NCBI GenBank assembly: GCA_041484665.1
Contig: JBGPIA010000002.1
Span: 256,001-320,000, forward strand
Reading direction: 5' to 3'
DNA length: 64,000 nucleotides
DNA from: Candidatus Krumholzibacteriia bacterium
Lineage (GTDB): Bacteria; Krumholzibacteriota; Krumholzibacteriia; JAJRXK01
Shown here: positions 1 to 64,000 of the stretch, one piece after another
How positions within the stretch are numbered: position 1 is the stretch's first letter
How the letters are laid out: every line of letters begins with the position of its first letter
The notes under the pieces: generated by a model
What the model saw: only the letters and a program-made list of their open reading frames with translations
Told to the model about the DNA's origin: nothing
Databases searched by the model: none
Program-made: the position numbers and the translations under genes

Positions 1-22
1 AGACACCGGCGATGCCGCACAT
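1..22 (-). CDS. N-terminal fragment of an Ntn-type glutamine amidotransferase, probably AsnB-like; runs off the left edge
   Basis: Minus strand reads GGGAGA SD, then ATG at 22 encoding MCGIAGV, the Cys2 Ntn-amidotransferase N-terminus; only 7 codons visible. Confidence 0.6.
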
Positions 23-142
23 GGGCTTTCTCCCTGCACCGCGGCGCGGGCTGGCGACCCCGTAAGGGTCCGATGCGACCGAACCCATAGGATATCACAT
101 CCCCCGCGCCCGACTGCACGGCCACCTGACGCGCGACCGCGA

Positions 143-172
143 TTGAGCGGCACGCCGCGCGCGGTGTAGAAT
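143..172 (+). promoter_or_regulatory. Putative sigma-70 promoter for the 230..4260 genes
   Basis: TTGAGC-N18-TAGAAT upstream of the GTG at 230. Confidence 0.45.
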
Positions 173-229
173 CCTGCTCGCCGTACCCACACCTCCCTCC
201 TATCCGCGCGGGTCCTCCGCTTCCTCCTG

Positions 230-2707
230 GTGCCTTCCCGCTCCTTTCTCGCCTCGCGCGCTGCCCGGGTGGCCGTCGCCGTCGGGGCCTGCGCGGCATG
301 CCTCTGGACGCCTGGCGCCAGCGCGTGGCTGCGCGTGCTGGGCGCGGTGGGTCTGCTGGCGGCCCTACCCGGCTGGGGTCTGCAACGCTGGCTGCTGGGC
401 GCGGGACCGGCCGGGCTGTTGCAACGGTGCGCGGTCGGGGCGACCGCGCCGTGGGCGGTCCATGGGATCCTCGCCACGCTGCTCGGCGCAGCGGGGGTGG
501 GGCCACACGTGGCGGCGGCGACGGCGACCGCGTTGGGAATTGGGGCCGGACTGTTCGGGCGGTCCGCGCGGCACCACGAGCGCGCGGCGTCTGCCGCGGG
601 CCGGCGCGAGCTGCTGGCGGTCGCGCTGCTGGTGCTGCTAACGGTCTGCATCGCGTCCTGCCCGCCCGAGCTCTCCTTGCGCTCCGACGTGTACGCCCAC
701 GTGGCAGCCGTGCGCGCCTGCCTCGAGGAGAACCGCGTCTTCCCCCGCCACGAGTTCTACGCGCTCCAGCAGACCGAGGGGCCCGACCCCAGGTTCGGGA
801 CGGCCCACGCCTTCGATGCGAGCCTGTCGGCGCTGGCGCGGGTGACGCCGCTTGAGCTGTGGACCCGTCTGTGTGGCCTGCTGCCGCTGGTCTGGGGCCT
901 GAGCACCGCATCGCTTGCGGTGATCGCTTGCCGCACCCGCCGCGGGCGCGTGCTGGCGGCCGTGCTGTTCCTGGGCTGCTACGGCGGCACGATCTACAAC
1001 CCGCTGCGCGTGGCGGCATACCCACAGTGGGTGGGGTTGGCGCTGGTCTGGACGGGGCTGGGGCTGCTGCTGGAAGCGCACCGCCGCGACCGTCGCCGAG
1101 CGACCTGGGCTGCGGCGGCGCTGTTGGCTGGCTGCGGAGCCCTGCACGCCCTCTCGTTCCTGTTGGGCGCAACCCTGCTTGCGGCGGCGGCCATCACCGC
1201 TCCGCGCGCGCGACGCGCGGAATGGGCGCGCGCGCTGGCCGTTTTCGCAGCGATCGCGAGTCCGGTGATGGCCCTGCGCCTCGCCTTGAGTCACGGCAAC
1301 GAGAATCCCATCCACCAGTTGCCCTGGTATCCGTTGCAATGGCGACCGGGCTTGTTCTCGGTACGCCCGGACTATCTGCTGCAGTGGCTGTTCCCCATGG
1401 GGCTGGCTGCGCTGCTGCTGATGCCGGCTCTGTGGCGGCGCGGTGCGCAGGCGCACGCCGAGCGCTGGGCGGTGCTGGCGGGCGCGGCGACCCTGGCCTG
1501 GCTGGCGATCCCGTGGTTGCTGACGCCGTCGTTGTCGGTCCTGGGATTCCTGCCCTTGCGCTTCATCCTGGCCGTCCTCTTCCCCCTGTTGTGGGGCCTG
1601 TGGGCCGACGGTGGCGCTGTGCACGGTGGCGCGCCTGCGCGCGGCGCGCGCAGATTCGCCGCCACGCTGGCGCTTTTGGTGGCCGCGGGCAGTCTTGCCT
1701 TGCGCCTGGCGGCGGCCCGCACGCCGGCGGCGGACGCCTTCGTGGACGAGCCGCAGTGGATAGAGATCACGCGCGCGCTGGATACCCTGCCGCACGGCAC
1801 GGCCGTCGTACTGTCCGACCCCTACACGATGCTCGCGGTGCGGGCGTGCACGTCGCAGCGGATCGTGGCGGTGCCCGATGGACGCTCGTCACCTCGGGAC
1901 GCGCAGGCGCTGCAGCGGCTGCGCGACACGTGGAGCGCCATGAGCCCCTCTACGGACGCTGCCGGCACCGACGCGTTGCTCGTGCGCTACGGCGTCACGC
2001 ACGTCTTGCTGAATCGCGGATTCCGCCAGGACCTGCTCGGCTTCGAGTACGCCGTCGCGCTGGCCGACCTCCCTGCGCAGCGCGCGAAGCTCGCCGGCAA
2101 CCCGCAACGCTATCGGCTTGTGCGCGAGGTGGGTGGGTTCGCGCTGTACGAGGTGGTGCGCGGGGCCGTGACGTCCGAAGGGCCATGGCGGCAAGCCTGT
2201 ACCCGGGAGCGGCCGCCCAGAACAACTCTTGCGGCGCCCCTGCACGACGGGTTCGAGCTGCTGGAGGGCGCAGTCGAGCCGGGCGATCCCGCCAGCGGTC
2301 GGCCCGCGGTGGCTCGGCTGCAGCTTGGCTACCGCGGCGCGCTCCCAGCCCCCTACCGGGAGATCGTGCTGCGCGCCGACGCGACCCCGTCGCCCGTGCC
2401 CGCATGGCTGCGACCGGTGGGCAAGCCGGTGCGCAAGCTGCTCGAGCTGGCGCAGCGCAGGCGCACCCGGGCGCGCTGGACCGCGCTGCCCGGCGATGCC
2501 CGCTGCCCGACCTTCTTATTGCAGAACGGCAACGTGCAGGACGTAGACGTCCCGTTGCCGATCCCACCGTCACTCTCGGCCGGTGTCTACGACGTCACGG
2601 TGCAGGTGGCCGGCAGCAGCGAGTTCACCGCGCTGGCGCCGCGTGACTTCCTGCGCGACGACGACATCTACAGCGGCCCGGTGGTCGGGCGCCTTACGGT
2701 CCGCTGA
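230..2707 (+). CDS. Large polytopic membrane protein, GT-C-like, with soluble C-terminal domain
   Basis: Many TM segments, SDVYAH and DPRFG loop motifs, SDPYT domain; paralog of 10890..13439. Confidence 0.65.
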   Translation: MPSRSFLASRAARVAVAVGACAACLWTPGASAWLRVLGAVGLLAALPGWGLQRWLLGAGPAGLLQRCAVGATAPWAVHGILATLLGAAGVGPHVAAATATALGIGAGLFGRSARHHERAASAAGRRELLAVALLVLLTVCIASCPPELSLRSDVYAHVAAVRACLEENRVFPRHEFYALQQTEGPDPRFGTAHAFDASLSALARVTPLELWTRLCGLLPLVWGLSTASLAVIACRTRRGRVLAAVLFLGCYGGTIYNPLRVAAYPQWVGLALVWTGLGLLLEAHRRDRRRATWAAAALLAGCGALHALSFLLGATLLAAAAITAPRARRAEWARALAVFAAIASPVMALRLALSHGNENPIHQLPWYPLQWRPGLFSVRPDYLLQWLFPMGLAALLLMPALWRRGAQAHAERWAVLAGAATLAWLAIPWLLTPSLSVLGFLPLRFILAVLFPLLWGLWADGGAVHGGAPARGARRFAATLALLVAAGSLALRLAAARTPAADAFVDEPQWIEITRALDTLPHGTAVVLSDPYTMLAVRACTSQRIVAVPDGRSSPRDAQALQRLRDTWSAMSPSTDAAGTDALLVRYGVTHVLLNRGFRQDLLGFEYAVALADLPAQRAKLAGNPQRYRLVREVGGFALYEVVRGAVTSEGPWRQACTRERPPRTTLAAPLHDGFELLEGAVEPGDPASGRPAVARLQLGYRGALPAPYREIVLRADATPSPVPAWLRPVGKPVRKLLELAQRRRTRARWTALPGDARCPTFLLQNGNVQDVDVPLPIPPSLSAGVYDVTVQVAGSSEFTALAPRDFLRDDDIYSGPVVGRLTVR

Positions 2708-2754
2708 CCAGACCTGCGGCGCGGCGCCGGACCGGCCGGGAGCACCTGCGATCC

Positions 2755-4260
2755 ATGAGCACCTCGATCCACCGCAGCGTGATCCTCAACTGGGTGGGGC
2801 TGGCCTTCCGCATGGGGGCCTCATTCGTCCTGCTGCCCTATATCGTGGCGCGCATCGGCGAGAATGGATATGGCAGCTACCTGGTGCTGGTGGCGGCGTT
2901 CGGCTACAGCGAGATCCTCGACTTCGGCCTCAGCGCTGCCATCGTGCGCTACGTGGCGCGCATGGCGGCCACGGGGGAGCACGAGCGACTCAACCGCATC
3001 CTGGGCGCCATCTTCCGATTCTACTTCCTGCTCGCCGCGCTGATCGTGGCAGCCGCCACGCTGGCCTGGCTCTTCCCGCAGCCCTGGATGCGCCCGCAGG
3101 GCGCCGAGCCCCGCTTCCCGTTCTACATCTTCCTGTTCGGGTTGCTCTCCGCGTCGACCTTCTTCCAGGTGGGCTGGAAGTGGATCCTACGGGGCCGCGA
3201 GCGCTACGACCTCAGCAACGTCATCGACCTGGCCGGGCTGGTCGTGCGCGTTGCGACGATCCTGGGCCTGCTGCACGCCGGTGCGGGCGTGCTCGCGGTG
3301 GTGATGGCCGACCTGTTGGAGAGCCTCGTCTGCTGGGTGGGTCACTGGCTGGTGACGCGACGACTCTTCCCCGAGATCCGCCCGCAGTGGCGCCACACAC
3401 AGGACGAAGGGCTGGGCGAGGTCCGCCGGTACAGCGTCTGGGTCTTCTTCAACCAGATCTCCGATCAGGTGCGCTTCCGCACCGACAGCCTGGTGATCGC
3501 CTGGGCGCGCAACACCTCCGACATCGCGCTGTTCGGCGTAGCGGCTCGCCTGCAGTCATACCTGCTGCAAGCCACGAACCTCATGAGCGTGCCCTTCCGC
3601 TCGCGGCTGTCGTACCTGGACGGGGCGGGAGACTGGGACGGTGTGCGTGCCCTCTACCTGCGGGGTGTGCGTCTGGTGTCGTTCACCGGCTTCGCGCTGG
3701 CGGGAGCGCTGTTCCTTCATGCCGATCCGTTCATGCGGGCTTGGATGGGGCCATCGTTCGCATCCAGCGCGCGCATCCTGCGCATCCTGTTGCCTGCGCT
3801 GGCCGTGGAGATGTCGCAAATCGTCTCGGTGGTTGCCCTCTACGCCACCGGCCGCCACGCGATGCTGGCCTGGCTCACGCTGGGCGAGGCGCTGACCAAG
3901 CTGGGCTTGAGCCTCGTGCTGGTGCGCCCGCTGGGCATCGAGGGGGTCGCGCTGGCCACGGCTATCCCTATGCTGTTGAACAAGGGGCTGCTGCTGTCCT
4001 CGTATGCCTGCCGGTCGCTCGGCGTTGGTGTCGGGCGCTGGCTGCGTGAGGGGCTGTCGGGGCCGCTGCTCACGCTGGCCATCTCGATGCTGCTGGACCT
4101 TGGCATCGACCGGGTGTGGCGGCCGGTCGCTCTGCCGGCGGTGATGCTGCAGCTGGTGGTCGATCTGATCCCCTTTGCGCTGCTGGGCTGGTGGCTGGTG
4201 CTGCGTGAGGAGGACCGCATCCGCGCGCGGGCCATGTTGGGGAGGCTGCGGAGGCGATAG
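2755..4260 (+). CDS. Wzx-type oligosaccharide flippase
   Basis: 501 aa multi-TM, GENGYG and DFGL...IVRYVA motifs typical of MOP flippases. Confidence 0.85.
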   Translation: MSTSIHRSVILNWVGLAFRMGASFVLLPYIVARIGENGYGSYLVLVAAFGYSEILDFGLSAAIVRYVARMAATGEHERLNRILGAIFRFYFLLAALIVAAATLAWLFPQPWMRPQGAEPRFPFYIFLFGLLSASTFFQVGWKWILRGRERYDLSNVIDLAGLVVRVATILGLLHAGAGVLAVVMADLLESLVCWVGHWLVTRRLFPEIRPQWRHTQDEGLGEVRRYSVWVFFNQISDQVRFRTDSLVIAWARNTSDIALFGVAARLQSYLLQATNLMSVPFRSRLSYLDGAGDWDGVRALYLRGVRLVSFTGFALAGALFLHADPFMRAWMGPSFASSARILRILLPALAVEMSQIVSVVALYATGRHAMLAWLTLGEALTKLGLSLVLVRPLGIEGVALATAIPMLLNKGLLLSSYACRSLGVGVGRWLREGLSGPLLTLAISMLLDLGIDRVWRPVALPAVMLQLVVDLIPFALLGWWLVLREEDRIRARAMLGRLRRR

Positions 4261-4318
4261 CGGGCTTCCACAGTATTACGCTCGTCGGCGATGACCATTC
4301 TCGGAGGTCCGGATACTC

Positions 4319-5506
4319 ATGCAAGCACACGATGATGGGGCCATGGCGCCTCCGCGGCTGCGTCAGCTCTCCACCTGGTACGCGCGCCTGGCGATCATCG
4401 CCCTCAACACGCTCGTCCTGCTGGCGCTGGGGCTTGCTGTGATCGACGCCGGCCTCGACTTGCAGGGTCGCCTGCATCCGCCTGTGGTCTATTCAAGGCT
4501 GCTGCACCTGGACTCCTATCGATTGGTCAGTCGCGAGGTGGCGCGGGCCACAGGGGAGGAGTACGACCGGATGGGCAGCTACCAGAGCTTCGAGTACAAC
4601 CCGTGGACCGGGTTCATGCACCGCGCGTTCTCCGGGCGCTACCTGAACGTTGACGCTGGCGGCCTCTACAACATCCGCCGGTCCACTCCAGCGGAGCCGC
4701 TGCGCGAAGGGCAGCGCGACCTGCTCGTATGGGCGTTCGGCGGGTCCACGATGTTCGGTTGGGGAATGCCGGACTCGTTCACGATTCCGTCACTGCTCCA
4801 ACGCGAGCTGAGCGACCGGCTGCCCCTCCGCCGTGTTCGAGTCCTCAACTGCGGGCAAGCCTACTACTTCAGCTCGCAAGAGCTGGCCCAGTACGTGGCC
4901 ATGCTGCGGGTCGGCGAGCGCCCGCAGATCGTCATCTTCCTGGATGGCCTCAACGAAACGGTGCGGGTCCCCGAAGGCTGCGAGGTGCCGTACTTCTCGG
5001 ATACGGCCTACCGCGGCTGGGAGGAGCAGCGGCAGGAACGATATCTGCACACTGGAAGCTGGCTGAGATTGACCGGCAACTTCCCGCTGAACCGTCTCCG
5101 TCAGCATTTTGCAGGCACGAAGGATACGCCACGCGATTCCCGCTACATCGTCCCGCCCGGCGAACCCGTCAATCGAACCGTGGAGAACTACCGATGCAAT
5201 CGGGATTTGATCGTCGCCATCAGCGCCCGGCTCGGCATCGATGTCTATTGCTTCCTGCAGCCGCTCACCGCCTACGGTGATTACGCGCACTCACCCGCGC
5301 AGCTCTTGAACGGGGCCGACATCGCGCGCGCGGTCTATGACACCCTGGTCGGCGAGGCGCGCTCCGGTCGGACTCCACACTTCTATACGCTCCACGACGT
5401 GCTGTTCGAGCTGGAGGCCCCCTACGTCGATTCCTCCCACTACTCCGACACCGGCTCTACACGGGTCGCCGCCGCGATGGCCACCATCATCGCAGGGCAA
5501 CAATAG
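4319..5506 (+). CDS. Membrane-anchored SGNH/GDSL-like hydrolase or acyltransferase
   Basis: N-terminal TM, FGGSTMFG block I, DGLNE block III, DSSH C-terminal DxxH. Confidence 0.8.
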   Translation: MQAHDDGAMAPPRLRQLSTWYARLAIIALNTLVLLALGLAVIDAGLDLQGRLHPPVVYSRLLHLDSYRLVSREVARATGEEYDRMGSYQSFEYNPWTGFMHRAFSGRYLNVDAGGLYNIRRSTPAEPLREGQRDLLVWAFGGSTMFGWGMPDSFTIPSLLQRELSDRLPLRRVRVLNCGQAYYFSSQELAQYVAMLRVGERPQIVIFLDGLNETVRVPEGCEVPYFSDTAYRGWEEQRQERYLHTGSWLRLTGNFPLNRLRQHFAGTKDTPRDSRYIVPPGEPVNRTVENYRCNRDLIVAISARLGIDVYCFLQPLTAYGDYAHSPAQLLNGADIARAVYDTLVGEARSGRTPHFYTLHDVLFELEAPYVDSSHYSDTGSTRVAAAMATIIAGQQ

Positions 5507-5602
5507 CGAGTCCCCGTTGAAGCGGTCAGTGAGGGGCGCGGGTGCTGCCGGGCAACTGCGCCTAAGACGCGGGCAGATTGCAGCCGCGCAGTGCCACTGC
5601 TT

Positions 5603-6646
5603 CTACGGTCCAGATGGGGTTGCGGATCCGTCACCCAGCCGCTCTCGCACGAACGCAGCCACGTCCCGCGTGACCCGGACGGCCTCCGACTCGCCAAAGT
5701 GGGCCGTCGACTGCATGACGTCGGGCTCCGTCGAGAGCGGAACCGTCTCTACAATGATGCTGCCCGGCATCGACGCGGCGACCGAACGCCGCATCTGGCG
5801 CTGGTAGTCATCATCGCAGGACCCGCCGCGTACGTAGGGCATGACCACGACGAACACCGGGGTTCTGGACTTCGCGCACAGCGCGCCGATCCTTCGCAGT
5901 CCAGCCCGGGCATCGTCGTGGATCCACGCGCGACGGCCCGCTTCCACCAGGGGCTGCGCCGGCGTGGGAAACCACCCGGAGTTGCCGGCCAGGATGCCCT
6001 GGGCCAGCTCTGGGGTCACCATTCGCCCCATCTGTGGCTGCGTCCAGTGCCCCTGGTCGAGCCAGATCGCCCGCACGAAGCCCCCAAACGAATCGTTCAC
6101 GCGCTTGAGAACTGGCTGCGTGCGAGCCGTTCCCGCTGCGAGCCTCCCTGCCAACCACGCCCTGTACCCGTAGCGCTCGTTGCGCTCATCGCTCTCGCTC
6201 AGGGTCTGGGGGTGGACCCACACCACCACCGCCGACGGGAGCGCGTGGTGCGTGAGCCGCGCCTCAAGGAGCAGCGCATGGCCCGACGTGCTCACGTATC
6301 CGAAGGTGCCAAGATTGAGCGCGCTCAGCCCACTCACCGCCGTGAACTGCGGAGCGGCGAAGCCAAACAAGCAGCTGGAGTCCCCGATCGCCCAAACTGA
6401 CGCATCGCTTTCGCCCAAGGCAAGCTCCGCTTTCGTTTCGAGCACGACGTAGTCGAAGTACTGGTCATCCAGCGGCAGCCCGCCGAGGAACCCCGACTGC
6501 TCGGCAGTGGAACGCGCGCGCCGGGCGGTGCGCGCGAGGATCGCCGCCAGCGCTCCACCGACCAGCACCGCCAGCAGCACTACGATCACCGCCGCGCGAC
6601 GCGTCATGGGACGAACCGATGCGGTCTGGCTCTTGTCCTGGCTCAT
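5603..6646 (-). CDS. Membrane-anchored SGNH-like protein (AlgJ/DltD-like partner of the MBOAT)
   Basis: ATG 6646 with GGAGGGG SD (MSQDKSQ), TM anchor, IGDSS motif, C-terminal STAH; directly downstream of the MBOAT. Confidence 0.7.
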   Translation of the reverse strand: MSQDKSQTASVRPMTRRAAVIVVLLAVLVGGALAAILARTARRARSTAEQSGFLGGLPLDDQYFDYVVLETKAELALGESDASVWAIGDSSCLFGFAAPQFTAVSGLSALNLGTFGYVSTSGHALLLEARLTHHALPSAVVVWVHPQTLSESDERNERYGYRAWLAGRLAAGTARTQPVLKRVNDSFGGFVRAIWLDQGHWTQPQMGRMVTPELAQGILAGNSGWFPTPAQPLVEAGRRAWIHDDARAGLRRIGALCAKSRTPVFVVVMPYVRGGSCDDDYQRQMRRSVAASMPGSIIVETVPLSTEPDVMQSTAHFGESEAVRVTRDVAAFVRERLGDGSATPSGP

Positions 6647-6669
6647 AGGCGCCCCTCCACGGTCTGCCG

Positions 6670-8097
6670 CTAGAACTGGAAGTACAGGAATGGGGTCTGA
6701 CGGAACGCGCCGAACGCCAGGATCAACGCCGCGAGCACCCCCGCGAAGCAGCCGCGAGAAACGACGCCCAGGCGCACCGGACCCGGGTTCTGGTAGTTCC
6801 TCGACTCGAACGCATCGAGCGCGCACATCACCGCGAAGAAGCCCGCGACCGCAGTCACCTGCGCGCCCGTGAAGACGCACGGAGTCTGCCAGTTGAACCA
6901 CTGCTTGCTCAACACCACGACATTGCGCAGGCCATGCACCCGGAAGAACACCCAACTCTGTAGCACGAAAGCAAAGGTCAGCAGCCATGACGTCGCCATC
7001 ACGGCGGGCCCCAGCCGGGCGGAGACCCGCTCGGCCAGACTCCTGCTCCGGAAGAAAAAGCGGTGGAAGACCAGTCCGATGCCCTGCCACCCGCCCCAGA
7101 AGACGAAGTTCCAGGCGGCCCCGTGCCAGAGTCCACCGAGCAGCATGGTCGTCATCAGATTGACATACGTGCGTCTGCTGCCACGGGCGTTGCCGCCCAG
7201 CGGAATGTACAGGTAGTCGCGAAGCCAGGAGGACAGGCTGATGTGCCACCGCCGCCAGAAATCCTGGATGTTGAGCGACGCATAGGGGGCCCGGAAATTG
7301 ACCATCAGGTCGATGCCGAACCACTTCGCGACCCCACGGGCGATGTCCGAGTAGCCCGAGAAATCGCAGTAAATCTGGATCGCAAAGGCCACCGTGCCGA
7401 CCAGCAGACTGGCAATCCCGACGTGAGCGGGATGCTGGTAAATGCGCTCGACGACCAGCGCCATGTTGTCGGCGAGCACGCTCTTGCGAAAGAACCCCAG
7501 CAAGACCAGCCAGAGGCCATGCTCGATATCCTCGGCGCGCAGTCTGCGCGGCGCGAGCATCTGCGGGAGCAGCCGCGCTCCTCGCTCGATGGGCCCCGCG
7601 ACCAGCTGCGGAAAGAACGACACAAAGGCGCCGAAGGCGATGAAGTCCTTCGTTGGCGCCACCTTTCCACGGTAGACGTCGATCGTGTAGCTCATGGTCT
7701 GGAACGTGTAGAAGCTGATTCCAACCGGCAAGATGATGTTCAACGTGGTCAGGTTGACATGCAGGCCGGCCGATTCCGTCAGACGGATGAGACTCTTGAC
7801 GAAGAAGTCGAAGTACTTGAAGAACCCGAGCAGGCTGAGCTGGCCGGTCACGCTGATGGAGAGCAAGAGACGCTTGGCACGTTGGGTGCCTGCCCGCGCA
7901 ATTCCCCGCGCCACGAAGTAATCGAGCACCATCGAAGCGCCGAGGAGGAACAGGAATCGCCAATCCCAAAACCCATAGAAGATGCAGCTCAGGACCAGGA
8001 TGACGAAGTTCTGCACCCTGAGTCGCTGATGGGCGGCCCAGTACACGACGAGGGCAATGGGGAGGAAGAGCGCGAAGGCGAGGGAGTTGAAGAGCAT
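6670..8097 (-). CDS. AlgI/DltB-family MBOAT O-acyltransferase
   Basis: MLFNS start, LPVGISFYTFQ, FPQLVAGPIER, DFSGYSD, FWRRWHISLS, GLWHGA. Confidence 0.95.
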   Translation of the reverse strand: MLFNSLAFALFLPIALVVYWAAHQRLRVQNFVILVLSCIFYGFWDWRFLFLLGASMVLDYFVARGIARAGTQRAKRLLLSISVTGQLSLLGFFKYFDFFVKSLIRLTESAGLHVNLTTLNIILPVGISFYTFQTMSYTIDVYRGKVAPTKDFIAFGAFVSFFPQLVAGPIERGARLLPQMLAPRRLRAEDIEHGLWLVLLGFFRKSVLADNMALVVERIYQHPAHVGIASLLVGTVAFAIQIYCDFSGYSDIARGVAKWFGIDLMVNFRAPYASLNIQDFWRRWHISLSSWLRDYLYIPLGGNARGSRRTYVNLMTTMLLGGLWHGAAWNFVFWGGWQGIGLVFHRFFFRSRSLAERVSARLGPAVMATSWLLTFAFVLQSWVFFRVHGLRNVVVLSKQWFNWQTPCVFTGAQVTAVAGFFAVMCALDAFESRNYQNPGPVRLGVVSRGCFAGVLAALILAFGAFRQTPFLYFQF

Positions 8098-8393
8098 GGG
8101 TCGAAGCGCACCGCGCGCGATGGCTGTCGGCCCCGGCCGGCCGGTTCGCGGCGCCGCCGGGCACACGCCTTCTGGCGACGGGCTAAACGCTCAGGGGCGC
8201 TGGCGTCGGTCTCGTTTCGGCTGGTGTCTCGGCTGCAGCTGGCGTCTCGGCTTCGGTCAGAATTGCTTCTGGCGTGGGTGACGCCGCTTCGGGTTGGACG
8301 TGCGAGCGCAACCCGCAAGGATAACCATCGAAGTCTCGCACACCCTGCCCCCCTGGTCAAGCGCCCGCAGGACCCTCGGAGTCCAACCCGTTG

Positions 8394-9233
8394 TCATTGC
8401 GTCTGGCACGCCGGCGCGGTCCCCAGCGTCGATTTGACCCAAGCCTCGATCGCAGTTGCCCAGATGCGATATCCGTCTTCACTGAGGTGCAGGAAATCCG
8501 GCATCAGCTCCCGGCGGATGCCCCCACCTCCATCCATGAACGCGGATCCGAAGTCGGCGTAGGAGATTCCCTCCTCGGTCGACCAAGTCTGCAGGATCTG
8601 GTTCACCTGCAGCGCCAGGTCTCGCTGCTCGTTCGGCTGCTCCCCGCGCGGAAACAGCCCGACCACCAGAATGCGGATTTGCGGAAACTCGGCGCGCAAG
8701 GCGTCCACGATCTTGCCGATTCCATCTGCGACGCGGCGAGGATCGTCGGCCGGACCGACCAGGTTGTTCGTCCCAATGAGCACCACTGCGGTCCGCGGGC
8801 AGATCCCGTCCAGGTTTCCGTTGAGCAGCCGCCAGAGACAGTGCTCGACGCGATCACTGCTGCACCCGAGGTTCCCAGCGGCCCTCGAGCCGTAGAACTC
8901 CTCCCAGACCCGCCGTCCCTCCCTCTGCCAGCACTCCGTGATGGAGTCCCCCACGAAGATCAGGTCGGGCCGAAGCCGCCGATTCTCGGCACTGATCGCG
9001 CGGAAGCGCTGCAGCGATCGGCCGGCGGGGCGCCTGGGTTGTACCGTGGAATCGCTCGGAGCGCCGCAGCCAGCCGCGACGACCGCCCAGCAGAGGAGCG
9101 CCAGTGCGCAGCCACGTCCCGCTACGGTCCAGCGTCCAGTCACCGCCCGTAATCGTCCGGCGCATCGGGCGAGCGCCTTTGACACAGGGCCGCACGCTGC
9201 CGGACGCCGCTCGTTGTTGGCCGATCGGTGCAC
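8394..9233 (-). CDS. GDSL/SGNH esterase, PAF-acetylhydrolase-like; possible lipoprotein, start uncertain
   Basis: FVGDSIT, LIGTNN, PDFLHL; VAAGC lipobox-like segment. Confidence 0.85.
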   Translation of the reverse strand: MHRSANNERRPAACGPVSKALARCAGRLRAVTGRWTVAGRGCALALLCWAVVAAGCGAPSDSTVQPRRPAGRSLQRFRAISAENRRLRPDLIFVGDSITECWQREGRRVWEEFYGSRAAGNLGCSSDRVEHCLWRLLNGNLDGICPRTAVVLIGTNNLVGPADDPRRVADGIGKIVDALRAEFPQIRILVVGLFPRGEQPNEQRDLALQVNQILQTWSTEEGISYADFGSAFMDGGGGIRRELMPDFLHLSEDGYRIWATAIEAWVKSTLGTAPACQTQ

Positions 9234-9234
9234 G

Positions 9235-10710
9235 TCACCGGGCGACGCTCGTGCGCCCGCGCTGGATCCTACCTGCGATGCGTACGAGCGCCATCAGGAG
9301 CCCAAAGCGGAGCCAAACGAAATGCGTGCTCATGGGGTCCGTGATGTAGTCGGAGGTCAGCTCGTAGACGGCAAACATGACCAGGGTAGTATTCATCGCC
9401 AGCAGGAACTCGCGCAGGTCGACAGGAAGACTTCGATCGTTCATCGCGCGAGCGCTCAAGCGGAACAGGATCACCATGTACCAGATGAACGCGATCAGGC
9501 CGGGAATCCCGATCGTATACGGAAGGTGGAGATACAGGCAGTGGATCACGCGGGTGACGGGTCCACGGAAGGTTCCCAGTGGGACGACGATCCCGTGACC
9601 GACCAGCGGGCTATCGGGAATGGCGTGGAACGCCTCCTCCATCACGCCCCGGCGGCTCTGCGTGCTGCTGTCCTGGGGACCCAGCATCTCCAGGCGAGCG
9701 GTCATCTGCTCCGTCACCGGGGCGACGAACGGGAGCGCCAGCAGGAACACGGAGAATAGAATGAACAACACGGTGAGAAGCTGAGCCCGAGGAATGACGC
9801 GCGCCCCCAGGAATGTCATGTAGAGCACGCCCACCCCCAGCACGAGCACCGACATGCGCGTCGCGCTTCCGAGCATGCCGATCGCCAGGAGGAGGGCGCT
9901 GACGATCCAGTACATGCGTTCTGCCAGCGACTTCGCGCGCCGGAACAGGACGTAGTGGAAGATGAGCGACGCTGCGACGAACTCCCCGAACGGCGAGATG
10001 CCGGCGAACGATGCATACACGCGTGCCCGCTGCCCGATGTCGCCGGCGTACTCGGCGAGCTGCGCCGAGAACTGGAAGAACGACGGCAACCACGGCCGGC
10101 CGGGGAAGAGCGTCTGCAGCGTTGAGACCAGGCCCACGGAAGTCGCCGTGACCATGAACACACGGAGGATGACGTGGAACGTGCGGACGTTGTCCACGAC
10201 CTGGATCACGCCGTAGTACAAGCAGACCGCCGCGGCGAACGCACAAAGGCTCTTGCCGGCCAGCGCGTACTCCGTGGGAGCGAGTTGGTTGAGGCTCAGG
10301 ACCATCATCAGCGCGAGGCCCATGATGGCCAGGTCGGTGGGTTTGTAGAAGAACGGTGAGGCCAGCGAATATTGACGGCGCTTGGTCATGATCAGCGCGC
10401 TGATGGCGAGGATCATCAACGTCGACGACGACCCAACGCTGGTCTCCATCGGGTAGGGCAACAGCGTGATGGCGAACGCCAGCACACGGAGAGGGGACGC
10501 GATGATGGCCAGGCCCAGAAAGCCCACTCCGCAGAGGATCTCGACGCTCCGCTTCGAGGGGCGGATGACGAGGTCCGTCACGAGGACGCTGGTGGCGACC
10601 ACCAGCGCGGCCCCGCCGATCAAGCGCCAGATGCGGCTCGCTTGGCCCTGGCGGACGGGGCCGGCCAGCTCCCGGGGAATCCGGGTCGGAGGGCGGAGGA
10701 TCGGCGTCAT
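9235..10710 (-). CDS. O-antigen ligase / Wzy polymerase family protein
   Basis: Multi-TM, SATR motif, SPLVGHG and IHCLYL Wzy_C-like loop; start could be as far upstream as 10782. Confidence 0.8.
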   Translation of the reverse strand: MTPILRPPTRIPRELAGPVRQGQASRIWRLIGGAALVVATSVLVTDLVIRPSKRSVEILCGVGFLGLAIIASPLRVLAFAITLLPYPMETSVGSSSTLMILAISALIMTKRRQYSLASPFFYKPTDLAIMGLALMMVLSLNQLAPTEYALAGKSLCAFAAAVCLYYGVIQVVDNVRTFHVILRVFMVTATSVGLVSTLQTLFPGRPWLPSFFQFSAQLAEYAGDIGQRARVYASFAGISPFGEFVAASLIFHYVLFRRAKSLAERMYWIVSALLLAIGMLGSATRMSVLVLGVGVLYMTFLGARVIPRAQLLTVLFILFSVFLLALPFVAPVTEQMTARLEMLGPQDSSTQSRRGVMEEAFHAIPDSPLVGHGIVVPLGTFRGPVTRVIHCLYLHLPYTIGIPGLIAFIWYMVILFRLSARAMNDRSLPVDLREFLLAMNTTLVMFAVYELTSDYITDPMSTHFVWLRFGLLMALVRIAGRIQRGRTSVAR

Positions 10711-10889
10711 GGGCGTGTGCGAGCGGTTCGGGTGAGCTGGCATCGGAGCCAGCCGCGGCCGCGCCCGTGCATACCCGGCCACGGCGTCACCCGGCGTAAC
10801 TGTGAGTCGTCACTCTGCAGCACGTTTGAATCCTGGCTCCGCGGGCGTGGACGGGCACAACCCACGACCAACCCTCTGCGGCCCGACGA

Positions 10890-13439
10890 TCACGGCCGGT
10901 CGGGCACTGGCTCACCTGCAGTGGCCGGGTGGGGACTTTGGATCTCCACGACCCCGACGCTGGGCCCCGACCAGCGATCGCGGTCACTCAGATAATCACG
11001 CAGGTCGCGCCGCTGGCGCCAGACCGCCTCCTGCACGGTGAGCTCCAGCACGTAGCGGCCGGGCCGGACGTAGGGGGGAACCCGGATTTCCCGCACCTCG
11101 GACGCGCCCTCGGCCGGCCATTCCGTCGGCGGCCACACGCCGTCGAAGGGCACCCACGACCCGTTGAAACGCGCCAGGCTGCGCCCGCTGTCCTCGATCA
11201 GGAATTTGCGCACCAGCTTGCTCACCGGCGCCAGCACCCTGGGGACCGCTGGCATCGGCCCCTCGAAGCGCAGGTTGAACCGCTCCCAGCCCGGATGGAT
11301 CGTCCGTGCCGGGCCATGGGCGGGCGCGTACCAGATCTGCACCGCCAGCCTCCCCCCCGCCGCGACCTGCTCCTGCAACGGCCGGATGCCGACCACCGCA
11401 ATGCGGCTGCCGTCCACCGGTCGCGCCAGCAGTCCGGCCGGATCGAGGCCTGCAGGCCCCTGGAGTTGCAAGGATCGTGCGCCGGGTGGGGCCTGCCACG
11501 CCTGGGTCGGGGAGTGCAGGTCCCCTGCGTCGAACAGCTCCCAGCCTTCGCCCTGGCGGCGCGGTGGCACGCCCAGCCCGTGCAGCCACTGCACCAGCTC
11601 GCGCTGGGCGCCGTCGCTGGCCACGAACCCGAAGTCACCGACTCCGCTGATCGCCTCCACGCGCTCATTGATCAAGAGGTAGCGGGCGCCCAAGGAATCC
11701 AGCGCAGCGGTGATCCGCACCGGCGTACGCACCGGGCTGAACAGGGAACGATAGACCGTCAAGCGCCCCACGAGCCCCGTATCAACGGGGCTGGCGTGCG
11801 CCACGGGGTAGACCGGCATGGCTCCGCCGCGCAACCCGCGCACGGCGTAGCTGGTGCGTGGATCGGAGGCCACCCGCCCGTGCGGCAGCTCGTCGAGGGC
11901 CGCTGCCATGGCGGCGAAACGCCGCCATTCCACCGGGTTCGCCGCGTCCGGGCCCACCCGCAGTGCCTGCGCGGTCAGCCGCACTTCCGAGAGCAACAGC
12001 ACGAGCGCGAGGCCAGCGGCCAGCAGGCCGCGCGCGCGCGGGCGCGGCCGACCCGAGCTGCGCAGCGCCTGCGCGCCGAAGGCCAGCAGCAGGATCCACA
12101 ACGCCGGGGTCCAGGCCATCCGGCCCAGGCGCACCGAGAGGTAGCTGATCGCCGACCACGCCAACGGCTGCACCAGCGGATCCAGGCAAACGGTCCACAT
12201 CATCGCCGCGCCTGCGAGCGCTGCCAGCCGCCGCGGGCGCCTCCAGAATGATCCCGCCTGCAGCAGCACCAGCGGGAATGCCACCATCGAGCCCCATCCG
12301 CTCCAGTACGCAAGCACCAACGGGTCCACGACGAAGAGACCCCCACCCACGAACAAAGCGTCGGTCACGACCGCGTGAAGGCCGGCATTGCTGGCGCCGC
12401 GCTGCGTCAGCTGCGGCAGCATCAGCAGCGCGCCCAGCCCGGCCGCCCCCAGCAACGAGGCGAGCAGAGGCCGCGCGCGGCCGCGCGTCGCTGGGCGCAA
12501 CGCGCACAAGCCTGCCGCGTGCGCCACCAGCGCGCAGGTGGCCACCCAACCCAGCGGGTGCACGGGCGCTGTGAACGCGACGAGCGCGGGTCCCCGCCAC
12601 CGCGCGATCCGCGCTCCGGGCGCGCCCGGGTGCTCACCGCTGGCGTCGTCGGGGAGCCAGTCCTCGATCCAGGCCGCCAGCCCCAGCGCTGCCAGCGACA
12701 CGGCGATCTGTGCCGGATAGCCGGCTGACCAGACGCCATACGCCCGCCCGCCGGCACCGCCGATGGCCAGCAGCAACGCGGCCAAGAGTGCCCACGGCCC
12801 CGGCAGTCCGATCGCGACGAACAGCCACGCATGGGCCAACAGAAACAGCGGGCCCAGCGCCACCGGCGCGCGCGCCCACACGTCGGCCGGGTCGGCGCCC
12901 AGGCCGCGCGCCAAGAGCGCGTACACCCCGTGGGCGAGACCGAAGCGCGGATCGCTGCGTCGCTGCGTCTCGTCGAAGGAGTGGTCGGGCGGGCGCAGCT
13001 GCGCGGTGGAGAGAGCGTCGCGGATGGCCCCCAGATGGGCCGGCGCATCGGTGGCGATGTTGAGCGGAGGCGGCGTCGCGGCGATCCACGCGGACAGCAT
13101 CAACGTGACGAGCAGGGTGACCAGGGTCAGCCCGGGATCGGCCAGGCGCAGGCGTGACCGGCGCTCGCCGCGGCGCAGCGTGCGGCCCAGCGCCAGTCCC
13201 AGCGGCAGCACGAGGCTCACCGCCCACGCGGCGGCGCACGCTTGCAGGTGCACACCCAGCGCGTCCAGGACCACCGCCAGCCCCAGGTCGTGGAGCGCTC
13301 CGGCGAGGAGGATGCGCCCGGCGATGATGATTCCGCGCGCCGGCGCTGTCGCCCCACCGCCACGGCCCCCGGTGGCCCAGGACCAGAGGCCTCCGGGCGC
13401 GGCCGCCAGCAGCAGCCAGACCAGAGGCGTCGCCAGCAC
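10890..13439 (-). CDS. Large polytopic membrane protein, GT-C-like; paralog of 230..2707
   Basis: GTG 13439 after GGAGGT SD; TDAPAH, DPRFG, SDPRT and C-terminal SGPSVG motifs shared with ORF 230. Confidence 0.65.
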   Translation of the reverse strand: MLATPLVWLLLAAAPGGLWSWATGGRGGGATAPARGIIIAGRILLAGALHDLGLAVVLDALGVHLQACAAAWAVSLVLPLGLALGRTLRRGERRSRLRLADPGLTLVTLLVTLMLSAWIAATPPPLNIATDAPAHLGAIRDALSTAQLRPPDHSFDETQRRSDPRFGLAHGVYALLARGLGADPADVWARAPVALGPLFLLAHAWLFVAIGLPGPWALLAALLLAIGGAGGRAYGVWSAGYPAQIAVSLAALGLAAWIEDWLPDDASGEHPGAPGARIARWRGPALVAFTAPVHPLGWVATCALVAHAAGLCALRPATRGRARPLLASLLGAAGLGALLMLPQLTQRGASNAGLHAVVTDALFVGGGLFVVDPLVLAYWSGWGSMVAFPLVLLQAGSFWRRPRRLAALAGAAMMWTVCLDPLVQPLAWSAISYLSVRLGRMAWTPALWILLLAFGAQALRSSGRPRPRARGLLAAGLALVLLLSEVRLTAQALRVGPDAANPVEWRRFAAMAAALDELPHGRVASDPRTSYAVRGLRGGAMPVYPVAHASPVDTGLVGRLTVYRSLFSPVRTPVRITAALDSLGARYLLINERVEAISGVGDFGFVASDGAQRELVQWLHGLGVPPRRQGEGWELFDAGDLHSPTQAWQAPPGARSLQLQGPAGLDPAGLLARPVDGSRIAVVGIRPLQEQVAAGGRLAVQIWYAPAHGPARTIHPGWERFNLRFEGPMPAVPRVLAPVSKLVRKFLIEDSGRSLARFNGSWVPFDGVWPPTEWPAEGASEVREIRVPPYVRPGRYVLELTVQEAVWRQRRDLRDYLSDRDRWSGPSVGVVEIQSPHPATAGEPVPDRP

Positions 13440-13440
13440 G

Positions 13441-13812
13441 CTACCTCCCAGTGCGGGCCACGAGAACGATCCCGGCACCGATCACCAGGATTCCCAGCAG
13501 CCGCGCCGGGTTCGGCGACTCGCCCAGCCAGGCCCATCCGGCGAAGAACGAGAGCACGTAGGACATGCTCATCATTGGATATAAGAGCGAGAGCTGCATG
13601 CGGCTGAGCAGGTCGAGCCACAAGAGCGTTGTAACGCCGAAGATGGCCAGGCCCAGCAGGATCCGCCAGCTCGTGGCCAGCTGCCCGATCTGGCGCGGCA
13701 GCTGCGGCGATCCCACGTCGATCGTTCCGATCCGGGTCAGACCGGTCTTCCACAGGATCTGCGCCGTGACCATGAGGCACAGGCAAGACGCCAGGAGGAT
13801 CCAGTTGCGCAC
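13441..13812 (-). CDS. EamA/SMR small transporter, ArnE/ArnF-like lipid-linked sugar flippase
   Basis: 123 aa, 4 TM, AQILWK, LSLLYPMMSMSY, LGE motifs. Confidence 0.8.
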   Translation of the reverse strand: MRNWILLASCLCLMVTAQILWKTGLTRIGTIDVGSPQLPRQIGQLATSWRILLGLAIFGVTTLLWLDLLSRMQLSLLYPMMSMSYVLSFFAGWAWLGESPNPARLLGILVIGAGIVLVARTGR

Positions 13813-13813
13813 G

Positions 13814-15100
13814 TCAGCTCCCAGGGTTGGGGGACGGGGGCACGGTCAGCAGCGGTCCGAGGGCGTCCAGCAACCGCGCGCGCAGCCCCCGGTTGGCGTA
13901 ACTCTCCGCGGCCAGGCGGTGGGCGTCAACGGCCAGCGCGCGGGCGCGCGGCGCGTCGGCCACGGCCAGCAGCGCCGACTGCCACTGCGGCGGACTGTCC
14001 GCCTGGAGGAAGTGGACGCCCGGGGTGGCGCCGCAGCCGCGCGCGGCGACCGGCGTGCAGATCGCCGGCCGGCCCCCGGCCATCGCTTCGAGCAGGCGGT
14101 AGCGCAGCCCTCCGGCGTAGCGAAGCGGAATCACCACGGCGTCGCATGCCGCGAGCTCGGCGCTCAGATCGTCCACCCAGCCCACCGCATCGGCGCTGCT
14201 CTGCGACACGAGCCGCGCCAGTGCGGCGCCCAGCCCCGCTCCCACGACGCGCAGTCGCGGTGCGGTCGCGTGCGTGCGCAAGGCCGGCCAGGTTTCGCGC
14301 AGGAACCAGTCGAGCCCGTCGCGGTTGAACGCCGCCTCCCAATGGCCGTACGTGAGCAGGCGCAGCGGCTCGCCGGCGGCCCGCGCGCGCGGAGGCGAGG
14401 GCTGCTCGGGCACGGGGATCGTCGCCGGCCATAGGCCGACCGTGGGCGCGCGGCCGCCCATGATCGCGGTGGCGGCCGTTGCGGGCATCGCACTCGAGCC
14501 CTCCACCACGCGACGCACCGCAGCGACGTCGTCCTGCGTTAGACACAGCAGGCGATCGCAGCTCTGGAACGCCTCACGCTCGGCGGTCTGCAGGCGGCGC
14601 AGGTCGCGGATGCCTGCGGGACCGGCCAGGCGGCGGCCGTCGGCCAACACCTGCTGCTCCACGTCGGAGAGGATCAGCGCGCGGCTGCCGGGTGCGCCCT
14701 CGGCGATCGCGGGCCATACGGTCCAGTAGACGCCCACCGAGACGGCGCCGGGCCACTGCTGCCGGCGCGTGCGGGCCAGCGCCCGCACGCGCGGCGTGGC
14801 GGTGAAGGCCAGCGCGCGCGGCCGCCCGCTGCGCAGCGCCCGCAGGTCGATGCGCAGGCGGCGCGCCAGGCGCGCCGGCGCGTCCTGGCGCACGAAGTCC
14901 AGGTCGAGATCGAGGGTGAACCCCTCGGACACCAGGCGCTCGCGCGCCTCGCGCTGCGGGCCGATGCAACGGGTGACCCAGGCGACCTCGCCGAGTGTGC
15001 GCAGCGCGCGCGCCACCTCCAGCTGCAGCCGGCGGCTGCCTTGATCCGGCGGCCACGCGAGCACCGGGGTCACCAGCACGAAGCGTGGATCAGGCGACAC
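13814..15100 (-). CDS. Glycosyltransferase family 4
   Basis: PPDQGS N-terminal motif, IPLRYAGG..RLLEAMAGGRPAICT. Confidence 0.85.
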   Translation of the reverse strand: MSPDPRFVLVTPVLAWPPDQGSRRLQLEVARALRTLGEVAWVTRCIGPQREARERLVSEGFTLDLDLDFVRQDAPARLARRLRIDLRALRSGRPRALAFTATPRVRALARTRRQQWPGAVSVGVYWTVWPAIAEGAPGSRALILSDVEQQVLADGRRLAGPAGIRDLRRLQTAEREAFQSCDRLLCLTQDDVAAVRRVVEGSSAMPATAATAIMGGRAPTVGLWPATIPVPEQPSPPRARAAGEPLRLLTYGHWEAAFNRDGLDWFLRETWPALRTHATAPRLRVVGAGLGAALARLVSQSSADAVGWVDDLSAELAACDAVVIPLRYAGGLRYRLLEAMAGGRPAICTPVAARGCGATPGVHFLQADSPPQWQSALLAVADAPRARALAVDAHRLAAESYANRGLRARLLDALGPLLTVPPSPNPGS

Positions 15101-16262
15101 CGCGCGCGGCCTCCCCAGCGCCCTCCACGGCGCCCACTTCGCCGAACCAGGCTCCGTACTCCGAGAATGTGGCGGAAGTCATCCGCGCGAGCGTGTGGCG
15201 CGCCAAGAACATCGCCCGCGCGGCCCGTCCGTACTGCTCCCGGCGAAGCGGGCTGCGGGCCAGCTCGGCCAGCGCCCACGACAGCGCGCGGGGATCGTCG
15301 GGCTCGACCAACAAGCCGCTGCGTCCCGATGCGACGATCTCGGGGATTCCATCCACGGCCGTGGCCACCACCGGGAGCCCGTGCGCCATCGCCTCCAAGA
15401 GCGAGAGCGGCATGCCCTCGCGGCGGCTCGCGAGCACCACGACGTCGCAGGCCGACAGGATCGCGTGCACGTCGTCGCGCCGTCCGGCCAGTTGCACGCG
15501 GTCGCCCACGCCGCGGCCCGCGATGCGCGCCTCCCAGCGCTCCCGCTCCTCGCCTTCCCCCACCAGCCAGCAGGTGAAGGGCACGCCGTCCCGTTGCAGG
15601 ATTTCCGCCGCGTCGATGAGCAGGTCGCCGCCCTTGCGCGCATCGAGGGCTCCCACCTGCACGATGCGGCAGCCGCCGTGGCGCTCGCGCGCCGCCAGGT
15701 CGCCCGGCAGGAGGCGGCGCTGCTGCGCCGCGATCACGCCGTGCGGGTTGGGATCGGGCACGCCGTTGGGAATGGCCGACACTTGCGTCTCGCGGTAGCC
15801 GAAGACGCGCCGCAGCACCGCGGCGTGGATCTCACAGACGGCGATGGCGCGGTGGATCGCCGGCACCGCCGCGCGCTTGAGCCAGTAGCGCTTGCCCACG
15901 CGCCCCACGCTGGGGAGGTGCTCGGTCACCACCACCCGCGGCACGCCCGCCAGGCGCGCGACCAAGGGCGCGGCGGCCATCATGCCATCGTAGGGCCCGG
16001 GCAGGTTCACGTGGAGCAGCCGCGGGCGCAGGGTCAGCAGTACCGCCCGCAATTGCTGCCAACGCTGGTGCAGGGAGCCGGGCGCGATGCGCCGCACGGC
16101 GAACCCGTCGGCCTCCTGCTCGGCGATCCAGCCGCGTAGACCCGGGCCGTCCACGGCGATCAGGCCGAGGCGGTCGCGGCCTGCCGCCTGCAGGTGCCAG
16201 TGCAGGTAGCGCTCGGCGCCACCGGCGTACGGCGCGTCGCTGAGCAGCCAGGCCGGTGGCAT
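15090..16262 (-). CDS. Glycosyltransferase family 4
   Basis: MPPAW start overlapping the upstream stop; GGAERY, KGGD, SRREGMPLSLLEAMAHGLPVV. Confidence 0.9.
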   Translation of the reverse strand: MPPAWLLSDAPYAGGAERYLHWHLQAAGRDRLGLIAVDGPGLRGWIAEQEADGFAVRRIAPGSLHQRWQQLRAVLLTLRPRLLHVNLPGPYDGMMAAAPLVARLAGVPRVVVTEHLPSVGRVGKRYWLKRAAVPAIHRAIAVCEIHAAVLRRVFGYRETQVSAIPNGVPDPNPHGVIAAQQRRLLPGDLAARERHGGCRIVQVGALDARKGGDLLIDAAEILQRDGVPFTCWLVGEGEERERWEARIAGRGVGDRVQLAGRRDDVHAILSACDVVVLASRREGMPLSLLEAMAHGLPVVATAVDGIPEIVASGRSGLLVEPDDPRALSWALAELARSPLRREQYGRAARAMFLARHTLARMTSATFSEYGAWFGEVGAVEGAGEAARGVA

Positions 16263-17794
16263 CACGGCGCGACTTTCCGTGGGCGCGGGCGCGCCACCAA
16301 CAGCAGTGCGACGTTCTGCAGCGGGAGCCGCGTGCGGGCGATCAACTCGCACTCCTGCTCCCCCACCACGTCCAGCACGCGGTATCCCAGCACCACCAGC
16401 AACGCGGCCGCGGCCATCCCCAACGCGACTTGCCAGGCAGCCGTGAAGCGCTGCTGGACGGCGAGCCACAGCAGCACCGGGCTGCTGGCCGCGAACGCCT
16501 TGCCCAGCAGCCGCCAGGGGACCGACAGGCCCGGGATCTCCTTCCACGCGATGCGCGACAGCAAGAGCACCGAGAGCAGCTTGGCGGAGCCCAGCCCGAG
16601 GATTCCGCCCCACAGCCCCAGGCGAGGGATCAACGTCAGGTCGAGGGCGACGTTGACCGTCGCGAACACCACGTAGGCGCGCAGCGCCGCCCCCACGCGC
16701 TCGCGGGCGTAGACGATCATGCCGATGGGCGCCCCCAAGGCCGCGTAGCCGGCCATGACGAAGTAGGCCTGGCTCACCAGAGCTGCCGGCGCCATTGCCT
16801 GGCCGTAGAGCAGACGGATCACCGACGGGCTGAAGGCGACGCCCAGGCAGACCAGCGGCGCGATCGCCAGGTAGAGCAGGCTGAGATAGGCGCGCATCGC
16901 CCGCGGCAGCCTTGTTGCGTCTTGCACCGCGATGCGGGAGAAGCCGGCCATTGAGACCTCCCACAGCGCCAGAGGAAGGAAGTCGATCAGGCGCTGCGCG
17001 AAGGTGAAGCCGAGCTTGAAGAAGCCCGCCGGATCGGGGCCGCGGAAGTGACCCAGGAACAGCACCTCGGTCTCGCTGTGCACGAGGAAGTTCAGGACCG
17101 CGATGCCGAAGAAAGGCGCGGTGAAGTCGACGATCCGGCGGCGCGAGACCGCAGTCACCGCGGTGCCCGCCTTGACCTGCGGATCGCGGGCGATCGCGGG
17201 CGGGACCTGCAGCAAGCACGCGACGAACATTCCCCCGCCGGCGGCAGCCAGCACCCCGGCCACGCCCTTGCCGGCCGCCAGCAGCCACCAGGTCGTGGCG
17301 AGGGTCACCACGTTCCCCAGCGCCACCGCTATGGCCACCGTGCGCGTGGCGAAGCGTGCGGTGGCGCAGGCGCGTACGTAGTTGTGCAGCGAGAACGCCA
17401 GTGCCGTTGCCACGCCGATGCGCGCCAGCCCGGCCAGGGGCACGTTGAACACACGCTCCAGCGACGGCCCCAGGAGCCACGCAGCGCCCATCACGGGCAC
17501 CCAGGCCAGCACGCGCAGGCCCAGCGTCCTCCAGAAGAAGCGCGCGGCGGCGCTGCCGCCGCCACGCTCGATGAACTCGGGCACGAAGCGCAGCGCCGTG
17601 CGCTCCAGCGCCAGGCCAGCCAGCACGGTTGCCAACGCGGTGATCTGGCGCACCTCGCTGAGCACGCCGAACTCGCGCGTGGTGAGCGACCGTACGATCA
17701 CCACGCTGAGGACGATCGAGCTGACCAGGTTCGTCGCCTCGGCGACGACGCTCCAGGCCCCCGAGCGCGCATAGCCGGCCAGGTCGCGGCTCAA
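16262..17794 (-). CDS. Wzx-type flippase
   Basis: 510 aa multi-TM, REFG, LIPRLGLWG C-terminal pattern. Confidence 0.85.
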   Translation of the reverse strand: MSRDLAGYARSGAWSVVAEATNLVSSIVLSVVIVRSLTTREFGVLSEVRQITALATVLAGLALERTALRFVPEFIERGGGSAAARFFWRTLGLRVLAWVPVMGAAWLLGPSLERVFNVPLAGLARIGVATALAFSLHNYVRACATARFATRTVAIAVALGNVVTLATTWWLLAAGKGVAGVLAAAGGGMFVACLLQVPPAIARDPQVKAGTAVTAVSRRRIVDFTAPFFGIAVLNFLVHSETEVLFLGHFRGPDPAGFFKLGFTFAQRLIDFLPLALWEVSMAGFSRIAVQDATRLPRAMRAYLSLLYLAIAPLVCLGVAFSPSVIRLLYGQAMAPAALVSQAYFVMAGYAALGAPIGMIVYARERVGAALRAYVVFATVNVALDLTLIPRLGLWGGILGLGSAKLLSVLLLSRIAWKEIPGLSVPWRLLGKAFAASSPVLLWLAVQQRFTAAWQVALGMAAAALLVVLGYRVLDVVGEQECELIARTRLPLQNVALLLVARPRPRKVAP

Positions 17795-18945
17795 GCCAGC
17801 TCCTGGTGCACTCGCAGCGCGGAGCGCTCCATGAGCGCGTACAGGTCGCGGATGTGGCGCAGGGTCTCGTCGGGATCGCGCAGCCCGATCAGGCAGGCGT
17901 CGGCGCCCTTGGCATCGGGATGGTACCCGTGCATGGCCGCCAGCCTGGAGCTCCCCATGTAGCTAGGCAAGATCAGCAGGCCCTCTCCGAGAACGTAGAT
18001 GAGGTCCCCCTGGCTGCGATCGGGGAAGCGGCCGCCCAGTTGCTCCAACTCGTCGTCGGGGATGATGCGCCCCTGGCCGTGTCGCGCGAGCACGTCGCCA
18101 ATTGCAGCGAGCACCGCCGGATCCTCCGCCCAGAAGCGCGCCATCGTGGAGTCGTAGAAGGCCAGGTAGCGCCGGCCGTTCTCGCCGAGCTTGCGCTCGA
18201 CTTCTGCCTTGAGGTCGACGGCGCCGTGGACGTCGCTCATGCCATGGTCGCTGAAGATGAACGCCTCGACGGCCTCGGCCGAATCGTGGGCCACGGTGAA
18301 CAGCCGCCGCAGCCGCTCCTCGTACCAGCGCAAGTGGCGGCCGACGTCGTCGCCCAGGCTGCCCTGCGCGTGGAGCAGCCCGTCCAGGGCGTACAGGTAG
18401 AGGAACACGAAGTCGACCTGCCCCGAGATCAGGTCCCCCTCGACCGCGCGCAGGCTGGCCTCCTCCGGCGATCGCCAGTCGTAGCACGTCCAGCGCAGGC
18501 CCAGCTCGACCAGGCGGTCGAAGATGCTGCGGGCGCGGCGCAGGCCGCCCGGCGCGAAGATCGACCGGTGCTCCACCAGGTCGAAGCGCGGCAGCAGGCG
18601 CGTGGGCACCTCGTAGAGGCTGAAATAGCCGCGCACCGTTCGCGCCACGCTGGCCTCGATCCGCCGCCGCACGCGGTGGTTCTGCGCCACCCATGACGGC
18701 AGCCACGCCCACGGACGCGCCGCGTCCAGGCCCGAGGGTCCGTCGCGCAGCATGTACATCGCGCCGTGGCCGTGCTGCGCCGGGAGTTTCCCGGAGAGCA
18801 GCGTTGGCTGGCACGAGCAGCTGAAGCCGAGCACGGTGCGCAGGGCGGCCCGGTACGGCAGCTCCGGCAGGAACTCGCGGGTGCGCAGGTGCTCCGCCCC
18901 CAGCGCATCGATCATCACGAACAGCGCCACGCGTTTGCGCTTCAC
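17791..18945 (-). CDS. Alkaline phosphatase superfamily, nucleotide pyrophosphatase/phosphodiesterase-like
   Basis: GTG 18945 with GGAGGT SD; MIDALG, LDGLLH, FSDHGM, MHGY metal-binding motifs; no signal peptide. Confidence 0.85.
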   Translation of the reverse strand: MKRKRVALFVMIDALGAEHLRTREFLPELPYRAALRTVLGFSCSCQPTLLSGKLPAQHGHGAMYMLRDGPSGLDAARPWAWLPSWVAQNHRVRRRIEASVARTVRGYFSLYEVPTRLLPRFDLVEHRSIFAPGGLRRARSIFDRLVELGLRWTCYDWRSPEEASLRAVEGDLISGQVDFVFLYLYALDGLLHAQGSLGDDVGRHLRWYEERLRRLFTVAHDSAEAVEAFIFSDHGMSDVHGAVDLKAEVERKLGENGRRYLAFYDSTMARFWAEDPAVLAAIGDVLARHGQGRIIPDDELEQLGGRFPDRSQGDLIYVLGEGLLILPSYMGSSRLAAMHGYHPDAKGADACLIGLRDPDETLRHIRDLYALMERSALRVHQELA

Positions 18946-20240
18946 TGCCGCGCACCTCCCATGACCCAGCCCGACCACAGGCCGCCCAGCCAAGCGTCCG
19001 TCTCGTCCGCGGAGGCGCCGCCACCGCCCCGCGGGCCGCCGCGAATCAGCCCCTGCAGCGGAGCCGTCCACTGCTCCACGCGCGCGAAGCGCAGCGCAGC
19101 CGCCACGTACATCCGGTCGGGGCCAGCGCCTCCAAACCCGTGCCGCCACCAGAGCGACAACGGTTGAGGCGCCAGCGGGGCCCAGCGGCGGGCTTGCCGC
19201 AACCGTCGCCAGAGCGGGGCGCGCCGCAGCCAGCGCGCCGTTCGCAGCGCGTCCGCGCTGCACGGGGCGCCCAGTGCGACCGCCGCGGCCAGCCGCGGGG
19301 CCGCCGCGCCCGGCCGCTCGCTTGAATCGCCGCGCGCGCCGTCCGCCAGACAACGCTCCATGGTGGCTCGATAGAAGGGCCAAGTCCATCGGATCAACTC
19401 TGCGCGGGCCTGATGGGAGCCGGGAGCGTCACCGCCCTGCGGGTCACGGCCCGGCCCTGCCATCGCCGGCGGCAACGTAAGCAGCAACGGCAGCGTAAGC
19501 GGGCCTTCTCGCATGGCCGCCAGCATCTGGAGCGCGACCCGCGAGCCGTCGCGTAACCACGCCGCGGCCTCGCCCGTCAGCCCCGCGGCCGCCTCCTCCA
19601 GCGCGCGCAACTGCGCGTTGCGGTCCGCGACGTAGCGGCCGTGGGCGGCGAGCCAGGCCAGGGGGGCGTCCATCCACATCTTCCATGCATGGAACAGCCC
19701 CCAGGGATCGGGCGGCTGCAGCCGCGCCCGGGCGCCCGCCAACAAGTGCTCGGCGAATCGATTGTGCAGCAGGCACAACGCGTCGTCAGGATCGAGCGCG
19801 GCCGTTCCGCCGGCAGGCGGCGCGGGCCGCGACCAGCGGGTGTGCGCCTCCCACAGAACGGCGTGCGCGCTGGCAAGCTGGAAGGCGGGCAGGGTCCGCC
19901 CCAGCCGCAAGAAGCCGTCGGGCGCGACGGCGCCCAGGTCGAGCGGGGCGAGCAGGAAGGGATCGCCGGCGACCGCCCGGCGGGCCGCGGCCAGGATCTC
20001 GCCCCGGCGCGCCAGCGCGCCGGGCTCCAGCACAGCATAGAGGTCGATGTCGCTGAGCAGCCGCGGGCCAGCAGGGGTGCCCAGAACCGTACCCTCGCCG
20101 CGGGCGAGGCTCCCGCCGAGTACGACCGCCACCAGGGCGTTGCCGCCCGCAGCGCGCAGCGCGCCCACGAGCGCATCCAGCCGAGCCGACACCGCGGTAT
20201 CCGCGTCCGCCGCGGCGTGCACCCAACGACCTCCGCTCAC
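18942..20240 (-). CDS. Pol-beta-like nucleotidyltransferase domain protein
   Basis: LGGSLARGEG...SDIDL (hG[GS]...hDhD) plus helical C-terminal region. Confidence 0.7.
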   Translation of the reverse strand: MSGGRWVHAAADADTAVSARLDALVGALRAAGGNALVAVVLGGSLARGEGTVLGTPAGPRLLSDIDLYAVLEPGALARRGEILAAARRAVAGDPFLLAPLDLGAVAPDGFLRLGRTLPAFQLASAHAVLWEAHTRWSRPAPPAGGTAALDPDDALCLLHNRFAEHLLAGARARLQPPDPWGLFHAWKMWMDAPLAWLAAHGRYVADRNAQLRALEEAAAGLTGEAAAWLRDGSRVALQMLAAMREGPLTLPLLLTLPPAMAGPGRDPQGGDAPGSHQARAELIRWTWPFYRATMERCLADGARGDSSERPGAAAPRLAAAVALGAPCSADALRTARWLRRAPLWRRLRQARRWAPLAPQPLSLWWRHGFGGAGPDRMYVAAALRFARVEQWTAPLQGLIRGGPRGGGGASADETDAWLGGLWSGWVMGGARQ

Positions 20241-20297
20241 CGCTTCCCCCGTCGTGCGCCCGGCCTGCTGCCGCGCCGTCGTGTCCGGATTTCCGCG

Positions 20298-21125
20298 CTA
20301 GAGCCGCTTGTAGATCGACTCGGGGATGGGGAACTTGCGGCGGTTGAGCACCGTCCCGATCACCGTGCCTCCACTGAAGCGGATCAGCTTCTCGGCCTTG
20401 CCCAGGACCTCGCGCTTGGTCTTGTGGGCGCGGACGACCAAGACCACGCCGTCGGTCGTGGCGGCGAGCATGGATGTCTCGGCGTTGCCGAGCACAGCGC
20501 CCGCGTCGAAGAGGACGTAATCGAAGCGCTGCGTGAGCTCCGCGGCCAGGTTGCGCGCCCGGTCGTGGCTGAGCACCAGCGACGGATTGTAGATGTCCGT
20601 CCCCAATCCCATCACGTAGAGGTTGGGCGAGTCGGTGCGGCAAAGCACCTCGGCGAGCTCCGCGCGCGACGTGCAGTAGTCGGAGAGCCCCGGACGACCC
20701 AGCAGCCCGAACACGCGGGTGGTCTTGGGCGACCGGAAGTTCGCGTCGATCAGGACGGTCTTCTTGCTGTCACGCACGGCCAGGCTGGTGGCCAGGTAGA
20801 TGCACAAGGTCGTCACGCCCTCCCCCGAAGTCGCGCTGGTCAGGACCAGCGCGCGGCGCGGCTTGGGCACGGCCGACTCCACCCCCTGGCGGAACAACGC
20901 CAGCTCCTGCGTGAAGTCGACGGGGACCTCGATGGTAGGCGCTTGGGGCGACTCCACGAGCTTCAGCTCGCGCGCGGGCGGCGGCGCGGCGGCGGCGCCG
21001 GGCTCGGGCGGGCGCGGCGGCGGCTCGGCCCCAGGCGCGGGCGCCGCAACGGGCCGATGCCCCTCCTGCTCGCGGGCGATGCGCTCGCGCTCGGCTCGTC
21101 GCAGTGCATCGCGAATGCTGCTCAT
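20298..21125 (-). CDS. CpsD/CapB-family BY-kinase-like protein with degenerate Walker A
   Basis: MSSIRDALRRAE start, TSATSGEGVTT, LIDANFR, FDYVLFD, DGVVLVV, GTVLN. Confidence 0.85.
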   Translation of the reverse strand: MSSIRDALRRAERERIAREQEGHRPVAAPAPGAEPPPRPPEPGAAAAPPPARELKLVESPQAPTIEVPVDFTQELALFRQGVESAVPKPRRALVLTSATSGEGVTTLCIYLATSLAVRDSKKTVLIDANFRSPKTTRVFGLLGRPGLSDYCTSRAELAEVLCRTDSPNLYVMGLGTDIYNPSLVLSHDRARNLAAELTQRFDYVLFDAGAVLGNAETSMLAATTDGVVLVVRAHKTKREVLGKAEKLIRFSGGTVIGTVLNRRKFPIPESIYKRL

Positions 21126-22753
21126 CCCTGCACTCCTGAGCTCGCGCTCTGCCCCGCTCCCCCCATCGAGCCAGCCCCCGGGATCAGGTCGCGGGCTTCC
21201 GGTGACAGCGGCGATAGCTGCGTCCAGCCGAACCCGCGCTGCTTGAGGACCTGGATCCAGCCGCGCGCCTGGTCCGGCTCCTGGAATCCGCCCGCCAGCA
21301 CCCGGTACCACTGCGGGTGCGCGCCGGTCAGCTCCACGTATAGAGGCTCCGACCAGGGCCCGCCCGCCGCCAGATGGTCGGCGAAAGCCTGCGCCTCCGC
21401 CAGGCTCTGGAAGCTCCCCACATGCACGGAATAGACCAGCTGCCCCTGCTGCCGCCACTGATCGACGAGCGTTCGACGCTGGGCGGCCTCCTGAGGCTCG
21501 GCCGAAGCGACGGAACCGGGCGGGTCCGCCAAGGCAAGCGTCCCTGGCAAGGGCGACGGATTCGATCCGGACGGGATCGGCGCCGGTTGCGCCGCTGGCT
21601 CAGGTTCCGGCCGCGCCTGGGGCACCAGGAGCGCGCTGACCTGCGCCACGCGGGCGTGTTCGCGGGCGGCGGTCGAGTCCGTGGGGGCCGCCGAGTCCGC
21701 GGAGCTGGGCGTGCCGGCCCACGGCCAGCGCAGTTCCCCGAGCAGGCTGCGCACCCGCGGCTGCGAGAGCGCATAGACCGCTCCCGCCGTGAGCAGCACG
21801 ACCCCCGCCAGCGCCAGGGCCCAGCGGCGGCGGCCGTGCGGCGCGCGCTCTCCCGGCGGGAAGCGCTCGTCCCACAACGCGGGCGGCGCAGGCAGCGAGG
21901 TGTCCTGGGGCTTGGGGCGGCGCGCTGAAGCATGGCGTTGCCGGGGAGCCAGGTGCAGCTCACGCGCGGCCTCGGCCACGTGCTCCTCGCGCACGGTGCG
22001 GCTGTCGCGGCCGTAGGCGATCAGCAGCGCCGTATCGCAGATCTGGTTGATCACCCGCGGCACGCCGCGCGACCAGGCGTGCACGCGGGCGCAGACATCG
22101 GCGGCGATGATCTCCTTGGGACGCATGGCTCCCGCCAGGCGCAGGCGGTGCAGGATGTAGTCCTCGGCCTCGTCCTCGCGCAACGGACGGATCTCGTGCC
22201 AGATGCCCACGCGCTGGCGCAGCTGCACCAGGCGCGGATCCATCAGGCGCTGGTACAGCTCCGGCTGCCCCACCAGCACGATCTGCATCAGGAAGGCGTG
22301 ATCGGTCTGGAGATTGCTGAGCGTGCGCACGCGCTCCAAAACCTCCACCGAGAGGTTCTGGGCTTCGTCGATCAAGAGGACACAGGTCTCGCCCTTGGCC
22401 AGCCGCTCGATGAGAAAGCTCTGCAGATCCTGCAGCAGCTCGACCTCGTCTTTGGCCGCGGTCGGCAGACCGAACTCGTGGCAGATCATGCGCAGGAGCT
22501 GGTGGTAGGTGTCGACCGGATTGAAGATGAGCGCCGTGCGGACCTTGGCGTCGAGCTCCTCCAGCACGCTCAAGAGCACCGTGGTCTTGCCCAGGCCCAC
22601 GCCCCCGCTGACCACCACGAACCCACGCCCTTCGCGGATTCCGTAGAGGATGCGCGCCCGGCTCTCGTCGTGGGTCTCCGAAGCGTAGAGGAACTTCGGA
22701 TTCGGGACGATCCGGAATGGCTGGGTGTGCAGACCAAAGTGGTGTCGGTACAT
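21122..22753 (-). CDS. ExeA/GspA-family AAA ATPase with TM segment and C-terminal SPOR domain
   Basis: MYRHHFGL..PF, GGVGLGKTT, LIDEAQ, LVGQPEL, SRGVPRVIN; SPOR-like YSVHVGSF...WYRVLAG. Confidence 0.9.
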   Translation of the reverse strand: MYRHHFGLHTQPFRIVPNPKFLYASETHDESRARILYGIREGRGFVVVSGGVGLGKTTVLLSVLEELDAKVRTALIFNPVDTYHQLLRMICHEFGLPTAAKDEVELLQDLQSFLIERLAKGETCVLLIDEAQNLSVEVLERVRTLSNLQTDHAFLMQIVLVGQPELYQRLMDPRLVQLRQRVGIWHEIRPLREDEAEDYILHRLRLAGAMRPKEIIAADVCARVHAWSRGVPRVINQICDTALLIAYGRDSRTVREEHVAEAARELHLAPRQRHASARRPKPQDTSLPAPPALWDERFPPGERAPHGRRRWALALAGVVLLTAGAVYALSQPRVRSLLGELRWPWAGTPSSADSAAPTDSTAAREHARVAQVSALLVPQARPEPEPAAQPAPIPSGSNPSPLPGTLALADPPGSVASAEPQEAAQRRTLVDQWRQQGQLVYSVHVGSFQSLAEAQAFADHLAAGGPWSEPLYVELTGAHPQWYRVLAGGFQEPDQARGWIQVLKQRGFGWTQLSPLSPEARDLIPGAGSMGGAGQSASSGVQG

Positions 22754-22805
22754 GGGCGGACTCCCGGTGCCCAGGCCGCGCGGGCCAGGGCGCCCCTGCG
22801 TCCGG

Positions 22806-24242
22806 TCAGCCGGCCTTGCCTCTGCTGAAGGGCAGTCGCTTGGCCTTCTGGTCGAGGTTCGAGTCGGTCACGTCCACGTCGGGGAAGCTGGCCAGGACGG
22901 GGATCTCCAGATGACGCTCCACGTCCTCGCGCGTCTCGAGCGAGTGATCGAGGTTTTCCAGGTAGAAGGCCAGACCGATGCCCGCCATCAGGGCCAGCAG
23001 CGGTCCCAGCGCGATGCGCACCAGATCGCCTTTCTTGTTCTTCTGCGCGTCGACGGCGGGCGAGAGCAGCTTGACACCGTAGTCCTCGTAGCTGACGGAC
23101 TTGATCTTCGAGTCGGAGGCCTGCTCGTTGAGGCTGCCGTACTGCTTCGAGGCCGAGCCGATCTGGGTGTCGAGCATCTCCAGGTCGCGCACCAACCCCG
23201 GCAGCCGGGCCAGACGCTCCTCGAGGCCGCTCTGCTGTTTCTGCAGCGCGGCTTCCTCGCCGTGCGCGACGTCGAGCTCGTGCTCCTTGACCGCGATTAC
23301 GTCCCGCACCGACGACGCCAGCTGCGCGCGTAGCTGGGCGGCCTCCAGCTCCACCTCCTGGACCTGCGGGTGATGCTCGGTGTACTTGCTTCGCAGCTCC
23401 TCCAGCTGCATCGACTTCAGGCGCAACGCCTGCACAGCGTTGGCGACCGACTGTCCCTGCGCCGAGCCCATGGCCTCGTAGAACGGCAGGACCGTTTCGT
23501 CGCTGCCGAGCCTGCGCGCGGCCGCCAGCTCGGTCTCCAGGCGTGACCGGCGAACCACGATGCCGGCTAAGGACGACTGCACCTCCGACTTCACTCGGAT
23601 GAGGTTGTTCTGCTCCTGATTGATGTCGGTGAGGCCGATGCCGCTCAAGAGGGTCTTGCGCTGATTCTGCAGATTCTGCAGTGCGGCCAGCGTCGAATCG
23701 GCCTGGTGCTTGATGAAGGCGCTGGGGTCGGGGAGCTTGAACAGCTCCAGGTGGTACTCGATGTAGGCGTCGGCAACGGCATTGGCCATGCGCAAGGCGT
23801 TCTCAGGCTTGCGCGCCTTGGCTGTGACGAAGATGATGTTGCTTTCGCCGATCATCCCGGCCTTGACGTTGGTGGACAAGACGCCCAGCCCGTAGCCCAG
23901 CCCCTTGGGGTGGTCGGGTGTGGGCGCGTTCAGCTTCGCCAGCGCCCGCGCCAGGACCGGGACGCTGCGCACCACCTCCACCTCGGACTCGATGACTTCC
24001 TTCCACGGCAGCGCGCTGCCGCCGTTCTGCAGGACGCTCTCGCGGCCCTTGCGGTTGAGCATCACGGTCGCATCGGCGCTGAAGGTGACCGGCGTGTTGA
24101 AGATCTTGAACGCCGTGATAGCCGAAGCGACCAGGAAGATCCCCACGATCAGCCACTTGCGCTTGAACACCACCGCCAGCAGGTCGCGGATGGTCGTGTC
24201 GCGCTCGACAGGTGTGGGGCCTTGGGTGTACAGACCGGACAT
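22806..24242 (-). CDS. GumC/Wzz polysaccharide co-polymerase
   Basis: Two TM flanking coiled coils, YTEHHPQV, DVERHLEIPVLAS. Confidence 0.9.
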   Translation of the reverse strand: MSGLYTQGPTPVERDTTIRDLLAVVFKRKWLIVGIFLVASAITAFKIFNTPVTFSADATVMLNRKGRESVLQNGGSALPWKEVIESEVEVVRSVPVLARALAKLNAPTPDHPKGLGYGLGVLSTNVKAGMIGESNIIFVTAKARKPENALRMANAVADAYIEYHLELFKLPDPSAFIKHQADSTLAALQNLQNQRKTLLSGIGLTDINQEQNNLIRVKSEVQSSLAGIVVRRSRLETELAAARRLGSDETVLPFYEAMGSAQGQSVANAVQALRLKSMQLEELRSKYTEHHPQVQEVELEAAQLRAQLASSVRDVIAVKEHELDVAHGEEAALQKQQSGLEERLARLPGLVRDLEMLDTQIGSASKQYGSLNEQASDSKIKSVSYEDYGVKLLSPAVDAQKNKKGDLVRIALGPLLALMAGIGLAFYLENLDHSLETREDVERHLEIPVLASFPDVDVTDSNLDQKAKRLPFSRGKAG

Positions 24243-24272
24243 GAACGATCTCCTTGCCGGGAGTGCGCGGGG

Positions 24273-25094
24273 CTAGGGGGCCTGGTAGCGGTTCTTGTAG
24301 ACGTTGTTGAAGTCGATCAAGCCGTATCCCCTGATCAGGACGTCCTGTGCCTCGAGCATATGGATAAACGTCTTGCGCGCGACGTTGTCCCACCGGCTCA
24401 GTTTGTCCTTGGGCACCCACACGATGTCGTAGGGCAACACCTCGACGTCACCCCGCTTCTTGGGGTCGGCGATGTACTGCCGGAAGTCGAGGATCGCGGC
24501 TACGCCTCCCCCATCGGGGCGGCGGCGGATGAGCACGAAATTGGTGAGCTGCGCGGTATCGGTGAAACCGCCGGCGCGCGCCACGGCCTGCAGCAAGCTC
24601 AGCCGCCGCTCGTAGGCGTACTCGCCGGGGTTGCGCACCTCACCCAGCAGATAGAAGCGCCCGCCGAGCTGATTGACGATCACGTCCACGCGGGGCTGGA
24701 TGAGCACTTCGGTGTAGCCCTTCTGGATCTCCTGCGCCAGGTCGGTGGTCGTCTTGCCCTGGGCGACCAACTCGCCCAGATAGGGCAGCGTGATGCGTCC
24801 GTCAGGGCGGACCTTCACGAAGCGGTTCTGCTCCGGGTGCGAGAAGAGCACGATCTCCAGCTCGTCACCGTCGGTGATGCGGTAGGACTGTGTGCTGTCC
24901 GACGGCAGGCTCGCGGTCGTCCCTGCGGCGATGGTGCTGGCGAGCGGATCGTCGCCCGGCGTCGCGTTCCCGGTGACCTGGCCTCGATTGAGGTCCACGT
25001 CCTTGTAGGGAGCGCCGCAGCCGGCGGCCAGGGCGAGGGCCGTCAGGGCGACGAGCGATATGGCGCACCGGTGCGCGCGTCGGACGTTCGACAT
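24273..25094 (-). CDS. wza: Wza/OPX polysaccharide export lipoprotein
   Basis: LAAGC lipobox, VRPDGRITLPYLG, SLBB GEVRNPG...AGGF. Confidence 0.9.
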   Translation of the reverse strand: MSNVRRAHRCAISLVALTALALAAGCGAPYKDVDLNRGQVTGNATPGDDPLASTIAAGTTASLPSDSTQSYRITDGDELEIVLFSHPEQNRFVKVRPDGRITLPYLGELVAQGKTTTDLAQEIQKGYTEVLIQPRVDVIVNQLGGRFYLLGEVRNPGEYAYERRLSLLQAVARAGGFTDTAQLTNFVLIRRRPDGGGVAAILDFRQYIADPKKRGDVEVLPYDIVWVPKDKLSRWDNVARKTFIHMLEAQDVLIRGYGLIDFNNVYKNRYQAP

Positions 25095-25177
25095 GGTTCC
25101 ACTCCGTTCCCTCCACGGCCTCTATCGGGGCCGTGGCGAGACCTCGGGTACTGCAACCCATGAGCTTCTTGCCAAAC

Positions 25178-25193
25178 AGCAAGCGACGCGCCA
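25178..25193 (-). promoter_or_regulatory. Sigma-54 (-24/-12) promoter of the wza operon
   Basis: TGGCGCGTCGCTTGCT = GG-N10-GC, about 85 nt upstream of the wza ATG. Confidence 0.75.
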
Positions 25194-25622
25194 CCGGCCT
25201 GCAGCCCGGAGGTCCCTCTCGGAAGCACGTGCCCGCGCGCGCTTCACAGCGCCGTAGGTTGTGAAGGTCCCCCCAGAATCACTCGCCCCACCACACCGGG
25301 TAGGGCGGATCGTTAGCCAGCGTTGCTGTCGATCCTCCGCTGCGAGGCACGGTTCTGGAGCGCACAAGCGCGCCGGGAAGGGGCCGGCAAGATGCGGGAG
25401 CCGGCTTCCCGAAGGTTCGGCCCAGCTTCTTCAGTCCCAAGAGTCTAGCATCGTTGTGGCGCTGTGGACAAGTGCCGGCCGGGGAGGCCGGCCGGGGAGG
25501 CCGGGGAGGTGGGGTCTGGCCCTCGTCGCCGCAGAACAGCCGCTGCGTACGGTACTCCCGGCCGCGCTCCGCAGGTGCATCACAGCGCGCGAGGCGATCA
25601 CCGCCTGCGCCAGCGAGCTGGG

Positions 25623-26372
25623 TCAGCGAGCGGAGGACCCCGCCAGCAGCGCCAGGGCGATGCCCAGGCCGGCTCCCACTACCGTATTGAGGAAGTTCAT
25701 CGCCTCGTTTCCGATTCGCTGCCGCCTCCCCCAGACCGCTCCGACGTAGCTCTCAGCCAGCGCGCCGCCGAAGGCCGCGACCACCGGCACCCACAAGAGC
25801 GCCGCGGGCACCAAGCCCAGCACGCAGCCGAAGAACGCGAGCACCAACGATCCCAGCACCCCAGCCAGCGTCCCCTCCACCGAGACAGCACCCTCCGTCC
25901 CCGGAGGCACCGCACGCAGCGTCGTGGGCAGGATGGGATGCTTGCCGTAGAGCTGCCCGATCTCGCTGCCAAGCGTGTCGCTGGTGGCCGTGGCGAACGC
26001 GCTCACCAGCCCCACCGCCCACACCGGCGCGCTCGTGAATGGCAACAACGTCGCCAGCGCCATCCCGGTGGCGCAGTTGGCCGCGGCGTGGCGGCTCCCG
26101 CGACGGCCGCCCTCCTCCTGCGCGATCCCGGCGGCGGCTTTGCGGGAGTAGCCCAGCCGCGTCGCCCCCGTGCCGAGCAGGAAGAACGCGAGCAGCAGCG
26201 CCCACGACGCCAGACCACCGAACCACAGGATCCACGTGCCGACCACGACGCCCCCCGCGAAGCCGCTGCGGCTCACCGCGCCGCGGGCCAGGGCCACGCC
26301 CCCCAGCGCGAGGTTCGCCGCCACCGCCAGCAGCAGAACGGGAGCCGACAGATGCGGCCGGAGCCACTCCAC
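25623..26372 (-). CDS. DUF92 / TMEM19 membrane protein (VTE6-like)
   Basis: IAQEEGGRRG...AN, ATSDTLGSEIG, VPPGTEGAVSVEGT, ESYVGA, NEAMNFLNT. Confidence 0.9.
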   Translation of the reverse strand: MEWLRPHLSAPVLLLAVAANLALGGVALARGAVSRSGFAGGVVVGTWILWFGGLASWALLLAFFLLGTGATRLGYSRKAAAGIAQEEGGRRGSRHAAANCATGMALATLLPFTSAPVWAVGLVSAFATATSDTLGSEIGQLYGKHPILPTTLRAVPPGTEGAVSVEGTLAGVLGSLVLAFFGCVLGLVPAALLWVPVVAAFGGALAESYVGAVWGRRQRIGNEAMNFLNTVVGAGLGIALALLAGSSAR

Positions 26373-26375
26373 GCT

Positions 26376-27482
26376 TCAGCCTCCCACCGCACCGCGTGCC
26401 GCGTCGCCCGCCTCGCCCGCCGTCGCGGAACCCCGGCCGCCGGCGCCCTCCCGCGCCAGCCAGTCCAGGGTGAGTCGCAGCCCTTCGCGCAGGCCACGCC
26501 CCTGGTAACCCAGCTCGGCGCGCGCCCGCGCGTCGTCGCACGCCCAGTGGTGGGCATAGGTGCGCACCATGCCAGGCGTGAGCTGCGGCGGGACGTGCAG
26601 CAGCTCGGCGCGCAGTTGTTGCGCTGCGGCCAGGGCTGACAGCACCCACAACGGGATGCGCCGGCGCAGCCGCGGCCGGCCGGCCAGATCGCACGCCAGG
26701 TCGAGGAATCCGCGCAGCGTGGCGTTCTCGCCGCCCAGCAGGTAGGATGCGCCCCGCGCCCCGTGCGCCAGCGCCAGGCAGTGGCCGCGCGCGACGTCCT
26801 CTACGTATGCGTAGTTCCACACCTGCTCGCCGTTGCCGATCAACCCGGGCAGCCGCCCGCGTAACAGATCCTCGAGGATGCGGGCGACGTGGTTGCCCTC
26901 CGTGCGCTCCCCGGGACCGTAGATCACCGTCGGTAAACAGCTCACCACATCGAGCCCCTCTTCCGCGTGACGCCGCACCACGTCCGCCGCCCGGAGCTTC
27001 GTGCGGTCGTAGTCGTTGAACCACAGGCCGGGCGAGCGCGCCCCTTCGTCGTGGGGCAAGGGCCCCTGCGAGGGCCCCAGCACGAAGAAGCTCGACGTGT
27101 AGACCACGCGCGACACACCCGCCAGGCGGCATTCCCGCAGCAACACATCGAGGGCCTCGACGTTGACACGATCGAAGCGCGTGCGATCGCGCTCCCAGTT
27201 CTTCACGATGCCCGCGGTGTGCACGACGGCGCGCACCTGCGCCAGCACCGGGCGCCAGGTCGCCGGGTCGAGCAGGTCCCCCTCCTGCCAGCGCAGCGCG
27301 AGCGTGGGCAAGCCCTGGCGTCGGGCGCCACGGCGTGCCAGCAGCGTGACGCGGTAGCCCGCCTCTACCAGCTCGTGCGCCAGCGCCTTGCCCAGGTATC
27401 CCGTCCCGCCGGTGAGCAGCACCGGATCGCCCGGCGAGAGCATCGCCACGTCGCCGGAGGCCGGCTGCGCCGGGGTGCTCAT
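26376..27482 (-). CDS. Extended SDR, HpnA / farnesol-dehydrogenase-like
   Basis: TGGTGYLG, VYTSS, YDRTK, PTVIYGPG, VEDVARGH, YLLGGEN. Confidence 0.85.
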   Translation of the reverse strand: MSTPAQPASGDVAMLSPGDPVLLTGGTGYLGKALAHELVEAGYRVTLLARRGARRQGLPTLALRWQEGDLLDPATWRPVLAQVRAVVHTAGIVKNWERDRTRFDRVNVEALDVLLRECRLAGVSRVVYTSSFFVLGPSQGPLPHDEGARSPGLWFNDYDRTKLRAADVVRRHAEEGLDVVSCLPTVIYGPGERTEGNHVARILEDLLRGRLPGLIGNGEQVWNYAYVEDVARGHCLALAHGARGASYLLGGENATLRGFLDLACDLAGRPRLRRRIPLWVLSALAAAQQLRAELLHVPPQLTPGMVRTYAHHWACDDARARAELGYQGRGLREGLRLTLDWLAREGAGGRGSATAGEAGDAARGAVGG

Positions 27483-28177
27483 GCCCACAGGCGGCCGCGC
27501 AGTGCCGCCAGCGTCAGCGCAGTTGCGACGGGGACGAGCAGGTTGTCGACGCCGTAGAGCGAGACCGCTTCGGCGAGCGTCGCAACCAGCGCCGCCGCCG
27601 CGGCGGCCAGCAGCAGCCCGCCGCTCAGAGCGGATGACGCGAGCCCTCCCTCGGGGACGCGCCCCAAGAGCGCGAACGCCAGCAGGATCGACAGCCACCC
27701 CACTGCCGCCATGGCCACGCTGCCCTCCAGCGTCCGCGGGTGGCCGGCGACGCGGTACGTGCGCCGCCCGAATCGCCGCCCCACGAGCGACGCCGCCGCG
27801 TCACCGTAGGCCATCACCAGCACCCCGGCCGCGCCGACGGCGCGCCAGCCAGGCTCCCAGCAGGTGGCCAGCAGCAGCGCCACGCTCAACGGATAGAGCA
27901 CCGTACCGACGCTGTGCTCCTCCCCCTCCATGCTGGCGATCCAGCCGAAGCGGTGGCTGAGCGCGTTGACCGCTGTGAACCCCAGCGCCAACGCCGCGGG
28001 CCATCGCCACGTGCTGAAGAGCAGGTAGCTCGGCACGATCCAGCTGCCGATGCCCACGTGCACGATCTTGCGCGTCACCTGCCGCGCCAGGCCGCGGCGA
28101 CGGGCCAGCTCGGCCACCAGGATCACCGCTGCGACCCACGCGGCCGACAGCAACACGCCGCACAGGTCACGGCTCAC
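27479..28177 (-). CDS. CTP-dependent polyprenol kinase (phytol/farnesol/dolichol kinase, SEC59/VTE5 family)
   Basis: RKIVHVGIG, AYGDAAASLVGRRFG, RTLEGS, DNLLVP; GTG 28177 with GGAGGGAG SD. Confidence 0.85.
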   Translation of the reverse strand: MSRDLCGVLLSAAWVAAVILVAELARRRGLARQVTRKIVHVGIGSWIVPSYLLFSTWRWPAALALGFTAVNALSHRFGWIASMEGEEHSVGTVLYPLSVALLLATCWEPGWRAVGAAGVLVMAYGDAAASLVGRRFGRRTYRVAGHPRTLEGSVAMAAVGWLSILLAFALLGRVPEGGLASSALSGGLLLAAAAAALVATLAEAVSLYGVDNLLVPVATALTLAALRGRLWA

Positions 28178-28556
28178 GGAGTGCTCCCTCCAGCACGACC
28201 ACCGCGATCGCCTGGTCCCGCTCGTGGCTGATGGAGACGTGGACCGCGCCACCGCCCAGCGCCCCATGGACGCGTGCCGCGGCGCGGTGGAAGCGGATGG
28301 TCGGGCGCTGGGACTCGCCGCCCACCAACTCGACGTCGCGCCAGGCAATGCCCAGCGCGAGCCCGGTGCCCAGCGCCTTGAGCGCAGCTTCCTTGGCGGC
28401 GAATCGCCCGGCCAGGCACTCGTACATCCGCCGGCTGCGGCAGCGTTGGCGCTCCGCGTCGGTGAAGACGCGGGCGAGGAACCGCTCGCCGTAACGCGTG
28501 GCCAGCTCCTCGATGCGCCGCACGTCGCACAGGTCGACGCCGATCCCGACGATCAC
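28167..28556 (-). CDS. acpS: Holo-[acyl-carrier-protein] synthase
   Basis: IVGIGVD, AGRFAAKEAALKALGTG, VHVSISH. Confidence 0.95.
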   Translation of the reverse strand: MIVGIGVDLCDVRRIEELATRYGERFLARVFTDAERQRCRSRRMYECLAGRFAAKEAALKALGTGLALGIAWRDVELVGGESQRPTIRFHRAAARVHGALGGGAVHVSISHERDQAIAVVVLEGALREP

Positions 28557-28638
28557 GGCGCGCCGCTCCGCCCGCTGGAAGCTTGGCCGCCGGCGATCCG
28601 GCCACGGTCCACCGGGATGCCCGCACTTGGCTCGCGCG

Positions 28639-29568
28639 CTAGAAGATGTAGGAGACGGCGAACCCGATCTGCAGCGCCATCATCATGAGGTACATGTGGG
28701 TCCACGACGGGTGGTTCTCCGTGGTCGCGAGCTCGTCGGGGCGCCTCACCAGCAGCCAGACGGTGTAGATCCCCCACGCCGCCAACAGCAGCCCGAGCAG
28801 GTCCAGCAGCCGGCCGTTGCCGGTCAGGATACCTGCGCGCACGCCGACGGGCAAAAGGACAAATGGAAGCACGAAGAACGGAGCGATCATCCACGCCGCG
28901 CGCTTCACGCCGAAACGCACCGGCAGCGTATAGCAGCCGTTGGCCTCGTCGCCCTTCATGTCGGCGAAGTCCTTGGTCGAGGCTGCCCCCAGCAGGAACA
29001 GGAAGAAAATCGAGCCGATGTACCACGGCTCGACCGCCAGGAAGCTCTTGACCGTGGTCCAGCCCGCCACCTTGAGCATGAGCCCGCGCGGAAGTGCGAT
29101 CGTGAGGTTGGCGCCCAGCGCGTCGCGCTTGGTCCGCAAGGGCGGCGCCGAGTAGGCCCAGGTCAGCACCGCGGCGGTCGCGGCCAGCGCGAAGCACTGC
29201 CAGTTCACCAGCGCGGCCAGCGCGAGCGCGATCGCGTAGAGAGCCGCCGTGACCGCCCGGGCCTGCGCGATGGACATGCGCCCCGAGGGGAGCGCGCGCT
29301 TGGGTTTGTTGATGGCGTCCACCGGCAGGTCGTAGATCTGATTGATGCCGTTGCTGGCCGCATTCAGGACGGCGGCCATCAGCGCCCCCACCAGCACGCG
29401 CAGCGCCATCTCCCAGCCGAACGTGCTGCGGGGGTGGGCGCCGAACGCGGTGATCCCGCCGCTGACCATCCCCAGTGCGGGCGGCCACAGCGTGAACGGC
29501 CGGGAGAACTCCACGTAGAGCCGCAGGCGCTGGAGCGCCCCGAGTACGGGCACGGCGGTGGTGGTCAT
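28639..29568 (-). CDS. UbiA-family prenyltransferase (DGGGP-synthase/chlorophyll-synthase-like)
   Basis: NQIYDLPVDAINKPKRALPSG, YSAPP, KDFADMKGD. Confidence 0.9.
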   Translation of the reverse strand: MTTTAVPVLGALQRLRLYVEFSRPFTLWPPALGMVSGGITAFGAHPRSTFGWEMALRVLVGALMAAVLNAASNGINQIYDLPVDAINKPKRALPSGRMSIAQARAVTAALYAIALALAALVNWQCFALAATAAVLTWAYSAPPLRTKRDALGANLTIALPRGLMLKVAGWTTVKSFLAVEPWYIGSIFFLFLLGAASTKDFADMKGDEANGCYTLPVRFGVKRAAWMIAPFFVLPFVLLPVGVRAGILTGNGRLLDLLGLLLAAWGIYTVWLLVRRPDELATTENHPSWTHMYLMMMALQIGFAVSYIF

Positions 29569-29634
29569 GTGGCGTCCTGGTGCGCTGGCGAGCGCGGCGG
29601 GCGGGGCCCTACCCCGCCAGCGGCGCTCCGCGCG

Positions 29635-30321
29635 TCAGTAGGCTCCCTTGCGCGCGATCACCGCAGGCACGGTACGCATGAGGATCCAGAAGTCCAGCTT
29701 CAAGCTGCGCCGGCGCACGTACTCGCCGTCCAGGCGCATCCACTCCCCGAAGTCCACGTCGTTGCGGCCGCTGATCTGCCACAGGCAGGTGATCCCGGGC
29801 TTCACCAGCAGCCGCACGCGGTCTTGTGCCGAGTAGCGCGCGACCTCGTCGGGCACCTGGGGACGGGGGCCAACCAGGGACATCTCGCCGCGCAGCACGT
29901 TGATGAGCTGAGGGAACTCGTCCAGCGAGCTGCGACGGACGAAGCGGCCCACGCGCGTGACGCGCGGGTCCTCGCGGATCTTGAAGGCGGCCCCATCGGC
30001 CTCGTTGAGGTGACTGAGGCTCGCGCGCAGCTGCTCGGCGTTGCGGATCATGGAGCGGATCTTGTAGCAGCGGAAGACGCGGCCGTAACGTCCTGCGCGC
30101 TCCTGGCCGAACAGGAAGGGCCCATCGCTCTCGAGCCTCACCAGCAGGAACAAGAACGGCACCAGCGGCAGGAACAGCAGCAGCGCAAAGGAGGCCGCGG
30201 CGGCGTCCACGACCCGCTTCACCGGCTCGTACAGAAAGTGGTTGCCGACGGGAACGGCGGGCTCCTCCACTGCGCTCCCCAGGTTCGTGGCCTGAGCGTG
30301 CCGCTGCGTCAAGATGGACAT
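29635..30321 (-). CDS. Priming polyprenyl-phosphate sugar phosphotransferase (Bac_transf)
   Basis: KRVVD, DPRVTRVGRFVRRSSLDEFPQ, MSLVGPRP, KPGIT. Confidence 0.95.
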   Translation of the reverse strand: MSILTQRHAQATNLGSAVEEPAVPVGNHFLYEPVKRVVDAAAASFALLLFLPLVPFLFLLVRLESDGPFLFGQERAGRYGRVFRCYKIRSMIRNAEQLRASLSHLNEADGAAFKIREDPRVTRVGRFVRRSSLDEFPQLINVLRGEMSLVGPRPQVPDEVARYSAQDRVRLLVKPGITCLWQISGRNDVDFGEWMRLDGEYVRRRSLKLDFWILMRTVPAVIARKGAY

Positions 30322-30368
30322 CGATGTGGGCTCCGCAGGTGCGCGCGCGGACGGGAGGGCTTGCATTC

Positions 30369-30397
30369 AGCGTACCATTGCGCCTGGCGGCGGTCAA
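30369..30397 (-). promoter_or_regulatory. Sigma-70 promoter for the sugar transferase-ubiA operon
   Basis: TTGACC-N17-TACGCT with TGn extended -10. Confidence 0.6.
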
Positions 30398-30467
30398 CGC
30401 GGCCCGGCCGGGCGGACCGGTGAGATTGTGCAGCTGGCGCAACCGGGTGGGCGGCCCCGCGCCTCCC

Positions 30468-32018
30468 TCACCCCTGCGGCCGGCGGTCGTAGAGCAGGAC
30501 CTCCACGCCGGGCAGTCGAAACACGCCTACCCGTGGGAAGCGGCGGTCCAGCGTGGCGCGCAGCTCCCCGTGCGGGTCGTCCACCCACGCGCGCGCCCGC
30601 ACGTACCACAGGTACCGTTTCTCAGCGGTGCGGTCCTCCACGACGTCGGCCACGCTGGGAGGGCTGGGCCAGCCGGCGGGCAGATAGACGCGTACCGGGC
30701 TGCTGCCGCGGTAGTAATAGAGAAAGACGTGCCCGATCGTGGGGGCGAGCACCAGGTCCTCCCGACCTTCGCGCGCCTCCACCAGCCGCGCGGCAGCGCG
30801 CACGTCCTCGCGCTGGTAGTCGGGGACGAAGTAGTAGCGCGCCAGCGCTACGCCGCTCACCGCCAGCCATCCCACCATCAGCAGCAGCGCGCTGCGGCGT
30901 GGCAGCCGCTGGAACCCCGCCCCCATCACCAACAGCAGCGTGGGCAACGCTGCGATGGTGTAGCGCGGGTTGAACGGCTTGATGTTGCGCAGCGCCAGCA
31001 GCAACGCGATCGCCACGGGCACGGCCGCCCACAAGAGCGGCTCGACGGCGCGCCGTCGCAGCGCGCTCAGCCCCGCGACCGCCAGCGTGGCGGCCAGAGC
31101 AGACACGGCAAGCACGAGCGGCAGGTGGCGGCGTGGTAGTGACAGGCCCGCGGCCGGATCGCGGCCGGCGGCCTCCTGCAGCTCGCGGGGCGACGGCCCC
31201 AGCGTCGTGCCCACAGCCAGCACGTACCCCGCGTAGGGGATCGCCCACGCCGTCATGGTCGTCTTGCCGCGCAGCGGCTCCCCCGTCTCCTGCCCCGGCA
31301 GCAGGCGCTTGCTCTCGTGGATGCGCAGGCTGGCGCTCCACCACGGCAGCGTGATGGCCAGGAGCAGCGTGAACGCCAGGGTCCAGCGGACCGCATCGCG
31401 CCGACGGATGCGCCCGGCCGCGAGCAGCCCCAGGGCGAATCCGCCCATCCAGAACAGCCCCTGCAGGTTGCAGAGCGCCGCCGCGCTGCCCAGGAGCGCG
31501 AAGGCCACGGCGCGGCCGCGCGCCAGGCGCTCGCCCGCCGACAGAGCCACCACGATGGCGGCAAGCCCGAAGAACAGCAGGTAGGCGTAGCCGCGAACCT
31601 CCTGCGCGTGCCAGATGTGGAAGGGGTGGATGGCTAGCAGCAGCGCCGCGAACAGGCCGGTGCGCGCGCCGTGCAGCCGGCGGCCGACCTCGTACAGCAG
31701 GGGCACTGAGAAGGCCCCCAGCACCGCGCCGGGCAGGCGCAGCCAGGCCTCCGCCGGCGAGCTGCGCCGCAGCCACGCCACCAGCACCATGGGCAGCGGA
31801 CTCTGTACGTCATCGAGGAACTGCTCCCACAGCGAGTGCCCCGGCTGATTGCCCTGGTTGATCGTGAGCAGCTCGTCGACCCACAGGCTCTGCGCACCGA
31901 TCCGGTACAGGCGCAGGATCAGCGCCAGCAGCGTCAGCAACATGACCGCCAGCGCCACGGACTCGCGGGGCAGCGCGCGGCGGGCTGATTCGAACCGGTC
32001 GTGCTCGGGCGCCGTCAT
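30468..32018 (-). CDS. GT39/PMT-like GT-C glycosyltransferase
   Basis: SLWVDE, WLRLPG, HAQEVRGY, PRY; multi-TM. Confidence 0.85.
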   Translation of the reverse strand: MTAPEHDRFESARRALPRESVALAVMLLTLLALILRLYRIGAQSLWVDELLTINQGNQPGHSLWEQFLDDVQSPLPMVLVAWLRRSSPAEAWLRLPGAVLGAFSVPLLYEVGRRLHGARTGLFAALLLAIHPFHIWHAQEVRGYAYLLFFGLAAIVVALSAGERLARGRAVAFALLGSAAALCNLQGLFWMGGFALGLLAAGRIRRRDAVRWTLAFTLLLAITLPWWSASLRIHESKRLLPGQETGEPLRGKTTMTAWAIPYAGYVLAVGTTLGPSPRELQEAAGRDPAAGLSLPRRHLPLVLAVSALAATLAVAGLSALRRRAVEPLLWAAVPVAIALLLALRNIKPFNPRYTIAALPTLLLVMGAGFQRLPRRSALLLMVGWLAVSGVALARYYFVPDYQREDVRAAARLVEAREGREDLVLAPTIGHVFLYYYRGSSPVRVYLPAGWPSPPSVADVVEDRTAEKRYLWYVRARAWVDDPHGELRATLDRRFPRVGVFRLPGVEVLLYDRRPQG

Positions 32019-32812
32019 GCAGCATCTCCTGGGGATGGCGGTATCGCGGCCACCGCCTGTGCGAGGTGCTCTGCATCCAGCGTACCCACGATCAGCGCGT
32101 CGATGAAGGGATTGTTGAGCACGAACGCGACGGCTGCGGCAGCCTCCTTCGCCGGGTCCGTGCCCGCGGCCAGGTGACCGCTGCCCAGCCCCTTGATGGC
32201 CAGGACACCCAGCCCCGCCGCGTGCGCGGCCGCCAGCGCCTCGCCCAGCGCGCGATCGGCGCGATGGAACGGGGCCATCACCACGTCCAGAGCGTCGCAG
32301 GCCTGCCGGATGCCGGCGTCCGTCTTGGCCGAGATCCCCACGGCGCGCGCCAGCCCGGACTGCTTTAGGCGCCGCAGCCCCTCCATGGCATCGGTCTGCG
32401 TGAGGATCTCCAGGTCCCGCCCGTCGGAGTGGAGCAACAGCAGGTCGACGGCGTCCACGCCCAGATCCCGCAGGCTCGCCTGCGCGGACGCGACGATCGC
32501 CTGGGCGGAGAAATCGAATCTCGATCGCCCTGCCTCGTAACGCTCACCGGCCTTGGTGCCCAGCACCAGCGCGTCGCGGTGCCGCTGCACGAAGCCGCGC
32601 AGGCGCCGCTCGCTGCTGCCGTAGGCGGGCGCCGTGTCGATGAGGTTGACGCCCAGCGCCAGCGCGGCGGTGAGCAGCGCCTCCACCTGCGGATCGGATG
32701 GCAGCTCGAAGGACGCCGGGTACCGCACGCCGGTGTTGCGCCCCAGCTTGACCGTGCCCAGCCCGATGCGCGAAACGCGCAGCCCGGTGCGGCCTAGCGG
32801 ACGTCGCTCCAC
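32015..32812 (-). CDS. Aldo/keto reductase
   Basis: GTG 32812 with GGAGGAGG SD; RRPLGRTGLRVSRIGLGTVKLGR, DTAPAYG, GTKAGE, LLLH. Confidence 0.9.
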   Translation of the reverse strand: MERRPLGRTGLRVSRIGLGTVKLGRNTGVRYPASFELPSDPQVEALLTAALALGVNLIDTAPAYGSSERRLRGFVQRHRDALVLGTKAGERYEAGRSRFDFSAQAIVASAQASLRDLGVDAVDLLLLHSDGRDLEILTQTDAMEGLRRLKQSGLARAVGISAKTDAGIRQACDALDVVMAPFHRADRALGEALAAAHAAGLGVLAIKGLGSGHLAAGTDPAKEAAAAVAFVLNNPFIDALIVGTLDAEHLAQAVAAIPPSPGDAA

Positions 32813-34140
32813 GTGGCCTCCTCCCAGGGCGGACGCGCGATCGGCGGGCTCGGCCAGGCCGACCAGGCCGGCGTGGTCGCGCACGCCATCGCCTCGAGCG
32901 CGGTCGCCGCAGCCGTGGGCCGTCCCGACGCCGAGGACGCCAGGGGCGTGGCGGGCGAGCGCGCGGCGGTTGCGCCGAGCGCGCGGTCCACTTCGCCGAG
33001 AACCTCCTCGGCCAACAGTGGCGCGAGCGCCAGCTTGGTAGGCCACGCCACCACCGCGTTGGGCCCCACGCGCTCCACGTGAACTCCGCTGGGGCGGCGC
33101 CCACGCGCATCGCGTGCTTCGGCGCGCGTCGCTGCGTAAGTGGCGATGCGCAGGCCGCGCTGGTCGAGCGCGGGCAGCCAGCGCCGCAGCTCGGCCAGGG
33201 CGTCGCGCTGCACCAGAGAGTGGTCCTGGCTGTACGCGTGGCGCTCGGCGAGCTCGCCGCCCACCTGCCAGACGGTCTCGCCTTGGTAGTCGACGGCCGT
33301 CACGGTCAAGCGCGTCTTTCCCCCGACGACGCAGTGCGCATACAGCGGCGGCAGGGCGCCTCGCAGCAGGACCATGCACAGCGGGCGGCGCTGCATGCGC
33401 CCGGGATCCTCGCCGGCGCGCGCCAGCAGATCCGCGTTGCCCGCCCCCGCCGCCAGCACCACCGCGCGCGGCCGCAATTCGGTTGGCGGCGCCCCCGGAT
33501 GGGAGCGCGCGCGCACGGCGAGCCACGGCGGGCCGCCGCCGCCCCCGGTGCGCTCCGCGCGGACCACGTCCACCCAGGCGGCGCCGGGACCGCAGGCATA
33601 GGAGCGGATGCGATCGCGGTGGGGCTCGGCCAGCGCGGCGAGCAACGAACTGGTGTCGACCACCGGCTCGGCCATGCGGTACACCGCCGCGGCGGATCCA
33701 GGCAGCGGAGCCGGCCACTGCGGCCGCGGAACCCGGCGCGGCCGCGTGGCCAACAGCCCGGCGCGCGCAACCACCGGCATGATCCCCAGAGCCTGCACCC
33801 GCGCGACCAGCGAGCGGCGCGGCAGCCACAGCAGGCAGTCCTGCGAGAGGAGCTTCGCCGCCGAGAGATCGGGGGCTTCCCGCCCCTGCAAGTGCCGCCT
33901 CCAGCGCTCGGGCATCTCGCGGATGGCCGCCACCGCCGAGAAGTCGCGGACGCCGCGCAGCGCGTACTTGCCGCCGCCATGGATGATGCCCTGCGACTGG
34001 ATCGTCTGGCCGTGGCCCAGGCCTTGCGCCTCCAGCAGCAGCGCCGTCAGGCCGGCGCGATGCAGGCGATCGAGAATCCACAGGCCCGCCACACCACCAC
34101 CGAGGATCAGCACGTCGAGCCGCGGCTCAGCAGGCTCCAC
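32794..34140 (-). CDS. FAD-dependent oxidoreductase (DAO-like)
   Basis: DVLILGGGVAG, GQTIQSQGIIHGGGKY, WPTKLALAP. Confidence 0.85.
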   Translation of the reverse strand: MEPAEPRLDVLILGGGVAGLWILDRLHRAGLTALLLEAQGLGHGQTIQSQGIIHGGGKYALRGVRDFSAVAAIREMPERWRRHLQGREAPDLSAAKLLSQDCLLWLPRRSLVARVQALGIMPVVARAGLLATRPRRVPRPQWPAPLPGSAAAVYRMAEPVVDTSSLLAALAEPHRDRIRSYACGPGAAWVDVVRAERTGGGGGPPWLAVRARSHPGAPPTELRPRAVVLAAGAGNADLLARAGEDPGRMQRRPLCMVLLRGALPPLYAHCVVGGKTRLTVTAVDYQGETVWQVGGELAERHAYSQDHSLVQRDALAELRRWLPALDQRGLRIATYAATRAEARDARGRRPSGVHVERVGPNAVVAWPTKLALAPLLAEEVLGEVDRALGATAARSPATPLASSASGRPTAAATALEAMACATTPAWSAWPSPPIARPPWEEATWSDVR

Positions 34141-34179
34141 CGTCGTCTCCCGTCGCCGCCGTCCCCAGGCTTGGGAACG

Positions 34180-35085
34180 CTACGGCGTCTCGTTGGCGGG
34201 CGGAGTATAGGCGGTCAGCTCCGCCTCGATCGCTCCGACGGGCACGCGTGCGCGCAGCTTGATGGGCACGCGCCGCGCATCGTCGGTGAACCACACGAAG
34301 AGATCCCCCTCGTGCTTGAACAGCCCGTCGTCCGCGATCACGGGTTGCACCACCAGGCAGGTGACCGGTCCCAGGACCGAGTCCACGATCTCGCGGCTGT
34401 GGATCTTGATCTTGAGCGGGTAGAGCGCGGTGTCCCCGTGGGTGGGCAGGTCGAACTCCATCCCGGGCTGCAGCACCATGGCGCGCACCTTGAAGAAGGC
34501 GGATAGAATGTCCTGCACCCCGGGCGGGGTGTCCACCTCCTTGCCGTCGGGAAAGTAGGCGCGATGGAGCCGCTGGTTGAAGTGGATCTCGATGTCGCGG
34601 CGGAAATCGCCCTCCCGCTGGTGCTTGCCGTAGTAGCGCGTGTGCAGTGAGTCGACGTCCATGAAGCTGTCGGCCTGGTCGCGCACCTTGAAGAAGGCGT
34701 CGAAGAAGCGCAGGCTGCGCGCGCGGGTACGCAGATGGTAGACCGTGGAGCCGTCGTACTCCAGCCGATCGAGCACTTCGATCGTGGACTCGCCCGCCGT
34801 CACCGGCCCGTACTGGATCTTGAACGAGCACACCTCGCCCGGGCCGAAGGGCACCGTAGCGGCGGCGCGCGGCGCGCCGGCGGCCAGGCAGAGCAGCGCC
34901 GCTGCCGCCACGCTCGGCAAGAGCCCGCAGCGCGCAGGGCGACCCAGGCTCTGCGGCCGCTGCGCGGTGGCGCCTCTGGCCCTCGCGCCGCGCGTGACCC
35001 ACGCGGGGGCGTGGAGCGTCCTGAAGAAAGGCCAGCGGGAGGTCCAAGTTGCACCTGAGATAAGTGATCTAAACATTTGCAACAT
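34180..35085 (-). CDS. DUF3108 domain exported protein; true start probably downstream of 35085
   Basis: PFGPGE, FFKVRD, QDILS, WFTDDARRVPIK; signal-peptide-like segment near 34911. Confidence 0.75.
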   Translation of the reverse strand: MLQMFRSLISGATWTSRWPFFRTLHAPAWVTRGARARGATAQRPQSLGRPARCGLLPSVAAAALLCLAAGAPRAAATVPFGPGEVCSFKIQYGPVTAGESTIEVLDRLEYDGSTVYHLRTRARSLRFFDAFFKVRDQADSFMDVDSLHTRYYGKHQREGDFRRDIEIHFNQRLHRAYFPDGKEVDTPPGVQDILSAFFKVRAMVLQPGMEFDLPTHGDTALYPLKIKIHSREIVDSVLGPVTCLVVQPVIADDGLFKHEGDLFVWFTDDARRVPIKLRARVPVGAIEAELTAYTPPANETP

Positions 35086-35194
35086 ATTCGTTTACGTTCG
35101 AAACGACCTCCGGTCACCCCGGGACGGGCCCGCTGGAGCAACTCTTCGCAAGAAGCATGCAAGCCGCCCGGCCCGCCAGGTCGGCCGCGCCGGC

Positions 35195-36022
35195 TCAGAG
35201 CCGCAACGGCGGTCCCTTGACCGTCTCGACGCGCAACGCGCCCTGCGCGCTCCCCTGCGGGCCGACGGCGCGCACCTCGATCTCGCCCAGGCGCAACTTC
35301 GCCAGTCGCAGGAACACACCGATTCCGCTGAGCCCACACAGCACCAGCCCGTGCACCCCATCGCGCGCGCCCAGCTGCAGCACGTACTGGCGCAGGAATC
35401 GCGCCGACGGCGCCAGCGACAGTCGCCACGGCCGCGCGCTGCGCCCCGCGGCCGCGGCGTCCGCCGCTCCGCGCGTGGAGTACGACAGCAGGCGCTCGAA
35501 CGTGCTGTCCCAATCCGCGTAGCTGAGATGCTCCAGTCGGCCGCGGCACGTGCCGGCTCGGCTGCCCGGCCTCAGGCAGACCTCCTCGTGCACGGCCCGC
35601 TCGTCGTAAGCGCCGCGCTCGCGTAGAAAAAAGCGCAGGACGCGGTCGCGCCCCCAGCCCGCCCCGTGGACCACGCGCCCGAAGAACACGTTGCGGCGGC
35701 GGATCCAGTAGCCGTGGCGCGCACAAGCCTTGGCGAGGCGCACGAGCTCCTCCGCCAGCGCCTGCGGAACCCGCTCGTCGGCATCGACCACCAGCGCCCA
35801 CGGTGTCGTGAGCTGCCCCAGCCCCCAATTCTTCTGCTCGCCATAGGCGACGAACGTGCGGCGGTAGACGCGGTCGGCCAGCGGCAGTGCGCGCTCCACC
35901 GTCGCGTCGGTGCTGAAGCTGTCCACCAGCACGCGCTCGTCGCAGAACGCCAGCGAGCGCAGGCAGTCGACGATGGCCTCCTGCTCGTTGCGCGCGATCA
36001 CCAACGCCCCGATGCCGTTCAC
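35195..36022 (-). CDS. GT2 glycosyltransferase, LPS core (WaaE/KdtX-like)
   Basis: IARNE, VDSFSTDAT, QKNW, VDADER, VHE. Confidence 0.9.
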   Translation of the reverse strand: MNGIGALVIARNEQEAIVDCLRSLAFCDERVLVDSFSTDATVERALPLADRVYRRTFVAYGEQKNWGLGQLTTPWALVVDADERVPQALAEELVRLAKACARHGYWIRRRNVFFGRVVHGAGWGRDRVLRFFLRERGAYDERAVHEEVCLRPGSRAGTCRGRLEHLSYADWDSTFERLLSYSTRGAADAAAAGRSARPWRLSLAPSARFLRQYVLQLGARDGVHGLVLCGLSGIGVFLRLAKLRLGEIEVRAVGPQGSAQGALRVETVKGPPLRL

Positions 36023-37113
36023 GGCGCGCCCGCCTGCCCGGCGTCGCGCGATGCGCGTGCACCCGGCCCAGCCGCCACGCGCGCCAGCAGCGCGGCGCAG
36101 GCCTGCAACACGTCACGCGGGCTGAGGGCGTCCAGGCACGGGTGCCCCGGAACCGGACATACGGTGCGGTTGCAGGGGCGACACGCAACGTCGTGGGTGG
36201 TCCAGGCGTGCTGCTCCCCGGGCGGCTGCCAGCCGCGTGGATCGGTGCTGCCGTACAGCGTGAGCGTAGGGACCTCCTCCGCCACGGCGATGTGCTTGGG
36301 TCCGCTGTCGGTCGTCACCACCAGGTCGGCGAGCGCCAGATGCGCAGCCAGTTCCGGAATGTCGCAGGCCGGCAGCGCCTGCGCCGCCCCGTCCGCCAGT
36401 TGGACGATGGCATCGCGGGCGCTCTCCTCGCCCGGTCCCCAGGCCACGACCACCTGCGCGTCGAGCTCCCCACGCAGCAACTGCGCGAGCACCGCGAAGC
36501 TCGGTAGCGGCCAGGCCTTGGCCGCCCAGGTGGCGCTGGGATTGAGCACGACGCGCGGGCCTGCTCGCTCCGGCAGCCCTGCGGCGAAGGCGCGTGCGGC
36601 GAGATCGGCGGCGGCAGGACGCGGCAGCGCCACCGGCCGCCACGGGCCGGGATCGAGGCCCAGCGCGCGCACCCAGTCCAGGAAGACCTCGCCCGCGAAG
36701 CGCGGCGGCCCCGGCGTGGGCGACACCACGTGGGTGTAGGCCCAGGTGCGCAGGCGACGCCGGCGACCCACGCGCACGGCGGCGGAGGTGGCCCGCGTCC
36801 ACGCCGCGGTCTGGGGCGTGCCCATCAGATCGAGGACCATGTCGTAGCGCCCGGCGCGCAGCCGGCGCAGCCAGCGCAGCGCCGCCGCGGTGCGCGCCCA
36901 CGGCGGGCCGCTGGCGGCGGCACGGCGGTCGTACACCAGCACCGCATCGAGGTGGGGGCTGCCCTGCACCGCCGGCGCGGCGAAGCGGTCCACCACCAGC
37001 TCGATGCGCGCGTGCGGCCAAGCACGTCGCAGCGCGGCCGGGACCGCCATCGAGACGATCACGTCGCCCAGCGCCTTGCGCCGCAGGATCAGGATGCGCT
37101 GGCCCTCAGTCAT
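36019..37113 (-). CDS. GT9 heptosyltransferase family
   Basis: ALGDV, AKAWP, TTDSGPKHIA, CRPC...CPVPGHPC. Confidence 0.9.
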   Translation of the reverse strand: MTEGQRILILRRKALGDVIVSMAVPAALRRAWPHARIELVVDRFAAPAVQGSPHLDAVLVYDRRAAASGPPWARTAAALRWLRRLRAGRYDMVLDLMGTPQTAAWTRATSAAVRVGRRRRLRTWAYTHVVSPTPGPPRFAGEVFLDWVRALGLDPGPWRPVALPRPAAADLAARAFAAGLPERAGPRVVLNPSATWAAKAWPLPSFAVLAQLLRGELDAQVVVAWGPGEESARDAIVQLADGAAQALPACDIPELAAHLALADLVVTTDSGPKHIAVAEEVPTLTLYGSTDPRGWQPPGEQHAWTTHDVACRPCNRTVCPVPGHPCLDALSPRDVLQACAALLARVAAGPGARASRDAGQAGAP

Positions 37114-38266
37114 GGGCGGCTCCTGGACCGGCGGCAGCCGCGCCGGCCGAGGGCGCACCCGACGCGCTGCGGGTCGCGCTCGCAAGCACCGCGTGCAGCG
37201 CGGCGCGGACCTCTTCGGGCAGCAGCGTCCGCAGACACGTCAGGTGCACGCACTCGTGCAGATGGCAGGGGCGGCAGGGCACCGGCTGCACCACCACACG
37301 GTACGGCCCGAAGCGTTCGTGGGGAAACCAGATGTCGGGCTCGGTCGCACCGAATACACCGACCGCCGGCACGCCCAGCCCTACGGCGCAGTGCAACACG
37401 CCGCCGTCGTTGCCCACGTACGCGGCGCTGGCGGCCAGCAGCGCCAGCAGCGTCCGCAGCGGGAGGGGGTCGAGCACGCGCAACGGCGCCGAGCACAGCG
37501 CCGCAACCCTGGCCGCCAGCCCCGGCTCGGCCGGGGCGCCGACCACCCAGAGCGGACCGATGCGGTCGTGCGCCAAGAGCGCCGCCAATTGCGCCCAGCG
37601 CTGCGGCGGCCACGCCGTGCTCTGCCACGTGCTGCCGGGATGCAGCAACACCGGCCGCGTGGCTGGATTCAGGCCCAAGGTGGCCTCGGCCGCCGCGCGT
37701 TGGTCCGCGGCGACCGCAATGCGGACCGGGCCCGCCGCCACCTCGCCCAGCAGCGGCACGAGCTTGTCGAGGTGGTGGCGCACCGCGGAGCGGTCCCCGG
37801 CGGGATGGCTGCGGCGATGGTGATACACGATGCTGCGCAGCCCGCGCGCGGGACCTACCGCGACGCGCGGCCGGCACAGCGCCGTGAGCACCGCGCTGCG
37901 CGGGTTACCCAACAGGTCGATCCACCAATCAACGCGTGGCCGCCACAGGCGGCGTACCAGCTGCGCCGTGGCGCGCCAGCCGGCGCCTTCGGGCAGCAGA
38001 TGGAGGCGATCGAGGTCGGGGTGATGCTCGAGAGCCGGGCCGTAGGGGGCGAGCGTCAGGTACTCCAGCGACGCCTGGGGCAGCGCTTCGCGCAGCGTGC
38101 GCAACAGCGGCGTGGTGAGCACGACGTCGCCCAGGAACTTCAGCCGCGTCACGAGCACGCGCCGGACGTCGTCTGCGAGCACGCCCACTCGCAGGTCGTG
38201 TGCGCCTGGTGCGCCAGTGGCGTCTTGCTCCACCGCGCCGGCGTCGCGCGGGGCAGGGATGCTCAC
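37106..38266 (-). CDS. GT9 heptosyltransferase family
   Basis: FLGDVVLTTP, HPGS, GNDGGVLHCA, CRPC. Confidence 0.9.
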   Translation of the reverse strand: MSIPAPRDAGAVEQDATGAPGAHDLRVGVLADDVRRVLVTRLKFLGDVVLTTPLLRTLREALPQASLEYLTLAPYGPALEHHPDLDRLHLLPEGAGWRATAQLVRRLWRPRVDWWIDLLGNPRSAVLTALCRPRVAVGPARGLRSIVYHHRRSHPAGDRSAVRHHLDKLVPLLGEVAAGPVRIAVAADQRAAAEATLGLNPATRPVLLHPGSTWQSTAWPPQRWAQLAALLAHDRIGPLWVVGAPAEPGLAARVAALCSAPLRVLDPLPLRTLLALLAASAAYVGNDGGVLHCAVGLGVPAVGVFGATEPDIWFPHERFGPYRVVVQPVPCRPCHLHECVHLTCLRTLLPEEVRAALHAVLASATRSASGAPSAGAAAAGPGAAHD

Positions 38267-38736
38267 GGTTCCGCGGGACGGAAATGGCGCGTCGAGCGCG
38301 TCTTGGGATCACCGACGATCGCCAGCTCCCCGCCGTAGGCCAGCACCGTCGCGCGCTCGGGGATCGTCGCTGGCGTGTAATCGGTGCCCTTGGCAAAGAT
38401 GTGGGGGCGCAGCTGGCCGAGCACGCGGTCCATGGTGAGATCCTCGACGATCACGATCCAGTCCACCACGGAGAGCGCCGCGAGCACCTCCGCCCGCTCG
38501 CGCGCCGGGAAGTAGGGACGGCCCTCCCCCTTCAGCCCGCGCACGGAAGCATCGGAGTTGAGCCCCACGACCAGCCGGTCACCCAGCTCCCGCGCCGCGC
38601 GCAGAGAGCGCACGTGCCCCACGTGCAACAGGTCGAAGCAGCCACTGGTGAAGATGACCCGCTGCCCGGCGGCACGGGAGCGGGCGATGCGCCGCTGCAG
38701 CTCGTCCTCGCCCAGCAGCTTGCGCGCCGCGCGCAT
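38263..38736 (-). CDS. rfaE2: D-glycero-beta-D-manno-heptose 1-phosphate adenylyltransferase (RfaE domain II, stand-alone)
   Basis: GCFDLLHVGH, GLNSDASVRGLKGEGRP, KGTDY. Confidence 0.9.
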   Translation of the reverse strand: MRAARKLLGEDELQRRIARSRAAGQRVIFTSGCFDLLHVGHVRSLRAARELGDRLVVGLNSDASVRGLKGEGRPYFPARERAEVLAALSVVDWIVIVEDLTMDRVLGQLRPHIFAKGTDYTPATIPERATVLAYGGELAIVGDPKTRSTRHFRPAEP

Positions 38737-40028
38737 CACGCGCCCGCGCCCTCTTGCACGGGGGTCGCCGCCTCGGCCAGTACGCCCATGGCCGCGCGGG
38801 CCAGCGCGTCCCACGACAGACGGGCCCGCACGTAGGCACGGCCGCGCTCGCCGATGCCCGGCAGGAGCTCGCGGTGCTCGATCGCCCAGGCGATCCGCGC
38901 AGCTAGGGACGCGGGATCCTCCGCACTCGCAAGCAACACGTTATCCAGGTCGGCAAGCCCGGCGGGCAGGCCGGGCCCGGTCGTCGTCAGTGCCGGCGCG
39001 GCGTGATGCAAGGCGCTCCAGAAGCTGGTGTTCTTGCCGCAGAGGCCCTCGCGGAATGGGAAGACTGCCAGATCGCACGCCAGCAGACCCTCGCTCACCT
39101 GCTCGTGGGGCAGATAGCCCGGCCGCGTGAGCAGCGGCGCCAGCCGCAGCGTCTCGATCTCGGCCTCGACACGCTCCGCGTAGGCACGCAGCCGTCCAGG
39201 CGCGTCGGTGTGCAGCCCGGCGGCCAGCGTCAGGTGCGCCGCGCGCCCCTGCCCGCGCAGCAGCGCCAGGGCGCGCAGCAGAGACTCCAGCCCCTTGGCG
39301 GGATTGAGGAACCCGAAGTAGAAGAGCTGCAGCGGCCCTGCGCCGCGCGCCCGGCGTGGCGCCGCTGGCGCGCTGATGCCCGGGCCGGCCTCGATCGTGC
39401 GCACCCGCTCACCCAGATGGAAGCGCTGCTGCAGGCGCTGCTGATCCTGTGTGTTGGTGGCGATGCAGCGTGCGCTGCCACGGGCCAGACGCACCAGCGG
39501 AGCTGCGACGCCCGGCCAGGCGTGGGGCTCTTGCAGGTTGTGGAAGGTCGTCACTGCCGGAACGCCCAGCGGCGCGGCCAGCGCCGCCAGCTCGCACACC
39601 GCGGGGTGCAGCGCGTAGTCCTCGGCATGGTACTGGACGTTGAGCACGTGCGGGCGCACCGCCCGCAGCGTCGCCGCCACCAGGGGTAGCGCGTCCCAGC
39701 TCCAGCGCTCCACTGCACGCGCCAGCAGCACTCCGGCCGGATCGGGCGTGAACACCGGGGGCTCGGCTGACTGGAGCGCCGGCGGCGGCCCTATCCCAGT
39801 CTCCGGGGACAGGAGCTCGTGCTGGTGCTGCGGCCCGGCGGCACGCCCCGAGAGCACGAAGACCTGTGCGCCCAGCGTGACGAGCTCCGCCGCCAGACGG
39901 CTCACGTATTCGCCTACGCCACAGCGTGTGGGCGGATAGGTGGCCGATACCATCAGCACGCGCAACGGTTGTGCTGGACCCCCCGGAGCAGCCCCGCGGG
40001 TGACGGGCTCGTCGCGATCGCCGGACAT
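38736..40028 (-). CDS. Glycosyltransferase family 4
   Basis: YPPTRCGVGEY, FGFLNPAKG, DLAVFPF. Confidence 0.85.
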   Translation of the reverse strand: MSGDRDEPVTRGAAPGGPAQPLRVLMVSATYPPTRCGVGEYVSRLAAELVTLGAQVFVLSGRAAGPQHQHELLSPETGIGPPPALQSAEPPVFTPDPAGVLLARAVERWSWDALPLVAATLRAVRPHVLNVQYHAEDYALHPAVCELAALAAPLGVPAVTTFHNLQEPHAWPGVAAPLVRLARGSARCIATNTQDQQRLQQRFHLGERVRTIEAGPGISAPAAPRRARGAGPLQLFYFGFLNPAKGLESLLRALALLRGQGRAAHLTLAAGLHTDAPGRLRAYAERVEAEIETLRLAPLLTRPGYLPHEQVSEGLLACDLAVFPFREGLCGKNTSFWSALHHAAPALTTTGPGLPAGLADLDNVLLASAEDPASLAARIAWAIEHRELLPGIGERGRAYVRARLSWDALARAAMGVLAEAATPVQEGAGA

Positions 40029-40038
40029 GGGCGCTAGG

Positions 40039-40653
40039 CTAGCAGCCCGCACCGCTTCCCGCGAGCCCCAGGCGCGATCGCAGCCACGGCACGGCCGCGG
40101 CCAGATCGAGCGCCACGTGGTCGGGACCCAACGGAGGGCCCGGCGGAAGCCCTGGCGCGATGCGCGCGCCGTTGCCGGTGAGCACCAGCACGGCCAATGC
40201 GCCGATCGCCCGCGCCAGGCCCAGGTCGGACTCCTTATCCCCCACCACCGCCGCAGGCAGGCCGGCCAGCCCCAGCTCCGCCTGGGCCTGCTCCACCAGC
40301 CCCGCGCCCGGCTTGCGGCACCGACACGGCGGTGCACCGGGCGGCAGCAGCTCGGCCGGCAGGTGGGGGCAGACGTAGACGCCATCCAGCCCCGCTCCGG
40401 CGACCACGAGCTGGCGCGCAAGCTCGGCGTGGATGCTGTCCACATCCTCGCGCGTCATCCGGCCGCGCGCGATGCCGCTCTGATTGGTGACGAGAACCAC
40501 CGCCGCGCCGTCGCGGCGCAGCGCGCCGATCGCCTCGGCCGCTCCGGGCAGCAACACCAGGCGCGCAGGATCGGCCAGATAGCCCGGGTCGTCCACGAGC
40601 GTCCCGTCGCGGTCCAGCCAGACCACGGCCCTCGCGCTGGATAGCCCGCTCAC
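40039..40653 (-). CDS. gmhB: D,D-heptose 1,7-bisphosphate phosphatase
   Basis: DRDGTL, VTNQSGIARG, CPH...CRCRKP, VGDKESD. Confidence 0.9.
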   Translation of the reverse strand: MSGLSSARAVVWLDRDGTLVDDPGYLADPARLVLLPGAAEAIGALRRDGAAVVLVTNQSGIARGRMTREDVDSIHAELARQLVVAGAGLDGVYVCPHLPAELLPPGAPPCRCRKPGAGLVEQAQAELGLAGLPAAVVGDKESDLGLARAIGALAVLVLTGNGARIAPGLPPGPPLGPDHVALDLAAAVPWLRSRLGLAGSGAGC

Positions 40654-41702
40654 GCGAAGCTCCCCCCGCCCGCACCTGCCGGGCGCGCGTGCGCGGCCAG
40701 CAGCGCCTCGACAGCCTCGACCGCGCTCGAGGCCGGAAGCTGCTCGAGGCAGGGCAATCCGATGGGACAGCGGGAGCGGAAACACGGGGCGCACGGCACC
40801 GGATGCGGCCCGCAGCTGGACGCCGCGCGGCCGCGCGGCGCGGTCCACGCTGGCGACGTCGAGCCGAAGACGCCGACTGTCGGGACCGAGAGCGCCGCGG
40901 CCAGGTGCATCGGCCCGCTGTCGTTGCCCAGGAACGCTGCCGCTTCCGCCAACAGCGCCGCGAGCGTCGGCAGGTCGGTGCGTCCGGCCACCGAGATCCC
41001 CCCGCAGCCCTCCGCCACGCGCGCGCACAGCGCACGCTCCTGCGCGTCGGGGCCACCGACAACCACCGCCGTCAGGCCGTGGCGCCCGCACAGCTCGCGA
41101 GCGGCCGCAGCGTAGCGCGCTTCGCCCCAGCGCTTCGTCGGCCCGTACGTCGCGCCGGGGGACAGCGCGAGGAAGCTCCCCGCGGACGGGAGCGCGGGCA
41201 GCGCGGCACGCAGCGCGCGCAGGCCGGCGCGCCCTGCAGGACCGGGCGACGCGTGCGGCAGCGCCTCGCCAGCGCGCACGAGCCCGTCCGCACGCGCCAG
41301 CGACAGCCACGCGTCGGCCAGATGGACCGAGCGCGGCGGCCGCGGCCGGAGTTCGGTGAGCAGCCAGCGGCGACCGTCGCCGGGATGGCCCCGGCGCCGT
41401 GGCACGCGTGCGACCGCGGCCAGCGCGGCGGCGCGCAGGCTGGGCGGGAAGATCACCGCGAGCGAGGCGTGTTGCGCCCGCAATCGCCGGCCGGCGCGCA
41501 GGAGCCCGGGCAACCCAGCGTCGTTGCCCTGGCGGTCGAACGCCTCCGTCGCGTCCACCGCCTGCAGGTCCGCCAGCAACGCCAGCAGCGCCGGGTGCCC
41601 GACTGCCGCCACCTGCCCGTCGCGCCGCAACTCGGCGAGCGCCGGCAGGCAGAGGGCGACGTCACCGAGCCAGTTCGGGATCAGGGCGAGGATGGGCGGC
41701 AT
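40650..41702 (-). CDS. waaF: Lipopolysaccharide heptosyltransferase II
   Basis: PNWLGD, PGATYGPTKRW, GNDSGPMHLAAA, CAPCF. Confidence 0.88.
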   Translation of the reverse strand: MPPILALIPNWLGDVALCLPALAELRRDGQVAAVGHPALLALLADLQAVDATEAFDRQGNDAGLPGLLRAGRRLRAQHASLAVIFPPSLRAAALAAVARVPRRRGHPGDGRRWLLTELRPRPPRSVHLADAWLSLARADGLVRAGEALPHASPGPAGRAGLRALRAALPALPSAGSFLALSPGATYGPTKRWGEARYAAAARELCGRHGLTAVVVGGPDAQERALCARVAEGCGGISVAGRTDLPTLAALLAEAAAFLGNDSGPMHLAAALSVPTVGVFGSTSPAWTAPRGRAASSCGPHPVPCAPCFRSRCPIGLPCLEQLPASSAVEAVEALLAAHARPAGAGGGSFA

Positions 41703-43602
41703 CGGCGGGCTCGGTGGCGAATTGCAGGTCGTGCAGCCGGCGGTACGCGCCGCCGCGGCGCAGCAGCTCCTCGTGGGTACCGGTCTCGACGATGCGGCCG
41801 CGGTCGAGGACGACGATGCGATCGCAGCGCGTCACCGTGGACAGCCGGTGGGCGATGACCAACGTCGTGCGGCCGCGCATGAGGCGCTCCATGGCTTCCT
41901 GCACGGCACGCTCGCTCTCGGAGTCCAGGCTGCTGGTGGCTTCGTCGAAGATCAGGATCGGCGGGTCCTTCAGGATGGCGCGGGCGATGGCCACGCGCTG
42001 GCGCTGCCCCCCGGAGAGCTGCGTGCCGCGCTCGCCCACCACGCTTTGGTAGCCGTGGGGCATGGCCGCGATGAACTCGTGGGCGTTGGCCGCGCGCGCG
42101 GCCTGCTCGATGCGCTCGGCGGAAGCGTCCGGCGAGCCGTAGGTGATGTTCGCCTCCACGCTATCGTGGAACAGGATCACCTCCTGGGTCACCATGCCGA
42201 TCATGCGGCGCAGGTTCGACAGCGGGATGTCCTGCACGTCCACGCCGTCGATGGTGATCCGGCCGAGTGTGGGCGTGTAGAAGCGTGGGATCAGATCCAC
42301 CAGCGTGGACTTGCCCGCGCCCGAAGCCCCCACCAGCGCCACGGCCTCTCCGCGCCGTACCGTCAGATCGATGTCCCGCAGCACCGGCTCGCCGGCGCGG
42401 TAGGCGAAGCCCACGCGCTCGAAGCGGAGCGCCTCGCGCAGGTCGCAGACATCGGTACGGGTCTCGCCGCCCTCGGACTCCTTGGGGGTGTCCAGCACCT
42501 CGAACACCCGGCGCGCAGCCGCCAGGCTCTGCTGCAGGGTGCTGTTCACCTTGATCAGGTTCTTGATCGGCGCGATCACCCACAGCATCACGCCCAGGAA
42601 CATGAACAGCAGGTCCGGCCGCAGGCGCTGCTGGAGCACCAGCTGGCCTCCGAAGCCCACGATCACCACCGCTGTGGCCACACCGAGCACCTCGCTCACC
42701 GGGCTGCTGAGGGCCTCCACCACCTTGAGCTTCACGAACGCGCGGAAGTAGCGCTGGTTGCGTCCATCGAACCGCCGCGCCTCGGCGGCCTCGGCGCCGA
42801 ACGCCTTCACGATGCGCACCCCGCTGATGGTCTCTTGTAGCACGGCGGCGAGCTGTCCCATCTCCTCCTGGGCGCGGTGGCTGCCTTTGCGCAGCTTGCG
42901 GCTGATGGCGGCGACCAGCAAGACGTTGGGAGGCACGATCAAGAGCGTCGACAGGGCCAGCGGCCAACTCACCAGGAGGACGATCGTCACGGCCAACAGC
43001 ACCATGATCGTCTGGCTCACGATGCGCGTGGCCCCACCCACGATCGCACCGCGCATCATGTCCACGTCGACCACCACCCGGCTCATCAGGTAGCCCGTCC
43101 GCTCCTTCGAGAAGAAGCCCAGCGGCAGGGCCTGGATCGCCAGGTACAACCGCGCGCGGATGTCGCGGATCGCGCGGTGCTCGAGGTCGGCCAGCAGTGC
43201 CGCCTCGGCGAAATCGAACAGGTTCTTGAGGAAGTAGAGCAGCAGCATCCAGCTGCACAGGCGGGTCAGCATCTCCATCTTGGTGCCATGGTAGAGACGC
43301 TGGTGCAGCCACTGCGAGGCAGTGGCGCGCACGCGCTCCACGGACTCCGGCAGCGGGATCCCGCTGCGCGGCGCCGCCGCCGCGACGCCGCTGGGTTGCC
43401 CCGCCGCGCCGCCGGGGCTGGGCGGCGACTGGACCTCGGTCACGCGCGCCGGGTCCTCCTCGAACATGATGCGCAGCAAGGGCGAGATGAAGGTGATCCC
43501 GACGCTGGCCAGCGACGAGGCGAGCACGACGCAGATGACCAGCAGAGCGGTGCGGCGCCGGTAGGGGCGCAGGAAGGCCAGCAATCGCAGATAGTCGCGC
43601 AT
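41662..43602 (-). CDS. msbA: MsbA-like lipid A-core flippase ABC transporter
   Basis: TMD plus [25 protein letters not shown]; heads the LPS core operon. Confidence 0.8.
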
Positions 43603-43712
43603 TTTCGCAGTCTAACGCCGCCCCAGGGCCGGGGCCAGGGTCCGCGCCGCCGCCTCCGCCAGCGCTGCCGTGCTCTAAGGCGGCGCGGCGTCCGCGCGCG
43701 GCACCGCGCGGA

Positions 43713-44771
43713 TCAGCGCAGGAGGGCCTGCACCGACCCCAGGACGAGTGGCAGGCTCACCTGCTCGCCCTGCGCGCACTGGAGCACAGCGAGCCGGGGG
43801 CTTTGCGCCGGCATCCAGCCCGCCTCGTCCGCGGGCGTGAAGATGCCCAGCGTGCGCACGCCCAGGGCGGCCGCGAAGTGGAACAGGTCGGTGTTGCCCG
43901 CGACCAGCAGGTCGCACTGGGCCAGCAGCAGGATGGTCTCGTGCAGGGTCGGCCGCGGCAGATCGAGCTGGCCGCCGCGCAGCAGCGTCGCGAACGCCGC
44001 CTGGCGGGCGGCGTCGCGGTCGGCGGTGAGGACGATCAGCTTGCTGCGCACATGGCCGGCGACGTGGTTGGCCACGAGAGCGAGATTCTCCACCGACAGC
44101 ACCGCGCCCGACTTGGCCACGCCCGGGTCCACGCCGATGAACAGGTCTTCCTTGCGCGGCTTGTTGAAGTGCACGAGCTGCGCCGCCTGGCGCAGGCGCG
44201 CCTCGGGCAGCGGCCAGCGCAACGGCACGCCGTCCAGCGGCACGCCCAGCAAGCGACCCCAGGTCCCGGTGCGTTGGCTGGGATAGGCCCCGTTCTCCGC
44301 GCAACGCACCGCGCAATTGATGCGCGGGTATCCGCCCTCGTGGTTGGGGCCCAGCCGCAGCTGTGCGCCGCTGCGGTAGGCCAGCGTCTCGCGCGCAAGG
44401 TCCTCACCGTGCGCCAGCAGGACCGCGACGTCCCAGGGCTGCTCCTCCAGAGCCTTCACCACCGCCAGGAACGGCTTCCCGTGCGGTTTGAGCTGGTGCT
44501 CCTCGTAGACGATCAACTCGTGGAAGCGCGCGCACGACAGCGCCAGGTGGCTGGCCGCCTCCTCGCATACCAATCCGACGCGGGTCTGGGGAAAGCGCCG
44601 GCGGATCTCCTCCACCAGCGGCATCGCGAAGAGCAGATCGGTCAGGTCCCCGGAGTCCACGAACAGCACGCGCAAGCCGTCGTGCAGCGCGCCGGGCAAC
44701 GTGAAGCAGTCTCGCTGTTGGGGACCCGAGGCGAGGCGTCCGAGGATGCGGTCCAGAATGGAAGCGGTCAT
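43713..44771 (-). CDS. GT9-family protein with divergent motifs
   Basis: GDLTDLLFAMP and GNTDLFHFAAALG replace the usual xGD and NDSGxxH. Confidence 0.7.
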   Translation of the reverse strand: MTASILDRILGRLASGPQQRDCFTLPGALHDGLRVLFVDSGDLTDLLFAMPLVEEIRRRFPQTRVGLVCEEAASHLALSCARFHELIVYEEHQLKPHGKPFLAVVKALEEQPWDVAVLLAHGEDLARETLAYRSGAQLRLGPNHEGGYPRINCAVRCAENGAYPSQRTGTWGRLLGVPLDGVPLRWPLPEARLRQAAQLVHFNKPRKEDLFIGVDPGVAKSGAVLSVENLALVANHVAGHVRSKLIVLTADRDAARQAAFATLLRGGQLDLPRPTLHETILLLAQCDLLVAGNTDLFHFAAALGVRTLGIFTPADEAGWMPAQSPRLAVLQCAQGEQVSLPLVLGSVQALLR

Positions 44772-44803
44772 CGTCTGCGCGGGGTCTACGCGTGGGTGAC
44801 GGG

Positions 44804-44832
44804 ACCCTAGCAGCGCACCCCACCTCTGTCAA
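44804..44832 (-). promoter_or_regulatory. Sigma-70 promoter upstream of the divergent GT9
   Basis: TTGACA-N17-TAGGGT with TGn extension. Confidence 0.6.
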
Positions 44833-44899
44833 AGGGTCAACGCATCGGATTCCAAGCGGTTACCCCGGCCGGCTCGGGTGCCCGGCCCGGGGACGGCCC

Positions 44900-45070
44900 T
44901 CAGTCTGCAGGGCGCGACGGCGGCGCCAGGCCACACGCGTACAGCCATAGGTGGACCGCCAGGCCCTGCGGCAATGGCCACCCTCTGCGCCGGGCGTCGT
45001 CCAGCAGCCGCTGCCGGAACGCGACGCCCAGCAGCCAGGTCAGACGGGCCACCAGAAGCCCTCGCTCCAT
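44900..45070 (-). CDS. Putative 56-aa small protein
   Basis: AGGAGG SD 6 nt before ATG 45070; MERGLLVARLTWLLGVAF... Confidence 0.45.
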   Translation of the reverse strand: MERGLLVARLTWLLGVAFRQRLLDDARRRGWPLPQGLAVHLWLYACGLAPPSRPAD

Positions 45071-45134
45071 GCTCGTCCTCCTGAAACCACGGCGACTGGC
45101 AGCCACCGCTGCCTGTAGCCCACACCGCCTGCAG

Positions 45135-45214
45135 CCGACCCGGCCCGCAGCCGGCACGGCCCGCCCCCGGCATGGCCCGCCGCCGGCACGGCCCGCCCCC
45201 GGCACGGCCCGCAG
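45135..45214. repeat. Five tandem 16-bp repeats
   Basis: Consensus CCGGCACGGCCCGCMS at 45135, 45151, 45167, 45183, 45199. Confidence 0.85.
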
Positions 45215-45269
45215 CCTGGGGTGCGCCCCGACATTCCCCCGGTAGCAAGAAGTGTCCCCGTCCGGGGCC

Positions 45270-47711
45270 CTACGTCCGCTGCTCGACCGTCTCCTCCTCG
45301 CGACGGATCGCCCGCTCCGACGGCTCCACGGCGCGCCGGAAGTCCCGCGTGAGGGCGGTATCCCAGACCTCCTCGACGCGGTCCACCAGGTGGAACTCGA
45401 TGTCCTGCGAGACCTCCTCGGGGAGGTCCTCGAGGTCGCGTTCGTTGGCCCGGGGCATGATTACATCGGTCATCCCCACCCGGTGGGCGGCCAGAACCTT
45501 CTCCTTCAGCCCCCCGATCGGCAGCACCTCTCCAGTCAGGGAGACCTCGCCGGTCATGGCGACGCGGTTCCGTACGGGGATCTTGCGGTACAGCGACATC
45601 AGCGCCGAAGCCAGCGCGATCCCGGCGCTAGGCCCGTCCTTGGGAACGGCTCCCGAGGGCAGGTGGATGTGCACGTCATGGCTGCGGAACCAGGCGCCGT
45701 CCCGGTTGGTCGTGGCGTAGCGGCTGCGCAGATAGCTCAGGGCGGCCTGCGCCGACTCCTGCATCACGCTGCCCAGCTGACCGGTGAGCCGCAAGGCCCC
45801 CTGCCCCGGCATCGCCACGGCCTCCACGAACAGGATGCGCCCCCCGACCGCGGTCCACGCCAGGCCGGCGGCGACACCGACCATCGGGCGGGCCTTCCGC
45901 TCGTCCTCGGAGAACTCCGGCGAGCCGAGAAACTCCTCGAGGTTTCGCACGGAAAGCCTTATCCGCTTTCGTTTTCCGGACGCGACTCCCCTGGCCACCT
46001 TGCGGCAGATGGTGCCCACGGTCCGCTCGAGCTGACGGACACCAGACTCGCCGGTGTAGTCCACGATGATGCTGTCCAGCGCCGCGTCGGAAATGCGGAG
46101 CTGGCCCGCGGCCAGGCCATTCTCCTGCAGTTGGCGCGGAACGAGATAGCGCTTGGCGATCTGCAATTTCTCCAGGCGCGTGTAGCCGGCGATCTGGATG
46201 ACCTCCATGCGGTCCAGCAGCGGCCGCGGGATGGAGTGCAGGACATTGGCCGTGGTGATGAACAGCGCGTTGGAGAGGTCGAACGGCATGTTCAGGTAGT
46301 GGTCGGTGAACGTGTTGTTCTGCGCCGGATCGAGCACCTCCAGCAGCGCGCTCGCCGGGTCGCCCCGGAAGTCCTGCCCGAGCTTGTCGATCTCGTCGAG
46401 CATGATCAGGGGGTTGTTGGTGCCGGTGGTCTTGATCCCGTGCAGGATGCGCCCGGGCATCGCCCCGACGTAGGTGCGGCGGTGGCCCCGGATCTCCGCT
46501 TCGTCGCGCATGCCGCCCAGGCTCAGGCGATAGAACTTGCGCCCCATGGCCTCGGCGATGGACTTGCCCAGGCTGGTCTTGCCGACCCCGGGCGGCCCCA
46601 CCAGACAGAGGATGGGTCCGCGCATGTTGCTCTTGAGCTTCTTCACGGCGAGGTATTCGAGAATGCGCTCCTTGACGTCGTCGAGCCCGTAGTGGTCGCG
46701 GTTGAGGATCTCCTCGGCGTGCTTGAGGTTGAGATTGTCCTCGCTGCTCACGCACCAGGGCAGCTCCAGCACCCAGTCCAGGTAGGTCTTGCTGACGGTG
46801 TACTCGCTGGCGCCGGGGCTCATACGACTGAGCCGGTCGTACTCCTTGAGGGCAACCTCGCGCACGTCGTCGGGGAGGTCGGTGGCCTCGATCTTGGCCT
46901 TCAGCTCGTCGAGCTCGACCGAGTTCTGGTCGGTGTCGCCCAGCTCGCGCTGGATCGCCTTGAGCTGCTGGCGCAGGTAGTACTCACGCTGGTCCTTGTC
47001 GATGGCCTTGCGCACCCGGCTCTGGAGTTTCTGCCCCAGCTCGACCACCTCCAGCTCGCGCAGCACGACCTTGCTGAGGTACTCGAGGCGGTCCCGCGGG
47101 TTGAGCAGCTCCAGGGCCTTCTGCTTCTCCGCCACTTCGATGTCTAGGTTCATGGCCACGATGTCGGCGAGCCTGCCTGGCTCGTCGATGTTCATGGCCA
47201 CGACCTTCAGCTCGTCGGAGAGGCTCTCGGAGGAGTCGACGATCTTGATGAAGTTGTTTGCGACGCCCCGCATGTAGGCGATGGTCTTGTTGTCCTTTGC
47301 CTCCTCCTCCTGGAGCACTTTGACCTTCGCCACCAGGTACGGGTCGGTGCGGACATACTTGGTGCGGCGGATGCGCGCGATCCCCTGTCCCAGCAGCCGC
47401 ATGCTCCCGTCGGGGAAGCGCAGCATCTTCTGGATGACGACCGCGGTGCCGACCTCGTAGATGTCGTCGCCGGTCGCCTCCCGCTCGGCTTGCTTGGCGT
47501 CGTCCCCCTCCACCACCGGGCGCTGCGCGAAGGTGCCCAGAACCTTGCTCTCGGCCAAAACGTCATCGGCTAGCTTGATCAGGTTGGCATCGGTCAGCGA
47601 CAGCGGAACCATCATGAACGGGAAGATCACCGCGTCGCTGATGGGGAGGATCGCCAGGCTGTCGGGAACCTGCCCCACTTCCAGCGTGCTCGTCGTCTGC
47701 TGGGTCGCCAC
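45270..47711 (-). CDS. lon: ATP-dependent protease La
   Basis: GPPGVGKTS, RGHRRTYVGAMPG, KDGPSAG, GGLKEK. Confidence 0.97.
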   Translation of the reverse strand: MATQQTTSTLEVGQVPDSLAILPISDAVIFPFMMVPLSLTDANLIKLADDVLAESKVLGTFAQRPVVEGDDAKQAEREATGDDIYEVGTAVVIQKMLRFPDGSMRLLGQGIARIRRTKYVRTDPYLVAKVKVLQEEEAKDNKTIAYMRGVANNFIKIVDSSESLSDELKVVAMNIDEPGRLADIVAMNLDIEVAEKQKALELLNPRDRLEYLSKVVLRELEVVELGQKLQSRVRKAIDKDQREYYLRQQLKAIQRELGDTDQNSVELDELKAKIEATDLPDDVREVALKEYDRLSRMSPGASEYTVSKTYLDWVLELPWCVSSEDNLNLKHAEEILNRDHYGLDDVKERILEYLAVKKLKSNMRGPILCLVGPPGVGKTSLGKSIAEAMGRKFYRLSLGGMRDEAEIRGHRRTYVGAMPGRILHGIKTTGTNNPLIMLDEIDKLGQDFRGDPASALLEVLDPAQNNTFTDHYLNMPFDLSNALFITTANVLHSIPRPLLDRMEVIQIAGYTRLEKLQIAKRYLVPRQLQENGLAAGQLRISDAALDSIIVDYTGESGVRQLERTVGTICRKVARGVASGKRKRIRLSVRNLEEFLGSPEFSEDERKARPMVGVAAGLAWTAVGGRILFVEAVAMPGQGALRLTGQLGSVMQESAQAALSYLRSRYATTNRDGAWFRSHDVHIHLPSGAVPKDGPSAGIALASALMSLYRKIPVRNRVAMTGEVSLTGEVLPIGGLKEKVLAAHRVGMTDVIMPRANERDLEDLPEEVSQDIEFHLVDRVEEVWDTALTRDFRRAVEPSERAIRREEETVEQRT

Positions 47712-47745
47712 CTCGTGCTCCTCGGGCCGCCGCCGGGCGGCGCCC

Positions 47746-48210
47746 CTACTGGTGCTCTTCGACCTGGATCGTGCGCCGCTCCCCGAGGCGGCCCTTGCCC
47801 TTGGTCACCCTCACCAACAGGAACCCGGCGTTGTAGCGCGCCCGCGCCGTCGACGGGTCGACGTTGTCCGGCAGGCGGACGTGGCGCTCGAACGGCCCCA
47901 CCATGATTTCCATCTTATGGAAGTGCTTCTTGCCGGGAGGGGCGATGTTGCTGCGCACGCCGCGGATGATCAGGAACTCGTCGTCCACGTAGACCCCAAT
48001 GTCGGATCGGCGCATGCCGGCGAGGTCGATCTGGACAACGAACTCGTCGTCGGTCTCGTAGACGTCGGTGGCGGGACGCCAACTGAGATCGCCCTGCATC
48101 CCCACGGGCTTGTTGCTTCGCCCCGGCACTCCGAAGAAGAGCTCGAACAGATCCCCCATGTCGCTGGGGTCCTTGGCCCCGCGCGGCTGGGTCGGGTCGG
48201 CCTTGAGCAT
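47746..48210 (-). CDS. Hsp20/alpha-crystallin small heat-shock protein
   Basis: WRPATDVYET, GPFERHVRLP, ARYNAGFL; GGAGGAG SD. Confidence 0.9.
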   Translation of the reverse strand: MLKADPTQPRGAKDPSDMGDLFELFFGVPGRSNKPVGMQGDLSWRPATDVYETDDEFVVQIDLAGMRRSDIGVYVDDEFLIIRGVRSNIAPPGKKHFHKMEIMVGPFERHVRLPDNVDPSTARARYNAGFLLVRVTKGKGRLGERRTIQVEEHQ

Positions 48211-48291
48211 GGCTCCTCCGCTCGCGCCTGGATGGCGGATTGGTGCGCGCGACGGGTGTCCTCGAGGGCGTCGACGCGATGCTTGAAGGGC

Positions 48292-48320
48292 ATGGTAGGC
48301 AGAGCCCAAGGCGTCGTCAA
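48292..48320 (-). promoter_or_regulatory. Sigma-70 promoter of hsp20-lon
   Basis: TTGACG-N17-TACCAT. Confidence 0.65.
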
Positions 48321-48506
48321 CGTCGCCGCCGCTGCGGACTCCAACTGTTCGGGTTGCCGTCACCGCCGGCTTCGGTCGCCGTTCTCGCCGCCTGCTTGCT
48401 CGTCGACGCGCCTTTGGGACATCGTCGCGGGCGCGTGAGTCGTGTACCCTGGGGCTGCGCGGGACGGGCGCCCCCTGCTAGACCCCAGTCCCACAGGTGC
48501 GATCTC

Positions 48507-49493
48507 ATGGAGCGACCTTCCAGCCAGCCGGGTACGACCTCCGGGTGCGCCCTTCGCATCGGCCCGGCCGGCTGGAGCTATGAGGACTGGGTGGGCCGTG
48601 TCTACCCGCCCGCGCCCCCGCGGGGGTTCGACCGACTGGGCTGGATCGCCCGCTTCTTCGACGTCGTCGAGGTCAACGCGAGCTTCTACCGCATCCCGTC
48701 CCCCCGCACCGCGCAGGGGTGGATCGCGCGCGTCGCGCGACGCCCCGGCTTCCGCTTCACCGCCAAGCTGCACCAGAGCCTCACCCACGAGCGCGTGGCC
48801 GACGCGGCCATCGTCCACCAGATGCTCGAGTTCGTGCGGCCGCTGGAGGAGGCCGGGGCGCTGGGGCCCCTGCTGGCGCAGTTCCCATGGTCGCTGCGTC
48901 CCGATGCGACGGCGTTCGACTACCTGCGGCGCCTGCGCGACGCCTTCGGCGAGCGCCGTCTGGCGCTGGAGGTGCGCCACGGCGACTGGCAGGACGCGCA
49001 GGCGCAGTCCGCGGTGGCCACGCTCGGCTACGATCTGGTGAGCGTCGATCAGCCCCAGATCGGGCGCAGCCTCCCGCCGGACGTCCAGCGCACCGGTGAG
49101 ACGGGCTACGTACGCCTGCACGGCCGCAACCGGGCCGCGTGGTTCGCGAGGGACGCGGGGCGCGACGCGCGCTACGACTACCTCTACTCGCCAGACGAGC
49201 TGCAGGAATGGACCACGCGCATCGTGTCGCTCGCAGCCAGCACGCGCGAGACGTACGTGATCACGAACAACCACTTCGAGGGCAAGGCAGTGGCGAACGC
49301 GCTGGAGCTGCAGGGGCTGTTGGGGCTGCCGGTCCCGCAGGCGCCGCGCTGGATCCTCGAGCACTACCCGGCAGTGCGCGCCACGCTCGCGCGCCACGGA
49401 GCGCAGCCACAGCCCGTCGAGGCGACCGACGTGCCTGCACCCGATCGATCGCACGACGAGGCACCTGCGGGGCAGGGGCAGCTGTTCGGTTGA
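48507..49493 (+). CDS. DUF72 (YecE-like) protein
   Basis: IGPAGWSY, VEVNASFY, QFP, EVRH, YVRLHGRN, RYDYLYS, NNH. Confidence 0.92.
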   Translation: MERPSSQPGTTSGCALRIGPAGWSYEDWVGRVYPPAPPRGFDRLGWIARFFDVVEVNASFYRIPSPRTAQGWIARVARRPGFRFTAKLHQSLTHERVADAAIVHQMLEFVRPLEEAGALGPLLAQFPWSLRPDATAFDYLRRLRDAFGERRLALEVRHGDWQDAQAQSAVATLGYDLVSVDQPQIGRSLPPDVQRTGETGYVRLHGRNRAAWFARDAGRDARYDYLYSPDELQEWTTRIVSLAASTRETYVITNNHFEGKAVANALELQGLLGLPVPQAPRWILEHYPAVRATLARHGAQPQPVEATDVPAPDRSHDEAPAGQGQLFG

Positions 49494-49511
49494 ACGCCTC
49501 CTTGCATCGCC

Positions 49512-49869
49512 GCTGACCGCACCCCGGCCAGCCCCCAAGAGAGCCTGGGTGTCTCCAGCCCCTTGGCCCCTGCGGTCTCCGCTCAACGTCCTCGCCCCGC
49601 GGCAACCTGCTCGTAGCAGCACACCGCTGACGGCCCCCGAATCCACGCGCTCTCCGAGCGACTCTCCGCAGCCCGCCGGCCGATTCCCGGGTTCATCGGC
49701 CGGCGGGCGAGGACTGTCGCGAGGGGAGCGCGTGGAGCCGGGGGCCCGTGAACGGCGTGCCCCAACGGACCGATGGCCGCGGGGCTGCGGAGTGTCGCGC
49801 GGAGACCGCAGGGGCCAAGGGGCTGGGCACGCGCCAGCGGTTCGAAGGGCTGGCCGGGGCGGGGTCAGC
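49512..49869. repeat. ~360-nt imperfect inverted repeat (long hairpin) between convergent DUF72 and lexA
   Basis: Arms 49512-49684 and 49695-49869, 10-nt loop, includes a perfect 28-bp stem 49555-49582/49799-49826. Confidence 0.9.
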
Positions 49870-50467
49870 TGTACTTGCGCAGGATGCCCAGGACGATGCC
49901 ATGGATCCTCACGCGGCGGCGCTCGAGGCGCTGCGGCGCCGTTCCGTCGCCCGATGGCTCCAGGCGCACCGCGTTTCCTTCGCGATAGAAGCGCTTGACC
50001 GCCGCCTGCGTGTCGTCGATCAGCGCCAGCACCAACTCGCCGTCGCGCGGCTCGTCACGCTGCTCGAGCACGACGAAGTCACCATCGCGCATGCTCTCCC
50101 CCCGCAGCGAGTCGCCGTGCACCAGGAGGACGAAGGCCGCGCCGTGCCCGAGCATGTCCTCGGGCACCGCGACGCTCATCGCATCGGAGGTCGTCTCGAC
50201 CGGATGGCCGGCGCTGACGCGTCCCAGCAGCGGGACGCGCCGCGCCTTGCCGTCGGTCTGGCTGAGCACCTCGATCGCGCGGCTGCGATTCCACTGCCGG
50301 CGGATGACCCCCTTCTCCTCGAGGGCCTTGAGGTGCTTGTGCACAGTCCCAACGGAGGAGAGGTCAAAGTGCGCGGCGATCTCCTCCAGGCTCGGAGCGA
50401 ATCCCTGCACGGCGATGGTCTTGCGCAGATAGTCCAGGAGCTGCGACTGGCGCTTGGTGAGAAACAC
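49865..50467 (-). CDS. lexA: SOS repressor LexA
   Basis: LTKRQ, PSLEEIA, VHKHL, RAIE, GRVSAG cleavage site, GDS serine, VKR lysine. Confidence 0.93.
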   Translation of the reverse strand: MFLTKRQSQLLDYLRKTIAVQGFAPSLEEIAAHFDLSSVGTVHKHLKALEEKGVIRRQWNRSRAIEVLSQTDGKARRVPLLGRVSAGHPVETTSDAMSVAVPEDMLGHGAAFVLLVHGDSLRGESMRDGDFVVLEQRDEPRDGELVLALIDDTQAAVKRFYREGNAVRLEPSGDGTAPQRLERRRVRIHGIVLGILRKYS

Positions 50468-50613
50468 AGATGTCCCTTCCGCAATCGGCGAGGCACGGCG
50501 GCCGTGCGGCCGTGCACGCAGGGGATACGCGCGCTGCGCGCTCTCCGCGTTGGGTGTGCGGCGCTCCATCGCCGCTTCCGGATGTGGTGCCGGTCATCCT
50601 TGGGAGCCCACTG

Positions 50614-50643
50614 AGCATAGGTGAACAAAAACAGAATGCGCAA
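50614..50643 (-). promoter_or_regulatory. lexA promoter with candidate direct-repeat SOS box in the spacer
   Basis: TTGCGC-N18-TATGCT; ATTC-N7-GTTC (plus strand GAAC-N7-GAAT, 50623-50637). Confidence 0.6.
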
Positions 50644-50706
50644 CCCACTGCTTCGATGCCCCGGGAACAGGCCGGCTGGGCGGGCGATCGGCCCCCGCTG
50701 GCCGGC

Positions 50707-52989
50707 TCAGCGCACCAGCACCATCCGCTGGGCTCCGCCGGCGCTCGTCCGGCCGTCGTCGGCGCGAAAGTGAGCGTAGTAGACACCGCTCGCCGCGTCC
50801 GCCCCACGCGCATCGCGGCCATCCCAGCGCAGCGCGTGCTCCCCGGCCGCCCACAGCGCGCCGTCGCTCAAGGTGCACACGGTCCGCCCGGCGGCGTCGA
50901 CCACGCGCAGCTCGACGCGCGCCGGGCGGCGCAGCGTCAGCGCGAGCACGACCGCCGGATTGAACGGATTGGGGCGCGGCACCGCAAGGGTGGCCCAGGG
51001 CAAGAGCGGCGCCGCAACGTCCAGACGGGCCAGCTCCACGCCCTGCGACAGCAACCGGATCGCCACGGCGCCGTCGGGCAGAGACTCACGTCCCAGCAGC
51101 AGCGCTTCGCCGCGCAACTCGCGCAACAGCTGCCAGCCCGCAGGACCCGCGGCTCGCCACTGCAGCTCGGCGTGCAGGGCAAGCCCTCGGGGGACGTCCC
51201 AGACCACCCACCCCGCGTCGAGGCGAAGCGCCGCCTCGCGCACGGCGGTGCCGGTCGCCGGGTGGAACACGAACCCGTCGCTGCTGCGCACGTGCCCCTG
51301 GGGATCCTGGGCGAGCACTCGCCAGGCGATCGTGGGCCCCGGGAAGGCAGCGATCGCCCGCGCGGTGTCCGTCCCAGCCGGCCACAGCGCCAGCGTGTCG
51401 GCGAACGCCAGCGAGCTGGCGGCGTGGACCGTGTAGGTCACGGCGCTTTGGGTCTGCAGATCGACGGCGATGTGCCAGCGAAACGTCTCGGGCCCGCCCG
51501 CTCCGTGCGCGCTGTCGGCCGGAGCCAGGAGCGAGAACGGCAGCGGCCACTGCGGCGCAGCAACAGTGAAGCACGCGTCGTACGCCTGCAGGATGCCCCA
51601 ACCCAGGGTGTTGTCCGGCGAGGCGTGCTGGGTGGCCGTTGCGCGCAGCGCGCTGCCCACCTGGACCGGGTTCCACTCCGGATGCGCCTCCAGCAGCAAC
51701 GCCGCCGCGCCGGCCGCCAGCGGAGTCGCCAGCGACGTGCCGCTGGCGTCACCGTAGCCGCCCGCGGCGCGGGCCCAGCGCGTGGTCACGCCGCGCGCGC
51801 ACAGGTCGGGCTTGATGCGCCCGTCGGCCGTCGGCCCGCGGCTGCTGAAGTTGGCGATCGCTCCGTCGACATCCACCGCACCGATGGAGAGCACGCTGTC
51901 GCCGTCGGCCGGCGTGCCCAGCGACGTCGCCCCCGGACCGGCATTGCCCATGGCGCAGATGGACACCACGCCGAGCGCGACCGCGGCGTCCATCGCGCGC
52001 GTCGTCTTTCCCGTGTTGCCGTCGAGCTGGCTAGGCGTGTAACCCGTGCTGTCGTCGAAGGCGCTGTAACTGAGGGAGGCCGTGGCAACGTCGGCACCCA
52101 GTGCCTCTCCCCACTCCAGGCCCGCCACGAAATGGTCCTCTTCGCTGCGGACCTCGGCAGGAACGTACTCGGTCTTGGCCAGCAGCACGCTGGCGCCATA
52201 GGCGGGCCCGATCAGCTCGCCCAAAGCGTCGCCCGCGACCACCGCCAGCACGCCTGTCCCGTGGTTGTGCTGCCCGGGCACGTCGGCGGCCTCGTCGGCG
52301 GTCTGGCCGTCGTTGAAGACGAAGTCGTACTGGGCGCGCACGTCCAGGCGCGTGAACGCCTCGTGCGCGATGCGAAAGCCGGTGTCCAGAACCAGCACCG
52401 TCACTCCCCGCCCACTGAGCCCGGCGGCGTGGAGCCGGTCGATCTGGATCTGGGTGAGCTGGGCCGCAGCGAGACCGTAGTCGAGCCCGGCGACGCTCGC
52501 TCCCGCCAGTTGCGGCCGGGCCGTCACCGGGAGCTCTTTTGGCAGGCGCGCGCGCAGGCGCGCCACAGGCCGCAGCGCCGCCGCCCCGAAGCGTGCGCGC
52601 AGGGCGGCCTGCGCGCCGGGCGTCAGCTCCAGGCTGACGGCGGAGAGCCAACGGCTCACGTGCCGGACGTGCGACGCGTACGGTAGCACCGAGCGCAACG
52701 CGGCCGGATCCGGCCCACGGGAGAGCTCTTCGATGCGCCGCGCATCGCCGCGCAGATCGCGCCGGCGCAGCGCCTGCGCGGTGGGCACGGGCGGGTAGGG
52801 CAGATCGCGCGGCTCGGGGTCTCCGGGGCGCGCGCGGGGCAGATCGAGCCAGAACGCGCGAGGCGCGGGCGCGTCTGCAGCCGCGGCGCCAACCGTGCGC
52901 GCAGGTGAGCGCGCCGCAAAGGACAGCAGCACGACGAACACTAAGAGCAGCGTTGCGGCCGGCAGCCGCCTAGGCGGGGTTGGCCGCAT
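50707..52989 (-). CDS. Secreted S8 serine peptidase with C-terminal FlgD-Ig/T9SS-like domain
   Basis: Signal peptide, LDTG, HGT, GTSLA catalytic triad; PNPFNP...WDGRD...SGVY...MVLVR tail. Confidence 0.92.
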   Translation of the reverse strand: MRPTPPRRLPAATLLLVFVVLLSFAARSPARTVGAAAADAPAPRAFWLDLPRARPGDPEPRDLPYPPVPTAQALRRRDLRGDARRIEELSRGPDPAALRSVLPYASHVRHVSRWLSAVSLELTPGAQAALRARFGAAALRPVARLRARLPKELPVTARPQLAGASVAGLDYGLAAAQLTQIQIDRLHAAGLSGRGVTVLVLDTGFRIAHEAFTRLDVRAQYDFVFNDGQTADEAADVPGQHNHGTGVLAVVAGDALGELIGPAYGASVLLAKTEYVPAEVRSEEDHFVAGLEWGEALGADVATASLSYSAFDDSTGYTPSQLDGNTGKTTRAMDAAVALGVVSICAMGNAGPGATSLGTPADGDSVLSIGAVDVDGAIANFSSRGPTADGRIKPDLCARGVTTRWARAAGGYGDASGTSLATPLAAGAAALLLEAHPEWNPVQVGSALRATATQHASPDNTLGWGILQAYDACFTVAAPQWPLPFSLLAPADSAHGAGGPETFRWHIAVDLQTQSAVTYTVHAASSLAFADTLALWPAGTDTARAIAAFPGPTIAWRVLAQDPQGHVRSSDGFVFHPATGTAVREAALRLDAGWVVWDVPRGLALHAELQWRAAGPAGWQLLRELRGEALLLGRESLPDGAVAIRLLSQGVELARLDVAAPLLPWATLAVPRPNPFNPAVVLALTLRRPARVELRVVDAAGRTVCTLSDGALWAAGEHALRWDGRDARGADAASGVYYAHFRADDGRTSAGGAQRMVLVR

Positions 52990-53296
52990 GCTGGAGCCCC
53001 CGACGTTCGAGGATCATTCCGAGGGCGCGACGATTGGCCCGCGGCCGATGCAGCGTCCCGGCGGGCACCAGGAACGCGTCGCCTTGGCGCAGGACGTACG
53101 ACTGGCCGTCCACCTCCATGATTAGCTCCCCCTCGAGCACGTAGATGAACTCGTCGGCCGAGTGGCTGTGCTCGACGTAGGCTCCGTTGTAGGCCACCAC
53201 GAACACGTGGTAGCCCCCATCGATGGAGCACAGGTCATGGGGACGGAAGGTGCCCTCGAGATTGCGCGCGACGCGCAGGGCGGGGATTTTCGGCAT
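52970..53296 (-). CDS. Cupin domain protein
   Basis: HSH..DEFIYVLEG, VPAGTLHRP. Confidence 0.85.
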   Translation of the reverse strand: MPKIPALRVARNLEGTFRPHDLCSIDGGYHVFVVAYNGAYVEHSHSADEFIYVLEGELIMEVDGQSYVLRQGDAFLVPAGTLHRPRANRRALGMILERRGLQHAANPA

Positions 53297-53315
53297 GGTG
53301 GGGCGCAGCGTCGCG

Positions 53316-54359
53316 TCAGGGGCTGCTCCCCAGCGCGCTCAGCTTGTGCTCGGCGATGGCCGCCTCGTCGGTTCCTGGATGTTCGTGGCGGAGCTTGCGG
53401 AACGCTTCGATCGCCTGCTCCTGCTCGCCGAGCTCGAGATGGCAGTACCCGGTCTTCAGCAGGCCAGCGGCAAGTATATCACTGCTGGGATACTGCTGCA
53501 AAACCTGCATGAAGCGCGTCAGCGCCTCGCGGTACTTGCCCTGCGCGTACCACGTCTCACCCAGCCAGTAGGTGGCGTCGGCGGCGAGCTCGCTCTGCGG
53601 AAAGCGCCGCAGCACCTCTTCGAAGCCGTCGCGGGCGAGGGCGTAGCTGCCCCGGGCGAAGTCGCGCGTGGCGGCGTTGTAGACGGTCACCCCCGAAGAG
53701 CCTTCCGGGTCCGCCTTGACGATCTCCACGGGGATCGCGCCCGTATCGGACGGAGCGCTGGCAGTGCTTTGGGCCCCCGCCGGGCTTGCGGGGGCCGTGG
53801 CGCCCGCGGGGCCCGTGGCGCCCGCGTTCCCCGCCGGCGTCGGTTTGGGCGGGCTGGCGCGAGGCTCGGCCGGCGAGGACGGGGCGCTGCCGGCCGACGC
53901 CTGCTGTTTGCCTCCCTTGCTGGCGCCCGCGGGCGCTGCGCCTGCAGGGGAGGCGGGCGGCGAAGGGCTCGTGGCCTGGGGTGCCGGGCGCCCGGGCCCC
54001 GCGGGAGTCTGGCCGAGCAGGTCGACCCCCGCGCTCATGCGGCGCAGGAGCGCCTCCTGCTCCTCCGAGCGCGCGGCCAGCTGCTCGAGGGAGCGCTCCA
54101 GCGCTCCCAGACGCTGGAGCAGCTCCGCGCGCTTCTCGGTGTCCGTCGCCGCCTCGCTCTGCAACGCCTTGCGCAACTCGGCCACCTGCGAGGCCAGAGC
54201 CTGCTGCTGCTGGTCGAGGCGCGCGGTCGTTTGCGCGATCTCGTCGAGCTGCAGCTCCATGCGCCGCATCTGACCGGCGCATCCCGCCAGCAGCGGCAAC
54301 AGCGCCGCCACCGCGAGCGCTGCGCGCTTGCTGCCCCTGGTCGCCGCGGGCGCTCCCAC
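53316..54359 (-). CDS. cpoB: Tol-Pal protein CpoB/YbgF
   Basis: LAGC lipobox, coiled coil, Pro/Ala linker, TPR ATYWLGETWY; follows pal. Confidence 0.88.
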   Translation of the reverse strand: MGAPAATRGSKRAALAVAALLPLLAGCAGQMRRMELQLDEIAQTTARLDQQQQALASQVAELRKALQSEAATDTEKRAELLQRLGALERSLEQLAARSEEQEALLRRMSAGVDLLGQTPAGPGRPAPQATSPSPPASPAGAAPAGASKGGKQQASAGSAPSSPAEPRASPPKPTPAGNAGATGPAGATAPASPAGAQSTASAPSDTGAIPVEIVKADPEGSSGVTVYNAATRDFARGSYALARDGFEEVLRRFPQSELAADATYWLGETWYAQGKYREALTRFMQVLQQYPSSDILAAGLLKTGYCHLELGEQEQAIEAFRKLRHEHPGTDEAAIAEHKLSALGSSP

Positions 54360-54363
54360 GGCG

Positions 54364-54951
54364 CTAGTGTCCCGTGCCTTGCGGCACGAACTGGGCGCGG
54401 CGATTCTGCGCCCAGGACGCTTCGTCGTGTCCCGGCGCGAAGGGCCGCGACTTGCCGTAGCTCACGACGTCCAAGTGCCCCGCGTCGACACCCAGGTCGG
54501 CGAGATACTGCTTCGCGCTACGCGCCCGCTTCTCCCCCAGCGCCAGGTTGTACTGCACGGTGCCGCGCTCATCGCAGTGCCCCTCGATCATGACGCGCAC
54601 GCCGGCCATCTCCTTCATGATGCGCCCGTTCTGGGCCAGCGTGCCCCGCGCCTCCTCGCTCAGATCATCCTTGTCGAAGTCGAAGAAGACCGGCTTGAGG
54701 CCGAGGTCGGCCGGACGGACCTCCTCCGCCTTGGGCCGCTCGTCGACCACGGGAATGTCGTTCTTGGGCACCTGCACGGGCGCCGGCGGCGCGGCCGGCT
54801 GCGTCACCGTCGGGTCGGTCTTGACCGGCTGTTTCTTCGAGCACCCGGCCAGCCCGAAGGCGGCCGCCAGGCCGGCGGCCAACAGCAGTCCCGCCCACAT
54901 GCGGCGGGTCGCCGCGGCGCCCCTTTTCACACGAACCACGTTTCGGCTCAT
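54364..54951 (-). CDS. pal: Peptidoglycan-associated lipoprotein
   Basis: LAGC lipobox, FFDFD, EGHCDERGT..YNLALG, SYGK, NRRA. Confidence 0.95.
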   Translation of the reverse strand: MSRNVVRVKRGAAATRRMWAGLLLAAGLAAAFGLAGCSKKQPVKTDPTVTQPAAPPAPVQVPKNDIPVVDERPKAEEVRPADLGLKPVFFDFDKDDLSEEARGTLAQNGRIMKEMAGVRVMIEGHCDERGTVQYNLALGEKRARSAKQYLADLGVDAGHLDVVSYGKSRPFAPGHDEASWAQNRRAQFVPQGTGH

Positions 54952-55020
54952 CGTCTCTCCTTGATCTCGATCCATGGGTTCTTCGCTCCGAGACTCGTCG
55001 ACCGCTTCCATTGACTGCTT

Positions 55021-56451
55021 TCATTCGGACCCCAGCACCCGCGCCGTCGCGGCCGGCGGGCCGCCCCAGCTCGGGCCGGTGTCCTCCGCCCGCCCCCAGG
55101 TCAAGGGACGGGCCTCGCCCGACTCGACATCGATGACCCAGAGATTGGTGCTCCCCGACCGGTTGCTGCTGACCACAAGGTGCCGCCCGTCGGGCGCCCA
55201 GGACGGATCCTCGTTGTCGCGCTCCTGCGGGAAGGTGATCTGGTGCACATCGCTCCCATCGGGCTCCACGCTGAAGACCTGGAACTGGCCCTCCACGCGA
55301 CTGACGTAGGCGATGCGGTCGCCTTGCGGGGACCACGCTGCGCTGTCGTTGTACCGTCCGTCGAACGTGATCCGGCGCCGATTGGTCCCGTCGCGGTCCA
55401 TCACGTAGACCTGCGGGCTGCCGGTGCGGTCGCTGGTGAAGGCGATCTGCTGCCCGGTGGGGTCCCAGCACGGGCTGCACTCGATGGAGGGGTCGAAGGT
55501 CAGGCGCTGGATGATGTCGCCGTTGGGACGCACCCGATAGATCTCGGCGTTGCCGTCGCGAGAGAGGGTGACCGCCAGCTCAGTGCCGGCGGGCGACCAC
55601 GCCGCGCCCACATTGAGCCCGTCGAAATCGGCCACACGCGTGCTGCGGCCGGTCGCCGTGTCCAGGACGAGCAAGCGCTGCCGGCCGCGGAAGTAGGACG
55701 TGTAGGCGATGCGGGCCAGGTCGGGCGACCAGCGCGGCGTCAAATTGAGGCTGGCATTGCGCGTGACCTGGCGGATGTTCTCACCGTCGTAATCCACCAG
55801 GTAGAGCTCGCGCACCTCGCCGCTGCCGCGGCTGAAGAGGACTCGCGTCTGAGCGATCCCTGGCTCCCCGGTGAGCTGCAGCACCACCTCGTCGGCAAAG
55901 TGGTGCGCGCTGCGCATGGCATCGGCCAGATCGACGGTGTACCGCTTGCCTGCTTTCTGGATCACGCCGCCGGGCTCCAGCAGCCTTCCCGTCCAGACCA
56001 TCCGTGCCGGATCGTCCCCTTCCAGCCTCAGGGCGACGACGAACGCCTCGGCGGTCCCCGACGCGTCCCCCGGGTCGCCGGCCGCCGCGCGCCCGCGCGG
56101 CGAGGCCACGCCATCGGGGAGCGGCTCGGCGACGGCGATCAGCCCCGTGTAGTGGAGGTCGCGCACGACGCGCTCGGCCAGCTGCCTGGCTCCGTCCCGC
56201 GCCCGCGGCTCGCGGCTGTCCACCTCCAGCGGCGCGAGCTGCACGCGCACCTTCTGCAGGGCGCGCCGCTCCACCCCCAGCCGGATCGCGTCGCCCGCCG
56301 GCCGGGCCTGCGCGGGCGCGGCCGCGCACAGGAGGCACGCCGCGGCGAGCATCCGCGCCGCGCGCGGGTCGCCGCCGACGTTCTGCCACGGTCGTCTCAA
56401 CGTCTCTCCTCTGGCGCTGCGCGGCGCGCGATCGCGCGCCGCGCGGGCCAT
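55021..56451 (-). CDS. tolB: TolB
   Basis: AHHFADEV, DYDGEN, repeated PD40 WSP motifs. Confidence 0.9.
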   Translation of the reverse strand: MARAARDRAPRSARGETLRRPWQNVGGDPRAARMLAAACLLCAAAPAQARPAGDAIRLGVERRALQKVRVQLAPLEVDSREPRARDGARQLAERVVRDLHYTGLIAVAEPLPDGVASPRGRAAAGDPGDASGTAEAFVVALRLEGDDPARMVWTGRLLEPGGVIQKAGKRYTVDLADAMRSAHHFADEVVLQLTGEPGIAQTRVLFSRGSGEVRELYLVDYDGENIRQVTRNASLNLTPRWSPDLARIAYTSYFRGRQRLLVLDTATGRSTRVADFDGLNVGAAWSPAGTELAVTLSRDGNAEIYRVRPNGDIIQRLTFDPSIECSPCWDPTGQQIAFTSDRTGSPQVYVMDRDGTNRRRITFDGRYNDSAAWSPQGDRIAYVSRVEGQFQVFSVEPDGSDVHQITFPQERDNEDPSWAPDGRHLVVSSNRSGSTNLWVIDVESGEARPLTWGRAEDTGPSWGGPPAATARVLGSE

Positions 56452-56476
56452 GCCTCGTTCGCGCCGCGCGCGTGCG

Positions 56477-57268
56477 CTAGGGCCGATACGTGAACGTGAA
56501 CAGGATGCTCAGCCCGCCGGCGCGGAAACGCATCGGCGGCGGTGGCATCGGGCTCGACTCCGTCACGGCGCGCAGGGCTTCGCGGTCGAACACCGAGAGC
56601 TCGCTGCTCTGGACAATCGCCACATCCAACACCTCTCCGCCGGGTCCGATGCGGAAGCCCACGACGGCCTCGGCGAACGTGCGCCCGGACGCGCTCGCCG
56701 AGCTGGGCTGCCAGCGCCGGCCGATCTTGGTCTGCACCAGGCCCAGGTATGCGTCGCCGGCGCCCGACTCGCCGCGCGCCATCACACTGCCGGCGCCTCC
56801 GACCGGCTGGGCCGCCGGCCCCGTCAGGTCGGCGCTCGCTGTGGCGGCGTCCGGCGCGGGTGCGCCCGGCTGCGCTTGCGCGTCTGGTGCCGGCGCGCTC
56901 TCCTGCGTCCCCGCCGGCTGGGGCTGCGGCGGCGGTGCCTGCTCGGCCGGCTTCTGCGCTGCCTCCGCCTTCGTCACCGGCTTCACCGGCCTGACCTCCT
57001 TCTTCTTGGGCGCAGGCTCGACGGGCTTGGGTGGGGTGGGCGTGGCGGCCGCGGGCTTGGGCTCGGACGGGGGCGCGGGCACCGCGACGGCCTTGGCCGA
57101 GGGCGCGGCGCCGGGCGAGCGGCCCAGCGGCAGGCTTGCCAGGCTCACGCGGATGGTCGTGAGGTCTTCGGGCGGCGGCGGCCGCGAGAGCGCCAGCGAT
57201 ACCGTCGCCAGCAGCGTCAGCGCCAGCGCATGCCCGGCGCAGGAGAAAAGCAGAGAGGTCGCTCTCAT
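56477..57268 (-). CDS. tolA: TolA/TonB-family energy transducer
   Basis: N-terminal TM with His, Pro/Lys/Ala linker, TonB-C domain (SS...FDREALRAV); between tolR and tolB. Confidence 0.8.
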   Translation of the reverse strand: MRATSLLFSCAGHALALTLLATVSLALSRPPPPEDLTTIRVSLASLPLGRSPGAAPSAKAVAVPAPPSEPKPAAATPTPPKPVEPAPKKKEVRPVKPVTKAEAAQKPAEQAPPPQPQPAGTQESAPAPDAQAQPGAPAPDAATASADLTGPAAQPVGGAGSVMARGESGAGDAYLGLVQTKIGRRWQPSSASASGRTFAEAVVGFRIGPGGEVLDVAIVQSSELSVFDREALRAVTESSPMPPPPMRFRAGGLSILFTFTYRP

Positions 57269-57292
57269 AACTGAAGCGTTCGCCCGCGGCGG

Positions 57293-57727
57293 TCAGCGCT
57301 CCTCCTGGGTGTCCACGACCAGGCTGAGACCCTCCACACCCGCGCTCTTCACGCTGCCCATCACGCGCACCACGAAGCCGTAGGGCACTTCCTCGTCGCT
57401 GCGCAGGAACACCGGGCGGGGATCGCCGGCGGGATGGATCTCCTTGAGGACGTCGGGAAGCTGCGCCAGCGCCACGGGATCGTTGTCCAGGTAGACGCGG
57501 CGTTGCTTGTCGAGGGTGATGATCACGCCCTCCAGCGTCGCCTTCGAGGTCGTGCGCGTGTGCGGAAGGGCGACCTCGATGTTCCCCTGCAGGAAGGGCG
57601 CGGTGAGCATGAAGATGATGAGCAACACCAGCATGACGTCCACCAGGGGCGTCACGTTGATCTCGGCCAGGCTGACGTACTGGGAGCGGCTCCCGCGGGG
57701 CGCGCCGCCTCGGAACAGCCCCATCAT
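57293..57727 (-). CDS. tolR: TolR/ExbD
   Basis: EINVTPLVDVMLVLLIIFM, VPYG. Confidence 0.92.
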   Translation of the reverse strand: MMGLFRGGAPRGSRSQYVSLAEINVTPLVDVMLVLLIIFMLTAPFLQGNIEVALPHTRTTSKATLEGVIITLDKQRRVYLDNDPVALAQLPDVLKEIHPAGDPRPVFLRSDEEVPYGFVVRVMGSVKSAGVEGLSLVVDTQEER

Positions 57728-58482
57728 GGGCGCGACCTCCCTTGCTGGAAGGCGGACGGCACGACATCCTCGCGCAGCTCCTCGCGCACCAGCAGATCGG
57801 TGAGCAACGAGCCCAGCTGCTGCAGGTCGTTGTCCTGCTGCTTCAGCCGCTGCACGAAATAGTTGTAGGCCACGGCAGCGGGGATGGCGACCGCCAGGCC
57901 GGCCACGGTGTTCACCAGCGCCTCGGCGATCCCCGGGCCCACCGCCTGCAGCGACGCCGAGCCCTGGTGGCCGATCTCCAGGAAGCTGATCAGGATGCCG
58001 TACACCGTTCCCAAGAGCCCCACGAACGGAGCGATGGACGTGAAGGTGGCCAGCCAGCTCACGCCGCGCTCCAGGCGGGCCATCTCGTCGGCGGCGACGC
58101 GGTCCACGCCGCGCGCGAGCATCTCCTCGAAGGTTCGCAGCTTCCCCTCGCCACCGCGCTGCGCGACATAGGGCGGCCAGAACTCCCGGCTGAACCAGGT
58201 GAAGGTGACCGCTAGCGGCGAATCGCGGCGCTGCTCCGCCCATCCGGCGAGGCGCCGCATGGCAGCGGCGTCCTCCCGTCCGGCGTGGAATTGCTCCCAG
58301 AAGCGGACGTTGCCGCGGGCCGCCTTCGACAGGCGGCGGGCGCGGTCCACCACCAGCGCCCACGAGAGCACCGACATCACGAACAGCACAAGCATGATCA
58401 CCTTGCCCAGCAAGGTGCTGCCGGAGATCAGCTCGCCCACGTCACCCATCAGCCCGGCCGGCCAAAGATTCGGCATCGGCAT
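57724..58482 (-). CDS. tolQ: TolQ/ExbB/MotA
   Basis: APFVGLLGTVYGI, PGIAEAL, GLAVAIPA. Confidence 0.92.
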   Translation of the reverse strand: MPMPNLWPAGLMGDVGELISGSTLLGKVIMLVLFVMSVLSWALVVDRARRLSKAARGNVRFWEQFHAGREDAAAMRRLAGWAEQRRDSPLAVTFTWFSREFWPPYVAQRGGEGKLRTFEEMLARGVDRVAADEMARLERGVSWLATFTSIAPFVGLLGTVYGILISFLEIGHQGSASLQAVGPGIAEALVNTVAGLAVAIPAAVAYNYFVQRLKQQDNDLQQLGSLLTDLLVREELREDVVPSAFQQGRSRP

Positions 58483-58812
58483 CGTGACTCCTCCAGCGCG
58501 CGCCTGCACCTCGAGTCGGCTGTGATCCTTCAGCCCCCGGGGCCGGGGGCGCCTTCCGCGACCAAGGCGGTCGCGATCCTGCGCGGGCCCGCCCTCACGG
58601 GCGGGGACGGAGACGGCTGGCGGGTGGGGGCCGCTCCGTGGCGACGGCTCTCAGCGATCAGGGGATGCCTGGGCTCCGGCGCGGGACGGGCCACAGGCAA
58701 GCGCCCACCCTACACGACCCCGCTGGCGGCCGGTCAAGGGAAACCTTCCCGGCAAACCACTTCCCGGCGGCGCCGGTCCCGCTCGCCCGGCCGGCGGCGC
58801 CCGACGCGGCGC

Positions 58813-59343
58813 TCAGCGCAGCGGAGGATCCGCAAACCGTACGTCGCCGCTGCGTCCCCCCGACTTGGCGCACAACCAGATCGGCCCGATGACCATCCCC
58901 CGGTCCGCGGCCTTGAGCATGTCGTAGACACACAGAAGCGCCGCGCTGCAGGCTGTCAAGGCCTCCATCTCGACCCCGGTGCGCCCGTGCAGTCCGACCT
59001 CCACCTGCACTTCCAGGACGCGCTGTCGCGGACGGCGGGTCCAACGCACCTCCACGGCTTCCACGGGCAGCTGGTGCGCGAGCGGGATCCACTCCCCCGT
59101 CTTCTTGGCGGCCGTCACGGCGGCCACCTGCGCCACGGACAGCGGGTCACCTTTGCCGGTGCCGCCGCGCCCGCGCAGTGCCTTCCAGCCGGCGGTCGAG
59201 AGGGACAGGCGTCCGCGCGCCACGGCCCGGCGGGCGGTCGTCTCTTTCGCCGAGACGTCCACCATCCGCGGCCGCCCGCGCACATCGAGATGGGTCAGCG
59301 CCCCGCCACCGCCGCGGCGCGCAACGCCCTTGGTCTGCACCAT
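58813..59343 (-). CDS. moaC: Cyclic pyranopterin monophosphate synthase
   Basis: LTHLD, MVDVSAK, KGD, TGVEMEALT, YDMLKA, KSGG. Confidence 0.95.
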   Translation of the reverse strand: MVQTKGVARRGGGGALTHLDVRGRPRMVDVSAKETTARRAVARGRLSLSTAGWKALRGRGGTGKGDPLSVAQVAAVTAAKKTGEWIPLAHQLPVEAVEVRWTRRPRQRVLEVQVEVGLHGRTGVEMEALTACSAALLCVYDMLKAADRGMVIGPIWLCAKSGGRSGDVRFADPPLR

Positions 59344-59543
59344 GGAAGATCCTCCGCCGGCGCATCATGCCCGCGAGGGCGGCGCGCGTCCAGGGGTGAC
59401 GCGGGTCGCGCACGCCCTCGAGCGCAGGCATGACGCGCCCGCCCCGGCGCGCGCGCATTGGGGACGCGAGCCGCGCGGGCGCTCGCGAGCACGGCGGCCG
59501 CGTGCCCGGGCCCGGCACGCGCTCGCGCAAGCGCGTGTGGAGC

Positions 59544-60329
59544 TCAGAAGCTGTAGACGCAGCGCAGGCCCCAGCTGTGCGCGTGCCCCTCGCCCACGAT
59601 GTCGCGGCTCAAGCTCAGGCCGCCCGCTCCGGTGACCTGCTTCTGATAGCTCTGGATCGAGTAGCGGTATTCCAGCGCGAGGGCGAAGTGGCGCGAGACG
59701 AAGCCCTCCAGCCCGCCCCCCACGTCCACCTGCCCACCACGCAGCGAGGCCTCCTCCAGCTGCGTCCCCTGCAGCGCCACCACCACGCCTCCCAGCCCGC
59801 CCGCCACGTAGGGCTGCAGGCGGCTGCCTTCGGAGAGGTGGGCGACGGCATCGAGCGTGAGTTGCGCGCAGCCGGCGTCGATCCCGGACTGGTCGGTCCC
59901 GTAGCGCGTCCCGAGCAGGGAGAGCTCCAACGCGAAGGCCGTGGAGAACGCGTAGCCGGCCGACACCTGCACGCCGGATCCGATTGGATCGAGGCGCACG
60001 CCGGTCACGGGGAGGTTACTGGCGTCGATATGGAGCGCGGCCGCGGCCAGCTGCAGCCCCACGTACCAGCCGGGGCGCGCCGTCGCGCCCCGGGCTTCGG
60101 ACAGCACCGTGGATTGAGCTGCGGACGTAGTTGAGGACGTAGTTGAGGACGCTTCCGCGGACCGCGTTGCGGACTGCGCCAGCGCGGTCCCCATGGGGAC
60201 CGCGCTGGCGGCGAGGCAACAGACCAGGGCCCAGGCCGTGGCTTTGCGCAGGCTGGCCTCGACCCTGCTCGCGCAGGGCGCGGCGCGGCGCGCGCGGGTC
60301 CGGCTACTGCTGTGCGACGGGTTCGCCAT
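59544..60329 (-). CDS. Outer-membrane beta-barrel protein (OmpA/OmpW-like 8-strand); start uncertain
   Basis: Signal peptide ALA-Q, GWYVG, PYVAGGLG, LEYRY, C-terminal YSF. Confidence 0.8.
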   Translation of the reverse strand: MANPSHSSSRTRARRAAPCASRVEASLRKATAWALVCCLAASAVPMGTALAQSATRSAEASSTTSSTTSAAQSTVLSEARGATARPGWYVGLQLAAAALHIDASNLPVTGVRLDPIGSGVQVSAGYAFSTAFALELSLLGTRYGTDQSGIDAGCAQLTLDAVAHLSEGSRLQPYVAGGLGGVVVALQGTQLEEASLRGGQVDVGGGLEGFVSRHFALALEYRYSIQSYQKQVTGAGGLSLSRDIVGEGHAHSWGLRCVYSF

Positions 60330-61971
60330 GGCAGAAGTCGACGTCGATCTCGGCACGGTTGCCTCCTTCGGTGATCTCCAGCGTGCCGTGGCCGCAGCCG
60401 GCGGCATCGACCTCGAGGTGGCCGCGCACGGTGCGCAGGGCATCGACGGCCGTGAAGTCGAGGAGCCGTCCGCCGTCGGCGAGCACTTCGACGTGGAAGT
60501 CGAGGACCGCGCCGCGGTCGTTTTCCACGTGCCCGAGCAGATCGGTGTCGTCAGCATTGGTGCGCAGCGAGACCGCCACGTGGCCATCGCGCCCGTCGTG
60601 CGTGCCGGTGAGAAGCCGGCCGCCGGCATCCGGCTGCACCATCAGATGGTCGTGCTCCACGAAGGCGTCGGCCCAGGTCACGTTCGAGTCGAGCTCGAAG
60701 CCCGAGCCTTCGGCCAGCGTGCGGCCGCCGATCTGCCGGCGCACGGGGTCCTGGCCCTGCGCGTAGCGCGTGTCGAGGCTGAAGGTGCCAGCGCCTCGGT
60801 CGAAGGAGCCGCTGGTGGTCGTGCCATCGCGCTCGGTGGCCGACAGGTCGTAGACCCCAGGCGAACTCTCCTGCAACGTGAGCGCGGCCACCGTGGCGTC
60901 GGCGTACTCGATCCGCCGGCTGAGCTCACCCCCGCCGCCGCATGTCCAATCGGCGGTGTCGAGCCAGCTTTGCAGGGCGCTCTCCTGCGCGAACACGATG
61001 TGGCGCGACAGGTGTCCTCCGCACGGCGTCTGCCCCTCGGCCACGGGCGAGGACGGAACGAGCGACTCCTCCACGCGCGGGCTCCCGCCGCCATGAGCGG
61101 TACCGGTGAAGCGGGTGAGGCGGTCGGCGCGTACGAAGCGATCGTCGCTGGGGTCGGCGAGCTCGTGCACGTCCACCTCCAGCGTGGTCACCACATCGAT
61201 CAGACGTGGGTGACCCGGCCGCGGCAGCCAGGTGGAGACCACGCTGACGCGGTCGCCCGAGCGCAGCCCACCGCTGTTGCGCTCGTCGACGGCGCGGATG
61301 AGTCTCTGCCCGCCGGCGAAGGTCAGCTCGCCGCGGTAGCTCAGCCACACGTCATCGGCGCTGCTCGGCAGGTCCGCGCCGCGGTCCAGCGCGACGGTCT
61401 CCTGCGCGCTGCGCAGCAGCGGGTGCGTGGCGGGCCAGGTCGTGACGAGCTCGATGCGCACGACCGGCGCGGGCGCGTCCTGGTACACGGAGATCTCGCT
61501 GATGGAGCCGTCGAGATTGTGGGAGATGGCGTGGTAGAGCAGGTCGCCGGGCTGTGGGTCGCGCGCGGGCGCGGCGTCCTTGGCCGCCGCGACTTGCAGC
61601 TGCGCCACCTGCGAGCACGCCTGCTGCGTCTGCGCGCTGGCGGACGCCAGCCGCGCGCCAAGGCTGGCTGCGCCTTGCGCGTCTGCTTGCGTGGGCAGCG
61701 CGCCGCCCAGCTCGGTGGCCAGCCCGGCGCTCTGCCCGGCGATGCCCTTGGCAAAGCCACCAGTGAGATCGTTGACGAGCTGCTCGGTGGCCAACAGTTC
61801 GTCGGCTTTGAGCGCCTGCTGGGCGCGCGCCAAGGCGGCGTCCTGCGAGCCTGCGGAGACAGCGCCGGGGCGGCTCGCGTCGTCGCTGCAGCCGCTGGCC
61901 AACAGCGCCAGCGTCAGCGCGGCGGGAACCAGCCCGCGCGGGGGCATTGCGAAGGGAGAGCGTGCGGACAT
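60304..61971 (-). CDS. Hypothetical beta-rich lipoprotein
   Basis: AGGAGG SD, LASGC lipobox, 555 aa, no recognised family. Confidence 0.75.
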   Translation of the reverse strand: MSARSPFAMPPRGLVPAALTLALLASGCSDDASRPGAVSAGSQDAALARAQQALKADELLATEQLVNDLTGGFAKGIAGQSAGLATELGGALPTQADAQGAASLGARLASASAQTQQACSQVAQLQVAAAKDAAPARDPQPGDLLYHAISHNLDGSISEISVYQDAPAPVVRIELVTTWPATHPLLRSAQETVALDRGADLPSSADDVWLSYRGELTFAGGQRLIRAVDERNSGGLRSGDRVSVVSTWLPRPGHPRLIDVVTTLEVDVHELADPSDDRFVRADRLTRFTGTAHGGGSPRVEESLVPSSPVAEGQTPCGGHLSRHIVFAQESALQSWLDTADWTCGGGGELSRRIEYADATVAALTLQESSPGVYDLSATERDGTTTSGSFDRGAGTFSLDTRYAQGQDPVRRQIGGRTLAEGSGFELDSNVTWADAFVEHDHLMVQPDAGGRLLTGTHDGRDGHVAVSLRTNADDTDLLGHVENDRGAVLDFHVEVLADGGRLLDFTAVDALRTVRGHLEVDAAGCGHGTLEITEGGNRAEIDVDFCHGEPVAQQ

Positions 61972-62047
61972 GGTCGAAACCCTCCTGGGTTGAGGCGTTC
62001 GGGGCGTCCACCCCCAGACCCGGTGCCTGGGCGTACCCCAGCCCATA

Positions 62048-62063
62048 TTCAAGCGCGAGGCCA
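62048..62063 (-). promoter_or_regulatory. Possible sigma-54 promoter of the lipoprotein/beta-barrel operon
   Basis: TGGCCTCGCGCTTGAA (GG-N10-GA variant) with an AT-rich tract upstream. Confidence 0.45.
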
Positions 62064-62164
62064 TGCACACTCCACTTGAGATGATGCCTGAAAGCTATTC
62101 CACAAAAATCACTTACATCAATTGAATTGGTCGTGGAACCTGGCCATCCAGGTGTGCCAACACG

Positions 62165-63559
62165 TCACGGTGTGTCCGCGGGGCCCGGGATGCGCAGGCC
62201 CAGTGCCCGGATACGCTTGTGCAGATGGGTGCGCTCCAACCCCAGGTCGGCCGCGGCGCGCGTCACGTTTCCGGCGTGCCGCGCGAGTGCGCCGCGGATC
62301 AGATCGCGCTCGAGTGCTTCCTTGGCGTCGCGCAAGGAAAGGTGCGCGTAGCGGCCGTCCCCGGCGGCTGCACATGAAGCGTCGTCGATCAGCGCTTCCC
62401 GCAGCTCAGCGGGCAGATCGGGTGGCCCGATCACTTCGCCAGGCGCCAGGATCACCAGCCGCTCGACCAGATTGATCAGCTCGCGCACGTTGCCCGGCCA
62501 GGCGTACGCGGCCAGCAGCTTCATCGCCGTGGGGCTCACCGTCCTGCCCGGACGATCGTGGCGCGCCCCGAAGCCCTGCAGGAAGCGCTCGACCAAGAGT
62601 GGCACGTCGCCCGCCCGCTCGCGCAGCGATGGCACCCGCAGCGGCACGACGTTGAGCCGGAAGAAGAGGTCCTCGCGGAAGCGACCACGCTCGACCAACG
62701 CGCCCAGGTCTTGGTGGGTCGCCGCCAGCACGCGCACGTCGACCTTGAGGGTCTGCGTGCTGCCCACCGGCTCGAGCTCGCCCTCCTGTAGTACGCGCAG
62801 CACCTTGGCCTGGGCCCGCAGGCTCATCTCGCCGATCTCATCCAGCAGCAGGGTGCCGCCGTCTGCCGCGGCGAAGCGCCCCTGCCGGTCGGCGACCGCG
62901 CCGGTGTACGCGCCCTTCATCGCGCCGAACAGCTCGCCCTCGATGAGCTCGTCGGGGATCGCGGCGCAGTTGACCTTCAAAAACGGCGCGCCGGCGCGGC
63001 TGCTGCCGCGGTGGAGCGCCCGCGCCACGAGCTCCTTGCCTGTCCCGCTCTCGCCCAAGATCAGCACGCGCGCGTCGGTCACGGCGACGCGGGCGATCGC
63101 CTCGCGCAGTGCCGCCATGGCGGGGCTCTCCCCCAGCAGATCGTCGGCGGGCTGCTGCCGCAGCTCCGCATTCTGTGCCCGCAGGCGGGTGCTCTCGGCG
63201 GCGTTGCGCGCCAAGAGCAGGATGCGCTCGCGCGCGAAGGGCTTTTCGAGGAAGTCGAACGCCCCCAGCCGCGTCGCCTCCACGGCACGCTCGACGGTGG
63301 CGTGCCCGCTGATCATGACCACCGCAAGCTGCGGGCGCGCCGCGCGCAATGTGCGCAACGCGGCGATGCCGTCCAGCCCGGGCAGCTGCACGTCGAGGAA
63401 GACGGCATCGACGTCGTGGCCCTGCACGTGGGCAAGAGCCTCCTCCGCGCTGCCCACGCAGGTGACCGAGAACCCCTCCCCGCGCAGGATCAGCTCGAGG
63501 CTGCGGCGGATGTTCAGCTCGTCGTCGACGATGAGGATGCTGGGCGTGTGCGCCTTCAC
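62165..63559 (-). CDS. Sigma-54-dependent response regulator (NtrC/NtrX family)
   Basis: Receiver IVDDE, GESGTGKE, GAYTGA, LDEIG, WPGNVREL, Fis-type HTH. Confidence 0.93.
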   Translation of the reverse strand: MKAHTPSILIVDDELNIRRSLELILRGEGFSVTCVGSAEEALAHVQGHDVDAVFLDVQLPGLDGIAALRTLRAARPQLAVVMISGHATVERAVEATRLGAFDFLEKPFARERILLLARNAAESTRLRAQNAELRQQPADDLLGESPAMAALREAIARVAVTDARVLILGESGTGKELVARALHRGSSRAGAPFLKVNCAAIPDELIEGELFGAMKGAYTGAVADRQGRFAAADGGTLLLDEIGEMSLRAQAKVLRVLQEGELEPVGSTQTLKVDVRVLAATHQDLGALVERGRFREDLFFRLNVVPLRVPSLRERAGDVPLLVERFLQGFGARHDRPGRTVSPTAMKLLAAYAWPGNVRELINLVERLVILAPGEVIGPPDLPAELREALIDDASCAAAGDGRYAHLSLRDAKEALERDLIRGALARHAGNVTRAAADLGLERTHLHKRIRALGLRIPGPADTP

Positions 63560-64000
63560 GTGCCCTCCGGGTTGTTGGGTCCGCCGGGCGGCGCCACCGG
63601 CCAAGCCGAGGGCGGGGCAGCCGCGGTCGGATGGCCCGGCGCGCCCGCGGCGGGGCGCGGCAGCTGCAGCACGAATCGAGCGCCGCCGGCGGCGCCCGCG
63701 GCGGCCGCGATCGAGCCGCCGTGCGCCAGAGCGATCCCCTTCACCAGCGCCAACCCCAGGCCGAGTCCTCCGGCACGCCCGCTGTGGTAGGGCTCGAATA
63801 CGCGCTCGCGCAACGACGGCGGGATGCCCGGGCCATTGTCCTCGATCTCCACGACCACCCAGTCAGAGTCGGCGCGGCTGCGCAGGATCAACCGCGCGTC
63901 CGCGCGGCCGGCCAGCGCGTGGCGGGAGTTGTCGGCCAGGTTCATGAGCAGCTGCCGCAGCAGATCCTCGTCGGCCTCGATCTCGCCCAGGCCCTCCTGC
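63556..64000 (-). CDS. Sensor histidine kinase, C-terminal HATPase part (truncated by the window edge)
   Basis: NLADNS, EDNGPG, FEPY, GLGLGL, HGG. Confidence 0.88.
   Translation of the reverse strand, partial: QEGLGEIEADEDLLRQLLMNLADNSRHALAGRADARLILRSRADSDWVVVEIEDNGPGIPPSLRERVFEPYHSGRAGGLGLGLALVKGIALAHGGSIAAAAGAAGGARFVLQLPRPAAGAPGHPTAAAPPSAWPVAPPGGPNNPEGT

Follow-up and report, generated by a model that had tools for sequence, protein, structure and literature searches.

A conserved module of a UbiA-family prenyltransferase, a SEC59/VTE5-type kinase-like protein and a DUF92 protein predicted to make a cell-envelope prenyl lipid

What might a non-phototrophic bacterium make with genes resembling those of plant phytol salvage? 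The question is raised by a locus of Candidatus Krumholzibacteriia bacterium, lying within a 64,000-nucleotide stretch of contig JBGPIA010000002.1, the whole of which is referred to here as the window. The original prediction interpreted this locus as an operon converting a prenal, through prenol, prenyl phosphate and prenyl diphosphate, into a prenylated product. Our analysis supports that interpretation in part: the conserved unit is a core of UbiA, SEC59/VTE5-type kinase-like and DUF92 genes, not the entire six-gene operon. A literature search for an earlier description of this module returned none.

Operon organization

Six co-directional open reading frames, read from the sequence, five of them with Pfam or NCBIfam matches, span positions 25623-30321 of the window, all on the minus strand. 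They encode a small polyprenyl-phosphate sugar phosphotransferase consisting of the catalytic domain only (29635..30321; PF02397, E = 1.5e-61); a UbiA-superfamily prenyltransferase of an uncharacterised clade (28639..29568; PF01040, E = 1e-40); the holo-ACP synthase AcpS, a housekeeping neighbour outside the core (28167..28556; above the TIGR00516 cut-off); a putative SEC59/VTE5-type CTP-dependent lipid-alcohol kinase-like membrane protein (27479..28177); an HpnA-like extended SDR (26376..27482; PF01370, and TIGR03466 below cut-off); and a DUF92/VTE6-like membrane protein (25623..26372; PF01940, E = 2e-48). The proposed identities of the phosphotransferase, UbiA, AcpS and DUF92 proteins are backed by these models, whereas the kinase, which has no Pfam or NCBIfam match of its own, is proposed from residues invariant across its relatives. 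Gaps of 66 and 82 nt separate the phosphotransferase, UbiA and acpS genes, and the last four genes are as tightly packed as originally described, with an 11-nt overlap between acpS and the kinase gene, a 4-nt ATGA overlap between the kinase and SDR genes, and a 3-nt gap before DUF92. The proposed sigma-70 promoter is less certain: a candidate TTGACC-17-TACGCT with an extended TG is readable at 30369..30397 (minus strand) and a similar motif lies upstream of the phosphotransferase in four of nine family loci, but it scores 8/12, under the threshold of the promoter scanner, which found no site at threshold in the locus. A GT-C gene abuts the phosphotransferase from upstream in four other loci of the nine.

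Conservation of the core module

We surveyed 80 genome loci and 80 metagenome loci for DUF92 within 7 kb of UbiA, and found it in 30 and 49 of them, respectively; in several phyla it is adjacent to UbiA, rearranged or fused to the kinase. All 69 genomes with the clade UbiA in a sample of 201 Acidobacteriota encode DUF92, as do 26 of the 132 without it, the co-occurring genomes being kin rather than independent. The order UbiA-acpS-kinase-SDR-DUF92 of the window is replaced by SDR-kinase::DUF92-UbiA in Vicinamibacteria, by phosphodiesterase-SDR-kinase::DUF92-UbiA in loci L376-L379, and by DUF92-UbiA-membrane protein-radical SAM in L007 and L187. Kinase::DUF92 fusions account for 62 long proteins of the DUF92 cluster, whose N-termini align with the window kinase, and a single clean DUF92::UbiA fusion was recovered (P0166). 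Most of the long "fusions" from a search at greater protein length (P0304, P0305, P0306, P0308, P0312 and P0314) are joined by linkers that resemble frameshifts, and we scored them solely as adjacency; a sulfotransferase link, suggested by P0306 alone, was rejected, and a homologue was not found in the window's genome. A membrane protein of no assigned family adjoins UbiA in 16 loci and in L380; an HMM search of the window's genome did not find it.

The expected co-conservation thus holds for UbiA, kinase and DUF92, which are kept together, but does not extend to their neighbours: acpS adjoins UbiA in 6 of 80 loci, only within the window's family, the sugar phosphotransferase in 7 of 80, all close kin, and the proposed four-gene set is not constant, its SDR being frequent yet accessory (ortholog-level matches of at least 37% in 27 of 80 loci). 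The best NCBIfam match of the SDR is the HpnA model TIGR03466, at 196 bits against a cut-off of 368, and its nearest solved sequence is 3wj7 (E = 7e-36), which we take to be an aliphatic aldehyde reductase; a likeness to plant FLDH is likewise presumed. Loci L002 and L174 lack the gene, and a search at E 1e-25, run without a positive control, found it in none of five genomes, two of them from the window's family. Since the SDR is accessory, the step from prenal to prenol is not the obligatory start that it had been taken for. A hopanoid link of the HpnA-like SDR was discarded: five genomes contain no full squalene-hopene cyclase, with short partial matches in that of the window.

The kinase-like and DUF92 proteins

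Searches of PDB sequences with the window kinase, alone and as a profile, yielded nothing credible, and a wide fold search with its model gave no Z of at least 8. The top Foldseek rows were CdsA (E = 0.08), and the superposition of residues 108-229 on CarS 5guf (Z = 6.9, rmsd 3.3, 104 residues) equals that on unrelated helices. Among 20 aligned relatives, six weakly match PF01148 (best E = 5e-4), and G125-D126, G133, G152, E203 and D211-N212 are invariant in all 20, a pattern that presumably corresponds to the SEC59/VTE5 motifs. DUF92, present in a single copy in the window's genome, scores 165 bits against PF01940 (cut-off 27.5) and 179 against TIGR00297, under the cut-off of 206. A section of PMC5898192 describes DUF92 as resembling cytidylyltransferases, so in this module it may have an activity other than that of a kinase. 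The phototrophic acidobacterium G341 encodes the same kinase::DUF92 fusion along with three chlorophyll-synthase-family genes, a pairing that ties this kinase family to prenyl-diphosphate supply. By analogy with VTE5 and VTE6 of plants and cyanobacteria, two kinase steps are likely, in which the kinase-like protein would use CTP to convert a free isoprenoid alcohol to prenyl phosphate and DUF92 would convert the latter, also with CTP, to prenyl diphosphate.

Phylogeny and active site of UbiA

The window UbiA belongs to the superfamily (140 bits against PF01040, cut-off 34), falls below every NCBIfam subfamily cut-off, and retrieved only UbiA clusters from the Atlas. Phylogenetic trees separate its clade from chlorophyll synthases, DGGGP synthases and quinone/heme enzymes. 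The ChlG and BchG models score 119 and 102 bits (cut-offs 313 and 212), six ChlG/BchG rows form a branch of their own (support 99), and the second motif of the window protein, K199-D200-x-x-D203, contrasts with their NDxxSxxGD. Quinone/heme models (UbiA, MqnP, MenA, CtaB) and DPPR synthase all score under 70 bits, and the window's genome has separate CtaB, MqnP-like, DPPR-synthase-type and EboC-like genes. The enzyme thus lies outside the canonical quinone/heme clade, as the original prediction presupposed, in trees that contained no HPT or HST rows.

The nearest solved fold is that of DGGGP synthase 6m31 (Z = 27.9, rmsd 3.8, 279 aligned), and DGGGP synthase is also the nearest solved sequence. 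The aspartates that are essential in this enzyme according to part of PMC9385802 (D66, D70, D180, D183 and D187) correspond to D80, D84, D200, D203 and D207 of the window protein, each retained by 101-105 of the 106 clade rows; the superfamily features, two Asp-rich motifs and YxxxxxK (Y139, K147), are conserved. R161 lies in a predicted membrane helix; 102 of the 106 clade rows retain it, and among 22 reference rows only the two EboC-type proteins have an arginine counterpart. Given the nearest fold and sequence, and the automatic annotation of Thermoplasmatota clade members as DGGGP synthase, UbiA could be an archaeal-type DGGGP synthase making diethers with salvaged geranylgeraniol as donor. 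We consider this highly improbable: DGGGP synthase models score 79-111 bits against cut-offs of 269-353, the genuine DGGGPS-like proteins found in sister families and in haloarchaea branch apart from the clade (support 97), and a PF01884 search of 60 incomplete genomes, in which 5 of 14 controls passed the cut-off, gave seven weak partial matches and no full-length GGGP synthase, which makes an archaeal-type diether unlikely. A candidate G1P dehydrogenase was rejected, the PF13685 matches being weak; the geranylgeranyl reductase family, above cut-off in one of five genomes, is not informative.

Alternatively, UbiA might resemble homogentisate phytyltransferase (HPT), C-prenylating an aromatic acid to a quinone or chromanol and fed by VTE5/VTE6-like salvage. 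Its second Asp motif (K199-D200, D203, D207) reads KDxxDxxGD, which we take to be the second motif of HPT, and R161 could bind a carboxylate. The first motif, NQxxDxxxD (N76-Q77, D80 and D84 in the window; 93 of 106 clade rows), is that of plant aromatic prenyltransferases, as stated in a portion of PMC7197402, and residues 130-175 score best, albeit weakly, on the HPT model (E = 3.5e-4 versus 7e-4 for ChlG). The whole protein, however, reaches 97 bits on HPT model NF009525, far under the cut-off of 226. The window's genome, 94% complete, yielded no HPPD; the gene is present in 5 of 9 family members, in 23 of the 50 other genomes with the clade and in 9 of the 20 that lack it; tocopherol cyclase was found neither in the window's genome nor in any of five genomes, a weak test in which controls gave no above-cut-off match; and menaquinone is already served by the MqnP-like UbiA. 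We regard such an activity as doubtful.

The phosphotransferase, GT-C and wza genes near the core module raise the alternative that it recycles or builds a polyprenyl-phosphate carrier or lipid anchor for the adjoining glycan synthesis. Archaeal DUF92 genes adjoin uppS, as reported in part of PMC5898192, and envelope genes lie nearby in Acidobacteriota (lptD and nucleotide-sugar genes), Eisenbacteria (nucleotide-sugar genes) and Thermoanaerobaculia (GT2). The glycan neighbours vary by lineage, however, and none is shared. On established chemistry, a carrier has to be the monophosphate; a VTE6-like step takes the reaction further, to the diphosphate, and UbiA would consume that product. Moreover, the genome has a separate DPPR-type UbiA, and 8j8j, of the decaprenyl-phosphate-phosphoribosyltransferase-type fold, ranks low among structural matches (Z = 19.0, rmsd 3.3, 257 aligned). 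A glycan function of this kind appears unlikely, although a prenyl-ether glycan anchor is compatible with the reading that we prefer (see below).

Partner genes encoded elsewhere

The core operon stands, but the operon-only view of the original prediction omits genes located elsewhere in the genome. Fusions and adjacency predict three further partners, a membrane desaturase/hydroxylase, a variant radical SAM protein and an alkaline-phosphatase-family phosphodiesterase, all present in the window's genome (C5:28054-29043, C1:783981-785261 for radical SAM, and C2:39636-41720). Clean fusions to the clade UbiA involve the phosphodiesterase in P0126, P0225 and P0229, which were read, and in P0307, judged by its listed domains, and the fatty-acid-desaturase domain in P0156 and P0310. 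Across 80 genomes, the desaturase is present in 9 of 10 from the window's family, none of 20 from sister families and 38 of the 50 others with the clade; for radical SAM the corresponding counts are 9, 0 and 39. HPPD shows no such pattern on the same genomes. Among Acidobacteriota, 36 of the 69 genomes with the clade and none of the 132 without it have the desaturase; radical SAM is present in 55 and 3 of them, respectively, and 6 of the 69 have neither. Paralogs of the phosphodiesterase are also found in 8 of 20 sister-family genomes. The radical SAM protein scores 198 bits against NF045502 (cut-off 125) and has a variant Cys motif, Cx10Cx2C, read from its sequence. No solved relative of it or of the desaturase was found, an Atlas search with radical SAM gave no match, and the outline of PMC13459092 has no section on the NF045502 family. 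Genome G004 has the desaturase and phosphodiesterase, and neither UbiA nor DUF92 was found in it; it was rejected as a natural knock-out, the entire region being seemingly missing and the wza region not found either.

Proposed pathway

The explanation that we favour, at a probability of roughly 0.45, is that the kinase, DUF92 and UbiA make and attach an activated isoprenoid alcohol, giving a polyol-headed cell-envelope lipid that is finished by the three partners. It builds on the observed identities of the genes, on their linkage, fusions and co-occurrence, and on a UbiA whose catalytic residues are intact and whose clade is separate. UbiA would transfer the chain to a phosphorylated polyol head group, probably forming an O-prenyl ether; the fold, R161 and the EboC parallel give about even odds for attachment to an oxygen of an anionic polyol such as inositol- or glycerol-phosphate. 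Profiles predict that the phosphodiesterase, radical SAM and desaturase act on the same lipid to finish it, and radical SAM and the diiron enzyme are possibly O2-independent and O2-dependent versions of one C-H activation step. The SDR, where present, would supply alcohol from aldehyde. The product is probably an undescribed cell-envelope prenyl lipid, its donor and acceptor both being predicted.

Several observations count against this explanation. The carriers have the MEP pathway (DXR in five of five genomes) and the window's genome encodes three prenyl-diphosphate synthases, which leaves a donor passing through the free alcohol unexplained. The NQxxDxxxD motif with the weak HPT lead on residues 130-175, the kinship of the genomes, DUF92 without the clade UbiA, the 6 of 69 genomes without desaturase or radical SAM, G004, and the phosphodiesterase paralogs of sister families weigh on the same side.

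The free-alcohol detour despite the MEP pathway would be accounted for if the alcohol were not isoprenoid, that is, if a fatty-acid-derived allylic alcohol made by the SDR and desaturase were doubly phosphorylated and ether-linked by UbiA to glycerophosphate or a lysolipid. The clean desaturase::UbiA fusions and the ether-forming lipid synthase as nearest fold fit this route, as does the clade UbiA followed by a phosphodiesterase in Brocadiaceae, some Brocadiia making alkyl ethers, possibly via alternative routes (PMC11868695, in part). Against it, the same portion of that source reports Ger homologues in Brocadiia, and UbiA-type chemistry requires an allylic donor, according to part of PMC9385802. 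The SDR, moreover, is dispensable. To our knowledge, no UbiA enzyme has a non-isoprenoid donor, and we rate the route as unlikely. Comparably unlikely is its broader form, a cross-phylum ether-lipid pathway in which a free long-chain alcohol, possibly fatty-acid-derived, would become the diphosphate substrate of a DGGGPS-like UbiA, with radical SAM or diiron chemistry on the chain depending on oxygen. A literature search for lipid data on the carrier taxa found none among the records listed.

Implications

About a third of the sampled Acidobacteriota (69 of 201) carry the UbiA clade, and it was also found in several uncultured phyla. Its product may therefore be a lipid that is abundant in soils and sediments and has so far been assigned to no genes. 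Prenol-salvage kinases outside phototrophs are largely unidentified, according to part of a review (PMC9782597), and the carriers form a defined test set for them. The module also offers a candidate pathway context for the NF045502 radical SAM family and the desaturase-like family, and a predicted acceptor class new for UbiA enzymes. Were the donor non-isoprenoid, the pathway would bear on bacterial ether-bond formation; the ether-lipid reading, if true, would place a further route alongside those of ElbD, Agps and Ger, with carriers in Acidobacteriota, Krumholzibacteriota, Eisenbacteria, Myxococcota, anammox Brocadiaceae and Thermoplasmatota archaea.

Comparison with known systems

Phytol salvage in plants and cyanobacteria proceeds from VTE5/FOLK (COG0170) to VTE6 (COG1836, DUF92) and feeds ChlG, HPT and MenA. 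The module shares with it a putative SEC59-type kinase and DUF92 coupled to a UbiA-family prenyltransferase, and a phototrophic acidobacterium carries this same pair in fused form. However, the hosts of the module are non-phototrophic, with no chlorophyll turnover to supply phytol, their UbiA falls under the cut-offs for ChlG, HPT and MenA, and the clade has the additional radical SAM, desaturase and phosphodiesterase partners. Archaeal DGGGP synthase and its FCB-group homologues (PMC7852524) provide the nearest fold (Z = 27.9) and have all the catalytic aspartates in common with the window UbiA, which differs in its separate clade, the lack of a GGGP synthase partner, a Q where NDxxD has its first D, the membrane R161, and clade-specific C-terminal W289/Y293. 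The archaeal COG0170-COG1836 fusions (arCOG02245 with a Sec59-like domain), predicted in a section of PMC5898192 to perform an isoprenoid kinase step, have the same two-domain architecture, but their context described there is uppS, not UbiA.

As for the ebo operon, the EboC model scores 52 bits on the window UbiA (cut-off 250), the window's genome carries its own EboC-like gene, and the short ebo stretch examined contains no kinase pair. EboC, which prenylates a cyclitol, is nevertheless a tree neighbour of the window clade, in a placement that is not firm, and has arginine at the position of R161; as in our module, UbiA stands beside an alkaline-phosphatase-superfamily gene, one Bacillus eboC being followed by a nucleotide pyrophosphatase/phosphodiesterase gene.

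Organization and surroundings of the module

The six co-directional genes of the original prediction were all recovered as minus-strand open reading frames, encoding a sugar phosphotransferase (29635-30321), UbiA (28639-29568), AcpS (28167-28556), a SEC59/VTE5-type kinase-like protein (27479-28177), an SDR (26376-27482) and DUF92 (25623-26372). The tight packing of the last four was likewise borne out: in order, neighbouring genes overlap by 11 nt, overlap in an ATGA and lie 3 nt apart. The proposed sigma-70 promoter fell below the scanner threshold, although a similar motif is present at four of nine loci from the family of the studied genome, G000 (hereafter, the G000 family), whose contig C2 holds the window at 256001-320000. 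Throughout this family, the core module (UbiA, kinase-like protein and DUF92) is part of a larger LPS/EPS region, flanked upstream by a GT-C-type gene (PMT_2, slightly below cut-off; 30468-32018, minus strand) and downstream by wza together with a gene for a Wzz-domain protein (22806-25094, minus strand), all in conserved positions. In this setting carrier recycling has to be weighed as the role of the module, and we consider it unlikely. An open reading frame in the EPS region (about 17791-18600, minus strand) resembles by eye a nucleotide pyrophosphatase/phosphodiesterase and was unmatched by the fused-phosphodiesterase queries.

A separate clade of UbiA proteins

The window UbiA exceeded no NCBIfam subfamily cut-off, the top scores being those for ChlG (119 bits), PRK12884 (111), BchG (102) and HPT (97). 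Four further UbiA-family genes of G000 encode heme O synthase and MqnP-like, DPPR-synthase-type and EboC-like proteins. In a 128-row tree, a single branch with SH-aLRT support of 94 sets 106 relatives apart from the other rows. A 72-row tree, from which three long-branch rows were removed, in which 37 of 93 representative rows were retained and to which three acidobacterial chlorophyll synthases were added, contained no HPT rows; here the clade (support 85) was separate from both ChlG/BchG (99) and DGGGPS groups (97). The sister group of the clade was not settled by this tree.

The UbiA model (pLDDT 92.9) is closest to the DGGGP synthase of M. jannaschii (Z 27.9, rmsd 3.8, 279 aligned), the solved ChlG structure being absent from the fold-search results, and retains all the aspartates that PMC9385802 describes as essential in DGGGP synthase. 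Given this resemblance, UbiA could itself be a DGGGP synthase; with the DGGGPS groups apart in the tree and a full-length GGGP synthase found in none of 60 genomes, we regard this as highly improbable. The clade is marked by Q77 (93 of 106 rows), R161 (102), W289 (102) and Y293 (101), and R161 is shared, among 22 reference rows, with only two EboC-type proteins.

The clade extends to Brocadiaceae, Planctomycetota, Deltaproteobacteria and Thermoplasmatota. Its members in Thermoplasmatota archaea include P0170 and P0265, assigned by source names, and P0167, which groups with them; some of these are automatically annotated as DGGGP synthase despite carrying the clade marks. Sister families without the clade possess a UbiA of DGGGPS-like type (loci L090-L100 and L254-L267), in many cases flanked by a Wzi-like gene and by uppP- and valS-looking genes, with a distribution that looks complementary to that of the clade. 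The EboC-like gene of G000 (contig C4, 67343-67972; L105) lies 4 kb from a short PF13243 terpene-cyclase-like match (71751-72155; L397), possibly as part of an ebo-type cluster. Another UbiA gene (contig C2, 659351-660073; L104), near a second sugar phosphotransferase, exceeds the cut-off for decaprenyl-phosphate phosphoribosyltransferase in this non-actinobacterial genome.

Linkage and co-occurrence of the core genes

Co-conservation of the six genes was upheld in part. The best 80 of 343 genome loci carrying a UbiA relative have DUF92 near UbiA in 30 cases and an ortholog-level SDR in 27 (seven additional weak epimerase matches excluded); the phosphotransferase (7/80) and acpS (6/80) are restricted to close kin. 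In metagenomes, where many loci sit on short contigs, DUF92 is near UbiA in 49 of the 80 best loci out of 584. Vicinamibacteria display the order SDR, kinase::DUF92 fusion, UbiA. Where UbiA lies apart from the other genes, Eisenbacteria still have SDR and DUF92 linked to each other, and Thermoanaerobaculia carry the fusion at another site. The SDR is missing between kinase and DUF92 at L002 and L174, and was not found in genomes G005, G007, G073, G010 and G013 by a search run without a positive control. At four loci lacking UbiA (L414, L415, L419, L425), the fusion persists beside nucleotide-sugar genes, in three of them also with lptD, an arrangement that points to stepwise loss of the module or its move to another site.

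DUF92 is present in 8 of 10 genomes of the G000 family, to which G002 (carrying locus L001) belongs, and in 48 of 50 further clade genomes (two of these 50 being duplicates of G007 and G008), and exceeds the cut-off in none of 20 sister-family genomes. Across 151 genomes of the phylum, clade-level UbiA matches are confined to the G000 family, weaker matches elsewhere being DGGGPS-like proteins. Of 201 Acidobacteriota genomes, 69 carry the clade UbiA, all with DUF92. DUF92 also occurs in 26 of the 132 remaining genomes; of the 20 loci inspected from these, most had a stand-alone DUF92 gene and none had a clade UbiA nearby. One of the 69 carriers, G223, is unpublished and counted once each in the DUF92 and desaturase tallies.

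Additional partners

Three further partners were selected by fusion or adjacency ahead of any profile run. The clade UbiA is cleanly fused to DUF92 in P0166, to a phosphodiesterase of the alkaline phosphatase family in P0126, P0225, P0229 and P0307, and to a fatty-acid-desaturase domain in P0156 and P0310. At four loci, UbiA is closely followed by a variant radical SAM gene. At L376-L380 the phosphodiesterase gene forms an operon with the module, and in Brocadiaceae loci it comes after UbiA. For each of the three partners (phosphodiesterase, desaturase and radical SAM protein) G000 encodes a close homologue elsewhere, the identities being 54%, 60% and 40% in an order that need not match this list.

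The desaturase and radical SAM genes are each found in 9 of 10 G000-family and 0 of 20 sister-family genomes, and in 38 and 39 of 50 other clade genomes, respectively; the phosphodiesterase is found in 10/10 and 47/50, and pairs of less closely related paralogs occur in 8 of the 20 sister-family genomes. Among the 201 Acidobacteriota, the 69 clade carriers include every one of the 36 genomes with the desaturase and 55 of the 58 with the radical SAM gene; 28 carriers have both genes and six neither. These counts overstate independence because the genomes are related; the pattern recurs in two phyla. The radical SAM protein exceeds the NF045502 cut-off; the desaturase has only weak matches, to GntB and CrtR hydroxylases, and therefore may hydroxylate rather than desaturate. 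Non-isoprenoid ether lipids, as an alternative product, are improbable in our estimation.

In 5 of 30 loci (L328, L335, L337, L341, L342), the radical SAM gene adjoins an inositol-3-phosphate-synthase-like gene, a 68% identical homologue of which lies at one end of contig C2 of G000 (3-1037). A membrane protein of ~250 aa with a conserved LLNYM motif, without Pfam or NCBIfam match and not found in G000, is encoded directly 3' of UbiA at 16 loci plus L380 in several lineages (for example, L010:4134-4886, L007:1434-2054, L380:6777-7511). In one genome, UbiA is followed by genes resembling by eye those for fatty acyl-AMP ligase, acyl carrier protein and isoprenylcysteine methyltransferase (L388:5110-7848).

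Proposed pathway and relation to known systems

By analogy with VTE5/FOLK followed by VTE6, a precedent for two-step prenol phosphorylation (PMC9782597), the membrane enzymes kinase-like protein and DUF92 would convert a free alcohol to its diphosphate. The phototrophic acidobacterium G341 (L409, L427-L429), which lacks a clade UbiA and combines the same kinase::DUF92 fusion with three genes of the chlorophyll synthase family, fits such a diphosphate-forming role. DXR is present in five of five genomes; salvage would therefore not make up for an absent de novo route. UbiA would then use an anionic compound as acceptor and alkylate it after ionising the allylic diphosphate. Aromatic prenylation seems an unlikely outcome: HPPD, not found in G000, is patchy irrespective of the clade (5/9 G000-family genomes, 23/50 other clade genomes, 9/20 without the clade), and tocopherol cyclase was detected in none of five genomes, with a weak control. 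Four features lead us to favour a phosphorylated polyol, alkylated on oxygen, as the acceptor: the fold, R161, the parallel with EboC and the repeated presence of a phosphodiesterase. The inositol-3-phosphate-synthase-like neighbour of the radical SAM gene is a weak hint in the same direction. Our preferred reading, in which the kinase pair makes an alcohol diphosphate that UbiA moves onto a phosphorylated polyol, has a probability of about 0.45, its chemistry being predicted throughout.

No earlier description of the UbiA clade or of the extended gene set was found in the literature searched, most subscription journals lying outside its coverage. The kinase pair and the kinase::DUF92 fusion are of already known kinds, the latter type having been reported from archaea (PMC5898192).
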